Virus record (IMG/VR): IMGVR_UViG_2923519811_000002
Span: 1-64,000 of that record
Length of the DNA: 64,000 bases
DNA from: a virus
Taxonomy: Duplodnaviria > Caudoviricetes
Strand: one strand, 5' to 3'
Shown in pieces: positions 1 through 64,000 of this stretch. Each line of letters begins with the position of its first letter. Position 1 is the stretch's first letter. The notes below the pieces were generated by a model. The model did not search any database. It was not told the origin of the DNA and saw only the letters and a program-made list of their open reading frames with translations. A program made the position numbers and the translations under genes.

Positions 1-168
1 ATGAAAAGTCAAACGCAAGATCAAGGCAATGGGAAAGTGAATCAGGACAAAGCGGATGCCAAGGAGAAAGCTGGCCAGCATGAGAAAGGGCAAGATGTCG
101 AAAAGGCCAAGCCCGCCCCTCAGGAACAGCAATACAAGGCAGCCCAACCCAAAGGAACAACCCGTTGA
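1..168 (+). CDS. Hydrophilic hypothetical protein, possibly 5'-truncated
   Basis: Frame 1 open from position 1 (MKSQTQDQG...) to TGA at 166-168, followed by a terminator-like hairpin. Confidence 0.45.
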   Translation: MKSQTQDQGNGKVNQDKADAKEKAGQHEKGQDVEKAKPAPQEQQYKAAQPKGTTR

Positions 169-194
169 TTAAATAGCGGGGTTAAAGTCTCGAG

Positions 195-215
195 ACCCAG
201 CCTAGGCTGGGTTTT
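195..215. terminator. Intrinsic terminator-like palindrome between convergent genes
   Basis: ACCCAGCCTAGGCTGGGT perfect palindrome followed by a T run. Confidence 0.6.
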
Positions 216-502
216 CATTTATCTGCTGCGCCCCAAGGCAACGGTTGCAGCATAAGATACTCGGCGCCTGGCGGCTCGCAGGGCGCGGCACCTAAAAGTG
301 CTGCAAGCCTTGCAGAATCTGGCGGGAAAAACATATGACTACCCCCAGAGACTCGATGAATCCCAATACGAAAAGGCTCTTTCGATTCAGGCATCAGTGC
401 TCGCTGTCTCATACGTAGGCCTTTTATCTCTCTGTATATGGCGTTTCCGACCCCCAAATTTATCTGGTACCAACTCACAGTATCCACAATCACCCCCAAC
501 AC
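215..502 (-). CDS. Small hypothetical protein (start uncertain, alternative GTG near 487)
   Basis: ORF ending at the terminator; G-rich RBS-like sequence before the GTG. Confidence 0.45.
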   Translation of the reverse strand: MLGVIVDTVSWYQINLGVGNAIYREIKGLRMRQRALMPESKEPFRIGIHRVSGGSHMFFPPDSARLAALLGAAPCEPPGAEYLMLQPLPWGAADK

Positions 503-649
503 TTATTTATTGGCAAGGGCACATATCTGACCAAAGCCTTAACAACTGCGCACGGCCTCCCTTCCAGCCTACATACCGCAGTTGACTCCAAGGATATTGG
601 CATACGGAACAGCTTCAAAAATCCAATGGCGCTCCGCTCTCACGAATCA

Positions 650-862
650 TTACTCGATAGTTAGAACATCTTCCGCATGAATCCCTCTCGCTCCATTACC
701 GATCAAAAAAGATACGCGCTGACCTTCTGTCAACGTCTTATACCCCTCCCCTTTGATCTGCTTGTAATGAACAAAGATATCCGGCCCCTCTTGGCGAGAT
801 ATAAAACCGAAACCCTTATCAGCACTAAACCAAAGAACCACTCCAACTTGACGTAAAAACAT
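650..862 (-). CDS. Cold-shock domain protein (CspA family), 70 aa
   Basis: RNP1 KGFGFI and RNP2 IFVHY motifs; GGAGGG RBS before ATG at 862. Confidence 0.9.
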   Translation of the reverse strand: MFLRQVGVVLWFSADKGFGFISRQEGPDIFVHYKQIKGEGYKTLTEGQRVSFLIGNGARGIHAEDVLTIE

Positions 863-1340
863 ATACCCTCCGCAACTATAAACAGACACAAAGACATAGA
901 GCAGACTGATTGCGAAGGATAGGGGACCGAGAAGATAGCTAATAACGCGCAAGCACCTGAGCGGTGCCGCTAAACTGAGCAGGCAGCTAAACCAGCATAC
1001 AGGGTCAGCCGCCCAAAAACACAAATTTAAAAAATATATTTTCGAAAAAGAAAATAACTAGATCCCCCAAATAGAGAAGACTTATATCAAAACACCATTT
1101 CCATATTCGTCTTGAAATATGAGACCGGCCTGCTCAAGATAGCTTTCAACACAAGCCAATGATCGTTGAGACGGAGGTTTATCGTGGGCATGCCTCGCTT
1201 CAACTGCCCGCGACTTAGCGACACGCATTAGAGGCCGCCACCAGCTCCCTCTCGTAGCCGATCCGCCAGCCCCTCTCTAGCCCCTCCTACTGCCAAGCCC
1301 GAAGTGATAGCCTCCGCCCCGTGTAGGATGGAGTCTCACA

Positions 1341-2507
1341 ATGAAACCTCGCCGCCTGGCCCCCCTCTTCGCTGCCCTGGCCTTCACATCGGGCGCCGCC
1401 CTTGCTGACGTCACCAAGGTTGCTGACTGCTCGACGCCTGCAGGGTGCTTCCTGATATCCGGCGAAATCACCGATGCCGATGCCACCGCCCTCGCGCAGA
1501 TTTCCCGTTTCCTGGACGGACGCAAACTCAGCCGGCCGACCATCACGCTCAACTCTCCTGGTGGTGTCGTCGACGCTGCGATCGCTGCCGGCCGAACGAT
1601 TCGCCAGATGAGGGCAAAGGTTGAAGTTGACTCCGGAAGTCATTGCCTCAGCGCATGCGTCTTTCTGCTGGCTGGTGGGGTACGCCGTTCGGTCTACGGC
1701 ACTGTAGGGATTCACCGTCCCTATACACCTCAGATTGGGGAGCTCGACATTCAGCAAGCACAACAGGACTATCGCGCCACGCAAGACAAAGCGAAAGCGT
1801 TCCTGCGCGACATGAACCTGTCCGACAGGCTCTACGATGCCATGGTGCAAGTCCCTTCTGAGGACATGCGAAATCTCGACTTCACTGAACTGGAGTACTT
1901 CGGCCTAAACCTCACTGATCCTGTCGAGGGCGAGTACATGGATTCTGCCGGCGCTGCGAAGTACGGCATCAACAAGGCCGAATACCTGAAGCGAAAGGCT
2001 GTCGCCGACAAGTGCCCCAATGTCGTCGAGACCTTCGATGCTTGCGTGGAGCACGTCTTCAGTACCGGGTACCTCCCCTCCCAGAAGCCACAGCAGGACA
2101 GCACCATGGAAGCCGTGCTCGCCCAGGCTTATCGGGATTTTCCCTTCCTCGACCACACCAGGCCGTACGCCTACCGCCCGGCTATCGACGAGGTGGTCAA
2201 GGTGCGCGACGCGCTCATGGCCAAGGGTTACAGCGGCGCCGATGCGATACGTGAGGCGGTCCGGCAGGTTGGGCCCAAGTACGCAGGCAAGGCCGCGACA
2301 GCGAATGGAGATGGCGCTGCGCTGGCGACTGTGCTGCAGGAGGCTTACGCCCGTTACCCCTTCCTTGATTACGAGCGGCCCGACGCGAACCAGGCCGCAA
2401 TCGCTGAAGTGGTTGAGGTACGCAACGCGCTGATGGCGCAAGGTTACGGCGCAGCGGAGGCGATACGGGCCGCCGTCAACCAGGTAGCTCCGAAGTACGC
2501 GAAGTAG
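1341..2507 (+). CDS. Signal-peptide protein: ClpP/crotonase-like (COG3904-type) domain plus two C-terminal repeats homologous to the phage scaffold protein
   Basis: MKPRR-hydrophobic-ALA signal; LNSPGG, CLSAC and GIHRP motifs; two YxxF/YPFLD...EVVxVR...GPKYA-type repeats. Confidence 0.85.
   Translation: MKPRRLAPLFAALAFTSGAALADVTKVADCSTPAGCFLISGEITDADATALAQISRFLDGRKLSRPTITLNSPGGVVDAAIAAGRTIRQMRAKVEVDSGSHCLSACVFLLAGGVRRSVYGTVGIHRPYTPQIGELDIQQAQQDYRATQDKAKAFLRDMNLSDRLYDAMVQVPSEDMRNLDFTELEYFGLNLTDPVEGEYMDSAGAAKYGINKAEYLKRKAVADKCPNVVETFDACVEHVFSTGYLPSQKPQQDSTMEAVLAQAYRDFPFLDHTRPYAYRPAIDEVVKVRDALMAKGYSGADAIREAVRQVGPKYAGKAATANGDGAALATVLQEAYARYPFLDYERPDANQAAIAEVVEVRNALMAQGYGAAEAIRAAVNQVAPKYAK
2106..2504 (+). 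repeat. Two tandem ~60-aa protein repeats (2106-2285 and 2322-2504)
   Basis: AVLAQAYRDFPFLD...AVRQVGPKYA and TVLQEAYARYPFLD...AVNQVAPKYA. Confidence 0.9.
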
Positions 2508-3087
2508 GTTCGTCCAGGCCGAGCACGAGCTGCATCTGCTCCCGCCAGTACTCCACTTCCCGTTTCAGTGGGGACTTCTCGACCCGCCAGGCCGCCAGCC
2601 CCTTGCCATGGAGGCTCGCCAAGGCTTCGCGCTCTGCAAAGACAGCGCTGGCTCGCTCGAACTCCTGCAGCGGCTCGGCCTCACCACGCAGCAGTGCATC
2701 AATGTGGAGGTCGCACCAGACCGCGAAGTCCACATTCAGCCAGCGAGCGAACGCAACGGCCAGTTTCGGGTGAAGCCAGGTACCGCCGCCATTGGCTGCT
2801 GCGCCCCTGCGAGTCACGACCAAACCCGCGCAGTTGCTCAATTCGGGGCGGAAACCGGATTTGCCACCCTGGACTTTCTTGCTCTGCTTACGCTCGACCA
2901 TCTTGGGCTCAAACGGGATGCCAAGGTGCTTGGCAAGGGCGCGCATGTAGCATTCAGTTTCATGAAGCCGCAGCCAATCTCGCGGTTCCTGGCCAAATAC
3001 GGCCGCCGCCGCTGTGGCATTGATCCATCCATCGCGGTTGAAACGGATAGCCTGCCCTTGGTAATGAAACGGAATGACGTTGTTCAT
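2476..3087 (-). CDS. KilA-N domain DNA-binding protein (antirepressor-like)
   Basis: GWINAT...GGGTWLHPKLAVAFARWL KilA-N signature; GGGAG RBS before ATG at 3087. Confidence 0.88.
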   Translation of the reverse strand: MNNVIPFHYQGQAIRFNRDGWINATAAAAVFGQEPRDWLRLHETECYMRALAKHLGIPFEPKMVERKQSKKVQGGKSGFRPELSNCAGLVVTRRGAAANGGGTWLHPKLAVAFARWLNVDFAVWCDLHIDALLRGEAEPLQEFERASAVFAEREALASLHGKGLAAWRVEKSPLKREVEYWREQMQLVLGLDEPTSRTSELPG

Positions 3088-3216
3088 CGGTTTCTCCCTC
3101 CGCCTAGAAGAAGGGTCAGCAGGCAGGGGCGTAGGCGGGAGTAGACCATCCCTTTTCGGTAGCGAACCTAGCCTGCTGCGGCCTGCAGAGAGGCCGACCT
3201 GGTTGCCCAAGCCCGC

Positions 3217-3247
3217 TCGACGCTATGTCACTGGCGTGCCTGGGCAA
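3217..3247 (-). promoter_or_regulatory. Putative late promoter motif, copy 1 (before KilA-N)
   Basis: Minus strand TTGC-N8-GCCAGTGACATAGCGTCGA. Confidence 0.6.
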
Positions 3248-3256
3248 CCCCCTTTT

Positions 3257-6200
3257 TCAGCCCGCTGCCCGCCCCCGCTCGTCCGCCAGTTGCGCAGCTC
3301 GGTTCCGGGTCGCGTTCAGCTGCTTCAGCAGTTCCGCCTTCTCCGCCGCGCCCAGCGACCGATCATTCGTCACGGCCTTGATGCGCTGGTTGATGACGGT
3401 GATCTGCCGGTTGGCGGCCTGGTAGACCGGCCGCAGCTTCAGCATCTCATTACCAGCCAGCTGCTGCAGACGCTCCAGACCCCCCACCTTCCGTGCCTCG
3501 CTGGCCGAGGCGTAGAGCTGGTCGATCTGGTGCTGCATCTCGTAGAAGCGGGTCAGGTACTTGCTGCCACTGCCCGGGTCGGCTGCCTTCACGAAGTCCC
3601 CGAACAGCGTCCAGTTGTCCGGGTTGGTCAGGTCGCTCTTCGGATTCGACGGGAGGTCAGTGATGCCGCGAGTCAGGTAGTCGGCGGTGTTCAGCGCCTG
3701 GGTGCCGAGCCAGCCGAAGTAGCCGCGCACCAGGTGCTCGATCCGCTGCGGCGAGATCCCGGTCAACTGCCCGGCGGCCACGGCCGACGCGCTGGTCCTG
3801 GCGGTGTAGCGCTCCTCCGCCGGCAGCCGCTCCTGACCCATGCTGTCGATCGGGCGGTCGCGGAAGCTGTCGTAGTTGAAAGCGGCTTCCATCAGAGGCT
3901 TGAAGGCCTGCGGTACCGGGCTCATGGAAAGCTGGTTCCACAACAGCGAGCCAGCCGTGCTGGCGAAGTCGCCGGCCTGGTAGTCGTCACCGGAGAGCGC
4001 CAGCTCCGTCAACCGCTCGGCTACGCTGCCGAGCACGCCGACCTCGAAGGGCTTGGGCAGGTACAGCGCCTTCTCGGTACCCGGGATGCGCACCCACCAG
4101 TAGGTGTCACGGACCCAGTCCGGCAGCTGCTTGAACTCCTCGTCGTCCTTGTTGAGCAGGAACAGCAGGGTCGAGGCCATGGCCACCGCGCCGGCGACTG
4201 CCAGGAAGCGGCGCGGATCTGCCGAAGCACCGCGCCCCAGCTTGTACATCCCCTGCAGGCGGGCGTTCATGAAAGGCACGATCTGCGTCAAGAAGCGCAC
4301 GCTGGCCCACTTGCCGGCCGAGGTGAAGTCCATCATGTCACGAGCAGCGTAGCTGGCCTCCAGGTGGCTTTTGCCCTCGGCGCGCAGCTTCTCGTAGAGG
4401 GCGGCACGGTTGACCGTCTCCAGTCGGTCGCCGATCTCCTGGTACTTGTCCCAGGCACTGCGCAGCGCCTTGGCAGCCTTGGCGGGGGTGTTGAGGATCT
4501 GACTGGAGTCGACACCCCGGCTGATCAGGCGCTTCGCGTAGGTGGCCTGGTCGCCATCGTTCAGCGAGCCGAACCGCACAGCGCCGCCGCCGGCCAGCAG
4601 CCGGTGCAGCGTGGGGCTGTCCTTGCCGGTTCCCTTCCAGCCCGCGGCCATGTTCTTCAGCGGGTTGTAGCCCAGGTCGTTGGCGGCGATCGAGGAGATG
4701 CTGTCACGTAGCAGGTTGCGGGCGCGGAACGCGGGGCTGCTGGTGACCCCTACGGTCAGCGCGTGCTTGAAGGAACGCATGGCCTTCATGGCCGGGTTGT
4801 TCCAGTCCTGGTGATTCAGCATCGTCAGCGCGTCCAGCACCAGGGGATCGTCCACCAGGTAGTGCCGCTCCTTGCCGTTGACCATTACCCGAAGGCTACC
4901 CTTCTCCGCCTCGCGCACGCGGGTGGCGATGTTCATCTGCTCGGCAGCCTGCAGGGCCTTGTTCGCCGCCATGTTCTTCATGGACGCAGAGAGCAGGTGC
5001 GACCAGTTGGCCAGGGTGTTGGCCATCAGATCGCCCAACGGCTCCTTGCCGCCCTTGAGCTTCTTGAAGGCCTTCTGCCCGGTCAGCCCGCCGATCTGGC
5101 CCGGGCCGGCGGTACCGTCGCCCTCCTCCATCACTCGATAGAACGGGACGTAGAACTCGCTTTCCCAGAGCTTACGGCTGCTGCCGTCGATCAGGCCGGC
5201 CTGCTCGGCCACGTCCATCACCGCCTTCTGATAGGCGTTGAACTGCTTCAGCACATCGCGGTAGACCACCGCACGGCTGCGGCCATCGTCCATGGTGCCC
5301 TGGTTGAGCGAGCGCAGTGCTGCGATGTCATCCGGGGTGAAAAGGTTCTCGCGCCCCTCCTGGGCCAGTTTCTCGGCGCGGTTGCCAGCGATCCAGGCGA
5401 AGAAGAGATCGTGCTCCCCCTTCAGCTCCGCCAACACCCCACGCAAACCCTGGCCGTCCGCCTCGACGTCCAGCGCCCCGTCGGTGATCGTCGGCCGGCC
5501 ATGGAAGAAGGTGGCCTCCAGCGCTCCGTCCGTGCCTTTGGACAGGCGAGCCTGCATGTAGGCGGCCTGGTCCAGCTTGGCGATCGGTGCGAACTGGTCG
5601 AACACGCCCTGGATGACTTTCTCCTTCCAGCGCTCGGACAGCGCTCGCGCGGTCTTGGCCAGCGGTTCCTGTCGGATGAAGGCGCCTATCTTGCCGAGCG
5701 CATCCCGCTGGGCCGAGGTGGCGTGCTCCGGGAAACGCACCTCGCCACGGTTGGTCACCTGGTCGAAGAAGTCGGCCGCCCGTTGGCTTGCGCGGCTATA
5801 CCGCGCGTCACCCGCGTCACCCGCCTCCTTGCCAATGTCCTCCGGACGCAGTACCTTTTTGCCGAGCCGATGTTTTGGTGCCGCTTTGGGCAATTGGAGC
5901 CCTCTAGCGCTGGACCAAGCATCGGCTTTTTTATTGTCCACGTATCGCAGCAAGCCGCTCTCCATCCACTGCCTGATGAAGGCAGTGCTGTCCTTGGCGT
6001 GGATGCTGGCGATCCGGTTGACGGTAATGTTCTCCTTGCGGTTCATGTGCACCGCCACCACCACCGAGCGCCCACGGCTCGCCGTCTCCACCAGCGCCAC
6101 CAGGCCGTCCGGCGCAGTGGCGGAATCGAATACCATCACCGGCTCGCCGAGTGCAGCCAGGGCAGCCTTCACATCCCTGGGCGTCAGGCTGTGCTTGTCC

Positions 6201-9121
6201 ACGGCCTTCCACAGCGTGTCTTCGGTGATGTTGATCGGTGCATCAGCAGCCCCCCCCAGCGCCTTCAGCACGTCAGGCGTTCCGCCGAGAGACAGGGGCT
6301 TGGTGAGTGTCTTGCCCCTGAAGACTTCGTCGATTTCCTTCTCCAGCGCAGCGGGCAGTCCCGTTCCGGGCTCCCGGGAGTAGGTCTGTACCAACCCGCC
6401 GGTGCCCTTGTCCCCACCCTTCTCGATGAAGCGCCGCGCAGTGCCCAGCAGGGCCGCGATGTCCTGGTCGGTCCAACGCACCTTGAACCCGATGTCGCGC
6501 AGCGCATTGCGGAGAGCAGCAACCAGCCTCGGCCAGAAGCGCTGCTCAGTCAGGCGGCCAGCAGCGGCGAGGTCGGCCAGGACCTCCTCCATAGCCAATG
6601 CCTTGTCGTAGCCGAACCGATCGCGCAGGCGATCAGCCGACGAACGCAGAGCTGGATGCTCCTTGTAGATGCTGAGCAACAGCGGACTCAGCCGCTTGCC
6701 GAAGGCTCCCTGCAGGCCGGCATGGCCGATTACCTCGTGCTGGAGAACAAATGCAGCGTGCTGCAGGCTGGTGAGGTTGTCGGCGATGAGGTAGACGCCC
6801 TTTGGATCGTAGAGTCCTTCGGCATCAAGAGCACCATCGCGCTTCACCTGCTGGCGGAGCCGCGGCGGAAGGTCATCAATTGACTGGACGACATTGACCT
6901 GAGGAGCATTTTTCCAGCCGGCAACCATCCCACCAATCGACCTGGCCAGTGTTTCGGCACGAACCTTTCTGGCCCTCGGAGCCGCCATGCGATAGGCGCC
7001 ACGGGAATAATTGGTGTTGGCCCCCTGCTGTTCTACGCGATTGAAACCTTCGCGCTCCAGCGCTGCCCTGACCTTTTCGCCTGCCGCCTTGCCCTTGAAC
7101 TGCTGCACATCGTCAGGGCCCCATTCGACCTGGAAACCCTTGGCAGTAGGCGTAACGGTGGCGCGGACGGCCCCGTGCCGGCCATGCTGATATTCACCCG
7201 CTACGCTGGCGTCGCCTTGCTGCGCCGAGGCTGAAGCCTCCGGCACTTCATTCAGTGCACGCTGTCCGTCGGCCCCCGCAGCTGCAGGAGGAACACCAGT
7301 TCCGCTTTCCACTGGCTGGACTGCGGCAGCTTGCGGCGTTGCTTCAGCATCCGGTACTCCTGCCTGGTCAGTCGGCTGGAGCGGCGCAGCACCCTGATCG
7401 CCTGCTGCTCGCTCATCAACAGGCCCTGTCCCACTATCAACATATGCACGCTCCTGTACGGGGCGCCGCTGCACCGCCCACTGTCGACTACCGGTTTTCA
7501 CCACCTCGAACTCGTCGGGCAGCGGCAGACTCCGCAGCGCTTTGTTCGCGCCTGGCACGCTCCTGTAAGCGGTTGCGGTGACCTGTTGCTCTACCTTTGC
7601 GCCAGCGAGCGCCCGGGTCGCCATCGCTCGGCTTGCGCCCGTCCGCTCTGCGAGGGCCTTGGCGTCCAGCGCACCCTGTGCCTGGCGCGCCTGCTGCAGA
7701 ACTTCGCTGAACACCGGCCGCTGTGCCGTCTGCGCCTGCCTGTCCATGCCCGCGCCAAAGCTCGGACCCTGGTCCTCCACTGGCCTTGGGGTGGGCACCC
7801 GGGCGAACGACGCCTGACCACTGGGGTCCACCACAACTGCCTCCGGGCGCAGATCCGGCAGGCCGGGGTAGATTGGGCTGGCGTCGAAAGTCCGTACGGC
7901 CATGGGCGGGGTTTCGCGGACGGCCGGCGGCGTCGCCTGGATCAGCTCACCGGACAAAGGAACCACACCGCGCGGCACGGGCTGATCGATCCCGCCACCG
8001 CCGAAGGGCGAGCGGGGCTGGGCCTGCTCACGACCCGGCACCGGGCGCTGCTCCCTGTCCACGTCACGTACCGGTCCAGTGTCGCGAATGGTGCCGCTGG
8101 AATCTCCGTAGAGCACCGACTCAGGCGCGGGCAATGCCGCCAGCGGCGCGGGCCCTGGGAGGAGTCCAGCGGAGCGGCTGATCGGGCCCGCAGGTTCCGG
8201 AGTGGCCGGCTGGGCTGCCGGCGAGACAGGTGCCTGCTGGGCACGCTGGGCAATGCGCCCTGCAGCATCGACGCCACCGCCGAGAATGCCGCCGCCGATG
8301 CCGCCCAGAATGGCCGCGTTCAGCAGCTCGCTCCGGCCTTCCGCGTTGAACGCCTTCTGGCTGGGGTCGACGCTCTGCACTGCCAGGCGCTCGACAGCCG
8401 TCTGCCCTGCCTCCGTTGCGGCCTCGGTTGCGGCCTGCTGCCCTGCGGCACGCAGTAGCCCTTTGCTGGGCCGCATCGCCTTGGAGAGCAGGCCCAGTTC
8501 CGGGACGACATCCAGCGCGCCCGCGGCGGCTCCATAGGCGAGTGCGGTACCCGGAGCGTATTGCCCGGTCTTCTCGTAGATGTCGCCGTAGATGCTGCCC
8601 TGCTCCGTCCCAATGGACGTGCCAGCCAGCCCGGCCTGGATGCCTCGCTCGGTCAACTCGCGCGCGGCAGCCTGGCCCGCGCGCTCTGCTGCCGCACGCT
8701 CCAGCCCCTGGGCGATCCCCCCTTTGACGATCCCCTCGGCAGCCGATCGGCCTGCAACCCGTGCCGCCGCCCCGCCGATGCCGCCACCCGCGATCGAGCT
8801 GGCGGCGAACGGCACCAGTTGGCCCAGCCCCTGTGCCGCGTAGAGTCCGGCATCCTTCAGGCTGCCCACATCCTCGACTCGCTGGACAAGGGCGGGGTTC
8901 TGCTGCGCTTCATCCTGGTTGCGCAGGTAGCCGGCGATCCCCCAGTCACGCAGCCCGGGCTCGGCCACCACATCGCCGACCACGCCCGCCAGCCCGTATA
9001 GCGAGCCCTGAAGTGCATCGACACCGGAGGCGATCCCCTTGCCGAACTCGCCGCTGGCGGTTGCCTGCTTGCGCGCCAGCCGGGTATCCAGATCTGCCAG
9101 AATGTCGTAGTTGTCGGCCAT
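3257..9121 (-). CDS. Large polyvalent virion/ejection protein with zincin-like, MuF-C/PBECR-like and C-terminal LPD38 domains
   Basis: 1954 aa; QHEVIGH motif; LGGTPDVL...PVMVFDS...VNRIASIH segment; C-terminal WVRDTYW..LPKPFEVG...FNYDSFRDRPI typical of LPD38. Confidence 0.8.
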   Translation of the reverse strand: MADNYDILADLDTRLARKQATASGEFGKGIASGVDALQGSLYGLAGVVGDVVAEPGLRDWGIAGYLRNQDEAQQNPALVQRVEDVGSLKDAGLYAAQGLGQLVPFAASSIAGGGIGGAAARVAGRSAAEGIVKGGIAQGLERAAAERAGQAAARELTERGIQAGLAGTSIGTEQGSIYGDIYEKTGQYAPGTALAYGAAAGALDVVPELGLLSKAMRPSKGLLRAAGQQAATEAATEAGQTAVERLAVQSVDPSQKAFNAEGRSELLNAAILGGIGGGILGGGVDAAGRIAQRAQQAPVSPAAQPATPEPAGPISRSAGLLPGPAPLAALPAPESVLYGDSSGTIRDTGPVRDVDREQRPVPGREQAQPRSPFGGGGIDQPVPRGVVPLSGELIQATPPAVRETPPMAVRTFDASPIYPGLPDLRPEAVVVDPSGQASFARVPTPRPVEDQGPSFGAGMDRQAQTAQRPVFSEVLQQARQAQGALDAKALAERTGASRAMATRALAGAKVEQQVTATAYRSVPGANKALRSLPLPDEFEVVKTGSRQWAVQRRPVQERAYVDSGTGPVDERAAGDQGAAPLQPTDQAGVPDAEATPQAAAVQPVESGTGVPPAAAGADGQRALNEVPEASASAQQGDASVAGEYQHGRHGAVRATVTPTAKGFQVEWGPDDVQQFKGKAAGEKVRAALEREGFNRVEQQGANTNYSRGAYRMAAPRARKVRAETLARSIGGMVAGWKNAPQVNVVQSIDDLPPRLRQQVKRDGALDAEGLYDPKGVYLIADNLTSLQHAAFVLQHEVIGHAGLQGAFGKRLSPLLLSIYKEHPALRSSADRLRDRFGYDKALAMEEVLADLAAAGRLTEQRFWPRLVAALRNALRDIGFKVRWTDQDIAALLGTARRFIEKGGDKGTGGLVQTYSREPGTGLPAALEKEIDEVFRGKTLTKPLSLGGTPDVLKALGGAADAPINITEDTLWKAVDKHSLTPRDVKAALAALGEPVMVFDSATAPDGLVALVETASRGRSVVVAVHMNRKENITVNRIASIHAKDSTAFIRQWMESGLLRYVDNKKADAWSSARGLQLPKAAPKHRLGKKVLRPEDIGKEAGDAGDARYSRASQRAADFFDQVTNRGEVRFPEHATSAQRDALGKIGAFIRQEPLAKTARALSERWKEKVIQGVFDQFAPIAKLDQAAYMQARLSKGTDGALEATFFHGRPTITDGALDVEADGQGLRGVLAELKGEHDLFFAWIAGNRAEKLAQEGRENLFTPDDIAALRSLNQGTMDDGRSRAVVYRDVLKQFNAYQKAVMDVAEQAGLIDGSSRKLWESEFYVPFYRVMEEGDGTAGPGQIGGLTGQKAFKKLKGGKEPLGDLMANTLANWSHLLSASMKNMAANKALQAAEQMNIATRVREAEKGSLRVMVNGKERHYLVDDPLVLDALTMLNHQDWNNPAMKAMRSFKHALTVGVTSSPAFRARNLLRDSISSIAANDLGYNPLKNMAAGWKGTGKDSPTLHRLLAGGGAVRFGSLNDGDQATYAKRLISRGVDSSQILNTPAKAAKALRSAWDKYQEIGDRLETVNRAALYEKLRAEGKSHLEASYAARDMMDFTSAGKWASVRFLTQIVPFMNARLQGMYKLGRGASADPRRFLAVAGAVAMASTLLFLLNKDDEEFKQLPDWVRDTYWWVRIPGTEKALYLPKPFEVGVLGSVAERLTELALSGDDYQAGDFASTAGSLLWNQLSMSPVPQAFKPLMEAAFNYDSFRDRPIDSMGQERLPAEERYTARTSASAVAAGQLTGISPQRIEHLVRGYFGWLGTQALNTADYLTRGITDLPSNPKSDLTNPDNWTLFGDFVKAADPGSGSKYLTRFYEMQHQIDQLYASASEARKVGGLERLQQLAGNEMLKLRPVYQAANRQITVINQRIKAVTNDRSLGAAEKAELLKQLNATRNRAAQLADERGRAAG

Positions 9122-9122
9122 G

Positions 9123-10766
9123 TCATGCCCCTCCGACTGGAAGGGGCTTGAGGTTCGCAGCCTGCCGCCGCTCGTTCAGCCGCTTGATGTCTTGCGAGTT
9201 GATGCCAGGTTTCTTCGCCAGGTCCTGGGTAACCTCGTCCAGATCCGCAAGCTGCTGGGGCGTGATGGTCGGGGACTGCTGGCCACCATCGATACGGGTA
9301 CTGGTGCCTTTGACCAGGTCCACCAACAGCGGACTCTTGAATTTCTGGCCGGTGGCCGGATCGACGACCTCGCCGAGACTCACCGTGCGCTGATCCTTGA
9401 GCGGAGTGGTCATCTGCAGATAGGCCTCCCGGAGCTGAGCCCGCTCTTCCGGCGACCTGCTCTGATCGTCCAGCCCTGCAAGAAGCCCGTTGAGCCGCTC
9501 CTGCTTCTGCAGCTCCAGCCCGCGCGCCGCAATCTGCTGCTCGGTGGCTTGCCGCTGCAGCTGGTTGTTGAAGAACTGGTCCAGCCCCCCAGCGATACCG
9601 CCTGCCTGCCGGGCCTCCAGCTTCGCCTGCTGCTGGCGATCCCAGTTGGCACTGGCAACGCGCTCGGCCTGCTGCTGGTCAAGGCCACGGCCACGGGTGG
9701 AGTCACCGACGATGGAGAGGCCACCGCCGGCGTTGTCACGACGGGTCTGCCGAATGATCTCCGCCGCGGCCAGATTGCGCTGCATGCCCTCGGCCCCACC
9801 GCTCATGATGCTGAGCGTGCCGATGCCATCGCCGATGCCGCCACCGGCCTTGCCCTTGGCACCCGCCACGTCGTTGGGGTCGTTGGAGAACTCCATGACA
9901 CCGTTGGCGCCGCGCCGGCCGACGACGCCAGCAATGCCGGTTTCGCCGAAGCCACCGATCCCGTTGGATTCAACCTTCACGGGTTCTGCTGCGGGCAGAA
10001 CAATCCCCCCATCCGAAGGAGACTGCTTCTGCGCTACCGAGGGCGCCCCGCCAATACCCGCCGGGTGTGGCACGGAAGGGTCGGAGCCGTCACGACGGTT
10101 GGCGCCGAGGGTGGCCAGCGCGGTATCGCCAACAGCCGAGGCGGTGCCTCCCAGTTGCCCTAGGCCTGTGCTGAGCCTACGGTTGGCGGTGTCGCGGAAG
10201 GCCGTAGGGCCGCCGGGCAGAGACTGCGGATCGCCACCGGAAAGCGAGGTGATGCCGTTGCGCCCCCAGTCCAGCGGGCCAGCGAGCAGCGCTTCAGCAC
10301 CACCCACCGTGGTGTTGACGATGCCGTTGCCGAACTCGGCCAGGCCACGAAGGAATCCATTGCCGTGGGGCTGCTCGGCAGCCGGCTGCGACGGCGCTCC
10401 GCCCCCGATCCCGCCCTGGGGAATCCCCTTCATGACGGGCTGATCGTACTGGGCCTGCATGGCCTTGGCTCGCGCGGGGTTGCCAGGCACCGGACTGTCG
10501 CCGATACCGTATCGTTGTTCCGGGGCCGGCGGCTGGTAGCCTTGGATGCCACCATCAAGGCGCAACGGCGAAGGCTTGGTCTGTGCCTGAGAGTCACGCG
10601 AGAGCAAGCCCCCGTCCATACGCATCGGGGCCGGGAGCTTGATAGGAGCGGACGGCGCCCCGATGGGCATGACTCCGGGCAAAGGCGAAATGCCCTTGGC
10701 CTTCTGGGTAGCGAGCGGCGTATCGCCAGCGATCGAGCCGGGTTTGTATGGATTCTGAATAGCCAT
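9123..10766 (-). CDS. Putative DNA ejection/internal virion protein
   Basis: 547-aa Gly/Gln/Ala-rich protein directly upstream of the LPD38 gene; GGGAG RBS. Confidence 0.6.
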   Translation of the reverse strand: MAIQNPYKPGSIAGDTPLATQKAKGISPLPGVMPIGAPSAPIKLPAPMRMDGGLLSRDSQAQTKPSPLRLDGGIQGYQPPAPEQRYGIGDSPVPGNPARAKAMQAQYDQPVMKGIPQGGIGGGAPSQPAAEQPHGNGFLRGLAEFGNGIVNTTVGGAEALLAGPLDWGRNGITSLSGGDPQSLPGGPTAFRDTANRRLSTGLGQLGGTASAVGDTALATLGANRRDGSDPSVPHPAGIGGAPSVAQKQSPSDGGIVLPAAEPVKVESNGIGGFGETGIAGVVGRRGANGVMEFSNDPNDVAGAKGKAGGGIGDGIGTLSIMSGGAEGMQRNLAAAEIIRQTRRDNAGGGLSIVGDSTRGRGLDQQQAERVASANWDRQQQAKLEARQAGGIAGGLDQFFNNQLQRQATEQQIAARGLELQKQERLNGLLAGLDDQSRSPEERAQLREAYLQMTTPLKDQRTVSLGEVVDPATGQKFKSPLLVDLVKGTSTRIDGGQQSPTITPQQLADLDEVTQDLAKKPGINSQDIKRLNERRQAANLKPLPVGGA

Positions 10767-10794
10767 GTGGGGTGCTCCCTGGGGTGGATGCACC

Positions 10795-10824
10795 CGACGC
10801 TATGTCACCGGACGGAATGAGCAA
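10795..10824 (-). promoter_or_regulatory. Putative late promoter motif, copy 2
   Basis: Minus strand TTGC-N8-TCCGGTGACATAGCGTCG, intergenic. Confidence 0.6.
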
Positions 10825-10827
10825 GCC

Positions 10828-11847
10828 CTACACGACTTCGACGGCGCGCCTCATGTTCGTCCAGAAAACCGGTACCGGCGGGGTCTCGAAGGAAAGCAGC
10901 AGCGTGCTCATCGTCGAGTCGAAGAAGTAGTCATCCGGATTCGCGGCCACCCCCGACGCATTGATCATGTCCGTGGTGGTGCACACGGGGGCCGAGGTGT
11001 AGGTCTGGCTGGTGAGCGTGGTACCGGTCAGGGTACCGCCCGAAGTGAAGGTGTCGAAGCTCGCCTCGCCGATCTGCCCCTTGGTGACCTGGTAGCCGGA
11101 CATCATCATCTGGCCGCCGTCGGCGAATGGCGCGCCGATGGCAACGCCCACGAACAGGTTGGCGGTGCCGTCGTTGCTGCGGTCGGCATTGCGGAAGACG
11201 CAGTAGTCGAATGCGCCCATCACATGCGGGATCAGCCCGGTGTACCAGTTGTAGTGATCCTGCTCGACATAGGGCCAGGTGACGCTGCCGGCGTACTGCG
11301 GCCCCTGCTGCAGGTCGATCACGGTGCCGAACGGCGGAGCCGCCAGGTCGAAGCTCAGCACGTAGGCGTGCTGGTTGGTGTTGCCGCGCGTCACGTAGAG
11401 GATGCGGATGGTGGTGCCGGCCCTGGAGATCGCGACGGGGTAGTGGTTGCCGTTCACCGCCAGCCCTGCGAGCTGGATGCGCGGGCCGCCCTCCTCGGCT
11501 TCCGGCTCGGAAACATACACGAAGATGCCAGAGGCGATGACGAAGCGGCCATCCTCAAGGGGCATCACCAGGCATGGGCCGTTGGTCCAGGTGACACCGA
11601 ACTGCAGGATGTCGCCCTGGTCAGGCGGGTTGGTATCGACTTCCGCCAGGTAGGTCCCGGTCGGGTCAGCAGTCTGCGGGTCCCCGGTCACAAAAAGATC
11701 CTGCCGCCCGATCATGCTGAGCAGCCTGGGCGCGAGCACCGCCGGATAGCGCCGCTGCACGTCCGGCGAGCCGGGCGAGCGGATCAGCACGAGGTGGCCT
11801 GGGGCATCCACCCCGATGCCGTACATCGCGAACATGGGATAGATCAT
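10828..11847 (-). CDS. Hypothetical protein, probably tail/receptor-binding region
   Basis: 339-aa beta-rich ORF tightly coupled within the late operon. Confidence 0.6.
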   Translation of the reverse strand: MIYPMFAMYGIGVDAPGHLVLIRSPGSPDVQRRYPAVLAPRLLSMIGRQDLFVTGDPQTADPTGTYLAEVDTNPPDQGDILQFGVTWTNGPCLVMPLEDGRFVIASGIFVYVSEPEAEEGGPRIQLAGLAVNGNHYPVAISRAGTTIRILYVTRGNTNQHAYVLSFDLAAPPFGTVIDLQQGPQYAGSVTWPYVEQDHYNWYTGLIPHVMGAFDYCVFRNADRSNDGTANLFVGVAIGAPFADGGQMMMSGYQVTKGQIGEASFDTFTSGGTLTGTTLTSQTYTSAPVCTTTDMINASGVAANPDDYFFDSTMSTLLLSFETPPVPVFWTNMRRAVEVV

Positions 11848-11850
11848 GGC

Positions 11851-12792
11851 TTACCCCGTGGTGATTTCGGCGACCAGAGCCGAACCCGCGTTGGATGCGG
11901 AGCTGGCCACATCGGTGAATCCGCGCACAGCCTGTGCCAGGGCCTCGGCCGGACGGTTGCTGGAGAAGGCGGCGATCTTGTTGCGATCGATACCCATGGC
12001 CGCGTCGATGCCGGTCTCGGCCGCGCGCAGGCGCAGCTGCTCGAAACCCAACTCGACGTTGTAATAGCTGCTCAGGGCCTGGTAGAGGGCAGCCTGCGCC
12101 TGGGCGCGGATGCGGGCGCGTTCGATGTCCTTGTCAGGAATCGACAGCCAGGACACATAGAAAGCGCGGAGCGTGTCCATGACGCCCAACTTGAGCTTGA
12201 TGGCCTGCTCCTCGGCGAACTTCAGCAGGTCCAGCTTCAGCTCGGCCATTCGTGCCGTCTCGGTACGGTTGACGTCAGCGATCGCCTGGCCGGCGCGCTG
12301 CTCCGCTTCGCTCACCAGACGAACGGCAACCCCCGGCGGCAGCGTGAAGCCGCGCTCGGAGAACGCCGCCAGGACCCCTTGCGTCTCGGTGCTGGCCGCA
12401 CGGTAGGCGCGATCACGGGCCTCATGCCACAGGGCGTTGACCACGGCAGTGCTGTCGCCGAACGGGTCGCTGCCGCTGATGATCTTGCACAGCCACTGCT
12501 CAGGCTTGTCGCGCAGGCAGGCGGTCAGCTCCGGGAAGTACTTGCCCAGCCACTTCTCGGTTTCGGCATCGAGCCGGATCAGCTCGGAGTTCGTCTGGTC
12601 AACGCCCGGGAACAGGTCACTCATGGTCGGCGGCGGCGCCAGGTTCGGCTTGTCGACCTGGAAGTCGAAGGCATGAGCCAGCAGGTCAGGTACCACGGAG
12701 CCGGTGATGCGGGACGCGGTTTCCCGCGCCGACCGCAAGGTGCTCTCGACGGTACCCTGCAGGCGGGTGACGGCATCTTCTACGGAAGCCAT
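11851..12792 (-). CDS. Putative virion structural protein (helical)
   Basis: ATG at 12792 (MASVEDAV) just after the upstream stop; operon coupling. Confidence 0.65.
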   Translation of the reverse strand: MASVEDAVTRLQGTVESTLRSARETASRITGSVVPDLLAHAFDFQVDKPNLAPPPTMSDLFPGVDQTNSELIRLDAETEKWLGKYFPELTACLRDKPEQWLCKIISGSDPFGDSTAVVNALWHEARDRAYRAASTETQGVLAAFSERGFTLPPGVAVRLVSEAEQRAGQAIADVNRTETARMAELKLDLLKFAEEQAIKLKLGVMDTLRAFYVSWLSIPDKDIERARIRAQAQAALYQALSSYYNVELGFEQLRLRAAETGIDAAMGIDRNKIAAFSSNRPAEALAQAVRGFTDVASSASNAGSALVAEITTG

Positions 12793-12796
12793 GGGG

Positions 12797-14818
12797 TCAG
12801 TCCTCCAGAATGGCGGCGCCACCCCTGGTCGAGGCCAGCAGGGGGCTACCGAGGTAGTAGGCTCCGGCGCGCGGCCGGGGGAAGGTGAGGTAGTCGCTCC
12901 AGGTCCTGCCGCTGTCCCTGCTGATGCGCACAGCGTTTTCCGTCTCGACGGTGGCGAAGAGCACGGCCTCGAGGACGGTGTTGCCGGCGGCATCGAACAC
13001 GGTCCGCTGCATGCAGCTGATGTGCACCGGGAACTGGTGTTGCACTGTTGGCTGATGGCTGAACCCGATTGCCGAGCGCAGGCCGGCGCGCCCGGTGCGC
13101 AGATCGAACACTGCCAGATGCACAGGGCTGGCTACGCCGGTACCGAAGTCCTGCCAGGCCTCGTAGCAGACGAAGGCAACCTCGTACTTGCTGATCGGCA
13201 CGAACATCGGAGCCAACGGCCACAGCTTGTAGCTGCCCGTCGGCGGCATCAGCACGGGGCTGGTACCGGAGGAAAAGACCGGGATCGTCGGCCCTTGAAT
13301 GCCAGCGCCCACCTCCTCGAAACGGACCTGGTACACCACCGCAGGGAGTTCCTGGCCAGCGGCGTCCAGCAGGGTGACCGAGAACTCCAGTCGGCCGGAC
13401 GCCAGGTCGGCGGGCATGAAGGGGCCCTCACCCAGGCTGAAGATGCCGGCACGGTTGCCCTCCATCCGCCAGGTCACCTCGACCAGCGCCCCCGGGAGGG
13501 GAATGGTGGCCACCGGGTTGACTGCATGGACCCGGGCTTCATCCAGATGCCCAGCCACCCAGACGTCGTAGGGCCTGCGCCTGCCCGGGCTGGTTGGATC
13601 GGCGCTGTCCCACACTTCGTGCGTCAGCTCGGCCACCTGGAAGTCACCGTCGAGGCCAACCTCGAAACGCACGGTGGCAGCGCCCCCGGCGTCGACGTAC
13701 TCGAAATCCCAGCCTGCGCCTGGGTCGGAGAGGGTCGCGTTGAGCGCGCAGAGCCTGGCGTTCACCACGAAGCGCCCATTGAACCAGGCAACGCCGAGGG
13801 CATCGGTCCAATTGGGTCGGCTGCCGCCGGCCGGCACAACGCGCCCGCCCGCCTCCCAGGCATCCCAGAATGCAGACCAGGCATTCTGCGGCGCCTCGAA
13901 GGGGGAGCTGATGGAGCGCCGGGGCCTGGCCAGCCAGGGGCCATTGTGGAAGAAGTCGACGCTGTGCTGGTCCGGCGACCAGAGCCTGCTCCAGGCGACG
14001 GTAGCCGGCTGCTGCCCGGCCTGGGCCGCCTGGTAGTTGAGCAGCAGGAACAGCAGCGCACTGTTCCCCCAGCTGTGAGCTGCGTCCGGGTCAACGTTCG
14101 TCACCACGGGCAGGACCAGCAGGGTCCACGGCCCGGTGGATGCCGATGCACCCTGCATCCCCTGGTACTCGAAGGACATGTAGCCCAGGTTGGTCCTGGC
14201 GAGCAGTTGATAGCCGGGGGCGTGCTGCTCGATGAACGACTCTGCCAGCCAGTAGCCGGGAAGTGCCTCGGATCTGGGGTAGGCCTGTACACCGCTGTAC
14301 ACCAGAGACCCAGCAGGCACCTGGTCGGCGGAGTCGTAGGGATAGCTGCTGCCCGGCGCCGGATAGACCCGCAGGGCGTGCGCCCGGATGACGTCACGGT
14401 GCACGGTGCTGTAGGACCTCCACAGGAAGGCCTGCTGCCAGGGCGCGAGCGGCCCCTGCTGTGTTGGGTCGAAACCCAGCGCGACGAACTTGGGGGCCAC
14501 AGTCTTCGGCTCCACGTCCTCGTAGCCCAGCGGGGCGGATGCCAAGCCGATGCGGCTGTCGAACTGGTCGCGGGGGCCGGTCGGGTAGGCATTCCCTCGG
14601 TCGTCCAGCCGCGCATCGAAGACCAACAGCTGCCCCGGCGGGTCAATGATCACTGCAGTGGCGGAGGCCCCATTGCGCGTGGCGCGGATCAGGTAGCCGT
14701 CGATGATCTCGGAGTTCGACTGCCGGTTGAACCGGACCAGGCGCAAGGCCAGGCGCTTCGCGCGGTCCAGAAGGTAGGTCCCCGACACGCACAACGACTT
14801 GGCGTTGACGATGGCCAT
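12797..14818 (-). CDS. Hypothetical tail-region protein
   Basis: 673 aa, TGATG coupling to upstream gene, RDSGRTWS Asp-box-like motif near the C-terminus. Confidence 0.65.
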   Translation of the reverse strand: MAIVNAKSLCVSGTYLLDRAKRLALRLVRFNRQSNSEIIDGYLIRATRNGASATAVIIDPPGQLLVFDARLDDRGNAYPTGPRDQFDSRIGLASAPLGYEDVEPKTVAPKFVALGFDPTQQGPLAPWQQAFLWRSYSTVHRDVIRAHALRVYPAPGSSYPYDSADQVPAGSLVYSGVQAYPRSEALPGYWLAESFIEQHAPGYQLLARTNLGYMSFEYQGMQGASASTGPWTLLVLPVVTNVDPDAAHSWGNSALLFLLLNYQAAQAGQQPATVAWSRLWSPDQHSVDFFHNGPWLARPRRSISSPFEAPQNAWSAFWDAWEAGGRVVPAGGSRPNWTDALGVAWFNGRFVVNARLCALNATLSDPGAGWDFEYVDAGGAATVRFEVGLDGDFQVAELTHEVWDSADPTSPGRRRPYDVWVAGHLDEARVHAVNPVATIPLPGALVEVTWRMEGNRAGIFSLGEGPFMPADLASGRLEFSVTLLDAAGQELPAVVYQVRFEEVGAGIQGPTIPVFSSGTSPVLMPPTGSYKLWPLAPMFVPISKYEVAFVCYEAWQDFGTGVASPVHLAVFDLRTGRAGLRSAIGFSHQPTVQHQFPVHISCMQRTVFDAAGNTVLEAVLFATVETENAVRISRDSGRTWSDYLTFPRPRAGAYYLGSPLLASTRGGAAILED

Positions 14819-16836
14819 CAGGAGAGTCTCCGGCTGGACGCTGCGACCGATGTTTCGACGGTGGCCAGCTCCGCCTGGCTGGCCGCGTAGATCTTCAGCT
14901 TCAGGCGCCAGGATCGCCCGGTGACCCCCTTGGCCGTGGTGGCGCGCAGGGTAGGCTCGCGGGAGACGACCTTGTAGGTATGCTCGGCGCCGTCGTCAGC
15001 GCGCAGCACGGCCAGCACCTGGCCGTCCGTGCAAAGCCCGAAGTACACGGCATCCACTCGCTTGAGCTGGTTGGTCCCGTAGTCGGTGGCACCGAAGTCC
15101 ACCTGCATGTCGACGGTATCGCCGTCGTCATCGCCCGGCGCGATCCGGTAGATCCCGTCCTCCCGGACACCGAATGAGCCGTAGGGCGTGCGCCCGATCG
15201 CCAGGAAGTCGAAGTTGCTGTAGCGCGTGATGGCGCCGGTGAGGATGTTGGAGGCGTACTGGATGCCCTCCAACTGCGGGATGTTGGACTGGGTACTCAC
15301 CAGCACCTGGTCAGCGAAGGCCAGGTCGACATCGCCCTGCTCTGCCATCAGGCTGCCGGCGAAGATGGTCTCGAACCACTCCAGGCCCTCGGTGATTTCC
15401 ACCTCCAGCAGCACGTCGTCGCCAACGGTCACGGTCGAGATGAAGCTGGCCTGCAGGTCGGCGCCGAGCGAGAACGTGTCCCGCACCAGGACCGGCTCAC
15501 TGAACTGTGCCGAGCTGCTGTCCAGCCAAGGCGCGTAGCCGATGCCGATGTAGCCGCCCCGGTAGACGCCAACGCCCTGGGCGTATCCATGCTCCCCGCC
15601 TACGCCTTGGGCAGCGGCTGCCACACCGGATCCGCGACCGACGCCACCGCTGATGACTCGCCCGGTACCGAGCGGCTTCGGTCCGTACCCCACGCCGTAG
15701 GAGAAGGAGATCTCCGGGAAACCGGCGCGCCCTTCGCCCTGGTAGCCGCCTCGGTAGACGCCGACGCCCTGCGCGTAGGCGCGGTCGCCGCCGATGCCGA
15801 GGTAGCCGCCACGGAATGTCCCGACACCGCCATTGGCCGCGGGCGTCGCCTGGCCCTCGATGCCGATGTCGACGGCGGCGCTGGAGTGGTTCAGCGTGTG
15901 GCCGACCGCGCTGCCCTGGATACCGACACGACCGGACGCCGAGCTGTACCGCCGATCGCCAACGCGGCCGAGGGCGTAGCCGCTGACGCCTACGCGCCCT
16001 TCCGCCCGGGGGCGCCGGTCGAAGCTGGCCGTGATGCCAACCCGCCCGGATGCCGTGCCGAAGTTGTAGTTGGCCAGCAACGGGTCTTCAACGAAGTCGC
16101 CGGCCGCGTAGAGGGAGACGTCGAGCCGCGCGAAACCGGTGCTCCGGGTTGGACTGGTACGGACCACCACCCCATCCACCAGGTACTGCACGATCCCCTT
16201 GGACCTGGCCACGCGCAAGACCGGACGGGCCGACAGTGGCGTGGCCACCGACTGCACCACCACACCGCCTTCGTAGATGTCCAGGGCGCCCTGGTGGCCG
16301 TAGAACGCATGGCTGCAATCGGCCGGGCTCACGGTATCGGAACGGCTGTTCAGCCCCACCACCGCGCCAATGGAGCTGGGACCGATGATGAACTGGGCGT
16401 AGCCGTCGCCAAGCAGGCCGCCGATGGACTGGCCACCACTGTTCCAGCCGGGCAGCGCGTCGTACACCACCTTGGGCGGCACCGCAGGAACAGCAGGCGT
16501 GGCCGGGTAGCAGCGCTTCTCGTAGTACCACACCAGCGGCCCACCCGCGCCGCCGGCCCCGACGAACATGTCGCGGATCTCCGGCGGCACGCCGACCACC
16601 TTCGGGCCGTAGAGCGGGCGGCCTGACGCATCAATGCCAACCTCACCGTAGTAGGTGTTCCCCAGCTTCTGCTGGGTGAGCATCTGGGTCAGGCTGGCCA
16701 TCAGCTGCAGGTTGTTCGCATAGGCGCCGAAGTCCGAGAACACCGGGACGTCCACGCAATACGCAGGGATCGCCGGCACCCCCGGCGTCCCGGGGATGTT
16801 CCGCACCGCCGGGACCTTACTCAGCCGGTTGGCCAT
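14818..16836 (-). CDS. Virion structural protein (Gly-rich)
   Basis: 672 aa in the late operon; internal YAQGVGVYRGGY duplication. Confidence 0.7.
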   Translation of the reverse strand: MANRLSKVPAVRNIPGTPGVPAIPAYCVDVPVFSDFGAYANNLQLMASLTQMLTQQKLGNTYYGEVGIDASGRPLYGPKVVGVPPEIRDMFVGAGGAGGPLVWYYEKRCYPATPAVPAVPPKVVYDALPGWNSGGQSIGGLLGDGYAQFIIGPSSIGAVVGLNSRSDTVSPADCSHAFYGHQGALDIYEGGVVVQSVATPLSARPVLRVARSKGIVQYLVDGVVVRTSPTRSTGFARLDVSLYAAGDFVEDPLLANYNFGTASGRVGITASFDRRPRAEGRVGVSGYALGRVGDRRYSSASGRVGIQGSAVGHTLNHSSAAVDIGIEGQATPAANGGVGTFRGGYLGIGGDRAYAQGVGVYRGGYQGEGRAGFPEISFSYGVGYGPKPLGTGRVISGGVGRGSGVAAAAQGVGGEHGYAQGVGVYRGGYIGIGYAPWLDSSSAQFSEPVLVRDTFSLGADLQASFISTVTVGDDVLLEVEITEGLEWFETIFAGSLMAEQGDVDLAFADQVLVSTQSNIPQLEGIQYASNILTGAITRYSNFDFLAIGRTPYGSFGVREDGIYRIAPGDDDGDTVDMQVDFGATDYGTNQLKRVDAVYFGLCTDGQVLAVLRADDGAEHTYKVVSREPTLRATTAKGVTGRSWRLKLKIYAASQAELATVETSVAASSRRLS

Positions 16837-16845
16837 GGCCGCTCC

Positions 16846-17289
16846 TTAGAACTCGGGAAGCGCGATCGCGTAGGCCTCAAGGCGCTGCACGGCGCCAACC
16901 ACCAAGGCCGTGCTGCTGAAGTTCAGATCCGCGCCGGCAATGGCGACGCTGCCCTGGATGCGTACAGCGGAGGTAGAGGCGGCATCGGTATCCGCCGGCA
17001 GCACCAAGCGGAAGAAGGTCGCGGCGCCGGCCGCAACGACGGTGCCCCGCCAGTCTTCGGCCAGGTTCTTGGTGATGACGCCACCCGGCGCATCCGCCTC
17101 CCAGGTCAGGCCTGCGCCGGCGTCGGTCTTGATCGTCAACAGCAACTGGTTGGACGCGGCGATGGCAGCGTCGACGCTGGCAGGCTCGGGCCCGGAATAG
17201 ATCCGCAGCTCACAGCCGTTGAGCGCGGTGCGCAGCGGCGCTACGGCAAGCAATGCCCGGCGCAGGCCGGTGCTGAATTTCAGGCTCAT
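16846..17289 (-). CDS. Virion structural protein
   Basis: 147 aa, IYSGPEPAS..G.ATFFR pattern common in phage structural proteins. Confidence 0.7.
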   Translation of the reverse strand: MSLKFSTGLRRALLAVAPLRTALNGCELRIYSGPEPASVDAAIAASNQLLLTIKTDAGAGLTWEADAPGGVITKNLAEDWRGTVVAAGAATFFRLVLPADTDAASTSAVRIQGSVAIAGADLNFSSTALVVGAVQRLEAYAIALPEF

Positions 17290-17290
17290 G

Positions 17291-17674
17291 TCAGTCTCCG
17301 CGGATGACGATATCGTTGAGGGCGAAGGCGTTGATGGCGCCGGCCACCACCGGCAGTGCCGCCGGCAGCGGCAAGGCCGCCAGGAAGTTGCCTCCAGACG
17401 CGGCATCCCAGATGCCGAGGTGCGTCACCGAATAGCTCGCGCCGGCCGCCGCCGCGTTGAACACCACGTCGGCGCTGTTGCGGGCGCGGTAGATGGTTCC
17501 GGACAGGCTCTTGACCAGGGAGGTCGCCTTGCGCGCGTAGTTCGCATCGACGCCTGCCGCCACCTCGTTGGCGCCGGTCGCACCGGGGTCGCCGGTGTGC
17601 GCCGACACGTACTTGGTGGAGTTGGTGAACAGCAGGTCGATGATCTGCTCGCTGGTATAGGTCGGGGTCGACAT
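17291..17674 (-). CDS. Small tail-fibre-related structural protein
   Basis: HTGDPG..GANEV...YAR...THLGIWDAASGGNFL pattern. Confidence 0.7.
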   Translation of the reverse strand: MSTPTYTSEQIIDLLFTNSTKYVSAHTGDPGATGANEVAAGVDANYARKATSLVKSLSGTIYRARNSADVVFNAAAAGASYSVTHLGIWDAASGGNFLAALPLPAALPVVAGAINAFALNDIVIRGD

Positions 17675-17681
17675 GAGGGCC

Positions 17682-18200
17682 TCACACCACGTTCGTGGGA
17701 ATCAGGGACAGTTCCGCGCGGACGCGCAGCACCTGGCCGGCCTCCACGTCCTTGGGGGAGTTGAATCGCGCCACCGACAGCAGCATCCCGGTGTTGCCGC
17801 CCTTCTCCGAGCTGGACACCAGGAAGCCGCCGTACAGGCGCTTGTTCTGGTTGGAGGTGAACACCGCACGGCTGGCTGCGTTGGTGATCAGGCCGTTGGT
17901 GTTGACCCGGTTCCACAGTGGGCGGACGGCCTCGCTGTACCCCACGAACTCGCCGATGACGCCAGGCAGGTCCGAAGCCAGCGCGCCGGAGGCCGGGAGG
18001 TAGTTGTTCTCGAAGAGGCCGACGTAGAAGGTGCCGATCGGCGAGGTATCGCCGAACATGGCCTGGGCCATGTAGTTCAGGCCAGCGAGCGGCACCAGGT
18101 TGTGCTCATACCACTCGCTTACCAGGCGGCCCTCCTCCATCAGCTCGAAGTGGTAGACAAAGCCGAATGTCACGGCGTCTTCGTTTCGAACGTGCATCAT
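17682..18200 (-). CDS. Virion structural protein
   Basis: HNLVP..GLNY pattern, operon coupling. Confidence 0.65.
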   Translation of the reverse strand: MMHVRNEDAVTFGFVYHFELMEEGRLVSEWYEHNLVPLAGLNYMAQAMFGDTSPIGTFYVGLFENNYLPASGALASDLPGVIGEFVGYSEAVRPLWNRVNTNGLITNAASRAVFTSNQNKRLYGGFLVSSSEKGGNTGMLLSVARFNSPKDVEAGQVLRVRAELSLIPTNVV

Positions 18201-19393
18201 TCAATCTCCATGTCGAAGGAGTCCTCGACGCCGAGGGTGTTGGGGGCCACGGGCCCCTTCATGGTGGTGACCAGCATCTGCAGGCCGTTGTTGTCCACGA
18301 CGCCGGACGTGGCATAGGCCGCCAGGCTGGGCGCGTAGCGTTGTTGTTGGGGCAGGCTGACGGTGCCGTCGACCTGGGCGATGGCCATGCCGTACTGCGT
18401 CATCCAGGCGGCCTGGCCGCCCGGCAGCGTGACCCCGCTCCCGCGCACGGCACCGAAGCCGAAGATGTCGCGCTGCGAGGCGTCTTCGGTACCGGGCGCC
18501 ATGAGCAGGTAGGTACGCTGTCCGGCAGCGATGAAGATGCCGGCGTCGTTGGCGGCCACCATGTCGATGGCCGCGCCGTACTGGACGAAGCCGAAGGCGG
18601 GATTCACCAGGTGCGGCGCGAACGGCTCGGTGATCCAGAGGGCAGACCCCACCACCAGCACCAGGCGCCCCTTGTAGGCGGTGACGTGCGTGGCCACCGG
18701 CGGCTGCACGAGGTTGGTGGTGGTCAGCCTGGCGCTTGAGTCGGTGACGCTGGTCAGGCTGAAGCCATCAATGTGGCTGCTCGACTGCAGGTAGAGCGTC
18801 TCGCCATTGGCGACGCTGGCGTAGATGCGGCAACTGGTGGCCCCCGCCGGTGCGGTCCACAGCAGGTCGATGGAGCCAGGCGCCTCCAGCGTGACCAATA
18901 GGGGCGCCGCCCCGGATTCAGCGCCGAAGCGATCGAGGGCCGTGACCGCCACCCGGTAGATGCCGGCCGGCAGGTTGCCACTGCTCAACACCACGCGCGG
19001 CATGATCTCGGGCAGCCCCCAAGGGCCAACCTGGTCCCCGCGCACGCGAAGCATGTCGATGGCGGAGCACAGGAAAGCGTCACCGTTCAGCTCGGCGCCG
19101 CAGAGACCACCGGTGGCAGGAGCGGCACCGATGGTCCGAAGTTCGTTGGTGGTGGCGGAGTACTGCAGCAGGTTGCCGCCGGCAGCCACCAGCAGCCCGT
19201 CCCGGTAAGGAACCGCGCCATGGGCGCCTGCGAGGTCGGCCACCTTCCGCTGGCCGGCCCGCTGCTGCAGGCCGCCGCCGCCCACCGGGTCGAGGTTGAG
19301 CAGGTCGCGCACCTGCTTCGGCGGGATGCGGTCCACCTGGGCCAGGTTGTTCATGCCCTCGGACCAGTCGTCGACGCGAACCAGCTCAGGCAT
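18197..19393 (-). CDS. Putative tail nozzle/stabilisation protein
   Basis: 398 aa; N-terminal GMNN...VRDLLNLD..GGLQQRAG typical of podoviral nozzle genes; follows the adaptor gene. Confidence 0.6.
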   Translation of the reverse strand: MPELVRVDDWSEGMNNLAQVDRIPPKQVRDLLNLDPVGGGGLQQRAGQRKVADLAGAHGAVPYRDGLLVAAGGNLLQYSATTNELRTIGAAPATGGLCGAELNGDAFLCSAIDMLRVRGDQVGPWGLPEIMPRVVLSSGNLPAGIYRVAVTALDRFGAESGAAPLLVTLEAPGSIDLLWTAPAGATSCRIYASVANGETLYLQSSSHIDGFSLTSVTDSSARLTTTNLVQPPVATHVTAYKGRLVLVVGSALWITEPFAPHLVNPAFGFVQYGAAIDMVAANDAGIFIAAGQRTYLLMAPGTEDASQRDIFGFGAVRGSGVTLPGGQAAWMTQYGMAIAQVDGTVSLPQQQRYAPSLAAYATSGVVDNNGLQMLVTTMKGPVAPNTLGVEDSFDMEIE

Positions 19394-19395
19394 GG

Positions 19396-20031
19396 CTACC
19401 ACCTGAACCGAATGGGCCCAGATGCCGCCGAACGACGCCGCAGGCCGGCCTCGTAGACGCTCTGGCACTCGTTGTCGAAGAGGGCGCGAGATGCCATCGC
19501 CTTGTCCGGGTCGTAGAGCTCCCCGTCCTTGTCCATGTAGGCGATGAAGCGCATGTAATGCAGCAGGTGCGGGCGGTAGTCGCTCGGCACGTCGGGGATG
19601 TTGGAGCCCTTGTTCACCTCGCGCAGTGGCTTGCGCACGACGGACAGCACCAGGCTGCCGGCCTCGGCCGGCGTCGGCACGATGCGCATCTGCCCCTTCA
19701 CCACGTCCGCGATCAGGTACCGGGGATACCCGGCGCGTGGCAGGCTGGAGCGCGGGATCACCCCGGGCGCCACGACCTGCAGGTCGCGCTCACGCGGGGC
19801 GATGATGGAGGCCTCGACGATGTCGAGGATCGACTCGGAAAGCGGCAGGTCACGCTCGCCCGCGGCGAAGTCGGCCTCGATCTCGTCGTAGACGATCCTG
19901 GTCTGCTCGCAGAACGCCGCCAGCGCCCCGTTCACGGCCCGCACGAGCTTGTCGTCACTCCACAGGAACGGAGCAACGGCGTCCTTCTCGTCTTCCCGGA
20001 AGGCCTTGATCAGGTCGCTGACGGTGTTCAT
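19396..20031 (-). CDS. Head-tail adaptor protein
   Basis: FLWSDDKL...IVPTP...LLHYMRFIAYMDKD pattern; position after the capsid block. Confidence 0.7.
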   Translation of the reverse strand: MNTVSDLIKAFREDEKDAVAPFLWSDDKLVRAVNGALAAFCEQTRIVYDEIEADFAAGERDLPLSESILDIVEASIIAPRERDLQVVAPGVIPRSSLPRAGYPRYLIADVVKGQMRIVPTPAEAGSLVLSVVRKPLREVNKGSNIPDVPSDYRPHLLHYMRFIAYMDKDGELYDPDKAMASRALFDNECQSVYEAGLRRRSAASGPIRFRW

Positions 20032-20039
20032 GGCCACGA

Positions 20040-20447
20040 TCAGGCGTCCGCGTCGTCGTCGAGGCTTGCCTCGAAGACCGCCCAGGCGGCGTCGAACTCG
20101 TCGCGGGTCACGCCGAAGCCGGCCTCTTTCTTCAGCGCGTTCAGGCTCGGTCGGCCATCGCCGTTCAGCTCCGAGTCGTCCTTGCGCTCGAGGATGGCCT
20201 GGATGGCCTTGACCACGATCTCGGTCTTCTGCCCCTCGGGCGGACCTTCTTCCTCGCCGAGGTCCAGGCCGACGACATTGCAGCCGGCGGCCAGTGCGTC
20301 CTTGCGAAAGCGCAGAGGGACGAGGGTGCCATTCTTGCCATCGCTCGGGTCCACGGCGTGGATCACGATGGAGTGGCCATCGGTACGGCTGATCTGCAAC
20401 AGGTCCTGGCCACGAGGCGGCAGGAAACGGACGTTGTCTTGACTCAT
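20040..20447 (-). CDS. Hypothetical phage protein
   Basis: 135 aa with C-terminal GRPSLNAL...TRDEFDAAW motif. Confidence 0.65.
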   Translation of the reverse strand: MSQDNVRFLPPRGQDLLQISRTDGHSIVIHAVDPSDGKNGTLVPLRFRKDALAAGCNVVGLDLGEEEGPPEGQKTEIVVKAIQAILERKDDSELNGDGRPSLNALKKEAGFGVTRDEFDAAWAVFEASLDDDADA

Positions 20448-20471
20448 GGTGATGCCCCTGTATTGGGTGAA

Positions 20472-20500
20472 GGAAACAGGGGCCGGCTGCCCGGCCCCCT
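20472..20500 (-). terminator. Terminator-like hairpin after capsid/decoration genes
   Basis: GGGGCCGG-GCAG-CCGGCCCC then TGTTT on the minus strand. Confidence 0.5.
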
Positions 20501-20506
20501 GCCAGG

Positions 20507-20905
20507 TCAGCCCTGGGTCCACTCGGCCTTGCCGGTGTCGATGTACTCGACGAACAGGCGGGCCTTGCCGGTGGTTGCCGCAGCGCCGGTACTGGCGTAG
20601 GTCACGGTCAGGTAGCCCTGGGCGGCCAGCTCGAAGCCGGTGACGTCCAAGTCCTTCTTGCCCGTGGTCTTCAGGTCCACCGGAGTGGCGCTGTAGCGGT
20701 CGTCATCCGCCGCGTCGCCCACCTTCAAGGTCGCAGTGGTCGCAGCGTTGAACACTTCGTCCACCACGATGAAGGCGCGAGTCACGATGGCTCCGGCCGG
20801 CAGCTGAACCGCTTGCTGCACAGCGCCGTCGGCGAAGCTGGCGAGGGCGATCGACTGGAGGGCGAAGGCCACGCACTGACGGTTGTAGTTGCGGGAAATG
20901 CTCAT
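20507..20905 (-). CDS. Capsid decoration/cement-like protein
   Basis: 132 aa directly after the capsid gene; LPAGAIV...FNAATTATLKVGD pattern. Confidence 0.7.
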   Translation of the reverse strand: MSISRNYNRQCVAFALQSIALASFADGAVQQAVQLPAGAIVTRAFIVVDEVFNAATTATLKVGDAADDDRYSATPVDLKTTGKKDLDVTGFELAAQGYLTVTYASTGAAATTGKARLFVEYIDTGKAEWTQG

Positions 20906-20916
20906 GGTCTCTGCCC

Positions 20917-22020
20917 TCAGCCCAGGTAGTGGTCGATGGCGAGCACGCCGAAGTCCTCGACCGACTTGTCGTAGATCGAGTAGAACTTCGGCTTCAGCAG
21001 CCCGAACATCTTGTCCACGGAGATGCCGACCTTGGAGTCGTAGTCGAACTTCTTCTCGACCCACTCCGGCACGCTCAGGTCAGCCATGCCCAGCGCCTGC
21101 GCGCCGCACAGCAGGGTGCGGGTGCCATTGACGTTGCCGTCGGCGCCCCACTTGCTGCCGGCTGCGGCGCCGGTGGTGCTGTACACCATGCGGTGCTCGT
21201 GAAGGATCGCGCCGTCCACGGTCACGGTGCCGCCGGTGAAGAAGGGGCTATTGGCACCTTCCTTGGTGGCGATCGCCACGACTGCGCGCAGGTAGTCCGC
21301 GTCCTTCTTCAGCTGCGCCAGGGTGCCGGGCTTCACCAGGAGCACGTAGTACTCCTTGCCGCCAGCCATCAGCGGCTTGATGTAGTGGTCCTTCGCGTAG
21401 GCGACGGCGTCCACGATCATCTTGTAGCTGGCGGTGAAGGCGCTGGTGATGGCTGCCGTGCTGCTGGGCACGAGATTGGAGCCGTTCCACATCAGGTGGC
21501 GCTTGGACGAGGGGGCAGTCACGTCGGCAGCGAAGCTCAACTGAGGGAACGGCGATTTTTGCCGCGGGCTGCCGTCGGTGTTGACTGCATACGAGATGCC
21601 CGACAGGGTCAGGAAAGCCAGCTGGTCGATACGGTTCGAGAGCCAGTAGGCCAGGCGGCTCTTGGCCTGCTCGCGGAAGTTGATGACCGTCTTCTGGTCG
21701 GCGAGCTTGCCCTTGTTGCGCACCTGGTGGGAGATGAGGTCGATGCTCAGCTCGACTTCGAAGTTCTGGATCTCTTCTTCGTTGCCTTCACGCTGGTCGT
21801 CGCCGATCACACCATCGTCGACCAGGTCGGCCACGAGCTGCATGATCACCCGCTCACCCTTCTCGGTCTGGGTCAGCTCGGTGATGCGCTGGATCATGGC
21901 GCCATCGCCAGTACCCAGGAATTTCTTGATGAACATCTGGTCGCGGGCGGCTTCCCACACATCGCGCGACCAGACGATCTTCTGCTTGGCGTTCAGCCGA
22001 GCAAAGTTGGTTACGGACAT
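20917..22020 (-). CDS. Major capsid protein (N4-gp56/DUF4043 family)
   Basis: 367 aa; IQRITEL..KGERV...GVIGD...EGNEE and LLCGAQAL...DFGVLAID motifs; AGGAG RBS. Confidence 0.92.
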   Translation of the reverse strand: MSVTNFARLNAKQKIVWSRDVWEAARDQMFIKKFLGTGDGAMIQRITELTQTEKGERVIMQLVADLVDDGVIGDDQREGNEEEIQNFEVELSIDLISHQVRNKGKLADQKTVINFREQAKSRLAYWLSNRIDQLAFLTLSGISYAVNTDGSPRQKSPFPQLSFAADVTAPSSKRHLMWNGSNLVPSSTAAITSAFTASYKMIVDAVAYAKDHYIKPLMAGGKEYYVLLVKPGTLAQLKKDADYLRAVVAIATKEGANSPFFTGGTVTVDGAILHEHRMVYSTTGAAAGSKWGADGNVNGTRTLLCGAQALGMADLSVPEWVEKKFDYDSKVGISVDKMFGLLKPKFYSIYDKSVEDFGVLAIDHYLG

Positions 22021-22057
22021 GGCCGTCTCCTATCGTCGAATTGCTGTCGTCGGGTCT

Positions 22058-22156
22058 GGGTTGTGTCGCCACCCTGGCGAAGACGGGCTGTTGGGGAGTG
22101 CCCGGGAACTCGGATGCAGGTAACGCTCTGCGGGCGAGAACGCCGTGTCTCGGCGA
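22058..22156 (-). ncRNA. Candidate structured capsid 5' leader with three tandem H-type pseudoknot-like units
   Basis: Three CGC-[S2]-GCG-linker-[S2'] units, each with a different self-complementary S2 pair. Confidence 0.45.
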
Positions 22157-22256
22157 GCGAGCAGCAGGAGGGGGCTGCGTTGCTGAGAATCGCCCCGGCT
22201 CTGCCAGCCCGGGGCGCCCCTCACCTCCACGGGGCCGTCCGATGGCCCTCGATGCA

Positions 22257-22286
22257 CTGGTTATGTAACTGGCGAGCCGTCGTCAA
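22257..22286 (-). promoter_or_regulatory. Putative late promoter motif, copy 3 (before capsid leader)
   Basis: Minus strand TTGACG-ACGGCTC-GCCAGTTACA-TAACCA. Confidence 0.55.
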
Positions 22287-23350
22287 CGGCTGATGTAGTC
22301 CCCGCGTGCACGTTTTTTGTCCTCGGGGGAGAGCTTGGCGAAGTCCTCTTCCGACATGTTGGCCACATCCACAGACGCACCGCGCTCGCCCACTCCAGGG
22401 GTCAGCGGCGGAGTTGCGCGCTCACGCTTGAGGTTGCGATCAATCTGCTCGGTCGTCAGCGTCACCCCTTTCTTCGGCACCTTGTCGACGCTCACAGGCT
22501 CTGCGTAGCGCGGCCCGACCTTGGCCACGGCCCGGGCCAGCGCGGTGGCCATGGGCTCGCCCTTGGCGATGTAGTGGTCCCGCAGTGCAACGACTTCCTC
22601 GATCGCGTCCATGTTGGGCTCGCTCCCCTGGTAGTCGAGGAATGGGAATTTCTCGTAGGACTCCTTCAGCACCGCAGGCAACGCGGCCTGCTGCTGTCGT
22701 TGCGCGGCCTCCTGGGCACGCTGCTGGTAAAGGGCCTCGGCGCGCTGCTGCGCGGCTTCCTCGATCTCCTTGCGCTCGGCTGCACGGATCTCGCGACGGA
22801 TCGCCTTGGCCGCATCGGCGTCGCCCTCAAGGATCGCCTGGTTGTAGCGGTCCTCCGCCTCGTCGTAGTCGAAGGCCTTGGGCTTCGGGTCCTCCTCCTT
22901 CTTGGCCGGTACGGCCCCCCTGGCACGGGCCAGCTCCTCTTCCAGCTCCAGACGACGCTTGCGCTCCTCCTTGAGGCTCTCGTTCACCTCGTTGAAGCGG
23001 GCATGGGGCACGGTGGCGGACCTGCCGGTGCCGGCGATCTTGGCCAGCGCGTCCTCGTCGAGCTCGTCGTCCTGGCCGCCATCGTCCGGGTCTGCGTCCT
23101 GTTCGTTGTCACCCTGGTCGTCGTCCTGGTCGTCCTCTTCCAGCTCCAGGCCTTCGTCCTCTTCGGGGGGCAGGTCAGGGTCTACCTCGTCGCCGCGGTC
23201 CTCGGTGCCCTCTTCTTCCTCTTCCTCCTCTTCCTCAACGCCGGAGCCCAGCAGCTCGGGGTCCGGCTCGTCGTACTCGGAGACGACACGGCCCGCGAGG
23301 ATGGCCAGGGCCAGGTCGTCGCTGGCGTGCTTGATGCTGATAGGTTTCAT
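22283..23350 (-). CDS. Capsid scaffolding protein
   Basis: Acidic N-terminus, VPHARFNEVN coiled coil, C-terminal MSEEDFAKLS..KKRARGD; lies between portal and capsid genes. Confidence 0.8.
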   Translation of the reverse strand: MKPISIKHASDDLALAILAGRVVSEYDEPDPELLGSGVEEEEEEEEEGTEDRGDEVDPDLPPEEDEGLELEEDDQDDDQGDNEQDADPDDGGQDDELDEDALAKIAGTGRSATVPHARFNEVNESLKEERKRRLELEEELARARGAVPAKKEEDPKPKAFDYDEAEDRYNQAILEGDADAAKAIRREIRAAERKEIEEAAQQRAEALYQQRAQEAAQRQQQAALPAVLKESYEKFPFLDYQGSEPNMDAIEEVVALRDHYIAKGEPMATALARAVAKVGPRYAEPVSVDKVPKKGVTLTTEQIDRNLKRERATPPLTPGVGERGASVDVANMSEEDFAKLSPEDKKRARGDYISR

Positions 23351-23368
23351 GGGTGCCCCCTTGGGTGG

Positions 23369-23542
23369 TTAACGCGTGCTGAGCTGCTTCAGCTCGGTGA
23401 GTTTTTCGCCGGCCATGCGCCGCACGGCCGCCATACGCTTGCTGTCCTTCTTGATTTCCTCGGCCCTGAGCAGGGTTCGGAGGTCGTCCTCGATGCGCCA
23501 CTTGTCGCTCTCGGCGACCTGCGGTGCGCTGCCTTTACTCAT
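23369..23542 (-). CDS. Small conserved-looking phage protein, 57 aa (not in ORF track)
   Basis: MSKGSAPQVAESDKWRIEDDLRTLLRAEEIKKDSKRM...; ATGA overlap with the portal stop. Confidence 0.7.
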   Translation of the reverse strand: MSKGSAPQVAESDKWRIEDDLRTLLRAEEIKKDSKRMAAVRRMAGEKLTELKQLSTR

Positions 23543-25650
23543 GCTGCGGCTCCTTCAATGCGCGGGGTTTCGATACCGGCCTTCAGCCCTACGCCAGGGT
23601 TGGCCGGAGTCAGCGGGTTGGTGTTGGTGGGCAGCCCCCCGGCGATGCCGGGGCCGTTGTAGCTGGGGACGATCGGCGCCATGTCCTGGTCGACGTAGCC
23701 GGCCGAGCGCAGCAGCGCATCGGCCAGGGCGGAGGTAGCCGGGTTGATGGAGATGGTCCCGGCTGTCTGGATCGCGCTGAACTGCGACTCGACCGACGTG
23801 TTGACGGCCTCGTTGACCGTCTTCTGGGTCTGGGCTTCGGTGAGCTTGACCTTGGCCTCGGTGAGCGGGTCGACCGGAGGCTGGCCCTGCTGCTCCATCG
23901 CTTCGAGGATCTCCGTCTTGTCGGCCAGATTGCTGTGGCGAACCACAAACTGCGGCGGGATGCGGATGCCCTTGTCGAGCATCTCGATCAGCTGCAGGAA
24001 CTGGCTGTTCTCGAAGGTGACCTGCAGCGGGACCTCGGTGATGACCACGTCGTACTCGCCCAGGGTCAGGTCGTTGAGCACGGTACCGTCGTTGGCCGGA
24101 TAGTTGAGGTACAGGGGCTGGGTCTGCTCCTTGCCGTTGGAATCGGTCTCGGTGATACGGACGATGCGCGGCTCGTCGTAGAAGCCCTGGATCAGCTCCA
24201 GCGCCCGGCTGGCCAGCAGCGCGCGGGTGCGGCCGAGGTTGTCCAGCGGCACGGCCAGGCCCTGCTGGGCAGCGAACTGCTTGGTCTGGATGGCAATGCC
24301 GCTGACCTCGCGCCCCTGCCCGCCTGCCATGGCGTCGTTGATGCCGGTGGTCTCGTCCACCAGGCCAGAGGCCCGGTCGATCATTCGGTCCACGCCAGTT
24401 GGCACCTGGTTGGGCTGGATCTTGCGGGGGATCTTGTCGGTCGGCGTTCCATTCTTGAGGACCAAGTGGAGGCCGGTTTCCGCGCCCCTTTCCTCGATTT
24501 CCTCCTCGCGCATGTTGGCGATGGTGTCCGCCCAGCTGATCCAGCCGCTGTTCGCCGTGGTGTTGATGATGTGCAGGAACTGGCTCAGCGACTTGTTGAG
24601 CATCTGCTGCGGGCCGATCGCGTTGTCGACCAGGCCGCGTGTCTTGCCACGGCGGAAGAAGGGGAAGTACGGCACCACGGTGAAGTGGTTGTAGGGCGAC
24701 CAGTCGTCATGGAGCGTGGTGCACTGGGTGCTGACCACCCAGCGGACGCGACGCATCCGGCGATCAGCGATCGAGACGCCCTTCAGGGCTGCAGTCTGCT
24801 CCTCGCTCAGATCGTCTATCGGGCGGATGTCGCCGGTGAGCGTGATGGCCACCTTGCGCTTGACCATCCTCCAGAACTGGCGCTCGATGACGCGCACCCG
24901 CCGGCTGCCATCGGAAAGCTGGGTGGTCCCCATGCGATCAGCGAAGCCGGTGTCGTCGTTGCCGAACTTGTTGCGCTGTTCGTCATCGGCATCCTCGCCA
25001 TAGTCGCTGTCGTCGGGCTTCTCCAGTTCGACCTCGCTGCGCGCCTCGGTCCCGTAGTTCTCCTCGATCTCGTCGTAGGTCAGCCATTTGGCGATGGTCA
25101 CGTCGGACCAGCCATCGGGGTCATAGGATTTCGCGTCAGGATCCGGCACCACGTCCAGGGGGTCGAGGTCGGTGATCTGGATCTCGCCCAGCAGGCTGTC
25201 CTTGTAGGTGACGCGGATGTCGTAGTAGCCGCGCTGTTGGATCAGCCCGTCGGCGAACACCTGGGTCTCGGTCCAGTGCAGCTTGTTGTTGTCGGCCACC
25301 TGCATGATCAGCTTCGACAGGGTGGTGGCGCGGGCCTGGTCGGCATCACCACCGCGCGGGCGGAACGCAATGTCCATGCGGTTGTGGATCTGGTAGCCGA
25401 TCGCAGTGTTGATCTTGCCGAGGATCTGGTTGAACTCGAACGCCGGTCGCCCGCTCTCGCGCAGCTTCTCCACGTCGGCCTGGTCCCACTGCAGGCCGCC
25501 CCCCAGGTACATGCCCTCGTTGATCTTCGCCTGCCGGCAGTAGTCGCGGTGGCCACGGTTGCGGCCGTACTCGTAACGCTGCCAGTTCTGGCGCGCCGCC
25601 TGGTTGCGGTCGGTCGATTGGGGCTCGGTAGCGGTCGTCATCTCATCCAC
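23539..25650 (-). CDS. Portal protein (P22-like)
   Basis: 703 aa; GLQW...GRP..FNQI...IG; RGLVDNAIGPQQMLNK; SGIAIQ motifs. Confidence 0.92.
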   Translation of the reverse strand: MDEMTTATEPQSTDRNQAARQNWQRYEYGRNRGHRDYCRQAKINEGMYLGGGLQWDQADVEKLRESGRPAFEFNQILGKINTAIGYQIHNRMDIAFRPRGGDADQARATTLSKLIMQVADNNKLHWTETQVFADGLIQQRGYYDIRVTYKDSLLGEIQITDLDPLDVVPDPDAKSYDPDGWSDVTIAKWLTYDEIEENYGTEARSEVELEKPDDSDYGEDADDEQRNKFGNDDTGFADRMGTTQLSDGSRRVRVIERQFWRMVKRKVAITLTGDIRPIDDLSEEQTAALKGVSIADRRMRRVRWVVSTQCTTLHDDWSPYNHFTVVPYFPFFRRGKTRGLVDNAIGPQQMLNKSLSQFLHIINTTANSGWISWADTIANMREEEIEERGAETGLHLVLKNGTPTDKIPRKIQPNQVPTGVDRMIDRASGLVDETTGINDAMAGGQGREVSGIAIQTKQFAAQQGLAVPLDNLGRTRALLASRALELIQGFYDEPRIVRITETDSNGKEQTQPLYLNYPANDGTVLNDLTLGEYDVVITEVPLQVTFENSQFLQLIEMLDKGIRIPPQFVVRHSNLADKTEILEAMEQQGQPPVDPLTEAKVKLTEAQTQKTVNEAVNTSVESQFSAIQTAGTISINPATSALADALLRSAGYVDQDMAPIVPSYNGPGIAGGLPTNTNPLTPANPGVGLKAGIETPRIEGAAA

Positions 25651-27184
25651 TCATGGCAGTTTTGCGGCCTCGGGAAGCCAGGTACTTCCGCTTCCACGCG
25701 GGTACCTCTATGTCACTGGCAGCGATTGGCAAGGCGAAAGTGAGAGCGAGCGCATCGCCCGCATCGGGCGACTTCCCGGTGTCCTCCTTGATCTTTTCCT
25801 TCGGGTCCAGCTTGATCTGGCCGTTGGAGCTGTAGCGGTAGCTGGGCGCTGTCAGGTCGCTGTGCAGGCTGTCGTCGTCCGGGATCGACGGGGTAATGAG
25901 GTCGTGCAGCCACTCGGCCAGCAGCCCCCACATTTCGGAGCGCTTGTTGAAGTACTTGCGCTCGTCGATGGCCTTGTCACCGAAGTTCACGGCCGTGACG
26001 CGGTCGCTGTAGCCCAGCTCCACCAGGCGGTCGTAGATGCCGGCGCCGAGCCCGCCGATGTCGATGAACACCATGCGGATGGTGCGATCGTCCTCGAGGA
26101 GGCGGACGATCTTGCCGACCACGGCCATGGTATCGAGGCCGTTGACCTTCTCCAGGCCCCAAGCCTTGCGCCCCTGCCGGTGGATGATGGCCGTGTCGTC
26201 GTCGCCGAAGCGCGCGGGGTCGACGCCGACGACGTGGGCGCCTATCGCCTGCAGGTGCTTCGGGTTGACCTTGCGCGCCTTCTGCACGCGCAGCGTCTGG
26301 ATCAGTGCCTTGTGGCCGACCTTGGTGAATGCCAGGTCTGGGGTGGCGGGATACTCCTGATTGAAGCGGTCGAGGTCGCCGGCGAACTCCGAATCGATCT
26401 TCGCCCGGCGCCAGGCCATCTGCTCCAGGTCGAGGCCGAAGGTCTCCATGTACTCTTCGTCATCGGCATCCATCTCGAAGTCGGCCGGCACCTCCCGGCG
26501 GTACTCCTCCTGCACGAACCACGGGATGAATATGGCGATGAAGTCGCCCTTCCCCGCCGTGGCCTGCACCCACATCTTGTGGAACAGGTTGCCCAGGCCG
26601 TCGGCTGTCGACTCCAGGATCATCTCGCTGCCGGGCAGCAGCGGCACGGTCTGGCCCAGCCCGGACATGATGTCCTGCGCGTTGGGCCAGAACGCCACCT
26701 CGGAGCCGTGCAGGTACTGGACCGTGTCCGAACGACCCGCGTTGCGCGAGCCGGCGGTGGCCACGGCATAACCACTGCGCAGCTTGGCGAAGTTGAGCTC
26801 GGTACCCGAGTTGTTCTTCGTCTTTGGGCGCAACGTGGCGTCGCTCAGCTCGAAGAAGGTCTTCACCATGCGGAAAAGGTTCTTCGTCGCCGAGTCGAGG
26901 TGCGTCAGGATCATGGTGCGCTTGCCGAAGCGCATGCTGGTCCGCTTGTAGAAGCGGGCGCCGGTGTAGGTGCTGACGCCCTGCTGCCGCCCCTTCAGCA
27001 CCAGGGCGCGCACCCAGCCGGAGTGCTGCAGCTGCTCTTCGACTCGGCTGTGCAGCATCCGCTGGGCAGCGTTCCACACGAACGGGACGATGGTCCCGGC
27101 CTTCGTGCGGATCTTCAGGTTCTTGGCGCAGTAGAGCTCGTCATCCTCTAGCAGGCGCGCCAGCATGTTGTCGGCTGTTGTCAT
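25643..27184 (-). CDS. terL: Terminase large subunit
   Basis: LKGRQQGVST Walker A, LHGSEVAFW Walker B, ILEST, GVDPARFGDD nuclease, SPDAGDALALTF. Confidence 0.95.
   Translation of the reverse strand: MTTADNMLARLLEDDELYCAKNLKIRTKAGTIVPFVWNAAQRMLHSRVEEQLQHSGWVRALVLKGRQQGVSTYTGARFYKRTSMRFGKRTMILTHLDSATKNLFRMVKTFFELSDATLRPKTKNNSGTELNFAKLRSGYAVATAGSRNAGRSDTVQYLHGSEVAFWPNAQDIMSGLGQTVPLLPGSEMILESTADGLGNLFHKMWVQATAGKGDFIAIFIPWFVQEEYRREVPADFEMDADDEEYMETFGLDLEQMAWRRAKIDSEFAGDLDRFNQEYPATPDLAFTKVGHKALIQTLRVQKARKVNPKHLQAIGAHVVGVDPARFGDDDTAIIHRQGRKAWGLEKVNGLDTMAVVGKIVRLLEDDRTIRMVFIDIGGLGAGIYDRLVELGYSDRVTAVNFGDKAIDERKYFNKRSEMWGLLAEWLHDLITPSIPDDDSLHSDLTAPSYRYSSNGQIKLDPKEKIKEDTGKSPDAGDALALTFALPIAASDIEVPAWKRKYLASRGRKTAMSG
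25704..25732 (-). promoter_or_regulatory. Putative late promoter motif, copy 4 (inside terL 3' end, before portal)
   Basis: Minus strand TTGC-N8-GCCAGTGACATAGAGGT. Confidence 0.55.
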
Positions 27185-27209
27185 CCGGTACCCCAGGTGC
27201 GATGGGGTT

Positions 27210-27238
27210 ACCGGATGTCACTGGAGAGCGCCTGTCTA
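27210..27238 (-). promoter_or_regulatory. Putative late promoter motif, copy 5 (degenerate, before terL)
   Basis: Minus strand TAGACA-GGCGCTC-TCCAGTGACA-TCCGGT, intergenic. Confidence 0.4.
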
Positions 27239-27244
27239 TAGGGA

Positions 27245-27850
27245 TCAGCTGCCGGCGTAGATGATGAAGTTGACGGCGAAGAAGGCGGGGCGGATGTCCA
27301 CCGCATCGCCCGTACCGGCGCTGGTGGTGTTGCCGCTCAGCCCGACCTGCAGCGCGGAGGTGCCGAGGTCGGCGGCGGCATGCCAGATGCCGGCAGCGGC
27401 TGGCGATCCATTGGCCGCCGCGCCGATACAGCCGCCATCAATAGGCGCAGCGGCGCCAGGCGTCAGCGTGGAAACCCGCAGACCGGCCCCTTCGCCTGCC
27501 AGCCCATGGGTATGCGCGGGCAACTGGCTGGCGGACAGCGTGACGCTGTCTGCACCACCCGTGCTGCCGAGGGCATTGCCAGGCCCGGCGCCCCGCATCA
27601 CGCGGCCGGAGCTGTTCGGCAGGGCGAACGTGGTGATGCCGTCGCCCCCGTAGGCGTTGCCGATCACCGCGAACAGCTCCGGGTGCTCGGCGGTGCTCAG
27701 CACCTGGCCCTGACACAGCAGCCAGCCGGCCGGCGCGGTGGCACCGGCGAAGCCTCTGATCTCGCCCACGTTCGGCAGCGCCGTCAGCAGCAGCTTGATA
27801 TCGGCGCCGATGGCTACAGCCAGTTGGAGGATTCCGCTGGACATCGTCAT
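27245..27850 (-). CDS. Phage tail collar domain protein
   Basis: GEIRGFAG..APAGWLLCQGQ...LFAVIG..YGGDG.TTFALP. Confidence 0.88.
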   Translation of the reverse strand: MTMSSGILQLAVAIGADIKLLLTALPNVGEIRGFAGATAPAGWLLCQGQVLSTAEHPELFAVIGNAYGGDGITTFALPNSSGRVMRGAGPGNALGSTGGADSVTLSASQLPAHTHGLAGEGAGLRVSTLTPGAAAPIDGGCIGAAANGSPAAAGIWHAAADLGTSALQVGLSGNTTSAGTGDAVDIRPAFFAVNFIIYAGS

Positions 27851-27852
27851 GG

Positions 27853-28347
27853 TCAGGCCTTCGCGGTGTTGTAGGCGGCAACGAAATCGGCCTCGGGGTC
27901 ACCGATGCCGATGTTCTGGCAAGCCTGCAGGCGCTGGGCCGTGGTCAGCGTCTGCGCGGCGTCGTAGCGGACTCGGTTGGAGATCTGCGTGGCGATGGTG
28001 GCCGCGAAGTTCGGGTCGTTGTTCAAGGCGTCTGCCAGCTCCTTCAGCGTATCGAGCGCCGCGCCGGCACCACCCAAGATGCTGTCCTTCACGGCCTGCT
28101 TGGCCAGCTCGATGCTGTCGAAGATCTTGTCGGCCGACCAGGTGACGCCGGTATCGCCATTGCCGGCGCCGTCGTCGATCTGCACGCCACCGGCACCGAC
28201 CAGGGCGAAAACTTCGTTGATAGCCGCCACCAGGTTGCCCTTGGCGGTGGTGGACAAGCTGGTCAGGTCGCCCTGCGCGGCGCGCAGGCTCTTGACGTCG
28301 GCGCCAATGGCCTGAGCCAGGGCGATGAGGCGGGTTTCCATGGTCAT
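27853..28347 (-). CDS. Fibre-like virion protein
   Basis: LAQAIGADVK, NLVAAINE, ALDTLKELADALNNDPNFA motifs. Confidence 0.75.
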   Translation of the reverse strand: MTMETRLIALAQAIGADVKSLRAAQGDLTSLSTTAKGNLVAAINEVFALVGAGGVQIDDGAGNGDTGVTWSADKIFDSIELAKQAVKDSILGGAGAALDTLKELADALNNDPNFAATIATQISNRVRYDAAQTLTTAQRLQACQNIGIGDPEADFVAAYNTAKA

Positions 28348-28350
28348 TTT

Positions 28351-28641
28351 CTAGCCCTTTGCGAGGATGTAATAGGCGAGCGGGTCAGGAACGAAGCCAT
28401 CGGCGACGTAGAGCCCGTCGGGTTTCAATTCGAGGCGGTTGTCAGGCTCTTGGCTGACCTGGACACCGTCGAGGCCGTCGCTGCCCTTTGGCCCCTGCAG
28501 GCCGGCCAGCACCAGGAAGCGACGCCCAGCGTCCAAGGCCAGGACCTGCGGAGCTGCGCGCGCAGCCGTGACGACAAGGGAACTGCCCCGGGCGACGAGC
28601 ACGCCGCCAGGTCGACTGCGCACCACTAGGTGGGCCGTCAT
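28351..28641 (-). CDS. Hypothetical protein with short collagen-like stretch
   Basis: GLQGPKGSDG...DNRL...DGLYV; ATGA coupling. Confidence 0.65.
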   Translation of the reverse strand: MTAHLVVRSRPGGVLVARGSSLVVTAARAAPQVLALDAGRRFLVLAGLQGPKGSDGLDGVQVSQEPDNRLELKPDGLYVADGFVPDPLAYYILAKG

Positions 28642-29264
28642 ACGGTCACCTCGCCCTCTACGGTGATCGGGCTGATGGCGGTCACGGCGTAGACGCTGCC
28701 GTCCGGGGCGATCGCTTCCAGGTCGTAGACGGCGCTCGACCAGGTGAGCGCGGCAGCTGCAGCAGCTTCGACGCGCAGCACGAAGCACGCGCGGGCCACG
28801 TCCACCACTGCCACACCATCGGGGTTCTGGCTCGGGTCGCTGTCCCAGCTGAAGAGCGGCGTACCGGTGGCGCCGGCCTTGGTGCGCACCTGCGCCCGGC
28901 ACCGCCAGCCCGTCAGGTTCACCGGGCGGTTGAACACCACCAGCCCGCCGCCGGCGTATTCCTTCCAGCAGTGGGCGTTCACCCGGTTGAACTCGATGGT
29001 GTTGGCGTCCACCACCTTGGTCTTGTAGTAGGGCTCGTCGCCGTTGGGGTCGTTGTTCAGCTCGGCCGGCGCCTTGACGCACTGGACCTGCACTGGCCAG
29101 CCGTCCGGGATCTGGTGCCCGGTGATGGTCAGCCGCGCGGGCGCCTTCACCGGCATGGCCTCGATCGGCAGGAAGACCTGCTCCTCGTCGGCGTAGAGGA
29201 AGGCGAACTCGGCGGTCTTGCCGCGGGTGATCTTCAGCGGGATCTCGGGGGCATCAGGCGCCAT
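28638..29264 (-). CDS. Baseplate-upper (BppU)-like structural protein
   Basis: PVNLTGW..RAQVR...AVYDLE pattern. Confidence 0.65.
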   Translation of the reverse strand: MAPDAPEIPLKITRGKTAEFAFLYADEEQVFLPIEAMPVKAPARLTITGHQIPDGWPVQVQCVKAPAELNNDPNGDEPYYKTKVVDANTIEFNRVNAHCWKEYAGGGLVVFNRPVNLTGWRCRAQVRTKAGATGTPLFSWDSDPSQNPDGVAVVDVARACFVLRVEAAAAAALTWSSAVYDLEAIAPDGSVYAVTAISPITVEGEVTV

Positions 29265-29457
29265 CTCGGGCCTCCTGGCGCTTGGCCCGGACCTCGGCGT
29301 CGATCTCGCGCACTTCGGCTTCACTCAGGCCCTTGCCTGGATGCAGCACCTCGGAAAGCCAGGAAAGCAGGCGGTAGCCGTTGTACGTCTTGCCGTCAGC
29401 GTTGAGAGCCGCCTGGCCCATGCTTCGGGCTCGGCGGGGGTCGGAAGGGTTGGGCAT
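29254..29457 (-). CDS. Hypothetical protein, 67 aa
   Basis: ORF overlapping the next start, immediately downstream of motif copy 6. Confidence 0.55.
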   Translation of the reverse strand: MPNPSDPRRARSMGQAALNADGKTYNGYRLLSWLSEVLHPGKGLSEAEVREIDAEVRAKRQEARDGA

Positions 29458-29490
29458 GGGAGCGGCCCCTGTCGTAGGTGGGTGACAGGG

Positions 29491-29521
29491 TCGACGCTAT
29501 GTCACTGGCGCAACGTGGCAA
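29491..29521 (-). promoter_or_regulatory. Putative late promoter motif, copy 6
   Basis: Minus strand TTGC-N8-GCCAGTGACATAGCGTCGA. Confidence 0.62.
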
Positions 29522-29579
29522 GGGGAACGGAAAACGCCGTTGCGCTATGCTGGCGACATGCCAGACAACTGAGGTCTAT

Positions 29580-30368
29580 ATGGAAGTACACCAAGTTATT
29601 TCGCTGTTCCAATCTATCGACTTCGCGCCACTTAAAGACATATTCGACCTCAACGACCTGCGAAACATACTAGCGATATTAGGCGCAATATTTGCCATAT
29701 CTTCAGCACTGAAAAAATGGGGCCAAAAAGCGACCGCGTCATACTCTATCGAATTTTCAACAATGCACCCGACTTACCCCAGAGACATCACAATTATTAA
29801 CGAAAAGGACAAGCCCCTTGTCATCCATAGAGTCATCGCAATTTTTGATAACAACCAATACGTAACACTGAGCAGACTAAGCCCTCCCATGGTGATAAAG
29901 GGTCTTGAATCGGAAGTTATCGAGCCCGAGCGCATAACCACCTTGAACACCGACACCAACCCCTTTGAAGCCAAAAAGTCAAAATTTGATTTGGCCTTGG
30001 TCACCGACACCAAGCTGCTGAAATGCAAAATCAAGCCATCCCCTGACATCAGAACCTTGAAGTACATGGCCAACAAGAAGGAAATCACCAGAACGACATT
30101 GTTATTTGACGGCAAGGTTATTCCTAGCAATGCGATATGCGCCCTGACTTACACGCACGAGAACAAGCGGCATGTGAGCTTCGTTCTAGATTACGGACTG
30201 ATTGTCGACGGCTGGCCCTTCCCGCTTAACTGCCTTGAGCAAGACCAGCTCACTGATCTGAATATGTTCCACTTGGCTATCAAGGTATTAAGGGATAACT
30301 GCGCAAGCGATCTTGATTACACACCCCTCAATGACGCGAAACTTTTCTACTCCAGCGAGAAGTCGTAG
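29580..30368 (+). CDS. AT-rich moron protein with an N-terminal hydrophobic helix
   Basis: GAGGT RBS before ATG at 29580; opposite strand to the late operon; visibly lower GC. Confidence 0.75.
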   Translation: MEVHQVISLFQSIDFAPLKDIFDLNDLRNILAILGAIFAISSALKKWGQKATASYSIEFSTMHPTYPRDITIINEKDKPLVIHRVIAIFDNNQYVTLSRLSPPMVIKGLESEVIEPERITTLNTDTNPFEAKKSKFDLALVTDTKLLKCKIKPSPDIRTLKYMANKKEITRTTLLFDGKVIPSNAICALTYTHENKRHVSFVLDYGLIVDGWPFPLNCLEQDQLTDLNMFHLAIKVLRDNCASDLDYTPLNDAKLFYSSEKS

Positions 30369-30995
30369 TCATCCATCAGCGAGCAAACGCTTCAGCCTCT
30401 CCTCATACGGCTCCTCGTGCTCCTGCTCATCGAGGTTGTAGGCCTGGCGCTCCAGCGGGATCAGGTTCTTCAGCGCAGTGGACAGGTCCCGCAGTACGCC
30501 GGCATGGGTCGGCAGGCTCAGCGCCTTGAGCATCCGGTTGCGTCGTTGGTAGTTCGTATCGCCGGCCGTCTCTTCGATGACCTCGTCTTCCAGCTCCTCC
30601 CGTGCGCTCGCTGCCTGCTCCAGCTGGCGGAACAGCAGGTTGACCAGGCCATGACCCTTGGCGATGTCGCGGCGGTGGCGGTTGATCACCTGCAGGTTGG
30701 TCTGCACTGCCACTTCGATGTCGCCCTGCGTGGGGGCGTTTCCTGAGCTGGAAACGGTGTTTCCATCCGCTGTTTCCTGGCGCTCCCTCTCCTTGCGCGG
30801 CTCGGTCAGCAAGGCGGCACGGGTTCTCTCTCGCACCTCCTCGCTCGCATCCTTCACCCAGTTGCCGGCACTGGCCTTCTTGGAGATGGCACCCGCCGTG
30901 GTGCCATGCTTGGTGGCCAGGGCACGCAGCGACAGCTGTCCCACACGAAAGTCGCGCTCGATCGCTTCCCAGTCGATGGTCTTCTTGCTGCTCAC
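30369..30995 (-). CDS. terS: Putative terminase small subunit
   Basis: IDWEAIERDFRVGQLSLRALATKHG HTH and LIPLERQAYNLD C-terminus; GAGGAG RBS. Confidence 0.7.
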   Translation of the reverse strand: MSSKKTIDWEAIERDFRVGQLSLRALATKHGTTAGAISKKASAGNWVKDASEEVRERTRAALLTEPRKERERQETADGNTVSSSGNAPTQGDIEVAVQTNLQVINRHRRDIAKGHGLVNLLFRQLEQAASAREELEDEVIEETAGDTNYQRRNRMLKALSLPTHAGVLRDLSTALKNLIPLERQAYNLDEQEHEEPYEERLKRLLADG

Positions 30996-31008
30996 TACCA
31001 CGCTCTCC

Positions 31009-31311
31009 TCAGTCAAACCAGCCGGTGGCTTCCTGCCCACAGCCTCTGCAACGTACCGCTGCCACCGCATCAGCCTTGGCCCGGACGATGTAGAACAACG
31101 ACGAGCCGCAATCGCAGGTGAACATGGCGTCGCCTACGCTCGGGCCGAATGGATACTTGAACAGCCCACAGTGGGTGCCGCACCCCGGGCACTCCAGTTG
31201 CGTCTGCCCCACAGGCGCTACCGCAACCCACTCATGCCGGCAGCGGGTACAGATGGCATCGCCGGTCGCGTGCGGGGCACACCTGGGCGGAAACTCCACG
31301 ACCTTGCTCAT
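31009..31311 (-). CDS. Zinc-finger protein
   Basis: Four CxxC/CxC pairs. Confidence 0.7.
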   Translation of the reverse strand: MSKVVEFPPRCAPHATGDAICTRCRHEWVAVAPVGQTQLECPGCGTHCGLFKYPFGPSVGDAMFTCDCGSSLFYIVRAKADAVAAVRCRGCGQEATGWFD

Positions 31312-31727
31312 GGGCGCGCCTCATGCACCACCAGCGCCTCGGGCTGGGTGGCCACGGCCTTGATGGTCTGGCGGCGCGCTTCCTTCAGCAGGCGGTTGTT
31401 CGCGGCGATGTGGTCAGCCAGGCGGCCGGCGGCCTCGATGATCAGGTCACCCAGCTGCTCCAGCGGCGCCTGCACGCGGCCGTCGTTCACGGTGACCAGG
31501 TCCTGCCTGCCCTCGAACTGGACGTTGAGCTGGACCCTCCACTTCATGCCCCCCGGACGCACCACGCCGAACGGACGGGCGATGTACAGGCGGTAGGTGC
31601 CGATCTTCGGCTCTACGTGCTCCAGGAAGAGCCGGCGCGCGCCATCGGGGAATACCTGGCCCACCGGCAGCCCCTGGATCTCGGCAGCCACCTTCTCGGC
31701 GGCCTGCAGCAGTTCGGTGCGGTCCAT
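31308..31727 (-). CDS. Hypothetical protein
   Basis: TGATG/ATGA coupling with neighbours. Confidence 0.6.
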   Translation of the reverse strand: MDRTELLQAAEKVAAEIQGLPVGQVFPDGARRLFLEHVEPKIGTYRLYIARPFGVVRPGGMKWRVQLNVQFEGRQDLVTVNDGRVQAPLEQLGDLIIEAAGRLADHIAANNRLLKEARRQTIKAVATQPEALVVHEARP

Positions 31728-32032
31728 CAGGCCTTCCTCTTGGCAGCGAAGTGAGCGTCTTCCAGGGCCTGGCGGCGGTGTGCTTCTCGCTGGGCATCGC
31801 GGCGGGTGCGCCAAAGGTCGGTCTTGCTGGCTGCCCAGCGGGCCATGTCCGGGTGCATCCGGAACGGAAGCTGGCCAGGCTCGGGCTGCGGCTCGCCCTT
31901 GCTGGCTACCAGGTGCTCGGCCACCTCGTAGCGGCCCTCCCCCGTGGCGTGGTCGACGAATGCCCGGGTGACGATGAAGACGGTGTGCCCGGCGCGCAGC
32001 TCGTGCGCCAGGTAGGTGCGGCGGTTCGACAT
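31727..32032 (-). CDS. Hypothetical protein
   Basis: Operon coupling. Confidence 0.6.
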   Translation of the reverse strand: MSNRRTYLAHELRAGHTVFIVTRAFVDHATGEGRYEVAEHLVASKGEPQPEPGQLPFRMHPDMARWAASKTDLWRTRRDAQREAHRRQALEDAHFAAKRKA

Positions 32033-32033
32033 A

Positions 32034-32414
32034 TCAGCTCTCCAGCGAGGGGGTGCCGTTCAATGGCGTGGTGTCAGCCTGGGCTTGGCGGTTGAGCATG
32101 TTCATCGCTTTCTCACTTTCATCAGCCCTGACCGACTGGACGAGCGCCGCCAGTTGGTCCTCGGTGAACATGTAGATGGTGGCGTCGAACCTGATTCCCT
32201 GGGACGGCGCGCCGCACTCCTCGGCCTTGATTGCGCTGAGGAGCACCTGTTCAGTCATCTGGGCAAGCTGTCGCGAGATCGCACGGAGGGCGCGTTGCCG
32301 AATTGCCTCTGCGTCAATGCCGGATAACTCTCCACTGTGAAAGAAAGCCCCGCCATGCCAGCGGGCTCTGGACAACAGCACCCAGGGCTTCTGGTCGAAT
32401 GGATTGATGTTCAT
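32034..32414 (-). CDS. Hypothetical protein
   Basis: AAGGGGG RBS, operon coupling. Confidence 0.6.
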   Translation of the reverse strand: MNINPFDQKPWVLLSRARWHGGAFFHSGELSGIDAEAIRQRALRAISRQLAQMTEQVLLSAIKAEECGAPSQGIRFDATIYMFTEDQLAALVQSVRADESEKAMNMLNRQAQADTTPLNGTPSLES

Positions 32415-32433
32415 GGTCTGCCCCCTTGAACGG

Positions 32434-32682
32434 TTACTGGTTGTAGGTGGCCTTCACGGCCTCGACGAGACCCTGGTGGCGCCTCTGGCACTCCAGGTAC
32501 TGGCCCGACATCTCAACGTCGGCCAGGGTGAGTTCTGCGGGGTCGCCCGTTCCGTCCTCAGCGATCGGCACCGGCCGGAGATCCGGGCACGGCTGCAGCA
32601 GGGACTGTTCCACCAGCACGGGCGGCGTTGATGTTGCGCATCCAGCCAGCAGGCAGGCGGCAAGCAGGGTCCATCGGCTCAC
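32434..32682 (-). CDS. o-spanin (Rz1-like lipoprotein)
   Basis: GTG start, LLAACLLAGC lipobox, Pro-rich, overlaps the i-spanin 3' end. Confidence 0.8.
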   Translation of the reverse strand: MSRWTLLAACLLAGCATSTPPVLVEQSLLQPCPDLRPVPIAEDGTGDPAELTLADVEMSGQYLECQRRHQGLVEAVKATYNQ

Positions 32683-32929
32683 GGATGACCTCCTGGCGGG
32701 TTCTCTGGTAGATCGTGGTGTTGGTGACGCGGATCTGGGCGATGGCCTGATTCGTGGACGCGGCCACCTGGTCGACGACGCTGCGCGCCAGTGCCTGCTG
32801 GTCCAGCTGCGCCTGCAGGCGGATCGCGTCGTCGCTCCCCTCTTTCCAGCCGCGAACACTCCAGCCGATGGCCAGGCCGAGAACGGTCAGGACGGCGTAG
32901 GCCGCCAGGCGCAGGGTGTCGATGTTCAT
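32558..32929 (-). CDS. i-spanin (Rz-like)
   Basis: N-terminal TM helix, helical body, C-terminal CRLPAGW; follows endolysin. Confidence 0.8.
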   Translation of the reverse strand: MNIDTLRLAAYAVLTVLGLAIGWSVRGWKEGSDDAIRLQAQLDQQALARSVVDQVAASTNQAIAQIRVTNTTIYQRTRQEVIREPMDPACRLPAGWMRNINAARAGGTVPAAAVPGSPAGADR

Positions 32930-33456
32930 AGGCCGCAGAGCTCCGCTTCGCCCTGCCGGCGCTCCCAGACGCCGCTGCAGTACGGTTGGTCGGTCGAGCA
33001 GTCGATCTTCACCCCTTCCCGGGTGATGAACCGCCACTGCAGCAGCGCGCGGCAGCCGGCGGCCTGGTTGCCCTGGTTGAGCAGGCGCACCGCGGTGGAC
33101 TTGCCGCAGGCAGCGTTGCCCACGTTGAAGCACCAACTGCCCACGCCGGCCCAGGCGGGCTCGCTCATGGGCACCCGGATGATGCTGTGCACGTAGGCCA
33201 GGCGCTGGCCGATCTCGGTCTTGCGCCAGGTGTCGCACTGGGCCTTGGTCATGACGGTGTCGCGGGTGACGCCGGCCGTCTTGCCATCGCACACGGTCCA
33301 GACCTTGGCGCCGTCCTGGTAGGCCTTCAGCTCGTAGCGGTCGCCGCTCTCCTTCTCCCGGATGAACTGGTCCATGATCTGCGGCGCCGAGGCACCAGCG
33401 GCCACCAGGGCCAGCACGGCAGCACTCAGCGCCGTGCGCTTCCTACTGGTCGTCAT
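32926..33456 (-). CDS. SAR endolysin (GH24 lysozyme)
   Basis: Ala-rich N-terminal SAR segment; E...YQDGAKVWTVCDG; FNVG; RRQGEAELC. Confidence 0.92.
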   Translation of the reverse strand: MTTSRKRTALSAAVLALVAAGASAPQIMDQFIREKESGDRYELKAYQDGAKVWTVCDGKTAGVTRDTVMTKAQCDTWRKTEIGQRLAYVHSIIRVPMSEPAWAGVGSWCFNVGNAACGKSTAVRLLNQGNQAAGCRALLQWRFITREGVKIDCSTDQPYCSGVWERRQGEAELCGL

Positions 33457-33667
33457 CGTTGCGCACCTTCGGCTGGGCCACGAGGCGGAGGAGCACCCCG
33501 GCCAGCATGGCCAGGGCCGTGAGGAGGATGCTGGGCAGCAGGCCCAGGTTGAGGACGGCGCGGATCTCGTCGATGAAGGGGCTGGTGGCGGCCAGCAGCG
33601 TCAGGGCGACGATCCACCACACGCTGTACATGCGCCAGAAGCGGCGCCATTGCGGGATCAGCTTCAT
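33443..33667 (-). CDS. Holin, two TM helices
   Basis: MKLIPQWRRFWRMYSV...RLVAQ directly before endolysin. Confidence 0.75.
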   Translation of the reverse strand: MKLIPQWRRFWRMYSVWWIVALTLLAATSPFIDEIRAVLNLGLLPSILLTALAMLAGVLLRLVAQPKVRNDDDQ

Positions 33668-34101
33668 TTGCACTTCCCCGTGACGGTGCACTCCAGCCGC
33701 TGTACCTGGCGCTCCAGCTCGCTGGCACGGCCGGCGGCGGCCTTGTAGTCGGTGATCTCGCGCAGCACGAACCACTGCAGCGCGCCGAACAGCACGGCGC
33801 CGACGGCGAAGCCGCCTACACAGCGGTTGAGCCAGCGCGTGGCCAGGTCGCGGGCGCCGTGGGCCACCTGGAATGCCGAGTCGAGGTCGGCGCGGATGCT
33901 GGCGATCGCCCGTTCGTTGCTCTCCTGGGAACGGCGCACCTCGGTGTCCAGCCGGTCGCTGCGGTCCTGCAGACGCTGCATCTGCAGCTGCATCTGGATG
34001 ACCACGTCCATTTTCCCGCCGATCTCGGAGACCACGCGGTGGAGGCCGGCGACCTCCTGGTTGAGCAGTGCGAGCTCTGTTTGCATGTTCGGGTCGTCCA
34101 C
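33664..34101 (-). CDS. Coiled-coil membrane protein at the head of the lysis cassette
   Basis: AAGGA RBS and GTG at 34101; coiled coil plus one TM helix. Confidence 0.65.
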   Translation of the reverse strand: MDDPNMQTELALLNQEVAGLHRVVSEIGGKMDVVIQMQLQMQRLQDRSDRLDTEVRRSQESNERAIASIRADLDSAFQVAHGARDLATRWLNRCVGGFAVGAVLFGALQWFVLREITDYKAAAGRASELERQVQRLECTVTGKCK

Positions 34102-34130
34102 GTGGGGCGTCCTTGCGATGTTCGGATGGC

Positions 34131-34161
34131 TCGACGCTATGTCACTGGCCGACACCCGCAA
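34131..34161 (-). promoter_or_regulatory. Putative late promoter motif, copy 7 (before lysis cassette)
   Basis: Minus strand TTGC-N8-GCCAGTGACATAGCGTCGA. Confidence 0.62.
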
Positions 34162-34241
34162 CCCTTGCAAAGCACTTTCCAGTTACAGAGCGTCGCCTTT
34201 TCACATCCCGGGCAACGGCCCAACAGAACGAGGAAACGACG

Positions 34242-34514
34242 ATGGGGCAGAACATCGACCAGGTGGACGACAACGAGTACATGGCAGTGACCGAGGCCAT
34301 GGCGGTATTCGGCGAAGAGATCGAGCAGCGCGGCAGCCGCACCTGGCTGGGCATCTCCCTGGCCGAGGACGGCTGCGAGATCGCAGCACTGGGCGGCAGG
34401 GTCAGCGCTGAGGCACTGGATCGCCTCGAAACCCTGCTCACCCAGCTCCGTGTGAGCGCCCAGGACGTGCCGGACGGCGAGCCGGTTGTGCTGCACCTCT
34501 CGCCGGAGGCCTAA
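34242..34514 (+). CDS. Acidic hypothetical protein, 90 aa
   Basis: GAGGA RBS before ATG at 34242; divergent from the lysis cassette. Confidence 0.6.
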   Translation: MGQNIDQVDDNEYMAVTEAMAVFGEEIEQRGSRTWLGISLAEDGCEIAALGGRVSAEALDRLETLLTQLRVSAQDVPDGEPVVLHLSPEA

Positions 34515-34720
34515 CGCGGGCCAGCCAGGGCTCCGTCGTTGAACCGCGACCGCCTGAGCCCTGGCGTCAATGCCTCCTGCCAGTTGCTGCCCCGGTACCG
34601 GCGCTGCCGGACGGTGCCCCACTTCAGCCCCCGCGCCGCCGCCCAGGCCAACGCGGTCATCTCCTGATCGCCCAGCCGCACCTTCATGTCCGCGGCGCAC
34701 GTCATCTCCTCATGACGCAT
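34511..34720 (-). CDS. Small HTH-like protein
   Basis: GAGGAGG RBS; MTALAWAAARGLKWGTVRQR..RG..WQEALT resembles the HTH tail of phage HNH proteins. Confidence 0.6.
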   Translation of the reverse strand: MRHEEMTCAADMKVRLGDQEMTALAWAAARGLKWGTVRQRRYRGSNWQEALTPGLRRSRFNDGALAGPR

Positions 34721-34730
34721 ACCCACCTCC

Positions 34731-35351
34731 TCACCCGCTGGTCGCTTCCTTTTCCAACTGCAGCGCCAAGGCCTGATACCGGGCCTTGATCGCCTTCAGG
34801 TCTTCGATCGAATAGCGGCAGGCCTCATGAGGCCCTTCCAGGGCCTCGACGCGCTCCAGGCCGATCTTCTCGATCAGGCGTGCGCGGTAGCCTTCCGCAA
34901 CGGTGCGGCCCTTGCGGGCGTACTTGCTGGACCCGCCGTTGCAGCTCTTCAGCTGCTTGTGGCAGTTGTCCTCGTTGAACCGCAGCTCCGGGTGAGAGCC
35001 GCGCGACAGGTAGTGGCCGGCATCCCATTTGCCGCCGGTGAGCCAGTCCTCGTCCGGGCCGTAGCTGCCACAGCAGATGCACGGCTGATCGCGATCGCGC
35101 AGGCGGATGAACTTGTTGAAGGCAGCCTGGGCTTCACTCAGGTGCTTGTGGTGAGGCTTGAGCCGCTGCCGAGCCGCGCGCAGGTCGCGGCGCTCCAGCT
35201 TCTCCAGGGAAACTCGCTCGCGTGCCTGCTTGGCCTTCGCAAGGCTCAAGGCGCAGGCGATGCTGCAGGCCACCTGCAGCGACTTCACGGGGATGAACAG
35301 CTCAGAGCAGGCCCGGCACTTCTTCGGCCGGGGGGCTTTTGAGGCCCTCAT
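34731..35351 (-). CDS. ninG: NinG/Rap recombination endonuclease
   Basis: AQAAFNKFIRLRD..PCICCG...WDAGHY...LRFNEDNCHKQ. Confidence 0.92.
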   Translation of the reverse strand: MRASKAPRPKKCRACSELFIPVKSLQVACSIACALSLAKAKQARERVSLEKLERRDLRAARQRLKPHHKHLSEAQAAFNKFIRLRDRDQPCICCGSYGPDEDWLTGGKWDAGHYLSRGSHPELRFNEDNCHKQLKSCNGGSSKYARKGRTVAEGYRARLIEKIGLERVEALEGPHEACRYSIEDLKAIKARYQALALQLEKEATSG

Positions 35352-35902
35352 CAGGCCACCTCCGAGGGCATCATCTGCACCATGTCGTTGATCTGGTCTT
35401 CGTCCAGGTGCTGCCAGTAGGTGTCGATCAGGTAGCGGCTGATGCCGCGCCAGAACTCGCCGAAGTGTTCCTCAGGCATCTGGTCGAATGCCAGGGACTC
35501 CGGCACGCTGCGCGTCACCCGGCCCAGCGAGCCGAGGTCGAACACCTCGTCGGTGCAGCAGACGCCGGCATCGCCCTGGAGCTTCTTGATCACCGAGTGC
35601 GCGTCCATGCCGGCGAACTTGTCGATGCTCTGCGCCACCAACTGGCCCAGGCGGTGCACCCGCCGGTGGCGGCGCTCGTCGCGGGGCTGCTTCAGCTCGG
35701 CGCGCACACGGTCGCCGGCCCGGTAGCTGCGCTCCTTCAGCAGGAACCGGTCGACGTCGCTGCCCGCGACCAGGGCCAGGCGCACCTCGCCGGTGTCCGG
35801 GTCCACCATGCGCTTGAATTCGAGGTAAACGGGGCGGTTGGTGCGTTTCTTCGGCGCCGCCTTCTTCGGGGCGGCAGAGGTCGCTGCGGCTTCATTGCGC
35901 AT
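35351..35902 (-). CDS. Hypothetical protein (NinB/DUF1367-like position)
   Basis: Operon coupling; PESLAFDQM..F..F motif. Confidence 0.6.
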   Translation of the reverse strand: MRNEAAATSAAPKKAAPKKRTNRPVYLEFKRMVDPDTGEVRLALVAGSDVDRFLLKERSYRAGDRVRAELKQPRDERRHRRVHRLGQLVAQSIDKFAGMDAHSVIKKLQGDAGVCCTDEVFDLGSLGRVTRSVPESLAFDQMPEEHFGEFWRGISRYLIDTYWQHLDEDQINDMVQMMPSEVA

Positions 35903-36743
35903 GACGCTGCTCCTGTAGTTCCTGGATGGTCTGGAGGGCGGCCCGGCGCTTCTTGGCCAACTCGCGGCGCTCCTTCAGCTTCGCGACCCGGCGCTCCTCG
36001 TCCTTCTGCCCACGGCTGGCGGCCATGCTCTGGCGGATCCGCTGCAGCTGCTCGCGCACGTCCAGGGAGCACTTGCCCTCCCCGGCCTCGGCCTTCAGCG
36101 CCTCACGGGTCTTTTCATCGGCGGTCAGCGCCAGCAGGCCGTCAGCAGAGGGGCCCGCCAGCAGCCCGACGATGGCGCGGCCCTCGGCGGTGATCTGGCC
36201 GACCGCGTGGTGGGCGAGCAGCGCCTGCGCCTGGGGCGCAGGCAGCCGGCCGAGACGCTCGGCGCTCTCGATCGCACTGGCGCGCCGCTCGGCGTCGTGG
36301 CCCAGCGACAGCGACCACGCCAACGGCGTGCCCACCTGGCGCGCGGTGGTGACCAGCCGCTCGTAGGTGGCGATGAACGCCATGCGGGCACCGATCTTGT
36401 CCCCAGCGCGGAAAACGCTCTCAGCCGAGGCTGCCGCCTGCTGGATCTCCGGCGTCATCAGCACCGTCTCCGCCTCGTCGTAGCTGGTCATGGCGATCGC
36501 CCAGGCCTCGTTCGCCTCGGGCCGCCCGTCCTGCGTCACCAGGTGGCGGATCACGTTCTCCGGGGTGAGCTTCTGACCGGCACGTCGCAAGGCAGACAGC
36601 GCTTCTACCAACGGCTTCTCGTCGTAGATCTTCAGGTCAGCGACCATCAGTGCCGCAGCGCGTGGCTGCAGCTGCTGGTCCAGAATCTCGGCAGTGGCGT
36701 ACAGGGACGCCAGCAGGTGCTCCTGCTGAAGCTCGCTAAGCAT
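35892..36743 (-). CDS. Putative helicase loader/replication accessory protein
   Basis: Follows the initiator gene; DGRPEANEAWA...ARMAF..YERL motif. Confidence 0.6.
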   Translation of the reverse strand: MLSELQQEHLLASLYATAEILDQQLQPRAAALMVADLKIYDEKPLVEALSALRRAGQKLTPENVIRHLVTQDGRPEANEAWAIAMTSYDEAETVLMTPEIQQAAASAESVFRAGDKIGARMAFIATYERLVTTARQVGTPLAWSLSLGHDAERRASAIESAERLGRLPAPQAQALLAHHAVGQITAEGRAIVGLLAGPSADGLLALTADEKTREALKAEAGEGKCSLDVREQLQRIRQSMAASRGQKDEERRVAKLKERRELAKKRRAALQTIQELQEQRHAQ

Positions 36744-37770
36744 GGCCAGCCCTCGATGCACGTAGGATTTCCAGGGCCTGCTCAGCGGCGGACAGGTTCG
36801 AGTCGCTGCGCTCAGCCTGGCGAGCCTGGGTGTGGGTGATGGGGTTCTCGGTCTTCCACTGGGTGTGGTAGCCCTCGGCGTTGGCCAGGAGGGCCTTCAG
36901 CGAGTGGCACCCACGGAGGACACTGGCGTCGTTCACCCGCAGGACGAAGAACGCGGCGACCTTGGGTGCGTCCGCCTGGCCGAGGCGATCCACCAGCTTC
37001 CCGAGCATTCCGCCGACAGTGGCGTTCCACACCGGCCAGGTCTTGTGGCGGTTGCGGTAGGCGATGGCGTAGTTGGCCCAGGTCCTGAACGTCTTGCAGG
37101 TGGTGTCCTTCGGCCCGGGCATGTCAGCGGGGATCTCGCAGCGCGGCGCCGGCTGCTCCCCAGCGGGAATGAATTCCTGCGCCGGGGCCTGAATAGGCCC
37201 TCCGGCAAAACCCTGATTGGTACCCTGATCCTTGGTACCCTGATTACTGGTTACCTGATTTGTCGGAGATTTTTCCGACCCTCTGCGGATTTTTTTCCGA
37301 CCTTCCCCGGATTTTTTTCCGACCTCGCTCGGATTTTTTTCCGACCCTGCCACCTCCTTCTGCTCGGATTTTTTTCCGAGGTCGGAAGATTTTCCGGGCT
37401 CGGAAGATTTTCCGAGGTCGGATTTTTTTCCGGGGGGTGTGTACTTCTCCGAGCCATCTAGCTTGCGGTTCCACTCCTGGCCCTTCGGGGTCAGGCGGAA
37501 CAGCGTGATGCTCGACGTACTGGACAGCACGATGACGCCGGCCGCCTGCAACTGCTTCAGCAGCCGGTAGGCGGTGTCCGGTTTATCGGTGAGCAGCGGC
37601 AACTCCTCGAGGACCTTCGCCTTGCTCAGCGAGTAGAAGGTCTCGCCGCCCTGCTCTACCGGTGTCGCCCAGCTCGGGCACTCGTAGACGAAGGCGAACA
37701 TCAAGGCCTGCTGGGCGTTGAGTCCCCACTCCAGCGCCTTGACCTGGTTGATCGTGATTGTGAATTGCAT
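36736..37770 (-). CDS. Phage replication initiator (O-like)
   Basis: N-terminal wHTH-like region (ELPLLTDKPDTAYR), central iteron-encoded linker. Confidence 0.8.
   Translation of the reverse strand: MQFTITINQVKALEWGLNAQQALMFAFVYECPSWATPVEQGGETFYSLSKAKVLEELPLLTDKPDTAYRLLKQLQAAGVIVLSSTSSITLFRLTPKGQEWNRKLDGSEKYTPPGKKSDLGKSSEPGKSSDLGKKSEQKEVAGSEKNPSEVGKKSGEGRKKIRRGSEKSPTNQVTSNQGTKDQGTNQGFAGGPIQAPAQEFIPAGEQPAPRCEIPADMPGPKDTTCKTFRTWANYAIAYRNRHKTWPVWNATVGGMLGKLVDRLGQADAPKVAAFFVLRVNDASVLRGCHSLKALLANAEGYHTQWKTENPITHTQARQAERSDSNLSAAEQALEILRASRAGHA
37263..37452. repeat. Iteron array (putative origin of replication)
   Basis: About 8-9 copies of CGGA-(T-tract)-CCGA inside the initiator gene. Confidence 0.8.
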
Positions 37771-37894
37771 GTCAGCGAGCCCCCACAGCTCGATATCGAG
37801 GACGTGCAAAGAACTGCCCGGCCCCGATGGGCCAGCATGTGTCTGCATGTCGGTTTGCTCCCTGGATTGGGTGGCCACGGCTGCGGCTCCCGGA

Positions 37895-38083
37895 CTAGTC
37901 CTGGCTCTTGCGGCGGTAGAAGGGGGTCGCCCCGACACCGCCCGCACGGGGCCGCGATCGCGTGGCAACTTCGGCGTCCAGAAGCTGGCCGGCCAGCGCC
38001 TCGGCAGTCATGCCCCGGCGCAGCGCCTCGCGCTCCAGGCGAGCGAGCGTCATCTGGTCCAGCAGCAGATCGAGATCAGGCAC
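37895..38083 (-). CDS. Small hypothetical protein
   Basis: AAGGAGG RBS, within the cro operon. Confidence 0.55.
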   Translation of the reverse strand: MPDLDLLLDQMTLARLEREALRRGMTAEALAGQLLDAEVATRSRPRAGGVGATPFYRRKSQD

Positions 38084-38101
38084 AGGGCCTCCTTCGGGCC
38101 T

Positions 38102-38299
38102 TCAGCCCCGCTTCTGCTCGTCGGTAAGCTCGCCTTCGAGCTGCTCCAAGAGATCCAACTGGGTCTTGAGCAACTCGCGGCAGAACGCGGCACGCTGGGC
38201 CTTACGGAACCGGGCCCAGCCTTCGATTCGCTCAGCGGTCTCTTCGTCGACGCGGATCTTGATCTCCACGTCGTTGAGGTGTTTCCGGTTTGGATACAT
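38102..38299 (-). CDS. Small regulator in the cII position (ribbon-helix-helix-like)
   Basis: AGGAG RBS; MYPNRKHLNDVEIKIRVDE...AAFCRELL. Confidence 0.6.
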   Translation of the reverse strand: MYPNRKHLNDVEIKIRVDEETAERIEGWARFRKAQRAAFCRELLKTQLDLLEQLEGELTDEQKRG

Positions 38300-38309
38300 G
38301 GTCTGGCTC

Positions 38310-38576
38310 CTACGCAGCTTCGTCTTGCTGCCCGGGCTTCGCCTGTTCAACGAATCGCTCGGGGTAAAGGACATGGATTTCGGTCAGCACACCGTCGAAG
38401 ACACGGACCAGCTTTTCGGCCATGGAAGGCGAAGCGCGTTGTTCACAGCGCTCAATCCGCGAGAGGTTTCCGGTGTCGATGTGCTCACCCAGGTCCCGCA
38501 GGCGCTGAGCAACGTCAGCGAGTCGCCACTGGCGAGCAAGGCGGGCCTTTTTGAGAGGGGTCATGGTCGGTTGCAT
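38310..38576 (-). CDS. cro: Cro-like XRE HTH regulator
   Basis: LKKARL...LADVA...DTGNLSRIER; divergent from cI and shares its DTGNLSR recognition helix. Confidence 0.85.
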   Translation of the reverse strand: MQPTMTPLKKARLARQWRLADVAQRLRDLGEHIDTGNLSRIERCEQRASPSMAEKLVRVFDGVLTEIHVLYPERFVEQAKPGQQDEAA

Positions 38577-38605
38577 GGCAATACCCTGTGTGTGTGCCAA
38601 GCAAT

Positions 38606-38669
38606 TCTGCGCATAGCGCAGATTTATTTGCAAGAGAATCTGCGCCTGGCGCTTTGCGCGCCACGCAGA
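38606..38669. promoter_or_regulatory. OR-like operators (three 17-bp sites)
   Basis: TCTGCGCATAGCGCAGA (38606), TCTGCGCCTGGCGCTTT (38639), TTTGCGCGCCACGCAGA (38653). Confidence 0.75.
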
Positions 38670-38689
38670 CGTCGGTGGAAAATCGGGCC

Positions 38690-39334
38690 ATGGACATTGG
38701 AAAAATCATTCGAACTGCGCGGAAAGCCAAACGCTGGACGCTCGAAGAACTGGCCTCTCGCGTAGGCTCCGACACCGGCAACCTCTCGCGCTTCGAGAGA
38801 GGACAGCAAGGCGCCAGCCAAGAGCTGCTCCAGAAGCTTCTGGCAGAACTCGGCATTACCCTGGCTGATGCTGCGTCGGCCGAACCCTCCGCGAACATTC
38901 AACCCACGCTGCAGCCTTCGCGCGCCCCGAAGGAGTACCCTGTTATCAGTTGGGTAGTCGCTGGAGAACGTGCATTGTCTCTCGATGCTTACTCGCCTGG
39001 CGTGGCGGAAGAATGGCTCGCCTCCACGGAAAGCGCGGGCCCGCACGGGTACTGGCTGATTGTGAGAGGACCCTCCATGACCAGCCCCTCTCCCCCGTCG
39101 TTCCCCGAGGGAACCCCCATCCTGGTGCAGCCAGAAGGCTTTGACCTGGTCAGCGGGAAGTTCTACATCGCGAAGCACCGCGACGGGGAAACCACCTTCA
39201 AGCAGTACATATATGACAGCGGCCGCGAGTATCTGGTCCCACTCAACAAAGAGTTCAAACAGGTTGAGATGGATGATCAGTGGGACATCATCGGTCGGGT
39301 CATCGACATGAAAGCGCCAAAGGGAGTCCTTTAG
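38690..39334 (+). CDS. cI: CI repressor (XRE HTH plus S24 peptidase)
   Basis: HTH; VAG cleavage site; GPSM catalytic Ser; TFKQY catalytic Lys. Confidence 0.93.
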   Translation: MDIGKIIRTARKAKRWTLEELASRVGSDTGNLSRFERGQQGASQELLQKLLAELGITLADAASAEPSANIQPTLQPSRAPKEYPVISWVVAGERALSLDAYSPGVAEEWLASTESAGPHGYWLIVRGPSMTSPSPPSFPEGTPILVQPEGFDLVSGKFYIAKHRDGETTFKQYIYDSGREYLVPLNKEFKQVEMDDQWDIIGRVIDMKAPKGVL

Positions 39335-39357
39335 GGCGCACCCCTGCCAATATCCAA

Positions 39358-39388
39358 GAAGCCCAGCCTAGAGCTGGGCTTTTTTTTG
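39358..39388 (+). terminator. Intrinsic terminator after cI
   Basis: AAGCCCAGC-CTAGA-GCTGGGCTT plus T run. Confidence 0.85.
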
Positions 39389-39419
39389 CCCTCTTGATCG
39401 ATAAAGGCCTACCGATATA

Positions 39420-39435
39420 CTGTATATCCATACAG
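39420..39435. promoter_or_regulatory. LexA (SOS) box
   Basis: CTGTATATCCATACAG matches CTG-N10-CAG, 15 bp before the ATG at 39451. Confidence 0.85.
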
Positions 39436-39450
39436 CAAAGGAGAGCCGTT

Positions 39451-39699
39451 ATGGCACGCAAAGCAAGCAATAGTCGCACGCCTACCCCCTATGAAATCCT
39501 CGCAAAGCGAGTTCAGCAGCAGATCCTAAGTCCGCTGTCACAGGCCGAGCGACGAGCTTTGATCCAGCGTAATCCCGAAGACGATCAATCTGCCTGGGAA
39601 CAGCTCCTCGATGAGTTGAGCCAGGAGGAAAGCGTAAAGATGACGCGCCGTGACGATGGAGCTGTACACCTCACCTGGGCAGCACCCACACCTTACTGA
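39451..39699 (+). CDS. DUF1654-like protein, SOS-regulated
   Basis: TPYEILAKRVQ..I.SP..Q...WEQLLDEL...DDGAVHLTW; AAGGAG RBS. Confidence 0.78.
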   Translation: MARKASNSRTPTPYEILAKRVQQQILSPLSQAERRALIQRNPEDDQSAWEQLLDELSQEESVKMTRRDDGAVHLTWAAPTPY

Positions 39700-39714
39700 C
39701 CCCCCCTCTCAGAC

Positions 39715-39743
39715 GAGCCCGCCAATCGGCGGGTTTTTTATTG
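39715..39743 (+). terminator. Intrinsic terminator
   Basis: GCCCGCC-AATC-GGCGGGT plus T run. Confidence 0.85.
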
Positions 39744-39751
39744 CCTCAAAT

Positions 39752-39814
39752 TCTGCGCTTGACGCAGATTACATTCTGCGCATAATGCAAACCACATTCT
39801 GCGCTATGCGCAGA
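39752..39814 (+). promoter_or_regulatory. PL-like promoter with three 17-bp operators at 23-bp period
   Basis: TCTGCGC-N3-RYGCARA at 39752, 39775, 39798; -35 TTGACG (39759), -10 CATAAT (39781). Confidence 0.85.
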
Positions 39815-39830
39815 TTCGGTGAGAACCGAA

Positions 39831-39843
39831 CGCTCTTTAACAA
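39831..39843 (+). promoter_or_regulatory. boxA antitermination element
   Basis: CGCTCTTTAACAA just downstream of the PL-like promoter. Confidence 0.75.
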
Positions 39844-40177
39844 CCTGAACCCCCATGCCGGCTCTGGATACCGGCCTGCTCGAAGCTGCGACGCCCTTCT
39901 GGAGGCGACGCGCCGAGGGTTGCTTCGCTAACGCTCCCGGCCTGGACCCGTTGAAAGGGAAGAGTCTCCAGGCATAGCGGACAGGCGCGAAAGCGCTTGC
40001 GTTGATGGTTCGTGCCCAGCTGGTGGTGGCCTCGTAACCCCAGCCGCAACACGACTGCAGCGCTCGGCATGCCGGCGCCACGGTTCCCCTGACAGCCAGA
40101 AGCAAGACCGCGGGTTGTAGAAGCCCAGTAGGCGAACGCGGAGAGACGAACAACGCAAACCCGGGGTTTCGGCCCCG

Positions 40178-40346
40178 GGCTGCATTGGTGGGTGATCTGA
40201 ATGCGCAGGCTGATGCGTCAGCGCGGAGGGAGATGTAGGGGCGGAACTCCCCTGCTAAGTCTGGCCAGCGGATTGACTGAGGTGCCTCCCGTGAAACTGG
40301 TATGCCGGAGTTACAGCACCGGCCAGATCACCCAACCCATGCAGCC
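40178..40346 (+). ncRNA. Candidate structured RNA with kissing-loop potential
   Basis: Closing helices GGCTGCAT/ATGCAGCC and TGGGTGATCTG/CAGATCACCCA; two hairpins with complementary loops GCTG/CAGC. Confidence 0.5.
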
Positions 40347-40419
40347 ACACCACGGCACCGAGTAACCCGCAGCCCTGCCGGTAGCAGGGCACCTCCCACC
40401 ACAACGAAAGGAAATCGAC

Positions 40420-40599
40420 ATGCTGCTTCTCACCCGTCGCGTAGGCGAAACCATCGAAATCGGTAACGACATCAAGATCACCGTGACCGGCATCAAGGGC
40501 AACCAGGTGCGCATTGGCATCACCGCACCGCCCAGCGTGGCCGTCCACCGCAAGGAGATCGCGGACCGCATCCGCGACGAGGTGAAGCTGGCCAGCTGA
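40420..40599 (+). CDS. csrA: Phage-encoded CsrA/RsmA homologue, 59 aa (not in ORF track)
   Basis: [47 protein letters not shown]; AAGGA RBS. Confidence 0.95.
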
Positions 40600-40621
40600 T
40601 CGGCCGGCGCCCGCCAACCAG

Positions 40622-40645
40622 AGCCCCGCACCAGCGGGGCTTTTC
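40622..40645 (+). terminator. Intrinsic terminator after csrA
   Basis: AGCCCCGC-ACCA-GCGGGGCT plus T run. Confidence 0.75.
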
Positions 40646-40742
40646 ACATCCGCCCCCAGTCGAGAGCACTCGCCCCCGCGCCCAACGGCAGACAGCGGGT
40701 CGGTCGAGTGCTGCCCACTGCAGGCGAGCACAGGAGAGCGAC

Positions 40743-41054
40743 ATGCGAATCAGCACCGCACAGGCAGCAGCCGAACAGCACGTTTTCGACCAACTGGAGC
40801 ACCGCGAGCCCGACGCGGTGGACGCCTTCGCGGCCCACTGCGACGACTCGCTGCCGAGCGAACAGACCCTGTCGCTGCTGCGCGCCGTGATCGAGACCGG
40901 CGACGCCGCCTGGATCCGCCTGATGGCCCGCATCAAGCCCGAAGCACCGGCCCTGCACTCGGCCCTGGCCGGGATCGTGGACCACATCGAAAAGCACCGT
41001 GCCCGGTTCATCGCCGAACAGGCCCAGCAACTGACCCATGGAGAAGCGGCATGA
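40743..41054 (+). CDS. Hypothetical protein
   Basis: AGGAG RBS, operon coupling. Confidence 0.65.
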   Translation: MRISTAQAAAEQHVFDQLEHREPDAVDAFAAHCDDSLPSEQTLSLLRAVIETGDAAWIRLMARIKPEAPALHSALAGIVDHIEKHRARFIAEQAQQLTHGEAA

Positions 41055-41239
41055 AATACCAAGTCGACCTGATCTACTCGAAGGCCTCTCGCCAGCCCGT
41101 CTACAGCGCCACCCTGGAGGCGCCCAGCCAGAGCGTCGCGGTGGCAGAGGTCACGACCTGGGCCCGCCAGGAGGGCTGGAAGGGCGAGCCGATCCGCAAC
41201 AAGGTCCGCCCGGTCAACGACGTGGAGGACGCGGCATGA
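41051..41239 (+). CDS. Hypothetical protein
   Basis: ATGA overlaps at both ends. Confidence 0.6.
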   Translation: MKYQVDLIYSKASRQPVYSATLEAPSQSVAVAEVTTWARQEGWKGEPIRNKVRPVNDVEDAA

Positions 41240-41361
41240 AAAACATCCGCTTCCTCTCCCTGCGCGCCGCCATCGAAGCCCTGGCCATGATGGGCATCCG
41301 CACGCAAGCCGACTTAGCAGCAATCGGGCTGCAGCTGAAGGAGGTGGGCAATGGCAAATGA
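41236..41361 (+). CDS. Hypothetical protein, 41 aa
   Basis: GGAGG RBS, ATGA overlap. Confidence 0.5.
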   Translation: MKNIRFLSLRAAIEALAMMGIRTQADLAAIGLQLKEVGNGK

Positions 41362-41821
41362 CCCGAGGGCTCGAACCCGAGGAAAGCTGGTCCCCAAGCC
41401 TCCCCTCCCCTACATCAGCCGCCGAGCATTGCGCCGGGTTCGCAACCCGCTGCCAGCCCCGACGCAGTGCCCGTACTGCGACGGCCCCGTCGAGCTGGTT
41501 GCCAACGAAGCAATCTACGGCCGCCCGTTTGGCGACTGGCCTTACGCCTACCACTGCGCTCCCTGCGGCGCGATGGTGGGCCTGCACCCAGAAACCGATA
41601 TCCCCCTTGGCACGCTGGCCAACCGCGACCTGCGCGAGGCAAGGGTCACCAACAAGCAACTCTTCCACCGGATCAAGGAGCAGATGGGGTTCACGCGGTC
41701 CAGGGCCTACCTCTGGCTTGCCCGGAAGATGGGGATCGACCCCAACGAGTGCCACTTCGGCTGGTTTGACATCGAGACCTGCAAGAAGGCCGGCGACATC
41801 TGCAGAAGGAACCTCAAATGA
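41351..41821 (+). CDS. Zinc-finger protein (DUF3268-like)
   Basis: CPYC...IYG...C..CGA.VG.H....PLGTLA...LR..R...AY.WLA..MGI...CHFGWFD. Confidence 0.82.
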   Translation: MANDPRARTRGKLVPKPPLPYISRRALRRVRNPLPAPTQCPYCDGPVELVANEAIYGRPFGDWPYAYHCAPCGAMVGLHPETDIPLGTLANRDLREARVTNKQLFHRIKEQMGFTRSRAYLWLARKMGIDPNECHFGWFDIETCKKAGDICRRNLK

Positions 41822-41964
41822 ACAGCCCTCAACGCGAGCGGCGCTTCGCCATCTGGCGTGGCGCCTTCGTCGCCATCCTCGCAATCGTCGGCTGGCTGTT
41901 CCTCAACGGCCTGGCAGACCGCATCGCCCCCACCAGTGCGCCGGCGGCGCAATCGAGCCGATAG
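41818..41964 (+). CDS. Small membrane protein, 48 aa
   Basis: MNSPQRERRFAIWRG followed by one TM helix; ATGA overlap. Confidence 0.55.
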   Translation: MNSPQRERRFAIWRGAFVAILAIVGWLFLNGLADRIAPTSAPAAQSSR

Positions 41965-41973
41965 GAGCATCCC

Positions 41974-42726
41974 ATGGCACAGAGCAAGCAGAACCCCAAC
42001 ATGGCGCTCTGGGAGTCGGTCCAGACGACCGACACAAAGTACACCAAGACCGCGAATCTGGACGGTCGCACGGTCACCAGCATTAACGGCACCTACATCG
42101 CAATGCGCGCTACAGAGGTATTCGGGCCGGTCGGTAAGGGCTGGGGCTTCGACATCCTGGTTGACCGCATGGACCAGGGTGCGCCGATCCTCAACAAGGA
42201 AGGAGCTGTTATCGGCCACGAACTGATGCACACGATCCTGCTGAAGTTCTGGTACCTCCGGGGCGGCAAGAAGAACTACATCACCCAGTACGGGCACACA
42301 CCTTTCGTGCGCAAAAGCCAGTACGGCCCCTACACCGACTTCGACGCGCCCAAAAAGAGCGTCACCGACGCCATGAAGAAGTGCCTGTCTCTCGCCGGAT
42401 TCAGCGCAGACGTGCATCTGGGCATGTTCGACGACCAGACCTACCTGGAAGGTCTGGAACTGAAGAAGCGCCTGGAAGACGCAGGCGATCCCGAGTCGGC
42501 AATGGACGAGGTCAAGGAGGAGTTCAAAACCTGGCTCCGCTCCCAGCTCGAAGCGCTGAAGAGAGCCCCGAATCCCAGGGCCCTTGACCTCATGCGCAAG
42601 CAGATTGCCGAAAAGGCACGCGCCAAGGCATTGGTCGTCAAGTTCGACCCCGCTGACATCGAAGCACGCATCAACGAGGTTGCCGAAGAGCACCGGCTCA
42701 ACCTCGCCCCCACTACTCCGGCCTGA
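41974..42726 (+). CDS. Rad52/Sak-like single-strand annealing protein
   Basis: ATEVFGPVGKGWG...DAPKKSVTDAMKKCLS..GF.AD. Confidence 0.75.
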   Translation: MAQSKQNPNMALWESVQTTDTKYTKTANLDGRTVTSINGTYIAMRATEVFGPVGKGWGFDILVDRMDQGAPILNKEGAVIGHELMHTILLKFWYLRGGKKNYITQYGHTPFVRKSQYGPYTDFDAPKKSVTDAMKKCLSLAGFSADVHLGMFDDQTYLEGLELKKRLEDAGDPESAMDEVKEEFKTWLRSQLEALKRAPNPRALDLMRKQIAEKARAKALVVKFDPADIEARINEVAEEHRLNLAPTTPA

Positions 42727-42740
42727 TTGGGAGAACCGTC

Positions 42741-43700
42741 ATGACCATCCTCAACAACGTTGACCTGGCGACAGGCACTGTCGAAGTCGCTGAATACAGC
42801 ACCACTGCCGCCGCTTTGGCGGCCCTGCGTGAAAAGTACTTCGTCCTTCCCGATGCCAACACCACCGAGGGCTACGAATTCATTCGCACCGGCATCAAGG
42901 AGCTGACGGGCTTGCGCACCAAGCTGGAGGAGGCTCGTAAGCGCGAGAAGGCGCCCTACCTCCAGGCCGGCCAGATCATCGACGCCGAGGCGAAGCGCAT
43001 CACTGCCGAGCTTGTGCAGCTGGAAGACCCGATGAAGGCAGCCAAGAAGGCAGTAGACGATCGCGTAGAGCGCGAGCGCCAGGAACGTGTCGCCCGCCTG
43101 CAGGTGAAAGTGGACGCCATCAAGTCAATGCCTGGCCTGGTCCGTGGCAAGTCCAGCGCCGAGATCAGCGACATGATCGACCGCTGCGGAGAGATCGACA
43201 CTTCGCACGACTTCTTTGACCTGACCAAGGAGGCAACCGCTGCGCAGCAGGCTGCCCTGGATGAACTGACCCAAATGCTGACCGACCGCCTCGCTTTCGA
43301 GGCCTCGGAAAAGCAGCGTGAGGAGCTGGAGGCACAACAAGCAGAGCTCCAGCGCAAGATGGACGAGCAACGCGCCGAGCTTGAGCGCCAGCGCCAGGAA
43401 CTGGAGCAGCAACGTCGAGAGCTGGCGGCCGCACGCGAGGCCACGGCGCCGGCCGAGGACGTCGAGAAGATCGAGCTGCTGCAGGAGTCCCCTCCCTGCA
43501 AGGGCTTCACCACCGCATCCAGCTGGCGCGCCCGCGTCACCGATAAGTCCGCGCTGATCGCCGCGATCGCTGCCGGCTACGGCACCGAAGATCTGCTGAT
43601 CATCGACCAGGCCGCACTCGATAGCCTGGCCAACGACAAAGGCCCCAGCCTCCAACTGGCCGGCGTCACCGTCGAGAAGATCCCGGCGAAAGCCGCCTGA
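42741..43700 (+). CDS. Coiled-coil hypothetical protein of the recombination module
   Basis: 319 aa, heptad-rich; GGGAG RBS. Confidence 0.7.
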   Translation: MTILNNVDLATGTVEVAEYSTTAAALAALREKYFVLPDANTTEGYEFIRTGIKELTGLRTKLEEARKREKAPYLQAGQIIDAEAKRITAELVQLEDPMKAAKKAVDDRVERERQERVARLQVKVDAIKSMPGLVRGKSSAEISDMIDRCGEIDTSHDFFDLTKEATAAQQAALDELTQMLTDRLAFEASEKQREELEAQQAELQRKMDEQRAELERQRQELEQQRRELAAAREATAPAEDVEKIELLQESPPCKGFTTASSWRARVTDKSALIAAIAAGYGTEDLLIIDQAALDSLANDKGPSLQLAGVTVEKIPAKAA

Positions 43701-43780
43701 CCCACCCTCCTCCCTCCAAACCATGGCCCTAAGCGGCGCCACACGGTGCCGCTGACGGCCTCCCCATGCCGAGAGAAACC

Positions 43781-44431
43781 ATGACCGCACTTCAGCTGCT
43801 CTACACCTTCGACACCGAAACCACCGGCTTCCCCGACTGGAAATCGCCCAGCGAGGCGCCGCACCAGCCGCACCTGGTGGACATCGCTGCACGCCTCTAC
43901 ACCCCGGAGGGCGGCCTGGTCGACTCCTTTGAGGCCCTCATCAGACCCGATGGCTGGGTGATCCCCGATGCAGCAGCGAACGTGCACGGCATCACCACCG
44001 AACGCGCCATGGATGAAGGCATTCCCGAAGCGGATGCCCTCGAACAGTTCCTGACCTTCCATCTCCGCGCGCAGATGCGGGTCGCGCACAACCTCAGCTT
44101 CGACGACCGCATCCTCCGGATCGCGCTGAAGCGCTACCAGGGTGACGAAGCGGCCGACTCGTTCGCCAATGGCCCCAGCTACTGCACCATGCGCAACAGC
44201 ACCGACATCGTGCGCATCCCGCCCACCCCGGCCATGCGCGCCGCCAAGCGCTTCCACTTCAAGAGCCCGAGCCTGGGTGAGGCCTACACGCATTTCTTCC
44301 AGGAGGAGATGACCGGCGCCCACCGCGCCATGGCGGATGCCGCCGCTTGCGCCCGCGTCTACTTCGCCCTGCAGGGCGTGACGCTGGATGCCCCGCAGGC
44401 AGAGGCTCCAGCCCAACCGGTGGAGGCGTAG
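43781..44431 (+). CDS. DEDDh 3'-5' exonuclease (DnaQ-like)
   Basis: FDTETTG, VAHNLSFD, AHRAMAD. Confidence 0.92.
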   Translation: MTALQLLYTFDTETTGFPDWKSPSEAPHQPHLVDIAARLYTPEGGLVDSFEALIRPDGWVIPDAAANVHGITTERAMDEGIPEADALEQFLTFHLRAQMRVAHNLSFDDRILRIALKRYQGDEAADSFANGPSYCTMRNSTDIVRIPPTPAMRAAKRFHFKSPSLGEAYTHFFQEEMTGAHRAMADAAACARVYFALQGVTLDAPQAEAPAQPVEA

Positions 44432-44434
44432 GCC

Positions 44435-44893
44435 ATGGCACGCGGTGTCAACAAGGTGATCCTCGTCGGCAACGTCGGCGGCGACCCGGAAGTTCGCTAC
44501 ATGCCGAACGGCAACGCTGTCACCACCCTCAACCTCGCCACCGGCGACGTGTGGAAGGACAAGCAGACCGGCCAGCAGAAGGAGCGCACCGAGTGGCACC
44601 GCGTGGTGTTCTTCGGCCGCCTCGCCGAGATCGCTGGCGAATACCTGCGCAAGGGCTCCCAGGTCTACGTCGAAGGCAGCCTGCGCACCCGCAAATGGCA
44701 GGGTCAGGACGGCCAGGACCGCTACACCACCGAAGTCGTCGTGGACATCACCGGCCAGATGCAGCTGCTCGGCAGCCGGCCGGAGGGCAGCGAGACGCGG
44801 CGCCCGCCGCGTGAACAGACCCGGCCAACGACCCACCACCCGCAGCAACCGGCGCCGGACTACGACAGCTTCGACGACGACATCCCCTTCTGA
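44435..44893 (+). CDS. ssb: Single-stranded DNA-binding protein
   Basis: [10 protein letters not shown]...TEWHRV...DDDIPF. Confidence 0.97.
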
Positions 44894-44914
44894 CGACCCC
44901 GGGAGACCCATCCA

Positions 44915-45835
44915 ATGTGGTTTCGCAACCTGCTGATCTACCGCCTCACCCAAGACGTCCCCTTCGACCCCCAGGCTCTGGAGGCAGCCCTTGCCAGCAA
45001 GCCGGCGCGCGCCTGTGAAAGCCAGGAGTGGACGACCTTCGGCTTCGCGCCGCCCCTGGGAAAGGGCACCGACGCCCTGGTCCAAGCCAGTGCCGGCTTC
45101 CTGCTGATCTGCGTCCGGCGAGAAGAGCGCATCCTGCCCACCTCCGTAATCAACGAGGAGCTGCGCAAGAAGGTCGACGCGATCGAGGAAAGCCAGCAGC
45201 GCAAGGTCTACAAAAAGGAACGCGACCTGCTGAAGGACGAGATCGTCCAGACCCTGCTGCCCCGTGCCTTCACGCGCAAGTCGGCCACCTACGCGGCGAT
45301 CGCGCCGGCCGAGGGCCTGGTCCTGGTGGACCACACCAGCCCGAAGCGGGCCGAGGACCTGCTCTCGACGCTGCGCGAGGCACTCGGCTCCCTTCCCGTC
45401 CGCCCGGTGTCCGTGAAGGTGGCGGCCACCGCCACCCTCACCGACTGGGTGCGCAACCAGAAGGCCGGGACCGACTTCTGGCTCAGCGACGATGCGCTGC
45501 TGCGCGACACCGACGAGGTCGGCAGCATCAACGTCAAGCACCAGGACCTGACCAGCGACGAGATCCAGCTGCACATCTCCTCCGGCAAGGCCGTCACCCG
45601 CCTGTCCCTCGCCTGGAAGGACAAGCTCTCCTTCGTCCTCGATGAGGGCCTGGTCATTCGCAAGCTCCGCTTCGACGACCTCCTGCAGGAGAAGGCACTC
45701 GACGACGCGGGCAAGGACGCCGACGCCCTGTCCCAGCAGATAGCCAGCTTCACGCTGATGATGCTGACCCTCCGCGAATTCATCCCCGCCCTCCTCGACG
45801 CCCTGGGCGGTGAGGAAGTGCCCACCGGCATCTGA
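44915..45835 (+). CDS. rdgC: Recombination-associated protein RdgC
   Basis: [11 protein letters not shown]...LLPRAF...[10 protein letters not shown]. Confidence 0.95.
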
Positions 45836-45849
45836 GCCAGGAGCAGACC

Positions 45850-47097
45850 ATGCCCATCATCAACGGCATCATCCACCACATCGACAAGAAGCCCGACGGT
45901 AGCCCCTCCGTGCTGCATCTGGCCGAAACCCCGCTGGGCCCGACTGAAGCCGCCAGCAACCTGCTCACCGACCTGAACGAGGCCTACAACGCCAAGCCCG
46001 GCAAGGCCTGGGGTCTGTTCCACGAGGAGTCCGGCGCCTACCCGCTGAGCAGATGGCTGAAGGAGTACCTGGTCGGTGGCCGTGACTTCACCGAATTCAG
46101 CCGCGACGCGGCCGAGCACCTCCAGCGCCTGCTGGAAGAGGCGAACCTGGCCACCGGCGGCCACCTCTTCATCGCCCACTACCAGCAGGGCATGACCGAC
46201 TACCTGCAGGTGGCGGTGCTCCGCTACACCGAGGCCGTGGCCATCGACGCATCGCTGCAGGCGGTACCCGTGCGCTACCTGGACCTGAGCCAGCTCCACA
46301 TGGCAGCGCGGATCAACCTGTCGGAGTGGCGCAACAACCCGAAGTCCCGCCAGTACATCTCCTTCATCAAGGCGAAGACCGGACGCAAGGCCACCGACTA
46401 CTTCCGCGACTTCATCGGCTGCCAGGAAGGCGTCGACGCCCCGGGCGAGACCCGCACCCTGCTCAAGGCCTTCAGCGACTTCGTCGAGCAGGGAGACCTG
46501 GCCGAAGAACAGGCCCGCGAGAAGACCAAGACCCTGGTGGACTACGCCACCACCCAGGCCAAGCTGGGGAGCGCGATCACCTTGGAGGAGCTGTCTGGCC
46601 TGATCGACGAGGACCAGCCCCGGGCCTTCTTCGAGTTCATCCGTAACCGGGACTACGGCCTGTCGCCCGAGATCCCGCCGGACAAGCGCACCCTGAACCA
46701 GTTCAAGCGCTTCACCGGCCGCGCCGAAGGGCTCTCGATCAGCTTCGAGGCGCGCTTGCTGGGCTCGTCGGTGGAGTTCGACCAGGGCCGCGACGTGCTG
46801 GTGATCCGCAACCTGCCGACCCAGTTGAAAACTCAGCTGCGCAAGGCGGCACCTGACGCACAGTCAGAGCAGCACAGCGCCGAATTGGACTCCTACGCAG
46901 GCGTAGGTGACGACCCGCTGCTGAATGAGGCGATCGACTTCGTCCGCGAGACCCGTCGCGCCTCGATCTCGGCCGTGCAACGCAAGCTCGCCATCGGCTA
47001 CAACCGAGCGGCACGCCTCATCGAGGACATGGAACGCCTGAAGGTGATCAGCCCCATAAGAACCGACGGCTTCCGTGAGGTGCTGGCCCATGCATAG
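45850..47097 (+). CDS. yejK: Nucleoid-associated protein YejK/NdpA with C-terminal FtsK-gamma domain
   Basis: [11 protein letters not shown]...[12 protein letters not shown]...YFRDFIGC; C-terminal DPLL..A...[22 protein letters not shown]. Confidence 0.9.
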
Positions 47098-47305
47098 CCG
47101 CCATTGCCAACCTGCCCCGCTGAGCGTGGACCCGATCAAGCACCCTCGGCGTGCCGCCGAACAGCACGAGCGCCAGCAGGCCGAGCGCGCACAGGCCCTG
47201 TTCAACGCTCGCCTCGCACCTGAGCAGATCCGCCGGCGCCTGCGCATGGGGCCGGTGACCTTCGAGCAGTTCGTGGCCCGCAACGGGCTCCGCGCCAAGG
47301 CGTGA
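47090..47305 (+). CDS. Small basic hypothetical protein
   Basis: GAGGT RBS, overlaps the yejK stop. Confidence 0.55.
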
Positions 47306-47413
47306 ACGCTCCCGCATGACCCTGGCCGCCCATGCGGCGGCCTCCTCCCTTCCTTTATCGCGCCGCGTCGGCGGCTCTGGCGTGCGTGCACGCCCATGAG
47401 ACTGGGGACCCCC

Positions 47414-49963
47414 ATGAACTACAACGACTTCCTGAAGCGCAAGGTATGCGTAGCCCCTTCGCTTGGCTTCGAGGTCGACCAGGCCCTGGTCAACCCTCGC
47501 ATGAAGCCGCACTGCCAGGCGATCGTGCCCTGGCTCCTGGCTGGCGGGCGGCGCGCGCTGTTCGCGTCCTTCGGCCTGCACAAGACGGTGATCCAGCTCG
47601 AAGCGGTTCGCCTGGCGGCCGAGCACGCTGGAGGCCGCGGCCTGATCACCATCCCTCTCGGCGTGCGCCAGGAATTCCGCCGCGACGCTGTCGAGCGCCT
47701 GGGATGGGCAGAGCCGCCGCGCTTTATCCGCAGCATCGAGGAAGCCGACGCCACCGGCGTCTACCTGACCAACTACGAGACCGTGCGCGACGGCAAGCTG
47801 GACCCCCGCCACTTCGTGGCCACCAGCCTTGACGAAGCGGATTGCCTGCGCGGCTTCGGCGGCAGCAAGACGTTCCGCGAGTTCATGCGCCTGTTCGCTG
47901 GCGACGATCGCCAGGCAGGCGTTCGCACCGAGGGCGTCCGGTACCGGTTCGTGGCCACCGCCACGCCGTCACCCAACGACTACATCGAGCTACTTGCCTA
48001 TGCCGCCTACCTGGGCGTGATGGACGTCGGCGCCGCCAAGACTCGCTTCTTCAAGCGCAACAGCGAGAAGGCCGACCAGCTCACCATCCACCCGCACAAG
48101 GAGGAGGAGTTCTGGCTGTGGGTCGCCAGCTGGGCGCTGTTCATCCAGAAGCCCAGCGATCTCGGTTTCAGCGATGACGGGTACCAGTTGCCGGAGCTGG
48201 ACCTGCACTGGCACGAGCTGCCCAGTGATCACAGCCAGGCCGGTACCGAGAAGGATGGCCAGGGGCGCCTGTTCCGCAACGCGGCGATCGGCGTACAGGA
48301 CGCATCCAAGGTGAAGCGCGACAGCCTGCCGGATCGAATCGAGCGCCTGCAGCAGATCCGCGCCGAGGCGCCGGCCGCCCACCGGATCATCTGGCACGAC
48401 CTTGAAGCAGAGCGCCACGCCATCGAGGCCGCGATCCCGGGCGTCGTCAGCGTCTACGGCTCCCAGGTCCTGGACGAGCGCGAGCAGCTGATCGTCGACT
48501 TCAGCGACGGAAAATTCCCCGAGCTGGCCGCCAAGCCCGTCATCGCCGGCGCCGGCTGCAACTTCCAGCGGCACTGCCACCAGGCCGTCTTCCTCGGCAT
48601 CGGCTTCAAGTTCCGCGACTTCATCCAGGCCGTGCACCGTATCCAGCGGTTCGGCCAGCAGCACCGCGTGCGCATCGACCTCATCTACACCGAGGCCGAG
48701 CGCGACATCCGCCGCCAGCTCGAACGCAAGTGGCAGCAGCACAACCTGCAGGCAGAACGTATGACCAAGATCATCCGCGACTTCGGCCTGGCGCATGCCG
48801 CCATGGCCCAGCAGTTGGCCCGCTCTCTCGGCGTCGAGCGCGTCGAGGCGAAGGGCGAGCACTACACCGTGGTGAACAACGACTGTGTGCTGGAGACCCA
48901 GCGCATGCAGAGCGACAGCGTGCACCTGGTCCTGACCAGCATCCCCTTCGGCAACCAGTACGAGTACTCGCCCAGCTACAACGACTTCGGCCACACCGAC
49001 GACAGCGAGCACTTCTGGTCCCAGATGGACTACCTGATCCCCGAGCTGTACCGAGTACTTCAACCCGGGCGCGTCGCCGCGATCCACGTGAAGGACAGGA
49101 TCACCCCCAGCGGGATCTCGGGCATGGGCTTCCAGGTGGTGCAGCCCTTCAGCGATGAGTGCGTGGCCGCCTTCCGCAAGCACGGCTTCGGCTTCCTGGC
49201 ACGCAAGACCATCGTCACCGACGTGGTGCGCGAGAACGCGCAGACCTATCGCCTGGGCTGGACCGAGCAGTGCAAGGACGGCAGCCGCCAGGGCGCGGGC
49301 ATGCCGGAGTACCTGCTGATCTTCCGCAAGCCCCCGACCGACCGCAGCAACGGCTACGCCGACGTGCCCGTGGTGAAGAGCAAGGAGGCGTATACGCGCC
49401 CGCGCTGGCAGTTCGACGCCCACGGGTTCACCCGCTCCAGCGGCAACCGCCCGCTGATGCCGCAGGATCTCGACGGCCTGGACCAGGCCGCGATCTTCCA
49501 GCGCTTCAAGGCCCACAGCCTGCAGGAGGTCTACGACTTCCGCCACGACGTGACCATCGCCGAGCACGTGGCCGACTCCGGCTGGCTGCCCAGCAGCTTC
49601 ATGCTCCTGCAACCGCAGAGCTGGCATCCCGATGTCTGGACCGACATCACTCGAATGCTGACGCTGAACAGCACTCAGGCCGCCAAGGGCCGCGAGCAGC
49701 ACATCTGCCCGCTCCAGTTCGACATCGTCGACCGCGCGATCGAGCAGTACACGATGCGCGGCGAAGTGGTCTACGACCCCTTCGGCGGCATCGGCACCAC
49801 CCCCTACCGCGCCGTAAAGCTCGGCCGCTATGGCCGCGCCTGCGAGCTGTCCCCGGCCTACTTCCTGGACATGGCGGCCTACTGCGCCGCGATCTCTCGG
49901 GAAATGGCCATGCCTGACCTCTTCTCTTTCCTCGACGCTGAGCAGAAGGAATCCGCTGCATGA
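47414..49963 (+). CDS. SNF2-like helicase fused to a beta-class N4/N6 DNA methyltransferase
   Basis: FGLHKT, LDEAD, TATP, QAVHRIQRFGQ; then TSIPF and DPFGGIGT. Confidence 0.88.
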   Translation: MNYNDFLKRKVCVAPSLGFEVDQALVNPRMKPHCQAIVPWLLAGGRRALFASFGLHKTVIQLEAVRLAAEHAGGRGLITIPLGVRQEFRRDAVERLGWAEPPRFIRSIEEADATGVYLTNYETVRDGKLDPRHFVATSLDEADCLRGFGGSKTFREFMRLFAGDDRQAGVRTEGVRYRFVATATPSPNDYIELLAYAAYLGVMDVGAAKTRFFKRNSEKADQLTIHPHKEEEFWLWVASWALFIQKPSDLGFSDDGYQLPELDLHWHELPSDHSQAGTEKDGQGRLFRNAAIGVQDASKVKRDSLPDRIERLQQIRAEAPAAHRIIWHDLEAERHAIEAAIPGVVSVYGSQVLDEREQLIVDFSDGKFPELAAKPVIAGAGCNFQRHCHQAVFLGIGFKFRDFIQAVHRIQRFGQQHRVRIDLIYTEAERDIRRQLERKWQQHNLQAERMTKIIRDFGLAHAAMAQQLARSLGVERVEAKGEHYTVVNNDCVLETQRMQSDSVHLVLTSIPFGNQYEYSPSYNDFGHTDDSEHFWSQMDYLIPELYRVLQPGRVAAIHVKDRITPSGISGMGFQVVQPFSDECVAAFRKHGFGFLARKTIVTDVVRENAQTYRLGWTEQCKDGSRQGAGMPEYLLIFRKPPTDRSNGYADVPVVKSKEAYTRPRWQFDAHGFTRSSGNRPLMPQDLDGLDQAAIFQRFKAHSLQEVYDFRHDVTIAEHVADSGWLPSSFMLLQPQSWHPDVWTDITRMLTLNSTQAAKGREQHICPLQFDIVDRAIEQYTMRGEVVYDPFGGIGTTPYRAVKLGRYGRACELSPAYFLDMAAYCAAISREMAMPDLFSFLDAEQKESAA

Positions 49964-51876
49964 TCAAGCGCACCCTCTACCACTTCCACTTCTGCTGCGG
50001 CCTGGGCGGCGGCGCCAAAGGGTTCAACCGCGCCAAGCCTGTCGTGGGCAACCTGCAGGCGAACTGGGAATGCCTGGGCGGAATCGACGTCGACCTCGCT
50101 GGACTGCGCGACTTCGAGCGGCTGGCCGGCGTGCCCGGGACGCTGATGGACCTCTTCACCCGCGACCAGTATGTGCGGTTCCACGGGAATGAGCCGCCGC
50201 CCGGCTGGCGCGAAGCGACGCCTGACGACATCCGCCGGGCCGCGCGTGGCCGCCGCCCTGACGCGGTCTTCATCTCCAGCCCCTGCAAGGGCGCCAGCGG
50301 GCTGCTGTCGGAGAAGATGAGCCTGACACCTCGCTACCAGGCGTTGAACGAGCTGACGCTGCGATGCGTCTGGCTGATGGGCGAGGCCTGGGCGGATGAT
50401 CCGGTGCCGCTGATCGTGTTCGAGAACGTCCCGCGCCTGGCCACCCGTGGCCGACACCTGCTGGACCAGATCAACAGCCTGCTGGGCGGGTTCGGCTACG
50501 CCGTGGCCGAGACCACCCACGACTGCGGCGAGTTGGGCGGCCTGGCACAGTCCCGGAAAAGGTTCCTGCTGGTGGCACGCCACGTCGAGAAGGTCCCGCC
50601 CTTCCTCTACGAGCCGCAGAAGAAGAGCCTGCGCGCCGTGGGCGACATCCTCGGCCGCATGCCTCTGGCGGGTGACATCGCCGCGGCCGGGCCGATGCAT
50701 CGCGTTCCGTCGCTCCAGTGGAAGACCTGGGTGCGCCTTGCTCTGGTGCGCGCCGGCAGCGACTGGCGCAGCCTCAACGAGCTGGCGATCGAGGATGGCT
50801 ACCTGCGCGACCTGGTGATTGTGCCGGAGTACCGCAGCGGCTACATGGGCGTGCATGGCTGGGATGACAGCATGGGCACCATTGCCGGCCGCAGCAGCCC
50901 TACCAATGGGGCGTTTTCCGTTGCAGATCCGCGCTACGAGGCGTCGGCCCGCTGGAACTACGGCCAGCAGTACGGCGTTCTGAACTGGCGCGAGACCTCC
51001 GGCACCATCACCGGGCAGAAGTCGCCTGGGCAAGGGAAGTTCGCGGTGGCCGACCCGCGCGGCCAGAGCTTCGGGAAGTACCCGGTCACCGAGTGGAACG
51101 ACCACGCCGGCACCGTCATCGCTGCCAGCACCACTGGGCAAGGCGCCTTTGCTGTCGCAGATCCGCGCCCTACCGGGGTGCGCCACAACAACGTGTTCCG
51201 CGTCGTCAGCATGGACCAGCACGCGGGCACGGTCACCAGCGGACACGGCCCCAGCTCGGGCGGCCAGGCGGTGGCCGATCCCCGGTACCACAACTGGCAC
51301 CCCGGCGCGTCGAGCCGGAAGCTGAACGTGGTGCCGTGGACTGGCACCGCCGGTACCGTCACCGGCTCCCAGCAGGTGGCCAGCGGTGCGCTGTCGATCG
51401 CTGACCCGCGTGCACTGCATCGCAAGGAGGGCGACGCCTGGGTCGGGGGAGGCCATTACGGCGTGGTGGGCTTCGACCAGTCGGCCGGCGCCGTCTCCGC
51501 CAGCGCGCGCTACGACAATGGCCGCTGGAGCGTTGCTGATCCGCGCATGCCGGCGGCGGACGAGCGCCTGACCTGCATCATCCAGTCGCTCGACGGCACC
51601 TGGCACCGCCCCTTCACCACCCTGGAGCTGGCCGCCCTGCAGAGCCTGGTGGACCCCGAGGAGCAACTGGTCCTGGACGGGCTCAGCGACAGCGACTGGC
51701 GCGAGCGCATCGGCAACGCCGTTCCGCCGGCGGCGGCCGAGGCGATCGCCCACGTCATGGGGACCACCCTGCTGCTGGCCGAGCTGGGCGAGACGTTCAT
51801 GCTCAGCAGCATGCCGATCTGGGTGCGGCCGGTGGCCGTCGGTCTGAGCGTCGCCTCGCAGGACTCGACGCTGTGA
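49960..51876 (+). CDS. C5-cytosine DNA methyltransferase with an expanded repeated variable region
   Basis: FCCGLGG, SPCKG, FENVP, QSRKR, IGNAVP; six ...ADPR repeats. Confidence 0.92.
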   Translation: MIKRTLYHFHFCCGLGGGAKGFNRAKPVVGNLQANWECLGGIDVDLAGLRDFERLAGVPGTLMDLFTRDQYVRFHGNEPPPGWREATPDDIRRAARGRRPDAVFISSPCKGASGLLSEKMSLTPRYQALNELTLRCVWLMGEAWADDPVPLIVFENVPRLATRGRHLLDQINSLLGGFGYAVAETTHDCGELGGLAQSRKRFLLVARHVEKVPPFLYEPQKKSLRAVGDILGRMPLAGDIAAAGPMHRVPSLQWKTWVRLALVRAGSDWRSLNELAIEDGYLRDLVIVPEYRSGYMGVHGWDDSMGTIAGRSSPTNGAFSVADPRYEASARWNYGQQYGVLNWRETSGTITGQKSPGQGKFAVADPRGQSFGKYPVTEWNDHAGTVIAASTTGQGAFAVADPRPTGVRHNNVFRVVSMDQHAGTVTSGHGPSSGGQAVADPRYHNWHPGASSRKLNVVPWTGTAGTVTGSQQVASGALSIADPRALHRKEGDAWVGGGHYGVVGFDQSAGAVSASARYDNGRWSVADPRMPAADERLTCIIQSLDGTWHRPFTTLELAALQSLVDPEEQLVLDGLSDSDWRERIGNAVPPAAAEAIAHVMGTTLLLAELGETFMLSSMPIWVRPVAVGLSVASQDSTL

Positions 51877-52106
51877 GCTGGTACGAGAGAGCCTGGCAGC
51901 ACATGCACCAGGTGCACCAGCAGGCCCTGGCCGAAGGCTTGGATGCCATCGCCAGGGCCAGGGCCATCGACGACAGCTACCCGTGGCAGAAGCGCTCAGG
52001 CTGGCCCTACAAGGCCTGGCTGAGGGCTCGCCGCGATTTCTTCCCCCGCCACCAACTGCCGACGCCCCGGGCAACGCGCCCAGGGCCTGACCTCTTTTCG
52101 GAGTGA
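51873..52106 (+). CDS. Hypothetical protein
   Basis: GTGA overlap; YPW..RSGWPYKAWL motif. Confidence 0.65.
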   Translation: MSWYERAWQHMHQVHQQALAEGLDAIARARAIDDSYPWQKRSGWPYKAWLRARRDFFPRHQLPTPRATRPGPDLFSE

Positions 52107-52109
52107 GAA

Positions 52110-52499
52110 ATGAGCCGCACGCCTGACATTCTCGAAATTGCCGGGGTTCAGGCCTCGGCCTGCCCCACCCCCGAATTCCGCTTCTTCATCTACGACCCCT
52201 CGGGCTACGACTTCATCTACTTCCGGAGCCCCGAGGACCGAGCCACCGCAATCCGTACCATCATCGGCAGCTACAGCGCCGATGATGGCTGGGACGATGA
52301 GGTGGAGAACGTCTTTGCCGGAGAGATAACGCATACCTGCGAGAAGACTGCCCTTCAGTTGCGCCCCGACCAGGTAGATGAGGACGGCCTCGACGAAGAG
52401 GGCAACTACTGGGCCGAGAGCTGGGCCTATCGATGCGACTATGACTTGTTCGACCTGCTGCCGCAGCAGGCGAAGGATGGTAGCGAGGTGCAGCCATGA
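52110..52499 (+). CDS. Acidic hypothetical protein
   Basis: Operon coupling. Confidence 0.65.
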   Translation: MSRTPDILEIAGVQASACPTPEFRFFIYDPSGYDFIYFRSPEDRATAIRTIIGSYSADDGWDDEVENVFAGEITHTCEKTALQLRPDQVDEDGLDEEGNYWAESWAYRCDYDLFDLLPQQAKDGSEVQP

Positions 52500-52852
52500 A
52501 AATGGCCAAGGCAAGCGAGAGCGACATTGAAGCCGCAGGCGAACTGCTGCAGCTGCTCGACGTAATTGACCGGCGCTGGGGTGGCCCCTGCCCCATTGAC
52601 GCTCCTGACAACCTCTTCGAGTTCCTGGGATACAGCGACTTCGACGCTGATGATCCTGAGCACCTGCAGGTGCTCTACAACCACTTAGCCCGGCTGCTTT
52701 GCCGGGCTCCGAATTTTCACGGACGAATCATCGGCGGCATGTGCTACGTCATCCACAACCCGTGCAACGAGATCATCGATCCGGATCTCGACTACCTGGA
52801 GCTGCACCCAGTGCTCCGGGGGCTACTGAACAACCTTGCCCCAACGCCCTGA
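52496..52852 (+). CDS. Hypothetical protein
   Basis: GAGGT RBS, ATGA overlap. Confidence 0.65.
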   Translation: MKMAKASESDIEAAGELLQLLDVIDRRWGGPCPIDAPDNLFEFLGYSDFDADDPEHLQVLYNHLARLLCRAPNFHGRIIGGMCYVIHNPCNEIIDPDLDYLELHPVLRGLLNNLAPTP

Positions 52853-52977
52853 AAGCTCCCGCCTCCTGCAGCAATGTCGGCCACGGCGGGCCGCCCGCTC
52901 CGCGACAACTTCCATCCCATGCCAATCCGCCACACCGGGCAGAACGTCCGGGGCGGACCTATTCCGGAGAACGATGA

Positions 52978-53382
52978 ATGAAAACCGCAACCCTGGACGA
53001 GTACCGCGACCTGATGAAGGCGCAGGGTGTTCCGCGCGAACACACGGCATTCCGCTGCCCGATGTGCAGCACGGTCCAGTCCGCTGCCGATCTGCTTGCA
53101 GCCGGTGCGGGCGACAATCTCGCAGCTGTCGAGCCCTACCTGGCCTTCTCCTGCGTAGGCCGCTTCACCGGCGCCGGCAGCCCCTCGGCGATGAAGGGCC
53201 TGGGCAAGGGCTGCAACTGGACTCTCGGGGGTCTCTTCCAGACGCACCAGTTTGAGGTCGTGACGGACGACGGCCGGCACCACCCCATGTTCGAGCCGGT
53301 CACCGCTGCAGAAGCGCAGGCCCACATGGAAGCGAAGGGGCTGACCGAGGGCGTCGACAGCGAGGGCGGCAGCTGTGACTAA
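52978..53382 (+). CDS. VVA0879-like zinc-binding protein
   Basis: FRCPMC..VQS...FSCVGRF...GCNWTLGGL. Confidence 0.72.
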   Translation: MKTATLDEYRDLMKAQGVPREHTAFRCPMCSTVQSAADLLAAGAGDNLAAVEPYLAFSCVGRFTGAGSPSAMKGLGKGCNWTLGGLFQTHQFEVVTDDGRHHPMFEPVTAAEAQAHMEAKGLTEGVDSEGGSCD

Positions 53383-53587
53383 GTCCGGAATCACATACTA
53401 CCCCCGCCGGGCGCGCTGCCAGAACTGCACGGAATGCCACAACGACTGCAGCGCGCTGCCCTTCAGCACCATGCCGGTCTACCGGCAGGATGGAACCGAT
53501 ACCATCGTGACCTGCACCGAGTTCCGCCAGGCCAACTACTGCGGATCTCTCCGCAGCGACGTACGGCGAGGCGGCCAGCACCAATGA
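53375..53587 (+). CDS. Small Cys-rich protein
   Basis: CxxC...CSALPFSTMPV...VTCTEF. Confidence 0.55.
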   Translation: MTKSGITYYPRRARCQNCTECHNDCSALPFSTMPVYRQDGTDTIVTCTEFRQANYCGSLRSDVRRGGQHQ

Positions 53588-53735
53588 ACGCCCCGATCTA
53601 CTGCCGCTCCACCGGCCTGCGGGTTGGCACCTGCACCTGCCTCCGCTGTCGCCCGCCGGCTCCTGCGCCGGCCCAGTAACACCGATCCCCTACCCCCATC
53701 ACCTGACTCTGCGCACTGCGCCGGAGGGAACAACC

Positions 53736-54380
53736 GTGTCCACGCATAACCACCCCGAAGATCAGGACGCCATCGAGAAGCTGCACTCCTCCTACATGGA
53801 CGCCCTCTTCGACGCTGCCAACGATCGCCTTATCGAGTTCCAGGACAAGGCCTACCAGATGGGCCGCGCCCGTGGCCGCCTGGATACCTTCGACTTCGCC
53901 GCCCACCTGCAGCGCCAGCGCGAATTCAGCGAGCGCACTTTCGGCCCCGGCAGCCGCGCCAAAGGCGTGGTCGACCACATCCGCAAGGAACTCAAGGAGA
54001 TCGAGGCCAGCCCGGGCGACCTGTCCGAATGGATCGATGTCGTCATCCTGGCCCTGGACGGCGCCTGGCGCTCCGGTGCCACGCCCGCGCAGATCATCGA
54101 CGCCTTGGTCGCCAAGCAGACGAGGAACGAGGCTCGCACCTGGCCGGACTGGCGCTCTGTACCCCTCGACAAAGCGATCGAGCATGACCGAGCCGAGGAT
54201 CCCATCGACGACGAGACGTACTTCGTTCACCGCAATGCCGGTAGGAAAGTGTTTGCGAAGCACGGCGAAGTCTTCGTCGATCAGGGAGGGCTGACCAGGG
54301 GCTGGGGGAATGGTTGGACCCGCATCAAGGCGACCTCTATCGAACATGCCCTGCAGATCGCTGAGGAGGTGTTGCCGTAA
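53736..54380 (+). CDS. dATP/dGTP pyrophosphohydrolase-domain (DUF550) protein
   Basis: FSERTFGPG...DHIRKELKEIE..PGDLSEWIDVVILALDG...ARTWPDW. Confidence 0.85.
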   Translation: MSTHNHPEDQDAIEKLHSSYMDALFDAANDRLIEFQDKAYQMGRARGRLDTFDFAAHLQRQREFSERTFGPGSRAKGVVDHIRKELKEIEASPGDLSEWIDVVILALDGAWRSGATPAQIIDALVAKQTRNEARTWPDWRSVPLDKAIEHDRAEDPIDDETYFVHRNAGRKVFAKHGEVFVDQGGLTRGWGNGWTRIKATSIEHALQIAEEVLP

Positions 54381-54715
54381 TGAAGCGCATCTACCTCTCA
54401 GGCCCGATGTCCGGCCTGCCCGACGAGAACCGTCCGGCCTTCAACGCCGAGGCCACTCGCCTGCGCGCCCTGGGCTACCAGGTCGAGAACCCCGCCGAGC
54501 TGAACCCGCCCGGCACGCCCCGCCACATCTGCATGAAGGTGGACATCCAGGCGCTGCTGGGCTGCGACACCATCGCCCTGCTCCCTGGTTGGATCGACTC
54601 CGCCGGCGCAACTCTGGAGCGTGCCTGCGCCGTCCAGTGCGGCATCCGGACAATCGCCGCCAAGACCATCGCCGAGCCCTGCCAAGCGCCGGCCGAAGCC
54701 GCCCTGGAGCAATGA
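54380..54715 (+). CDS. DUF4406 (nucleoside deoxyribosyltransferase-like) protein
   Basis: IYLSGPMSG...NPA...CDTIALLPGW..S.GA.LE. Confidence 0.88.
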   Translation: MKRIYLSGPMSGLPDENRPAFNAEATRLRALGYQVENPAELNPPGTPRHICMKVDIQALLGCDTIALLPGWIDSAGATLERACAVQCGIRTIAAKTIAEPCQAPAEAALEQ

Positions 54716-55755
54716 CCGTGAACAAGGACCAACACCCAAACGCCGACGATGCATTCGAACCCGAGTTCATGACCTGGTGGGAAAAACACGGCCAGTACTG
54801 CCGCTCTGGCGGTGGAGATTACGAGCGGTCGTTTGCGTTCGAGGCCTGGCGCCACCTCTATCCGAAGCTGATGCAGGCCCGCGCCGCGCGCTCCGCCCCG
54901 CATGCTGACGGTATGGCCGATGCTTACGTCGGCGCGCGTGAGGACCTGGCTATCTGGAAGCACCGCGCATTGGAGGCCGAACAGAAGGTGCGCGTGCTGG
55001 ATCAACGTATCGATCAGCTCGTGCTGGAAGCCCAGGGCGAAACCCGCATGGGCGAGCCGCACATAGCCCCGCCTGCTGCTGTGCCGGCCGAGTTGACCAA
55101 CGTCCGTTGCATGTGCGGCGACGAGTACCCGCACGACAGCTACGGCGCTGGGTTCATTGCGGGCTCTGGCATGTGCGAGAACTGCGATGCAGCTATCCCG
55201 GCAAAAGAGCCGCCTGCTGCTGGGGTGCCGGAGGGGTGGCAGCCGATGGAGACCGCACCCAAGGACGGAACGCTGCTGCGCCTGCTGGTCGAGTTCGAAG
55301 ATCACCCCATCGACGATGGAGCTGGGCCGTTCGCCACTGTCGGCACCAACTACCGGGACAACACGGGCGAAGACGCCTGGCAGATCGTGGGATGGTGCTG
55401 GGAACAGGATCGATTCATCGACGGCGTTGGCACGCCTATCGGGTGGCTTCCGATGCTCGCCGCCACCCCCACCCCGCCTGCATCCGAACAGCAGAGGGCT
55501 GTCTTCGCCATCCCAGACATGGATGAGCACCTGCTCCAGATACTGGGCCGTCCCAATTTCCGGTGCGCCCATATCGCGCAGGTTCTGCGGCTCGACGGTG
55601 CGGAGATCAGGAGGAAGGCCGAGGACGAGCAGGCAGTCGTTATTCACTGGATGCTGACCCTATACCTGGCCCATGGAGCCAAATGGTGGGAAGTCGCGAC
55701 CGAGGAGGTCAAACGCATCCAGTCCGAGCATATGGCCAAGGGCGAGGGGGTGTGA
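54712..55755 (+). CDS. Mosaic phage early protein
   Basis: ATGA overlap; WQPMETAPKDGT module and C-terminal ILGRPNF.C..IAQ.LR..G.EI..KAEDEQA module. Confidence 0.7.
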   Translation: MTVNKDQHPNADDAFEPEFMTWWEKHGQYCRSGGGDYERSFAFEAWRHLYPKLMQARAARSAPHADGMADAYVGAREDLAIWKHRALEAEQKVRVLDQRIDQLVLEAQGETRMGEPHIAPPAAVPAELTNVRCMCGDEYPHDSYGAGFIAGSGMCENCDAAIPAKEPPAAGVPEGWQPMETAPKDGTLLRLLVEFEDHPIDDGAGPFATVGTNYRDNTGEDAWQIVGWCWEQDRFIDGVGTPIGWLPMLAATPTPPASEQQRAVFAIPDMDEHLLQILGRPNFRCAHIAQVLRLDGAEIRRKAEDEQAVVIHWMLTLYLAHGAKWWEVATEEVKRIQSEHMAKGEGV

Positions 55756-55756
55756 G

Positions 55757-56206
55757 ATGGCCGGACCACCGATTGAACCCCAGGAATACCTCTACGGCCC
55801 GACGGTCGTGCAGATCGAGGATCTTCGCGTCGCCCGAGGTCTGACCAGGCGCCCGCTGTCGTCATGCCGGCATCGCCAGCTGGTCTACGACGACAAAGAG
55901 CGCCGCGTCTGGTGCCAGGACTGCGAGCAGGAAGTGGAAAGCTTCGACGCGTTCCTGTCCGTGGTTGGCGTATTCCAGCGGGCGAAAGCCGAGATTGATC
56001 GCCGCCGACGGGAGCTGGAAGAGGTCGAGAAGTTCAGGATCGTCAGCCGGGCCGCGAAGGCCATGGATGCAGCATGGCGCAAGCGTGACACAGCGCCGCT
56101 CTGCCCTCACTGCATGACGGCAATCCTCCCCGAAGACGTGGCAAAGGGTGTTGCCGAGTGCTCCCGGAGCCTCGCACAGGCGCGCCGCAAGAAGCCCACC
56201 AAGTAA
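55757..56206 (+). CDS. Zinc-binding hypothetical protein
   Basis: CRH...CQDC...CPHC. Confidence 0.65.
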   Translation: MAGPPIEPQEYLYGPTVVQIEDLRVARGLTRRPLSSCRHRQLVYDDKERRVWCQDCEQEVESFDAFLSVVGVFQRAKAEIDRRRRELEEVEKFRIVSRAAKAMDAAWRKRDTAPLCPHCMTAILPEDVAKGVAECSRSLAQARRKKPTK

Positions 56207-56256
56207 CCCCCATCCCATAGCAACCCGCCGGCCATGCCGGCGGGATGGAGGCATTC

Positions 56257-56493
56257 ATGTCCGAGGTATCCGAGTTCCTCACGGAGGACGAAATGCGCGC
56301 CATGATCGGCGCAACCTGGCCCAGCCGGCAGATCCAGTGGCTGGAGCGCCACCAGTGGAGGTTCGAAGTGAACGCCGCTGGCCGCCCCATTGTGGGGCGC
56401 GTCTACGCGCGCCTGCGCCTGGCCGGCGTGAAGCCGGACCAGAAGAACATCACGGCAGATCCGTGGGTGCTTGACATGTCAAACGTGAATTGA
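56257..56493 (+). CDS. Excisionase-like DUF4224 protein
   Basis: FLTEDE...G......Q..WL.....F.VNAAGRPIV; directly before int. Confidence 0.82.
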   Translation: MSEVSEFLTEDEMRAMIGATWPSRQIQWLERHQWRFEVNAAGRPIVGRVYARLRLAGVKPDQKNITADPWVLDMSNVN

Positions 56494-56494
56494 A

Positions 56495-57562
56495 ATGCGA
56501 CCGAAAGATCCGACGAACCGAGACCTGCCACCACGGATGGTGCGCAGGGTCCGAAAGCTGAAAAGCGGGAAAGTGTGGGTTGGCTACTACTACAACGGGA
56601 GGGACGAGAACGGCAGGCGGAAAGAGATCCCGCTGGGGAGTGATCTGGACGAGGCAAGGGTCGAATGGGCGCGGCTGTCGCGCCAGGCAGCGCCTAAGCC
56701 GAAGCACCTCATGGGGGCCATGTTCGACCGGTACGAGCGGGAAATCATCCCTACCAAGGCGCCCAGGACCCAGAGCGACAACCTGAAAGAGCTGGTGCGC
56801 CTACGCGCCGCTTTCGAGAATGCGCCGATCGACGCGATTACGCCGGCGATTGTCGCCCAGTACCGAGACGGCAGGACGGCCAAAACACGGGCCAACCGCG
56901 AGATCGCCCTGCTCTCCCATGTGTTCACGATTGCCCGGGAATGGGGGCTCACGGATCGTGAAAACCCCTGCTCCAGGGTGCGACGGAACAAGGAAAAGGT
57001 CCGCGACTACTATGCCACCGACCAGGTGTGGGACGCCGTCTACGCCCTCGCGGTGCAGGAGCTGCGCGACGCCATGGACCTCGCCTACTTGACCGGCCAG
57101 CGCCCGGCCGACTCCATCAAGCCAACGAAATTCGACATCACCGACGACTACATGCTGGTGGCCCAGGGGAAAACCGGGAAAAAACTGCGTATCAAGCTGC
57201 GGGACGGCGAGGAGTTGACGGGGCTGGGGCGCTTCTTGGAGGGGCTGATGGCCAGGCGCGAGCAGGCCGGCATCCGTAACAGCACGCTGATCACCAACCC
57301 TGCAGGTCTGCGCTTGAGCTACGCGATGTTGCGGAATCGCTGGGACGAGGCGCGGGCGAAGGCTGCCAAGGCCGCCGAGGAAAAGGGAGACCGGGCGCTT
57401 GCAGCTCGGATCCGGGAATTCCAGTTCCGAGACATCCGGCCGAAGGCGGCAACGGAAATTGAGGACATCGGCGAGGCCAGCAAGCTGCTGGGCCACTCGA
57501 AAGAGGAGACGACAAAGCGCGTATATCGCCGCGTTGGTGAGGTGGTGAAGCCCACCAAGTGA
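56495..57562 (+). CDS. int: Tyrosine integrase
   Basis: LTGQR, QGKTG, FRDIRPKA, LLGH, RVY catalytic residues. Confidence 0.95.
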   Translation: MRPKDPTNRDLPPRMVRRVRKLKSGKVWVGYYYNGRDENGRRKEIPLGSDLDEARVEWARLSRQAAPKPKHLMGAMFDRYEREIIPTKAPRTQSDNLKELVRLRAAFENAPIDAITPAIVAQYRDGRTAKTRANREIALLSHVFTIAREWGLTDRENPCSRVRRNKEKVRDYYATDQVWDAVYALAVQELRDAMDLAYLTGQRPADSIKPTKFDITDDYMLVAQGKTGKKLRIKLRDGEELTGLGRFLEGLMARREQAGIRNSTLITNPAGLRLSYAMLRNRWDEARAKAAKAAEEKGDRALAARIREFQFRDIRPKAATEIEDIGEASKLLGHSKEETTKRVYRRVGEVVKPTK

Positions 57563-57568
57563 CGCTTG

Positions 57569-57600
57569 GTTGCGGAAATGATCCGTTGTAGTTGCGGAAA
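57569..57600 (+). repeat. Putative integrase arm-type sites
   Basis: GTTGCGGAAA direct repeat at 57569 and 57591 between int and the tRNA. Confidence 0.55.
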
Positions 57601-57622
57601 CTATTACGCGCGCCCGGAAATG

Positions 57623-57656
57623 AAAAAGCCCCGTAGACGTGAATCTACGGGGCTTC
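57623..57656 (-). terminator. Terminator after tRNA-Cys
   Basis: AAGCCCCGTAGA/TCTACGGGGCTT stem with a T run on the minus strand. Confidence 0.8.
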
Positions 57657-57661
57657 TCATA

Positions 57662-57735
57662 TGGAGGCCGAAGTCGGAATCGAACCGGCGTACACGGATT
57701 TGCAATCCGCTGCATGACCACTCTGCCATCCGGCC
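57662..57735 (-). tRNA. tRNA-Cys(GCA), presumed attachment site
   Basis: 74-nt cloverleaf, anticodon loop TTGCAAA, TTCGA T-loop, CCA end. Confidence 0.95.
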
Positions 57736-57778
57736 TTAAATGAAGACGCCGCTTTGAGGCGGCGTCTTCATGACAATC

Positions 57779-57854
<76 letters not shown>

Positions 57855-57922
57855 TTTGTCTTGGTGACGGGCGCCATTCTATAGGATCATTAGCAGCCGT
57901 CAACCCCTTGATTCAAAAAAGT

Positions 57923-58483
57923 TTATTTATCTTTCGGCTCGGTGCTCAGGTGCGGCCAGGCGGCCAACAGGTAATGCAGCATCGACCACAGCGTCAGCGC
58001 GGCGGCGATGATCAACAGCAGGAAGCCGAGCACCACCCAGAAGCTCACCACCGGCGGATTGGCCAGCAGGATGACCAGCGCCAGCATCTGCGCCGCCGTC
58101 TTCCACTTGCCGAGATTGGAGACTGCGACCTGGGCACGCGCGCCCAGCTCCGCCATCCATTCCCGCAGTGCCGAGACCACGATCTCGCGACCGATAATGA
58201 TGGCCGCCGGCAAGGTCAGCCACAGCGTATGGTGCTCCTCGACCAGCAGCACCAGCGCCACCGCCACCATCAGCTTGTCCGCCACCGGGTCGAGGAAGGC
58301 CCCGAACGGGGTGCTCTGCTCCCAGCGACGCGCCAGGTAGCCATCGAACCAGTCGGTGACCGCCGCGATGGCGAACACCGCGCTTGCGGCCATGTGGCTC
58401 CCCGAAAACGGAAGATAGAACAGCAGGATGAAGACGGGGATCAGCAGAACACGCAGAACGGTGAGCAGGTTTGGAATATTCAT
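57923..58483 (-). CDS. pgsA: CDP-diacylglycerol--glycerol-3-phosphate 3-phosphatidyltransferase
   Basis: MNIPNLLT...DWFDGYLAR...[11 protein letters not shown]. Confidence 0.97.
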
Positions 58484-58515
58484 CGTCACAGCAAGACCGA
58501 AAAAGAGGGGGCATT

Positions 58516-60339
58516 CTACTCGCTGTGCAGGGCCGCATAAATCGACTCGGCGAGCTTTTTGCTGATGCCAGGTGCCTTGGCGATCTCCTCGATACTGGCG
58601 CGACTCAATTCCTGCAACCCACCGAAATGCTTGAGCAGCTCGCGCCGACGCTTCGGCCCTACTCCCGCCACCTCTTCCAGGCTGGAGGTCCGACGGGCCT
58701 TGCCGCGTCGTGCACGGTGGCCGGTGATGGCAAAGCGGTGTGCCTCGTCGCGAATCTGCTGGATCAGGTGCAGCGCAGGCGCGTCGGCCGGCAGGGTGAA
58801 CTCGTTCTCCGGGCCATTGAGGTAAAGCGTCTCGAAGCCCGGCTTGCGGGTCACGCCCTTGGCCACGCCGAGCAGGATGAGTTCCGGCACTGCCAGCTCC
58901 TGCAGCACCTCCCGCGCCATGGCCAGCTGGCCTTTACCGCCGTCCACCAGCAGCACGTCCGGCAGCTTGCCCTCTCCATCCTTCAACTTGCTGAAGCGTC
59001 GGGTCAGCGCCTGGTGCATCGCCGCATAGTCGTCGCCGGCGGTCACGCCCTCGATGTTGTAGCGGCGGTAGTCGGACTTGAGCGCCCCTTCCGGGCCAAA
59101 CACCACGCAGGACGCCACGGTCGCCTCACCGCTGGAATGGCTGATGTCGTAGCACTCCAGCCGCTGCGGCGGCTCGGCCAGGCCGAGCACCTCGCCGAGC
59201 GCTTCGAACTTGTCCGCCATGTGCTGGCGGTTGGCCAAGCGCGCAGCAAGGGCCTGCTCGGCGTTGGTGACCGCCAGTTGCTGCCAGCGAGCGCGGTTGG
59301 TCCGCACCCGGTGGCTGATGCTGAGTTCACGCCCACGCGACTCGGCGATGGCTTCGATCAGCGTCGGGAAATCCTCGTGGACGGTATTGACGATCAGCTC
59401 CTGCGGCAGATCGCGCTCATGGCTGCCCAGGTAGTACTGCGCAATGAAGGCCACCAGCACGTCGCCCACCTCTTCCTCGATCGCCACCTGGGGGAAGAAG
59501 TTCTTGCTGCCCAGCACGCGCCCACCCCGGACGCTGATGAGGTGCACACAGGCGCCGCCCGGGTTGACGATGGCGGCAACCACATCGACGTCGCCAGTGC
59601 CCCCCTCGATGCTCTGCTGGTCCTGCACGCGCCGCAGCATCGACACCTGGTCGCGCAACTCGGCAGCCCGCTCGAACTCCAGGTTCATCGCCGCCTGCTC
59701 CATGCTGTTGGTCAGCTCGGCTGCCAGGGCATTGCTCCGCCCTTCCAGGAACATCACGGAGTGGCGCACGTCCTCGGCGTACTCGTTCGCCTCCACCAGG
59801 CCGACACACGGTCCTTTGCAGCGCTTGATCTGGTATTGCAGGCATGGCCGGGTGCGGTTGCGGAAGTAGCTGTCCTCGCACTGGCGCACGAGAAACGCCT
59901 TCTGCAGCAGGTTCAGGCTTTCACGGATGGCCCCCGCACTGGGGTAAGGCCCGAAGTAGCGCCCCTTCTGCTTCTTCGCCCCGCGATGGATGCTCAGCCG
60001 CGGGAACTCGCCATCGGAGAGGTGCACATAGGGATAGGACTTATCGTCCCGCAGCAGGATGTTGTAAGGCGGCCGCCATTCCTTGATGAGCGTCTGCTCA
60101 AGCAGCAGCGCTTCCGTCTCGTTGGCGGTGATGGTGGTCTCGACCTGCGCGATGCGGGCCACCAGGGCAGCCGTCTTGGGCGCCAGACCGGTCTTGCGGA
60201 AGTAGCTGGCGAGGCGCTTCTTGAGGTTCTTGGCCTTGCCGACATAAAGCAGCTTGCCGCCCTCGTCGAACATCCGGTAAACGCCCGGACGCCCACTGCA
60301 GGCGGCAAGAAAATCACTTGCATCGAATGTGGGTTGCAT
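58516..60339 (-). CDS. uvrC: Excinuclease ABC subunit C
   Basis: GVY...[14 protein letters not shown] domain, ECYDISH, C-terminal HhH. Confidence 0.98.
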
Positions 60340-60983
60340 CAGCTGACGGCGTCCACCATGCCGTGGCGAACCGCCAGCAGAGCCAGCTCGACATCGCTGG
60401 AGATGGAGAGCTTGTCGAAGATCCGGTAGCGGTAGGTGTTCACCGTCTTCGGCGACAGGCACAGCTTGTCGGAAATGGTCTGGACCTTCTGGCAGTTGGC
60501 GATCATCAACGCGATCTGGATTTCCCGCTCCGACAACAGGTCGAACGGCGAACCACTCGTCTGCGGCTGGAAGGACTTCAGCGCCAACTGCTGGGCAATC
60601 TGCGGGCAGATGTAGCGCTGCCCGGCGAAGACCTGGCGAATCGCCTGGACCATCTCTTCAAGCGCAGCGCCCTTGGTGAGGTAGCCCGCCGCACCGGCCT
60701 GCAGCAGCCGGGTCGGAAACGGATCCTCTTCGCACACCGTCACCGCCACCACCTTCAGATCGGGGTAGCTGCGCAGCAGCTTGCGGGTCGCTTCGAGACC
60801 GCCGATGCCGGGCATCTTCACATCCATCAGCACCACGTCGGGCTTGAGCTCGCGCGCCTTCTTCAGCGCTTCCTCGCCGCTCTCGGCCTGCCCCACCACC
60901 TGCAGCCCATCGATGTCCGAGAGCATGCGGCTGATGCCTGTTCTAACCAGATCGTGGTCATCGACCACCAGTACCCTAATCAA
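60339..60983 (-). CDS. gacA: Response regulator GacA (UvrY)
   Basis: REC plus Lux[16 protein letters not shown]; coupled to uvrC; TTG start. Confidence 0.97.
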
Positions 60984-61589
60984 GCGACACCTCGCAGTGC
61001 ACCGCCCGCCAAACTGGGGAGCGTCACATGGAAAGGCCGATACATTAGCAAGTCGGAGCGCTCAGACCTAGCGCGACCGCCACCGTCAAATCACAAGCGC
61101 CAGGAAAACATAAGCAGCAAGGACTGACAATCGAGTCCGCCTATCACCACCGGAGGAGTCCGCCGCAGCGGGCGCCCTCACCAAAGGGAAAATCGCCTCC
61201 GGAACTTCAGCGTAGGACGCCCTGACAGGGCGAGTCAGGCGCCTTGACGACCGGCTACGGGCAGACCGGAAACTGCCGAAGCGCCAGGTACAGAAATCGC
61301 CTATCGCGATGCCATCGCGCTTTAGGAAATAAAGAGACCGACGCACCCCCCCAAAAATCACGGCCGTCAAAAAGCAGTGCAAATCCATTGGAAGCGCAGC
61401 CACAAAAGAGCCAGCGGTGCCCAGCCGGCAAGCGTCAGCGCCGCACGGTACTGGTGGAGCCGCAGCCTGGAGAACGCCACCGAAAAGCCAGGACGCAGTA
61501 ACTGAAAGGGCTGGAAGCACATCGAGAGCTACGTCATCGACGCCTGAAAAGAAAACCCGCAATGCCCCGATGGGCCCGAGCACTGTCGA

Positions 61590-61618
61590 TTGACACCCTC
61601 TTCCCCACGCCCTAACGT
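61590..61618 (+). promoter_or_regulatory. Sigma70 promoter
   Basis: TTGACA-17 bp-TAACGT. Confidence 0.7.
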
Positions 61619-61642
61619 TGCCGCGCTGCCCAACCTGGGCAG

Positions 61643-61810
61643 TCGGGATTGGCGTCCCGAACGAGGACAGGTGCATGAACGTTGTTCAGGCACCTTGCAT
61701 GGTTGCACCCGCGTTATGGGGCGTGCCGTGCAGGGCATCTTCGGATGCACCGTTCGTTCTCGACGGTTACGCCAACCTGCATGGCCCGCTCCACCCTGAT
61801 TGGCGTCAGG
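61643..61810 (+). ncRNA. c4 antisense-like RNA with flanking target hairpins
   Basis: ACGCCAA (61769-61775) complementary to TTGGCGT in hairpin loops at 61643-61660 and 61795-61810; GCATC-TTCG-GATGC hairpin; TTATGG at the start of the core. Confidence 0.7.
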
Positions 61811-61840
61811 AGGCGGTCAGTCGACCCATCGAGAACAACC

Positions 61841-62089
61841 ATGACCTCTGCAAACCTCAGTTCGCTCTACAAAAACGATCTCCATCACCTGACCCTCTAC
61901 GAAGCGGCCTACGTGCGCCAACGCGCGTTGCTCGGCATGCTCGGCTTCCTGTCCAACATTCCCGACCACGGCACGCCATCCCCCGAACTGCTGGGCGGCG
62001 CATTCGCCTGCCTGGAGTACCTCGCCGAAGATGCCGCCCGGCTCTACGAGGCCGCTCAGGACGAAGCGAAAAATCACCCGACAGGCTGA
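61841..62089 (+). CDS. Small helical hypothetical protein downstream of the c4-like RNA
   Basis: GAGAA RBS-like sequence, 82 aa. Confidence 0.5.
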   Translation: MTSANLSSLYKNDLHHLTLYEAAYVRQRALLGMLGFLSNIPDHGTPSPELLGGAFACLEYLAEDAARLYEAAQDEAKNHPTG

Positions 62090-62600
62090 CCAAGTCAGCC
62101 TCATCTGGCACCCGCGCCGACGGCGACCAGCACCGCGACCTGGTGGCCGACGGCGGCGACAACCTCAAAGACCGAAGCACTGCGCCGCCCGCAACGAGTG
62201 GAACCGCCTGCATCGCGGCAGCGCCAGCCTCAGCTACAGACTGGCCAAGGACTGGCCAGACCCATCCCAGAACTCACCTACACCCTGCAGGACGTGAAAG
62301 ACGCGATCGACACCATCGCCTGGCACGGCGGCAACATGCAGCACAGCCTCACCGCCAGTGGCGGCTACATCACTAGCCTGGAGCCGGAGAGCAAACTGCC
62401 CCGAAGACCTGGGGGACGCGCTGTACGAGGAAATGCCCGGCGACTACACCGGCGTGATCGCCTACTGCCAGGGCAAGAGACGGGGAAGGAGGAAAGCCTT
62501 TCCGCTGACGACCCGAGCAAGCCCAAACGCCTGCGGCATCTATATGCGAGCCAGGCGAATACGGAGCGGGCGATGGATAGAGAATATAGACATATTCACA
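62090..62600 (+). pseudogene. Frameshifted remnant of P2-like late control/tail gene D
   Basis: Fragments in different frames: EWNRLHRGSASLSY, IPELTYTLQ...SLE.ESKLP, YTGVIAY, KPKRLRHLYAS. Confidence 0.65.
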
Positions 62601-62646
62601 TCAAGAAAGGATGATTAGTCAGTCCATTAAGTGAATAGGACTCAAA

Positions 62647-64000
62647 ATGAATTTAGACAAAGAAATCAATTCCCCCGGACTCTTTTGGACCCCTGGAAAC
62701 GAAGACGCAAAAATCCCTGGAATACTAAAAATATCGGACGGCGGCGAAATAACAGTAGAAACAACCTCTGACAAGGATATTTCCTCAAGCGACTTGCATG
62801 TCGATAGAATCCTTGGCCACATTGAGACACTTGGATACGTAACACTTGACGACTGTTTTTACTGGGTAAAAAACTCAATCTTTGGCCTTAACCAACTATC
62901 TACCTCAAAAATAAAAGCAAGCCGCGCGTACATAGGCGCAATCTCGGATGACGACAGCCCTTTACTTTTCACAAAATTCATATTTGACATTGAGCTACTT
63001 AATGACTGGCTGAGATTAACAGGCATAAAAGTAGACATAGACTATGCAAGAGGCACCGGCACAGTAACCTACGAACCACAACCCCCTATACATATAGAGC
63101 TTGATGAAATAAAAATTTCAATCAAATTCCGCCACAGCATTCCGAGCCCCAATCAGCTAACTGAAGCCAAGATAACTCACAGCGCATATTTTGAAATCTC
63201 AACAGCCCACCCAAAAAATATTGACTTCTTCGTATCTCAAGCAAGAAAGACAGCTTCATTTTTCTGCATTGCCACAGACCAAGTTGTGGGAATAAAGAAT
63301 GTAGAAGCAATTATTCCAGCAACCGAAACAACAAATGGGCGAGACATAAAAGTAGGCGTGTTCTACCGAAGCCTTCCATTCTCAACAACTCGCCCAACCC
63401 TGAGATCAAGACATGACTTCCCATTTACCTTTCCACAAATCTCAAGCCATTTTCAAGAAATAATAAAGTGCTGGATGAATAACTTTGACTCACTATACCC
63501 TTCCATCAATACATACATATCTACAAAAGATGGCACACACAAATATCTCGAAAACAAATTCCTATCACTAGCGCAAGCTCTAGAGACTTTTAGCAGAAGC
63601 ACAAATACGGAAACCCAGTTTGAGGAAGAAGAATTTTCCAAATTATGTGAAACCCTTATCAGGGCCTGCCCTGAAGGGCATAAAGAATGGCTAGCAAGGC
63701 GCTTAACCCACGCAAATGAACCAAACCTAAGCAAGAGACTAAAAACTCTCTTTCAGCCATTTAATGAACAGATATCCATTGAAACAAGAAAAGTAAAATC
63801 CACCATAAGAAAAATCGTTGACTCAAGAAACTATCTGACCCACCTAGACAATGCCTCTAAAGACAAATGCGCCTCCCCTAAAGAAATGGTCGAACTGACC
63901 CATATAATGGACGCAGTATTCATCCTGACATTATTAAGACATACAGGAATACACGAGGAAGTAATTGAATACATAATACAGAGCCCAAATATCAAGCGCA
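62647..64000 (+). CDS. ApeA-like HEPN protein (putative anti-phage), 3'-truncated by the window end; not in ORF track
   Basis: Frame read by hand is open to the window end; N-terminal GLFWTP...GIL; FLSLAQALE and RNYLTH (RxxxxH) near 63826; AT-rich. Confidence 0.82.
   Translation, partial: MNLDKEINSPGLFWTPGNEDAKIPGILKISDGGEITVETTSDKDISSSDLHVDRILGHIETLGYVTLDDCFYWVKNSIFGLNQLSTSKIKASRAYIGAISDDDSPLLFTKFIFDIELLNDWLRLTGIKVDIDYARGTGTVTYEPQPPIHIELDEIKISIKFRHSIPSPNQLTEAKITHSAYFEISTAHPKNIDFFVSQARKTASFFCIATDQVVGIKNVEAIIPATETTNGRDIKVGVFYRSLPFSTTRPTLRSRHDFPFTFPQISSHFQEIIKCWMNNFDSLYPSINTYISTKDGTHKYLENKFLSLAQALETFSRSTNTETQFEEEEFSKLCETLIRACPEGHKEWLARRLTHANEPNLSKRLKTLFQPFNEQISIETRKVKSTIRKIVDSRNYLTHLDNASKDKCASPKEMVELTHIMDAVFILTLLRHTGIHEEVIEYIIQSPNIKR

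What the first reader, a model, noticed from the sequence alone, without database searches (positions are those of the whole stretch)
1341..2507. Signal-peptide ClpP-like protein carrying two copies of a domain from the phage's own capsid scaffold (candidate scaffold-mimic system)
Seen: the C-terminus has two ~60-aa repeats that align without gaps to the scaffold segment at 22502-22681 (LPAVLKESYEKFPFLDYQGSEPNMDAIEEVVALRDHYIAKGEPMATALARAVAKVGPRYA). Hand count is 28/58 identities for repeat 1 (AVLAQAYRDFPFLDHTRPYAYRPAIDEVVKVRDALMAKGYSGADAIREAVRQVGPKYA) and 27/60 for repeat 2. The acidic N-terminus, the coiled coil and the extreme C-terminal helix of the scaffold are absent. The N-terminus is a Sec-type signal plus a ClpP/crotonase-like fold with Ser (CLSAC) and His (GIHRP) in ClpP catalytic-like positions. 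The gene is on the opposite strand to the late operon, like a moron. Known: ClpP/S49-type proteases are fused to scaffolds in some phages (lambda C/Nu3), and satellites redirect capsids with scaffold-like proteins. Inference: a captured, duplicated scaffold domain may act as a decoy or poison for head assembly of related superinfecting phages, or as a targeting module for the protease-like domain. I do not know of a description of this architecture.
Basis: partly seen in the sequence, partly recalled or inferred. Interest (0 to 1): 0.85.

Follow-up and report, generated by a model that had tools for sequence, protein, structure and literature searches.

The report
Exported protease carrying scaffold-family repeats
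A prophage accessory gene encodes a ClpP-like protease that is predicted to be exported to the periplasm and ends in two copies of a small helical module best known from phage head-scaffold proteins. The module is an undescribed family that mobile elements also attach to many envelope proteins, so a role at the cell envelope is more likely than poisoning of head assembly.

Summary
ORF 1341-2507 (+) encodes 388 aa: a Sec-type signal peptide, a ClpP-fold domain with Ser104 and His125 at the ClpP catalytic positions, and two 61-aa repeats. The repeats are 44-47% identical, without gaps, to residues 224-284 of the scaffold-position protein (22283-23350, -).

- The repeats are not a recent copy of the resident scaffold. 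In a domain tree they fall in a supported clade made only of non-scaffold copies.
- The module is an unannotated family of 472 clusters. About 70% of the best 150 are scaffold-like proteins. About 20% are fusions with a signal peptide or membrane segments (ClpP-like, DnaJ+3TM/RDD, zinc-ribbon+TM, Sel1, DUF4124).
- In these fusions the module is predicted to face the periplasm, so a decoy for cytoplasmic head assembly is topologically unlikely.
- All eight fusion families whose surroundings were read lie on prophages, satellites or an integrative element. Four sit beside the genes I take to be the ejection-protein module.
- The gene is under purifying selection.

My best reading is an exported protease with scaffold-family interaction modules acting in the envelope, possibly in superinfection exclusion. 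The function is untested. Earlier scan notes concern this same genome only.

The parts
1262..1340 (+). Conserved upstream leader of the gene. It carries a Shine-Dalgarno-like GGAG (1330-1333) 7 nt before the ATG. The mosaic joint to unrelated low-GC DNA (1-1260) lies at its left edge.
   Evidence: blastn homology to four related prophages starts at 1234-1262. Sequence read. GC rises from 0.44 to 0.65 here. No sigma-70 consensus promoter or intrinsic terminator was found.
1341..1406 (+). Sec-type signal peptide (residues 1-22, predicted cleavage after A-L-A).
   Evidence: Sequence features. pLDDT below 50 for residues 1-21. Conserved in all close homologues.
1407..1910 (+). ClpP-fold (COG3904-type) peptidase-like domain, residues 23-190. 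Ser104 is encoded at 1650-1652 and His125 at 1713-1715, within an invariant C-x-S-x-C motif.
   Evidence: Pfam PF00574, 23.5 bits. Foldseek to ClpP. Profile alignment to ClpP chains. Invariant columns. NCBI names a 91%-identical protein 'COG3904 family protein'.
1911..2105 (+). Helical extension with a conserved Cys pair (C224, C234), followed by a Pro/Gln/Ser linker.
   Evidence: AF2 helices 194-207, 212-222 and 229-242. Alignment A1.
2106..2288 (+). Repeat 1 of the three-helix scaffold-family module (residues 256-316).
   Evidence: dN/dS 0.0-0.23 against close alleles.
2322..2504 (+). Repeat 2 of the module (residues 328-388). The stop codon is at 2505-2507.
   Evidence: Domain-only AF2 model with pLDDT 96 and three helices.
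2379..2498 (+). Recombination joint inside repeat 2. To its left the sequence follows repeat 2 of the ClpP-like gene in L003. To its right it follows the 3' end and downstream DNA of the DnaJ-RDD-module gene in L003.
   Evidence: blastn overlap of the two matches. Three-way DNA alignment A5.
2476..3210 (-). KilA-N/ORF11CD3 gene, overlapping the finding's gene tail to tail by 32 bp.
3257..9121 (-). Last gene of the late operon: a 1954-aa polyvalent virion protein (MuF_C, LPD38). It is convergent with the finding's gene in all related prophages.
22283..23350 (-). Scaffold-position gene (355 aa). It has an acidic N-terminus and a coiled coil, the module at residues 224-284 (nt 22499-22681), and a basic C-terminal tail.
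   Evidence: It lies between the P22-type portal (23539-25650) and the Phage_capsid_3 capsid gene (20917-22020). Homologues are in the same position in 8 of 8 phages examined.

Best explanation
The gene encodes an exported, ClpP-fold (COG3904-type) serine peptidase made from a prophage accessory region. Its two C-terminal three-helix modules belong to an undescribed protein-interaction family. The commonest home of that family is the scaffold of phages with a Phage_capsid_3 capsid. Mobile elements also display it on the periplasmic side of many envelope proteins.

Proposed working:
1. The Sec system exports the protein and the signal peptide is removed.
2. The tandem modules either make the enzyme multivalent or self-associated, or tether it to a partner.
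3. The Ser104/His125 site cleaves a periplasmic or envelope-crossing protein.
4. The most likely biological role is an envelope-level function of the lysogen. I favour interference with the entry stage of incoming related phages, that is, superinfection exclusion. It is not interference with cytoplasmic head assembly.

Shown here: the architecture, the fold, the conserved Ser and His, homology of the repeats to scaffolds, location on mobile elements, purifying selection, and copy-number change by recombination. Inferred: export, catalysis, what the module binds, and the exclusion role.
For: Architecture and fold. Ser104 and His125 are invariant in 15 homologues.

Export: the signal peptide features, six conserved cysteines in three pairs, and NCBI's COG3904 name.

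Module family: 472 clusters, 131 of them at E<=1e-10. Among the best 150, about 107 are scaffold-like and about 30 carry a signal peptide or membrane segments. The architectures are DnaJ+3TM or RDD, Zn-ribbon+TM, Sel1, DUF4124 and ClpP-like.

Topology: nine J-domain or Zn-ribbon proteins share three hydrophobic segments, with basic residues before the first and between the second and third. That places the module outside the cytoplasm.

Contexts: every fusion family whose surroundings were read lies on a mobile element.
- The ClpP-like type lies in five related prophage loci, beside the giant virion-protein gene.
- DnaJ-RDD-module is the next gene in L003 and L004.
- DUF4124-module lies inside a P. 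aeruginosa prophage late operon.
- DnaJ-3TM-module lies inside another late operon.
- Two lie in P4-like satellites, and one in an integrative element.

The module is rare in genomes: 1 of 301 genomes of the genus of G001 (a Pseudomonas sp.). The gene is under purifying selection, with dN/dS 0.12-0.16 overall. A precedent for a prophage envelope protein that blocks the ejection-protein conduit is P22 SieA (PMC10883804).
Against: No experiment or complex prediction links the module to any partner. The third catalytic residue could not be assigned, so the domain might be inactive.

The putative ejection-module proteins of this phage (339 aa, 556 aa, and the LPD38 giant) are not detectable in three complete phages whose scaffolds carry the module. 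The scaffold module's conserved partner is therefore more likely the capsid protein, the portal or itself. None of those is exposed in the periplasm as a free protein.

There is no sign of diversifying selection in the repeats. There is no PADLOC match and no promoter consensus. Expression in lysogeny is unknown. One 737-aa DnaJ protein (P0034) has two divergent copies on the cytoplasmic side. Adjacency to the end of the late operon may only reflect a common moron insertion site.
Confidence: 0.42

Rival explanations
1. The module is a generic self-association (dimerisation) unit. In scaffolds it oligomerises the scaffold. In periplasmic proteins it merely oligomerises them. On this reading the ClpP-like protein is a lysogen fitness or housekeeping protease of the envelope with no phage target.
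For: The same, strongly conserved motifs (Y-P-F-L-D and G-P-K/R-Y-A) occur in cytoplasmic scaffolds and in periplasmic fusions. Self-association would explain this most simply. No conserved ejection-protein partner was found across phages whose scaffolds carry the module. The repeats are under purifying, not diversifying, selection. Stand-alone COG3904 proteins without the module are common in Pseudomonadota.
Against: It does not explain why every non-scaffold copy examined lies on a prophage, satellite or integrative element. Nor does it explain why four architectures lie next to the ejection-protein genes, or why the module is so rare in genomes. Tandem copy number of 1 to 3 is more typical of avidity-type binding modules than of dimerisation units.
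Confidence: 0.3
2. One reading: a cytoplasmic scaffold mimic that poisons or redirects head assembly of related phages. This could work through the full-length protein or through a repeat-only product made from the internal Met256.
For: The repeats are homologous to the scaffold. Satellites with capsid-redirecting scaffold mimics exist (SaPI CpmB and P4 Sid; my own knowledge, not tested here), and two module-bearing proteins do lie in P4-like satellites. An AGGA lies 7 nt upstream of the Met256 codon.
Against: The signal peptide and conserved Cys pairs predict export. The satellite-borne proteins are N-in three-helix membrane proteins with the module outside. Met256 is replaced by Ile or Leu in P0003, P0012 and P0013-P0015, so an internal start is not conserved. 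The repeats are not closest to the resident or any other scaffold.
Confidence: 0.07
3. The protein serves the phage's own lytic cycle in the envelope. Examples would be remodelling or clearing envelope proteins before lysis, or sensing superinfection in the way the periplasmic T4 RI antiholin does.
For: Two other module-bearing envelope proteins are encoded on the late strand inside late operons. The gene abuts the late operon.
Against: In this prophage family the gene is on the opposite strand to the late operon. It sits with other accessory genes such as SRAP. It is absent from complete relatives whose scaffolds carry the module, so it is dispensable.
Confidence: 0.1
4. The ClpP-like domain is a non-catalytic binding scaffold (a pseudo-protease), and the protein acts purely by binding.
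For: No third catalytic residue could be assigned. The match to ClpP is weak: TIGR00493 scores 26 bits against a cut-off of 309.
Against: Ser104 and His125 are invariant even in homologues that are 26-41% identical overall in the family alignment, which argues for catalysis. Ser-His dyad or Ser-Lys enzymes exist in the ClpP/crotonase clan (my own knowledge).
Confidence: 0.08

Closest known systems
ClpP (MEROPS S14) and the COG3904 'predicted periplasmic protein' group
   Same: The same alpha/beta fold, with Ser and His at the ClpP catalytic positions. NCBI names a 91%-identical protein COG3904 family.
   Different: It has a signal peptide and no cytoplasmic AAA+ partner is possible. It scores far below the ClpP equivalog cut-off. 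It has an invariant C-x-S-x-C around the nucleophile and one to three C-terminal scaffold-family modules. Stand-alone COG3904 proteins lack those modules.
Phage scaffolding proteins (such as P22 gp8) and the scaffold of this prophage
   Same: It shares one 61-aa three-helix module with the scaffold-position proteins of Phage_capsid_3 phages, at 44-47% identity.
   Different: It has no acidic N-terminus, coiled coil or C-terminal tail. It is not in the head module, and it is exported. Neither the module nor the whole scaffold shows detectable similarity to P22 gp8.
Lambda C/Nu3 and ClpP-related prohead protease-scaffold fusions
   Same: A ClpP-clan protease domain joined to scaffold-related sequence.
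   Different: Those are cytoplasmic head-module genes in the late operon. This one scores 23.6 bits against a cut-off of 120 for the ClpP-related head maturation protease model. It has a signal peptide and lies outside the head module on the other strand.
Prophage superinfection-exclusion proteins of the envelope (P22 SieA; T4 Imm/Sp; T5 Llp)
   Same: It is prophage-encoded and predicted to be envelope-located. SieA acts on the ejection-protein conduit in the periplasm and inner membrane (PMC10883804).
   Different: No sequence relation was sought or is known. A protease plus a scaffold-family module would be a different mechanism, and exclusion is untested here.
Satellite capsid-redirecting scaffold mimics (SaPI CpmB, P4 Sid)
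   Same: These are mobile-element proteins that imitate part of a helper's scaffold. Two module-bearing proteins lie in P4-like satellites.
   Different: Those mimics act in the cytoplasm on procapsids. The proteins found here are predicted to show the module in the periplasm.
Membrane-bound ClpP-class proteases (NfeD/1510-N stomatin-specific protease)
   Same: A ClpP fold used outside the classic ATP-dependent barrel. It appears among the Foldseek matches (6m4b).
   Different: A different partner domain and different membrane anchoring. No stomatin gene is nearby.

Membership tests
ClpP-fold serine peptidase (Pfam CLP_protease, clan ClpP_crotonase) | ClpP alpha/beta fold | tested here: met
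   Foldseek against the PDB: ClpP chains at E about 2e-7, TM (target) 0.63-0.70, about 165 aligned columns. Pfam 23.5 bits against a cut-off of 20.2.
ClpP-fold serine peptidase (Pfam CLP_protease, clan ClpP_crotonase) | Nucleophile Ser and general-base His at the ClpP positions | tested here: met
   Ser104 and His125 are invariant in 15 homologues. They align with the ClpP catalytic Ser and His in the profile alignment.
ClpP-fold serine peptidase (Pfam CLP_protease, clan ClpP_crotonase) | Third catalytic residue (Asp) | tested here: inconclusive
   An acidic residue is conserved at position 174 (Glu, or Asp in the two most distant homologues). The profile alignment of this region to ClpP is not reliable, at 0.4 bits.
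Bona fide ClpP (ATP-dependent Clp protease proteolytic subunit) | Score above the equivalog cut-off; tetradecamer working with a cytoplasmic AAA+ unfoldase | tested here: not met
   TIGR00493 scores 26.2 bits against a cut-off of 308.6. A signal peptide predicts a compartment without ATP. The oligomeric state is not testable here.
COG3904 family (predicted periplasmic protein) | Sequence membership as named by NCBI; signal peptide plus ClpP-like core | tested here: met
   A 91%-identical protein (P0010) and a 53%-identical one (P0015) are named COG3904 family protein by NCBI. The nearest Atlas clusters are COG3904 or ClpP-like. These are source names, not an independent test.
Phage scaffolding protein | Gene between the portal and major capsid genes; acidic/coiled-coil body and a capsid-binding C-terminus | tested here: not met
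   The gene lies 20 kb from the head module on the other strand and has only the 61-aa module in common. The 22283-23350 gene does meet the positional criterion.
ClpP-related prohead (head maturation) protease | Score above the model cut-off; location in the head module; cytoplasmic | tested here: not met
   NF045542 scores 23.6 bits against a cut-off of 120. PHROG head maturation protease matches are only at E 0.004-0.05. The protein has a signal peptide and lies outside the head module.
Superinfection-exclusion protein of the envelope (SieA-like in function) | Prophage-encoded and envelope-located | tested here: met
   The prophage context is conserved in five loci. Envelope location is predicted from the signal peptide only.
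Superinfection-exclusion protein of the envelope (SieA-like in function) | Blocks entry of related phages when expressed | not testable with these tools
   This needs plating, adsorption and DNA-entry assays.
Known anti-phage defence systems (PADLOC-DB) | Match to a model of a known or candidate defence protein | tested here: not met
   No family at E<=0.01 for P0001 or for six other module-bearing proteins.

The most novel reading that the evidence does not exclude
Mobile elements have repeatedly moved a scaffold-protein module to the periplasmic face of the envelope. There it is fused to a protease, to J-domain or zinc-ribbon membrane anchors, to Sel1 repeats and to DUF4124. On this reading it recognises a component of incoming virions of Phage_capsid_3/P22-portal phages as that component crosses the periplasm. 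This would be a new family of entry-stage exclusion or sensing systems. The ClpP-like member would destroy the captured component, and the J-domain members would signal or recruit DnaK across the membrane.
Probability: 0.2. Interest if true: 0.85.

Novelty: new variant of a known kind. Interest (0 to 1): 0.6.

Why it matters
If the reading holds, it defines an unannotated 61-aa domain family with no match in Pfam, NCBIfam or PHROGs. The family links two compartments that are normally unrelated in phage biology: the inside of the procapsid and the periplasm.

It gives a concrete, testable candidate for a new kind of prophage- or satellite-encoded envelope function. Half a dozen natural architectures and natural 1-, 2- and 3-repeat variants are available to compare. 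It would also assign a first biological context to COG3904 proteins.

Even the modest outcome, a portable oligomerisation module, would help in annotating the scaffolds of a large group of poorly studied prophages. Only 2 of 50,697 deposited phage records carry the module.

Tried and rejected
- Recent capture from the resident scaffold: rejected by the domain tree.
- Fold of the module: the domain-only model (pLDDT 96) has no convincing match. Foldseek against the PDB gives a best E of 1.8, VIA-align wide a best Z of 5.3 (noise for small helical bundles), and BFVD a best E of 0.64.
- Homology of the scaffold or the module to P22 gp8: none.
- Known defence systems: no PADLOC match.
- Idea that the scaffold module loads the LPD38 giant protein or the 339-aa and 556-aa proteins: these are not detectable in the complete phages G305, G306 and AP1, whose scaffolds carry the module.
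- Conserved internal start at Met256 giving a cytoplasmic repeat-only product: the Met is not conserved across the family, although an AGGA precedes it in this allele.
- Diversifying selection in the repeats: not seen, with dN/dS 0.0-0.23.
- Promoter and terminator consensus around the gene: none.
- Pattern scans of genome contigs and viral contigs gave few loci because the back-translated pattern was narrow.
- Related contigs from NCBI and Logan could not be searched as whole records.
- Literature: searches for COG3904 and for scaffold decoys found nothing on this architecture.
- Coordinates and PAE of the models were not available. Packing of the two repeats and the geometry of the active site could therefore not be examined.
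Full report
**1. The observation**

The ORF 1341-2507 (+) encodes a 388-aa protein, P0001. The ORF 22283-23350 (-) encodes a 355-aa protein, P0002. P0002 has a very acidic N-terminus and a coiled coil. It lies between a P22-type portal gene (23539-25650, Pfam E=9e-99) and a Phage_capsid_3 major capsid gene (20917-22020, E=2e-41), which is the scaffold position.

BLASTP of the two proteins gives two ungapped matches of the C-terminal repeats to P0002 residues 224-284. They score 27/61 identities (E=1e-12) and 28/60 (E=1e-11). A profile of the module finds exactly these three copies in the 107-kb provirus record.

**2. The N-terminal part**

Residues 1-22 have the features of a Sec signal peptide: K2, R4 and R5, a 17-residue hydrophobic core, and A-L-A before D23. 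They are unstructured in the AlphaFold model.

Residues 23-190 match Pfam CLP_protease just above its cut-off, at 23.5 against 20.2 bits. In the model (mean pLDDT 80.7) they superpose on ClpP chains, with Foldseek E about 2e-7, TM 0.63-0.70 on the target, over about 165 columns.

Ser104, within an invariant C-x-S-x-C, and His125 (G-I-H-R-P) are invariant across 15 homologues down to 26% overall identity. They align with the catalytic Ser and His of ClpP. A third catalytic residue could not be assigned.

The protein is far below the cut-offs for true ClpP and for ClpP-related prohead proteases. NCBI names its close relatives 'COG3904 family protein'. Stand-alone COG3904-like proteins of about 255 aa are common in Pseudomonadota, and one occurs in Agrobacterium phage Atu_ph08.

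**3. The gene family and its place in the prophage**

Homologues occur in Pseudomonas prophages with one repeat (P0015, P. solani), two repeats (most) or three repeats (P0003). In every contig read, the gene is convergent with the last gene of the late operon, a polyvalent virion protein of 1940-2500 aa with MuF_C and LPD38 domains.

Similarity of the window to these prophages begins about 80 nt upstream of the ATG, at 1234-1262. To the left lies unrelated low-GC DNA.

The gene is 87-89% identical to its alleles, while the flanking KilA-N and giant genes are 96-97% identical. It is therefore a mosaic accessory gene. It is under purifying selection, with dN/dS 0.12-0.16 overall and 0.0-0.23 in the repeats.

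**4. A second fusion next door, and how copy number changes**

In L003 and L004 the next gene encodes a DnaJ + RDD membrane protein (P0029, 382 aa) that ends in one copy of the same module. The window lacks this gene.

A three-way DNA alignment shows how. The window's repeat 2 follows the ClpP-like gene's repeat 2 up to about nt 2480. It then switches to the 3' end, stop codon and downstream DNA of the DnaJ-RDD gene. Recombination between module copies therefore deleted that gene here, or inserted it in L003. Recombination of this kind also explains the variants with one to three repeats.

**5. What the module is**

A profile of 12 copies was searched against 1.84 billion representative proteins. 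It finds 472 clusters at E<=1e-3 and 131 at E<=1e-10. Pfam, NCBIfam and PHROGs have no model for it.

Among the best 150 clusters, the breakdown is as follows.
- About 107 are proteins of 280-350 aa with the module at about residues 170-250 followed by a tail of 50-110 residues. These have no membrane segment, which is the scaffold architecture.
- About 30 carry a signal peptide or membrane segments.
- About 11 are fragments or unclear.

Eight of eight scaffold-type members whose neighbourhood I read lie immediately upstream of a Phage_capsid_3 gene. Only two of 50,697 deposited phage records carry the module: Acidovorax phage AP1, and one metagenomic phage.

The non-scaffold architectures are:
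- DnaJ + RDD, or DnaJ + a three-helix anchor;
- zinc ribbon + membrane anchor or RDD;
- signal peptide + two modules + Sel1 repeats;
- signal peptide + DUF4124 + module;
- ClpP-like + module;
- multi-pass membrane proteins.

The module alone folds with pLDDT 96 into three helices. It has no convincing structural relative and no similarity to P22 gp8.

**6. Topology**

Nine J-domain or zinc-ribbon proteins share a membrane unit of three hydrophobic segments. A basic R-L-W-R-G-E motif precedes the first segment. Three sampled loops between the first and second are acidic or mixed. A basic W-R-S-A-G-R loop lies between the second and third.

The J domain must be cytoplasmic, so this places the C-terminal module outside the cytoplasm. 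Together with the signal-peptide proteins, the rule is that the module faces the periplasm when it is not in a scaffold. One exception is P0034, which has two divergent copies next to its J domain.

**7. Origin of the repeats**

In a tree of 178 module copies, both repeats of P0001 lie in a clade of 15 copies with 97% support. That clade contains only ClpP-like repeats and the DnaJ-RDD copy. The resident scaffold sits elsewhere, with its own relatives.

The label 'non-scaffold' needs at least four changes on well-supported branches. The module has therefore moved between contexts several times. This gene, however, did not copy its own phage's scaffold recently. With only 61 columns the tree is weakly resolved.

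**8. Where the fusions live**

The module is rare in genomes. It was found in 1 of 301 genomes of the genus of G001 (a Pseudomonas sp.), and that one is scaffold-like.

All eight fusion families whose surroundings I could read are on mobile elements.
- The ClpP-like and DnaJ-RDD genes lie at the end of the late operon.
- The DUF4124 fusion lies inside a P. aeruginosa prophage late operon, just before a 488-aa gene and a 2346-aa LPD3/LPD38 gene.
- A DnaJ-3TM fusion lies inside another late operon, right after genes of 339, 580 and 782 aa.
- Two fusions lie in P4-like satellites, with integrase and Toprim primase, one beside a small-terminase gene and one near RexA.
- The Sel1 fusion lies in an integrative element.

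Four different architectures thus lie next to the genes that I take, from position and size only, to be the ejection-protein module.

**9. Interpretation**

A decoy for head assembly is unlikely, because the protein and its relatives display the module in the periplasm. I favour an exported protease whose modules give multivalency or targeting in the envelope.

The biological role is most plausibly an envelope-level prophage function such as exclusion at the entry stage. P22 SieA is a precedent: it acts on the ejection-protein conduit.

Against a specific virion target:
- the 339-aa, 556-aa and LPD38 proteins are not detectable in three complete phages whose scaffolds carry the module;
- the repeats show no diversifying selection;
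- there is no match to known defence proteins.

A generic self-association module is therefore a serious rival. Met256 is preceded by AGGA in this allele, but it is replaced in five homologues.

**10. Verdict**

This is a new variant of a known kind: a COG3904/ClpP-fold protein carrying modules of an undescribed family. That family's distribution, in cytoplasmic scaffolds and in periplasmic proteins of mobile elements, is unexpected. The function remains to be tested.

Noticed in passing
L003:11194-12342 (and L004, same coordinates): In related prophages, a 382-aa DnaJ + RDD membrane protein ending in one copy of the scaffold-family module lies directly after the ClpP-like gene. It is missing from the window, apparently through recombination between module copies (joint at window 2379-2498).
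   Followed up: yes
L012:10001-10804: A 267-aa protein with a signal peptide, DUF4124 and the module, recorded on at least 24 contigs and named as P. aeruginosa by NCBI. It lies on the late strand inside a prophage structural operon, just before a 488-aa gene and a 2346-aa LPD3/LPD38 gene. No deposited phage record carries it.
   Followed up: partly
L015:8137-8928 and L036:3321-4445: Two P4-like satellites (integrase, HTH_39, Toprim primase) carry membrane proteins with the module on the predicted periplasmic side. One is near a RexA gene and the other is beside an Sf6-type small terminase gene.
   Followed up: partly
window 1644-1658 (residues 102-106): The catalytic-position serine sits in an invariant C-x-S-x-C motif. 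It is conserved even in homologues of 26-41% overall identity. The two flanking cysteines might form a redox-sensitive pair in an exported enzyme.
   Followed up: no
window 1-1260: Low-GC (0.44-0.54) DNA unrelated to the sister prophages. It holds a small hydrophilic ORF (1-168) and a cold-shock-domain gene on the minus strand (650-1024; the true start is probably an internal ATG giving about 70 aa). The prophage-type sequence starts abruptly at about 1262.
   Followed up: partly
window 3257-9121 (-): A 1954-aa polyvalent virion protein with MuF_C and LPD38 domains and an H-E-x-x-H motif. Its relatives vary from 782 to 2497 aa and swap N-terminal domains (LPD1, LPD3, LPD5).
   Followed up: no
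window 57662-57854 (-), and the whole 107-kb record: tRNA-Cys and tRNA-Gly lie far from the head-to-giant-gene module. In sister genomes the same prophage end abuts pgsA-uvrC-gacA. The 107-kb 'provirus' record probably holds more than one element or some host flank.
   Followed up: no
L003:8468-9967; L005:7501-8941; L007:7501-8941; L035:18743-19435: An SRAP (SOS-response-associated peptidase) gene, followed in L003, L005 and L007 by an unannotated gene of 234-254 aa, recurs in the accessory region next to module-bearing genes in several prophages.
   Followed up: no
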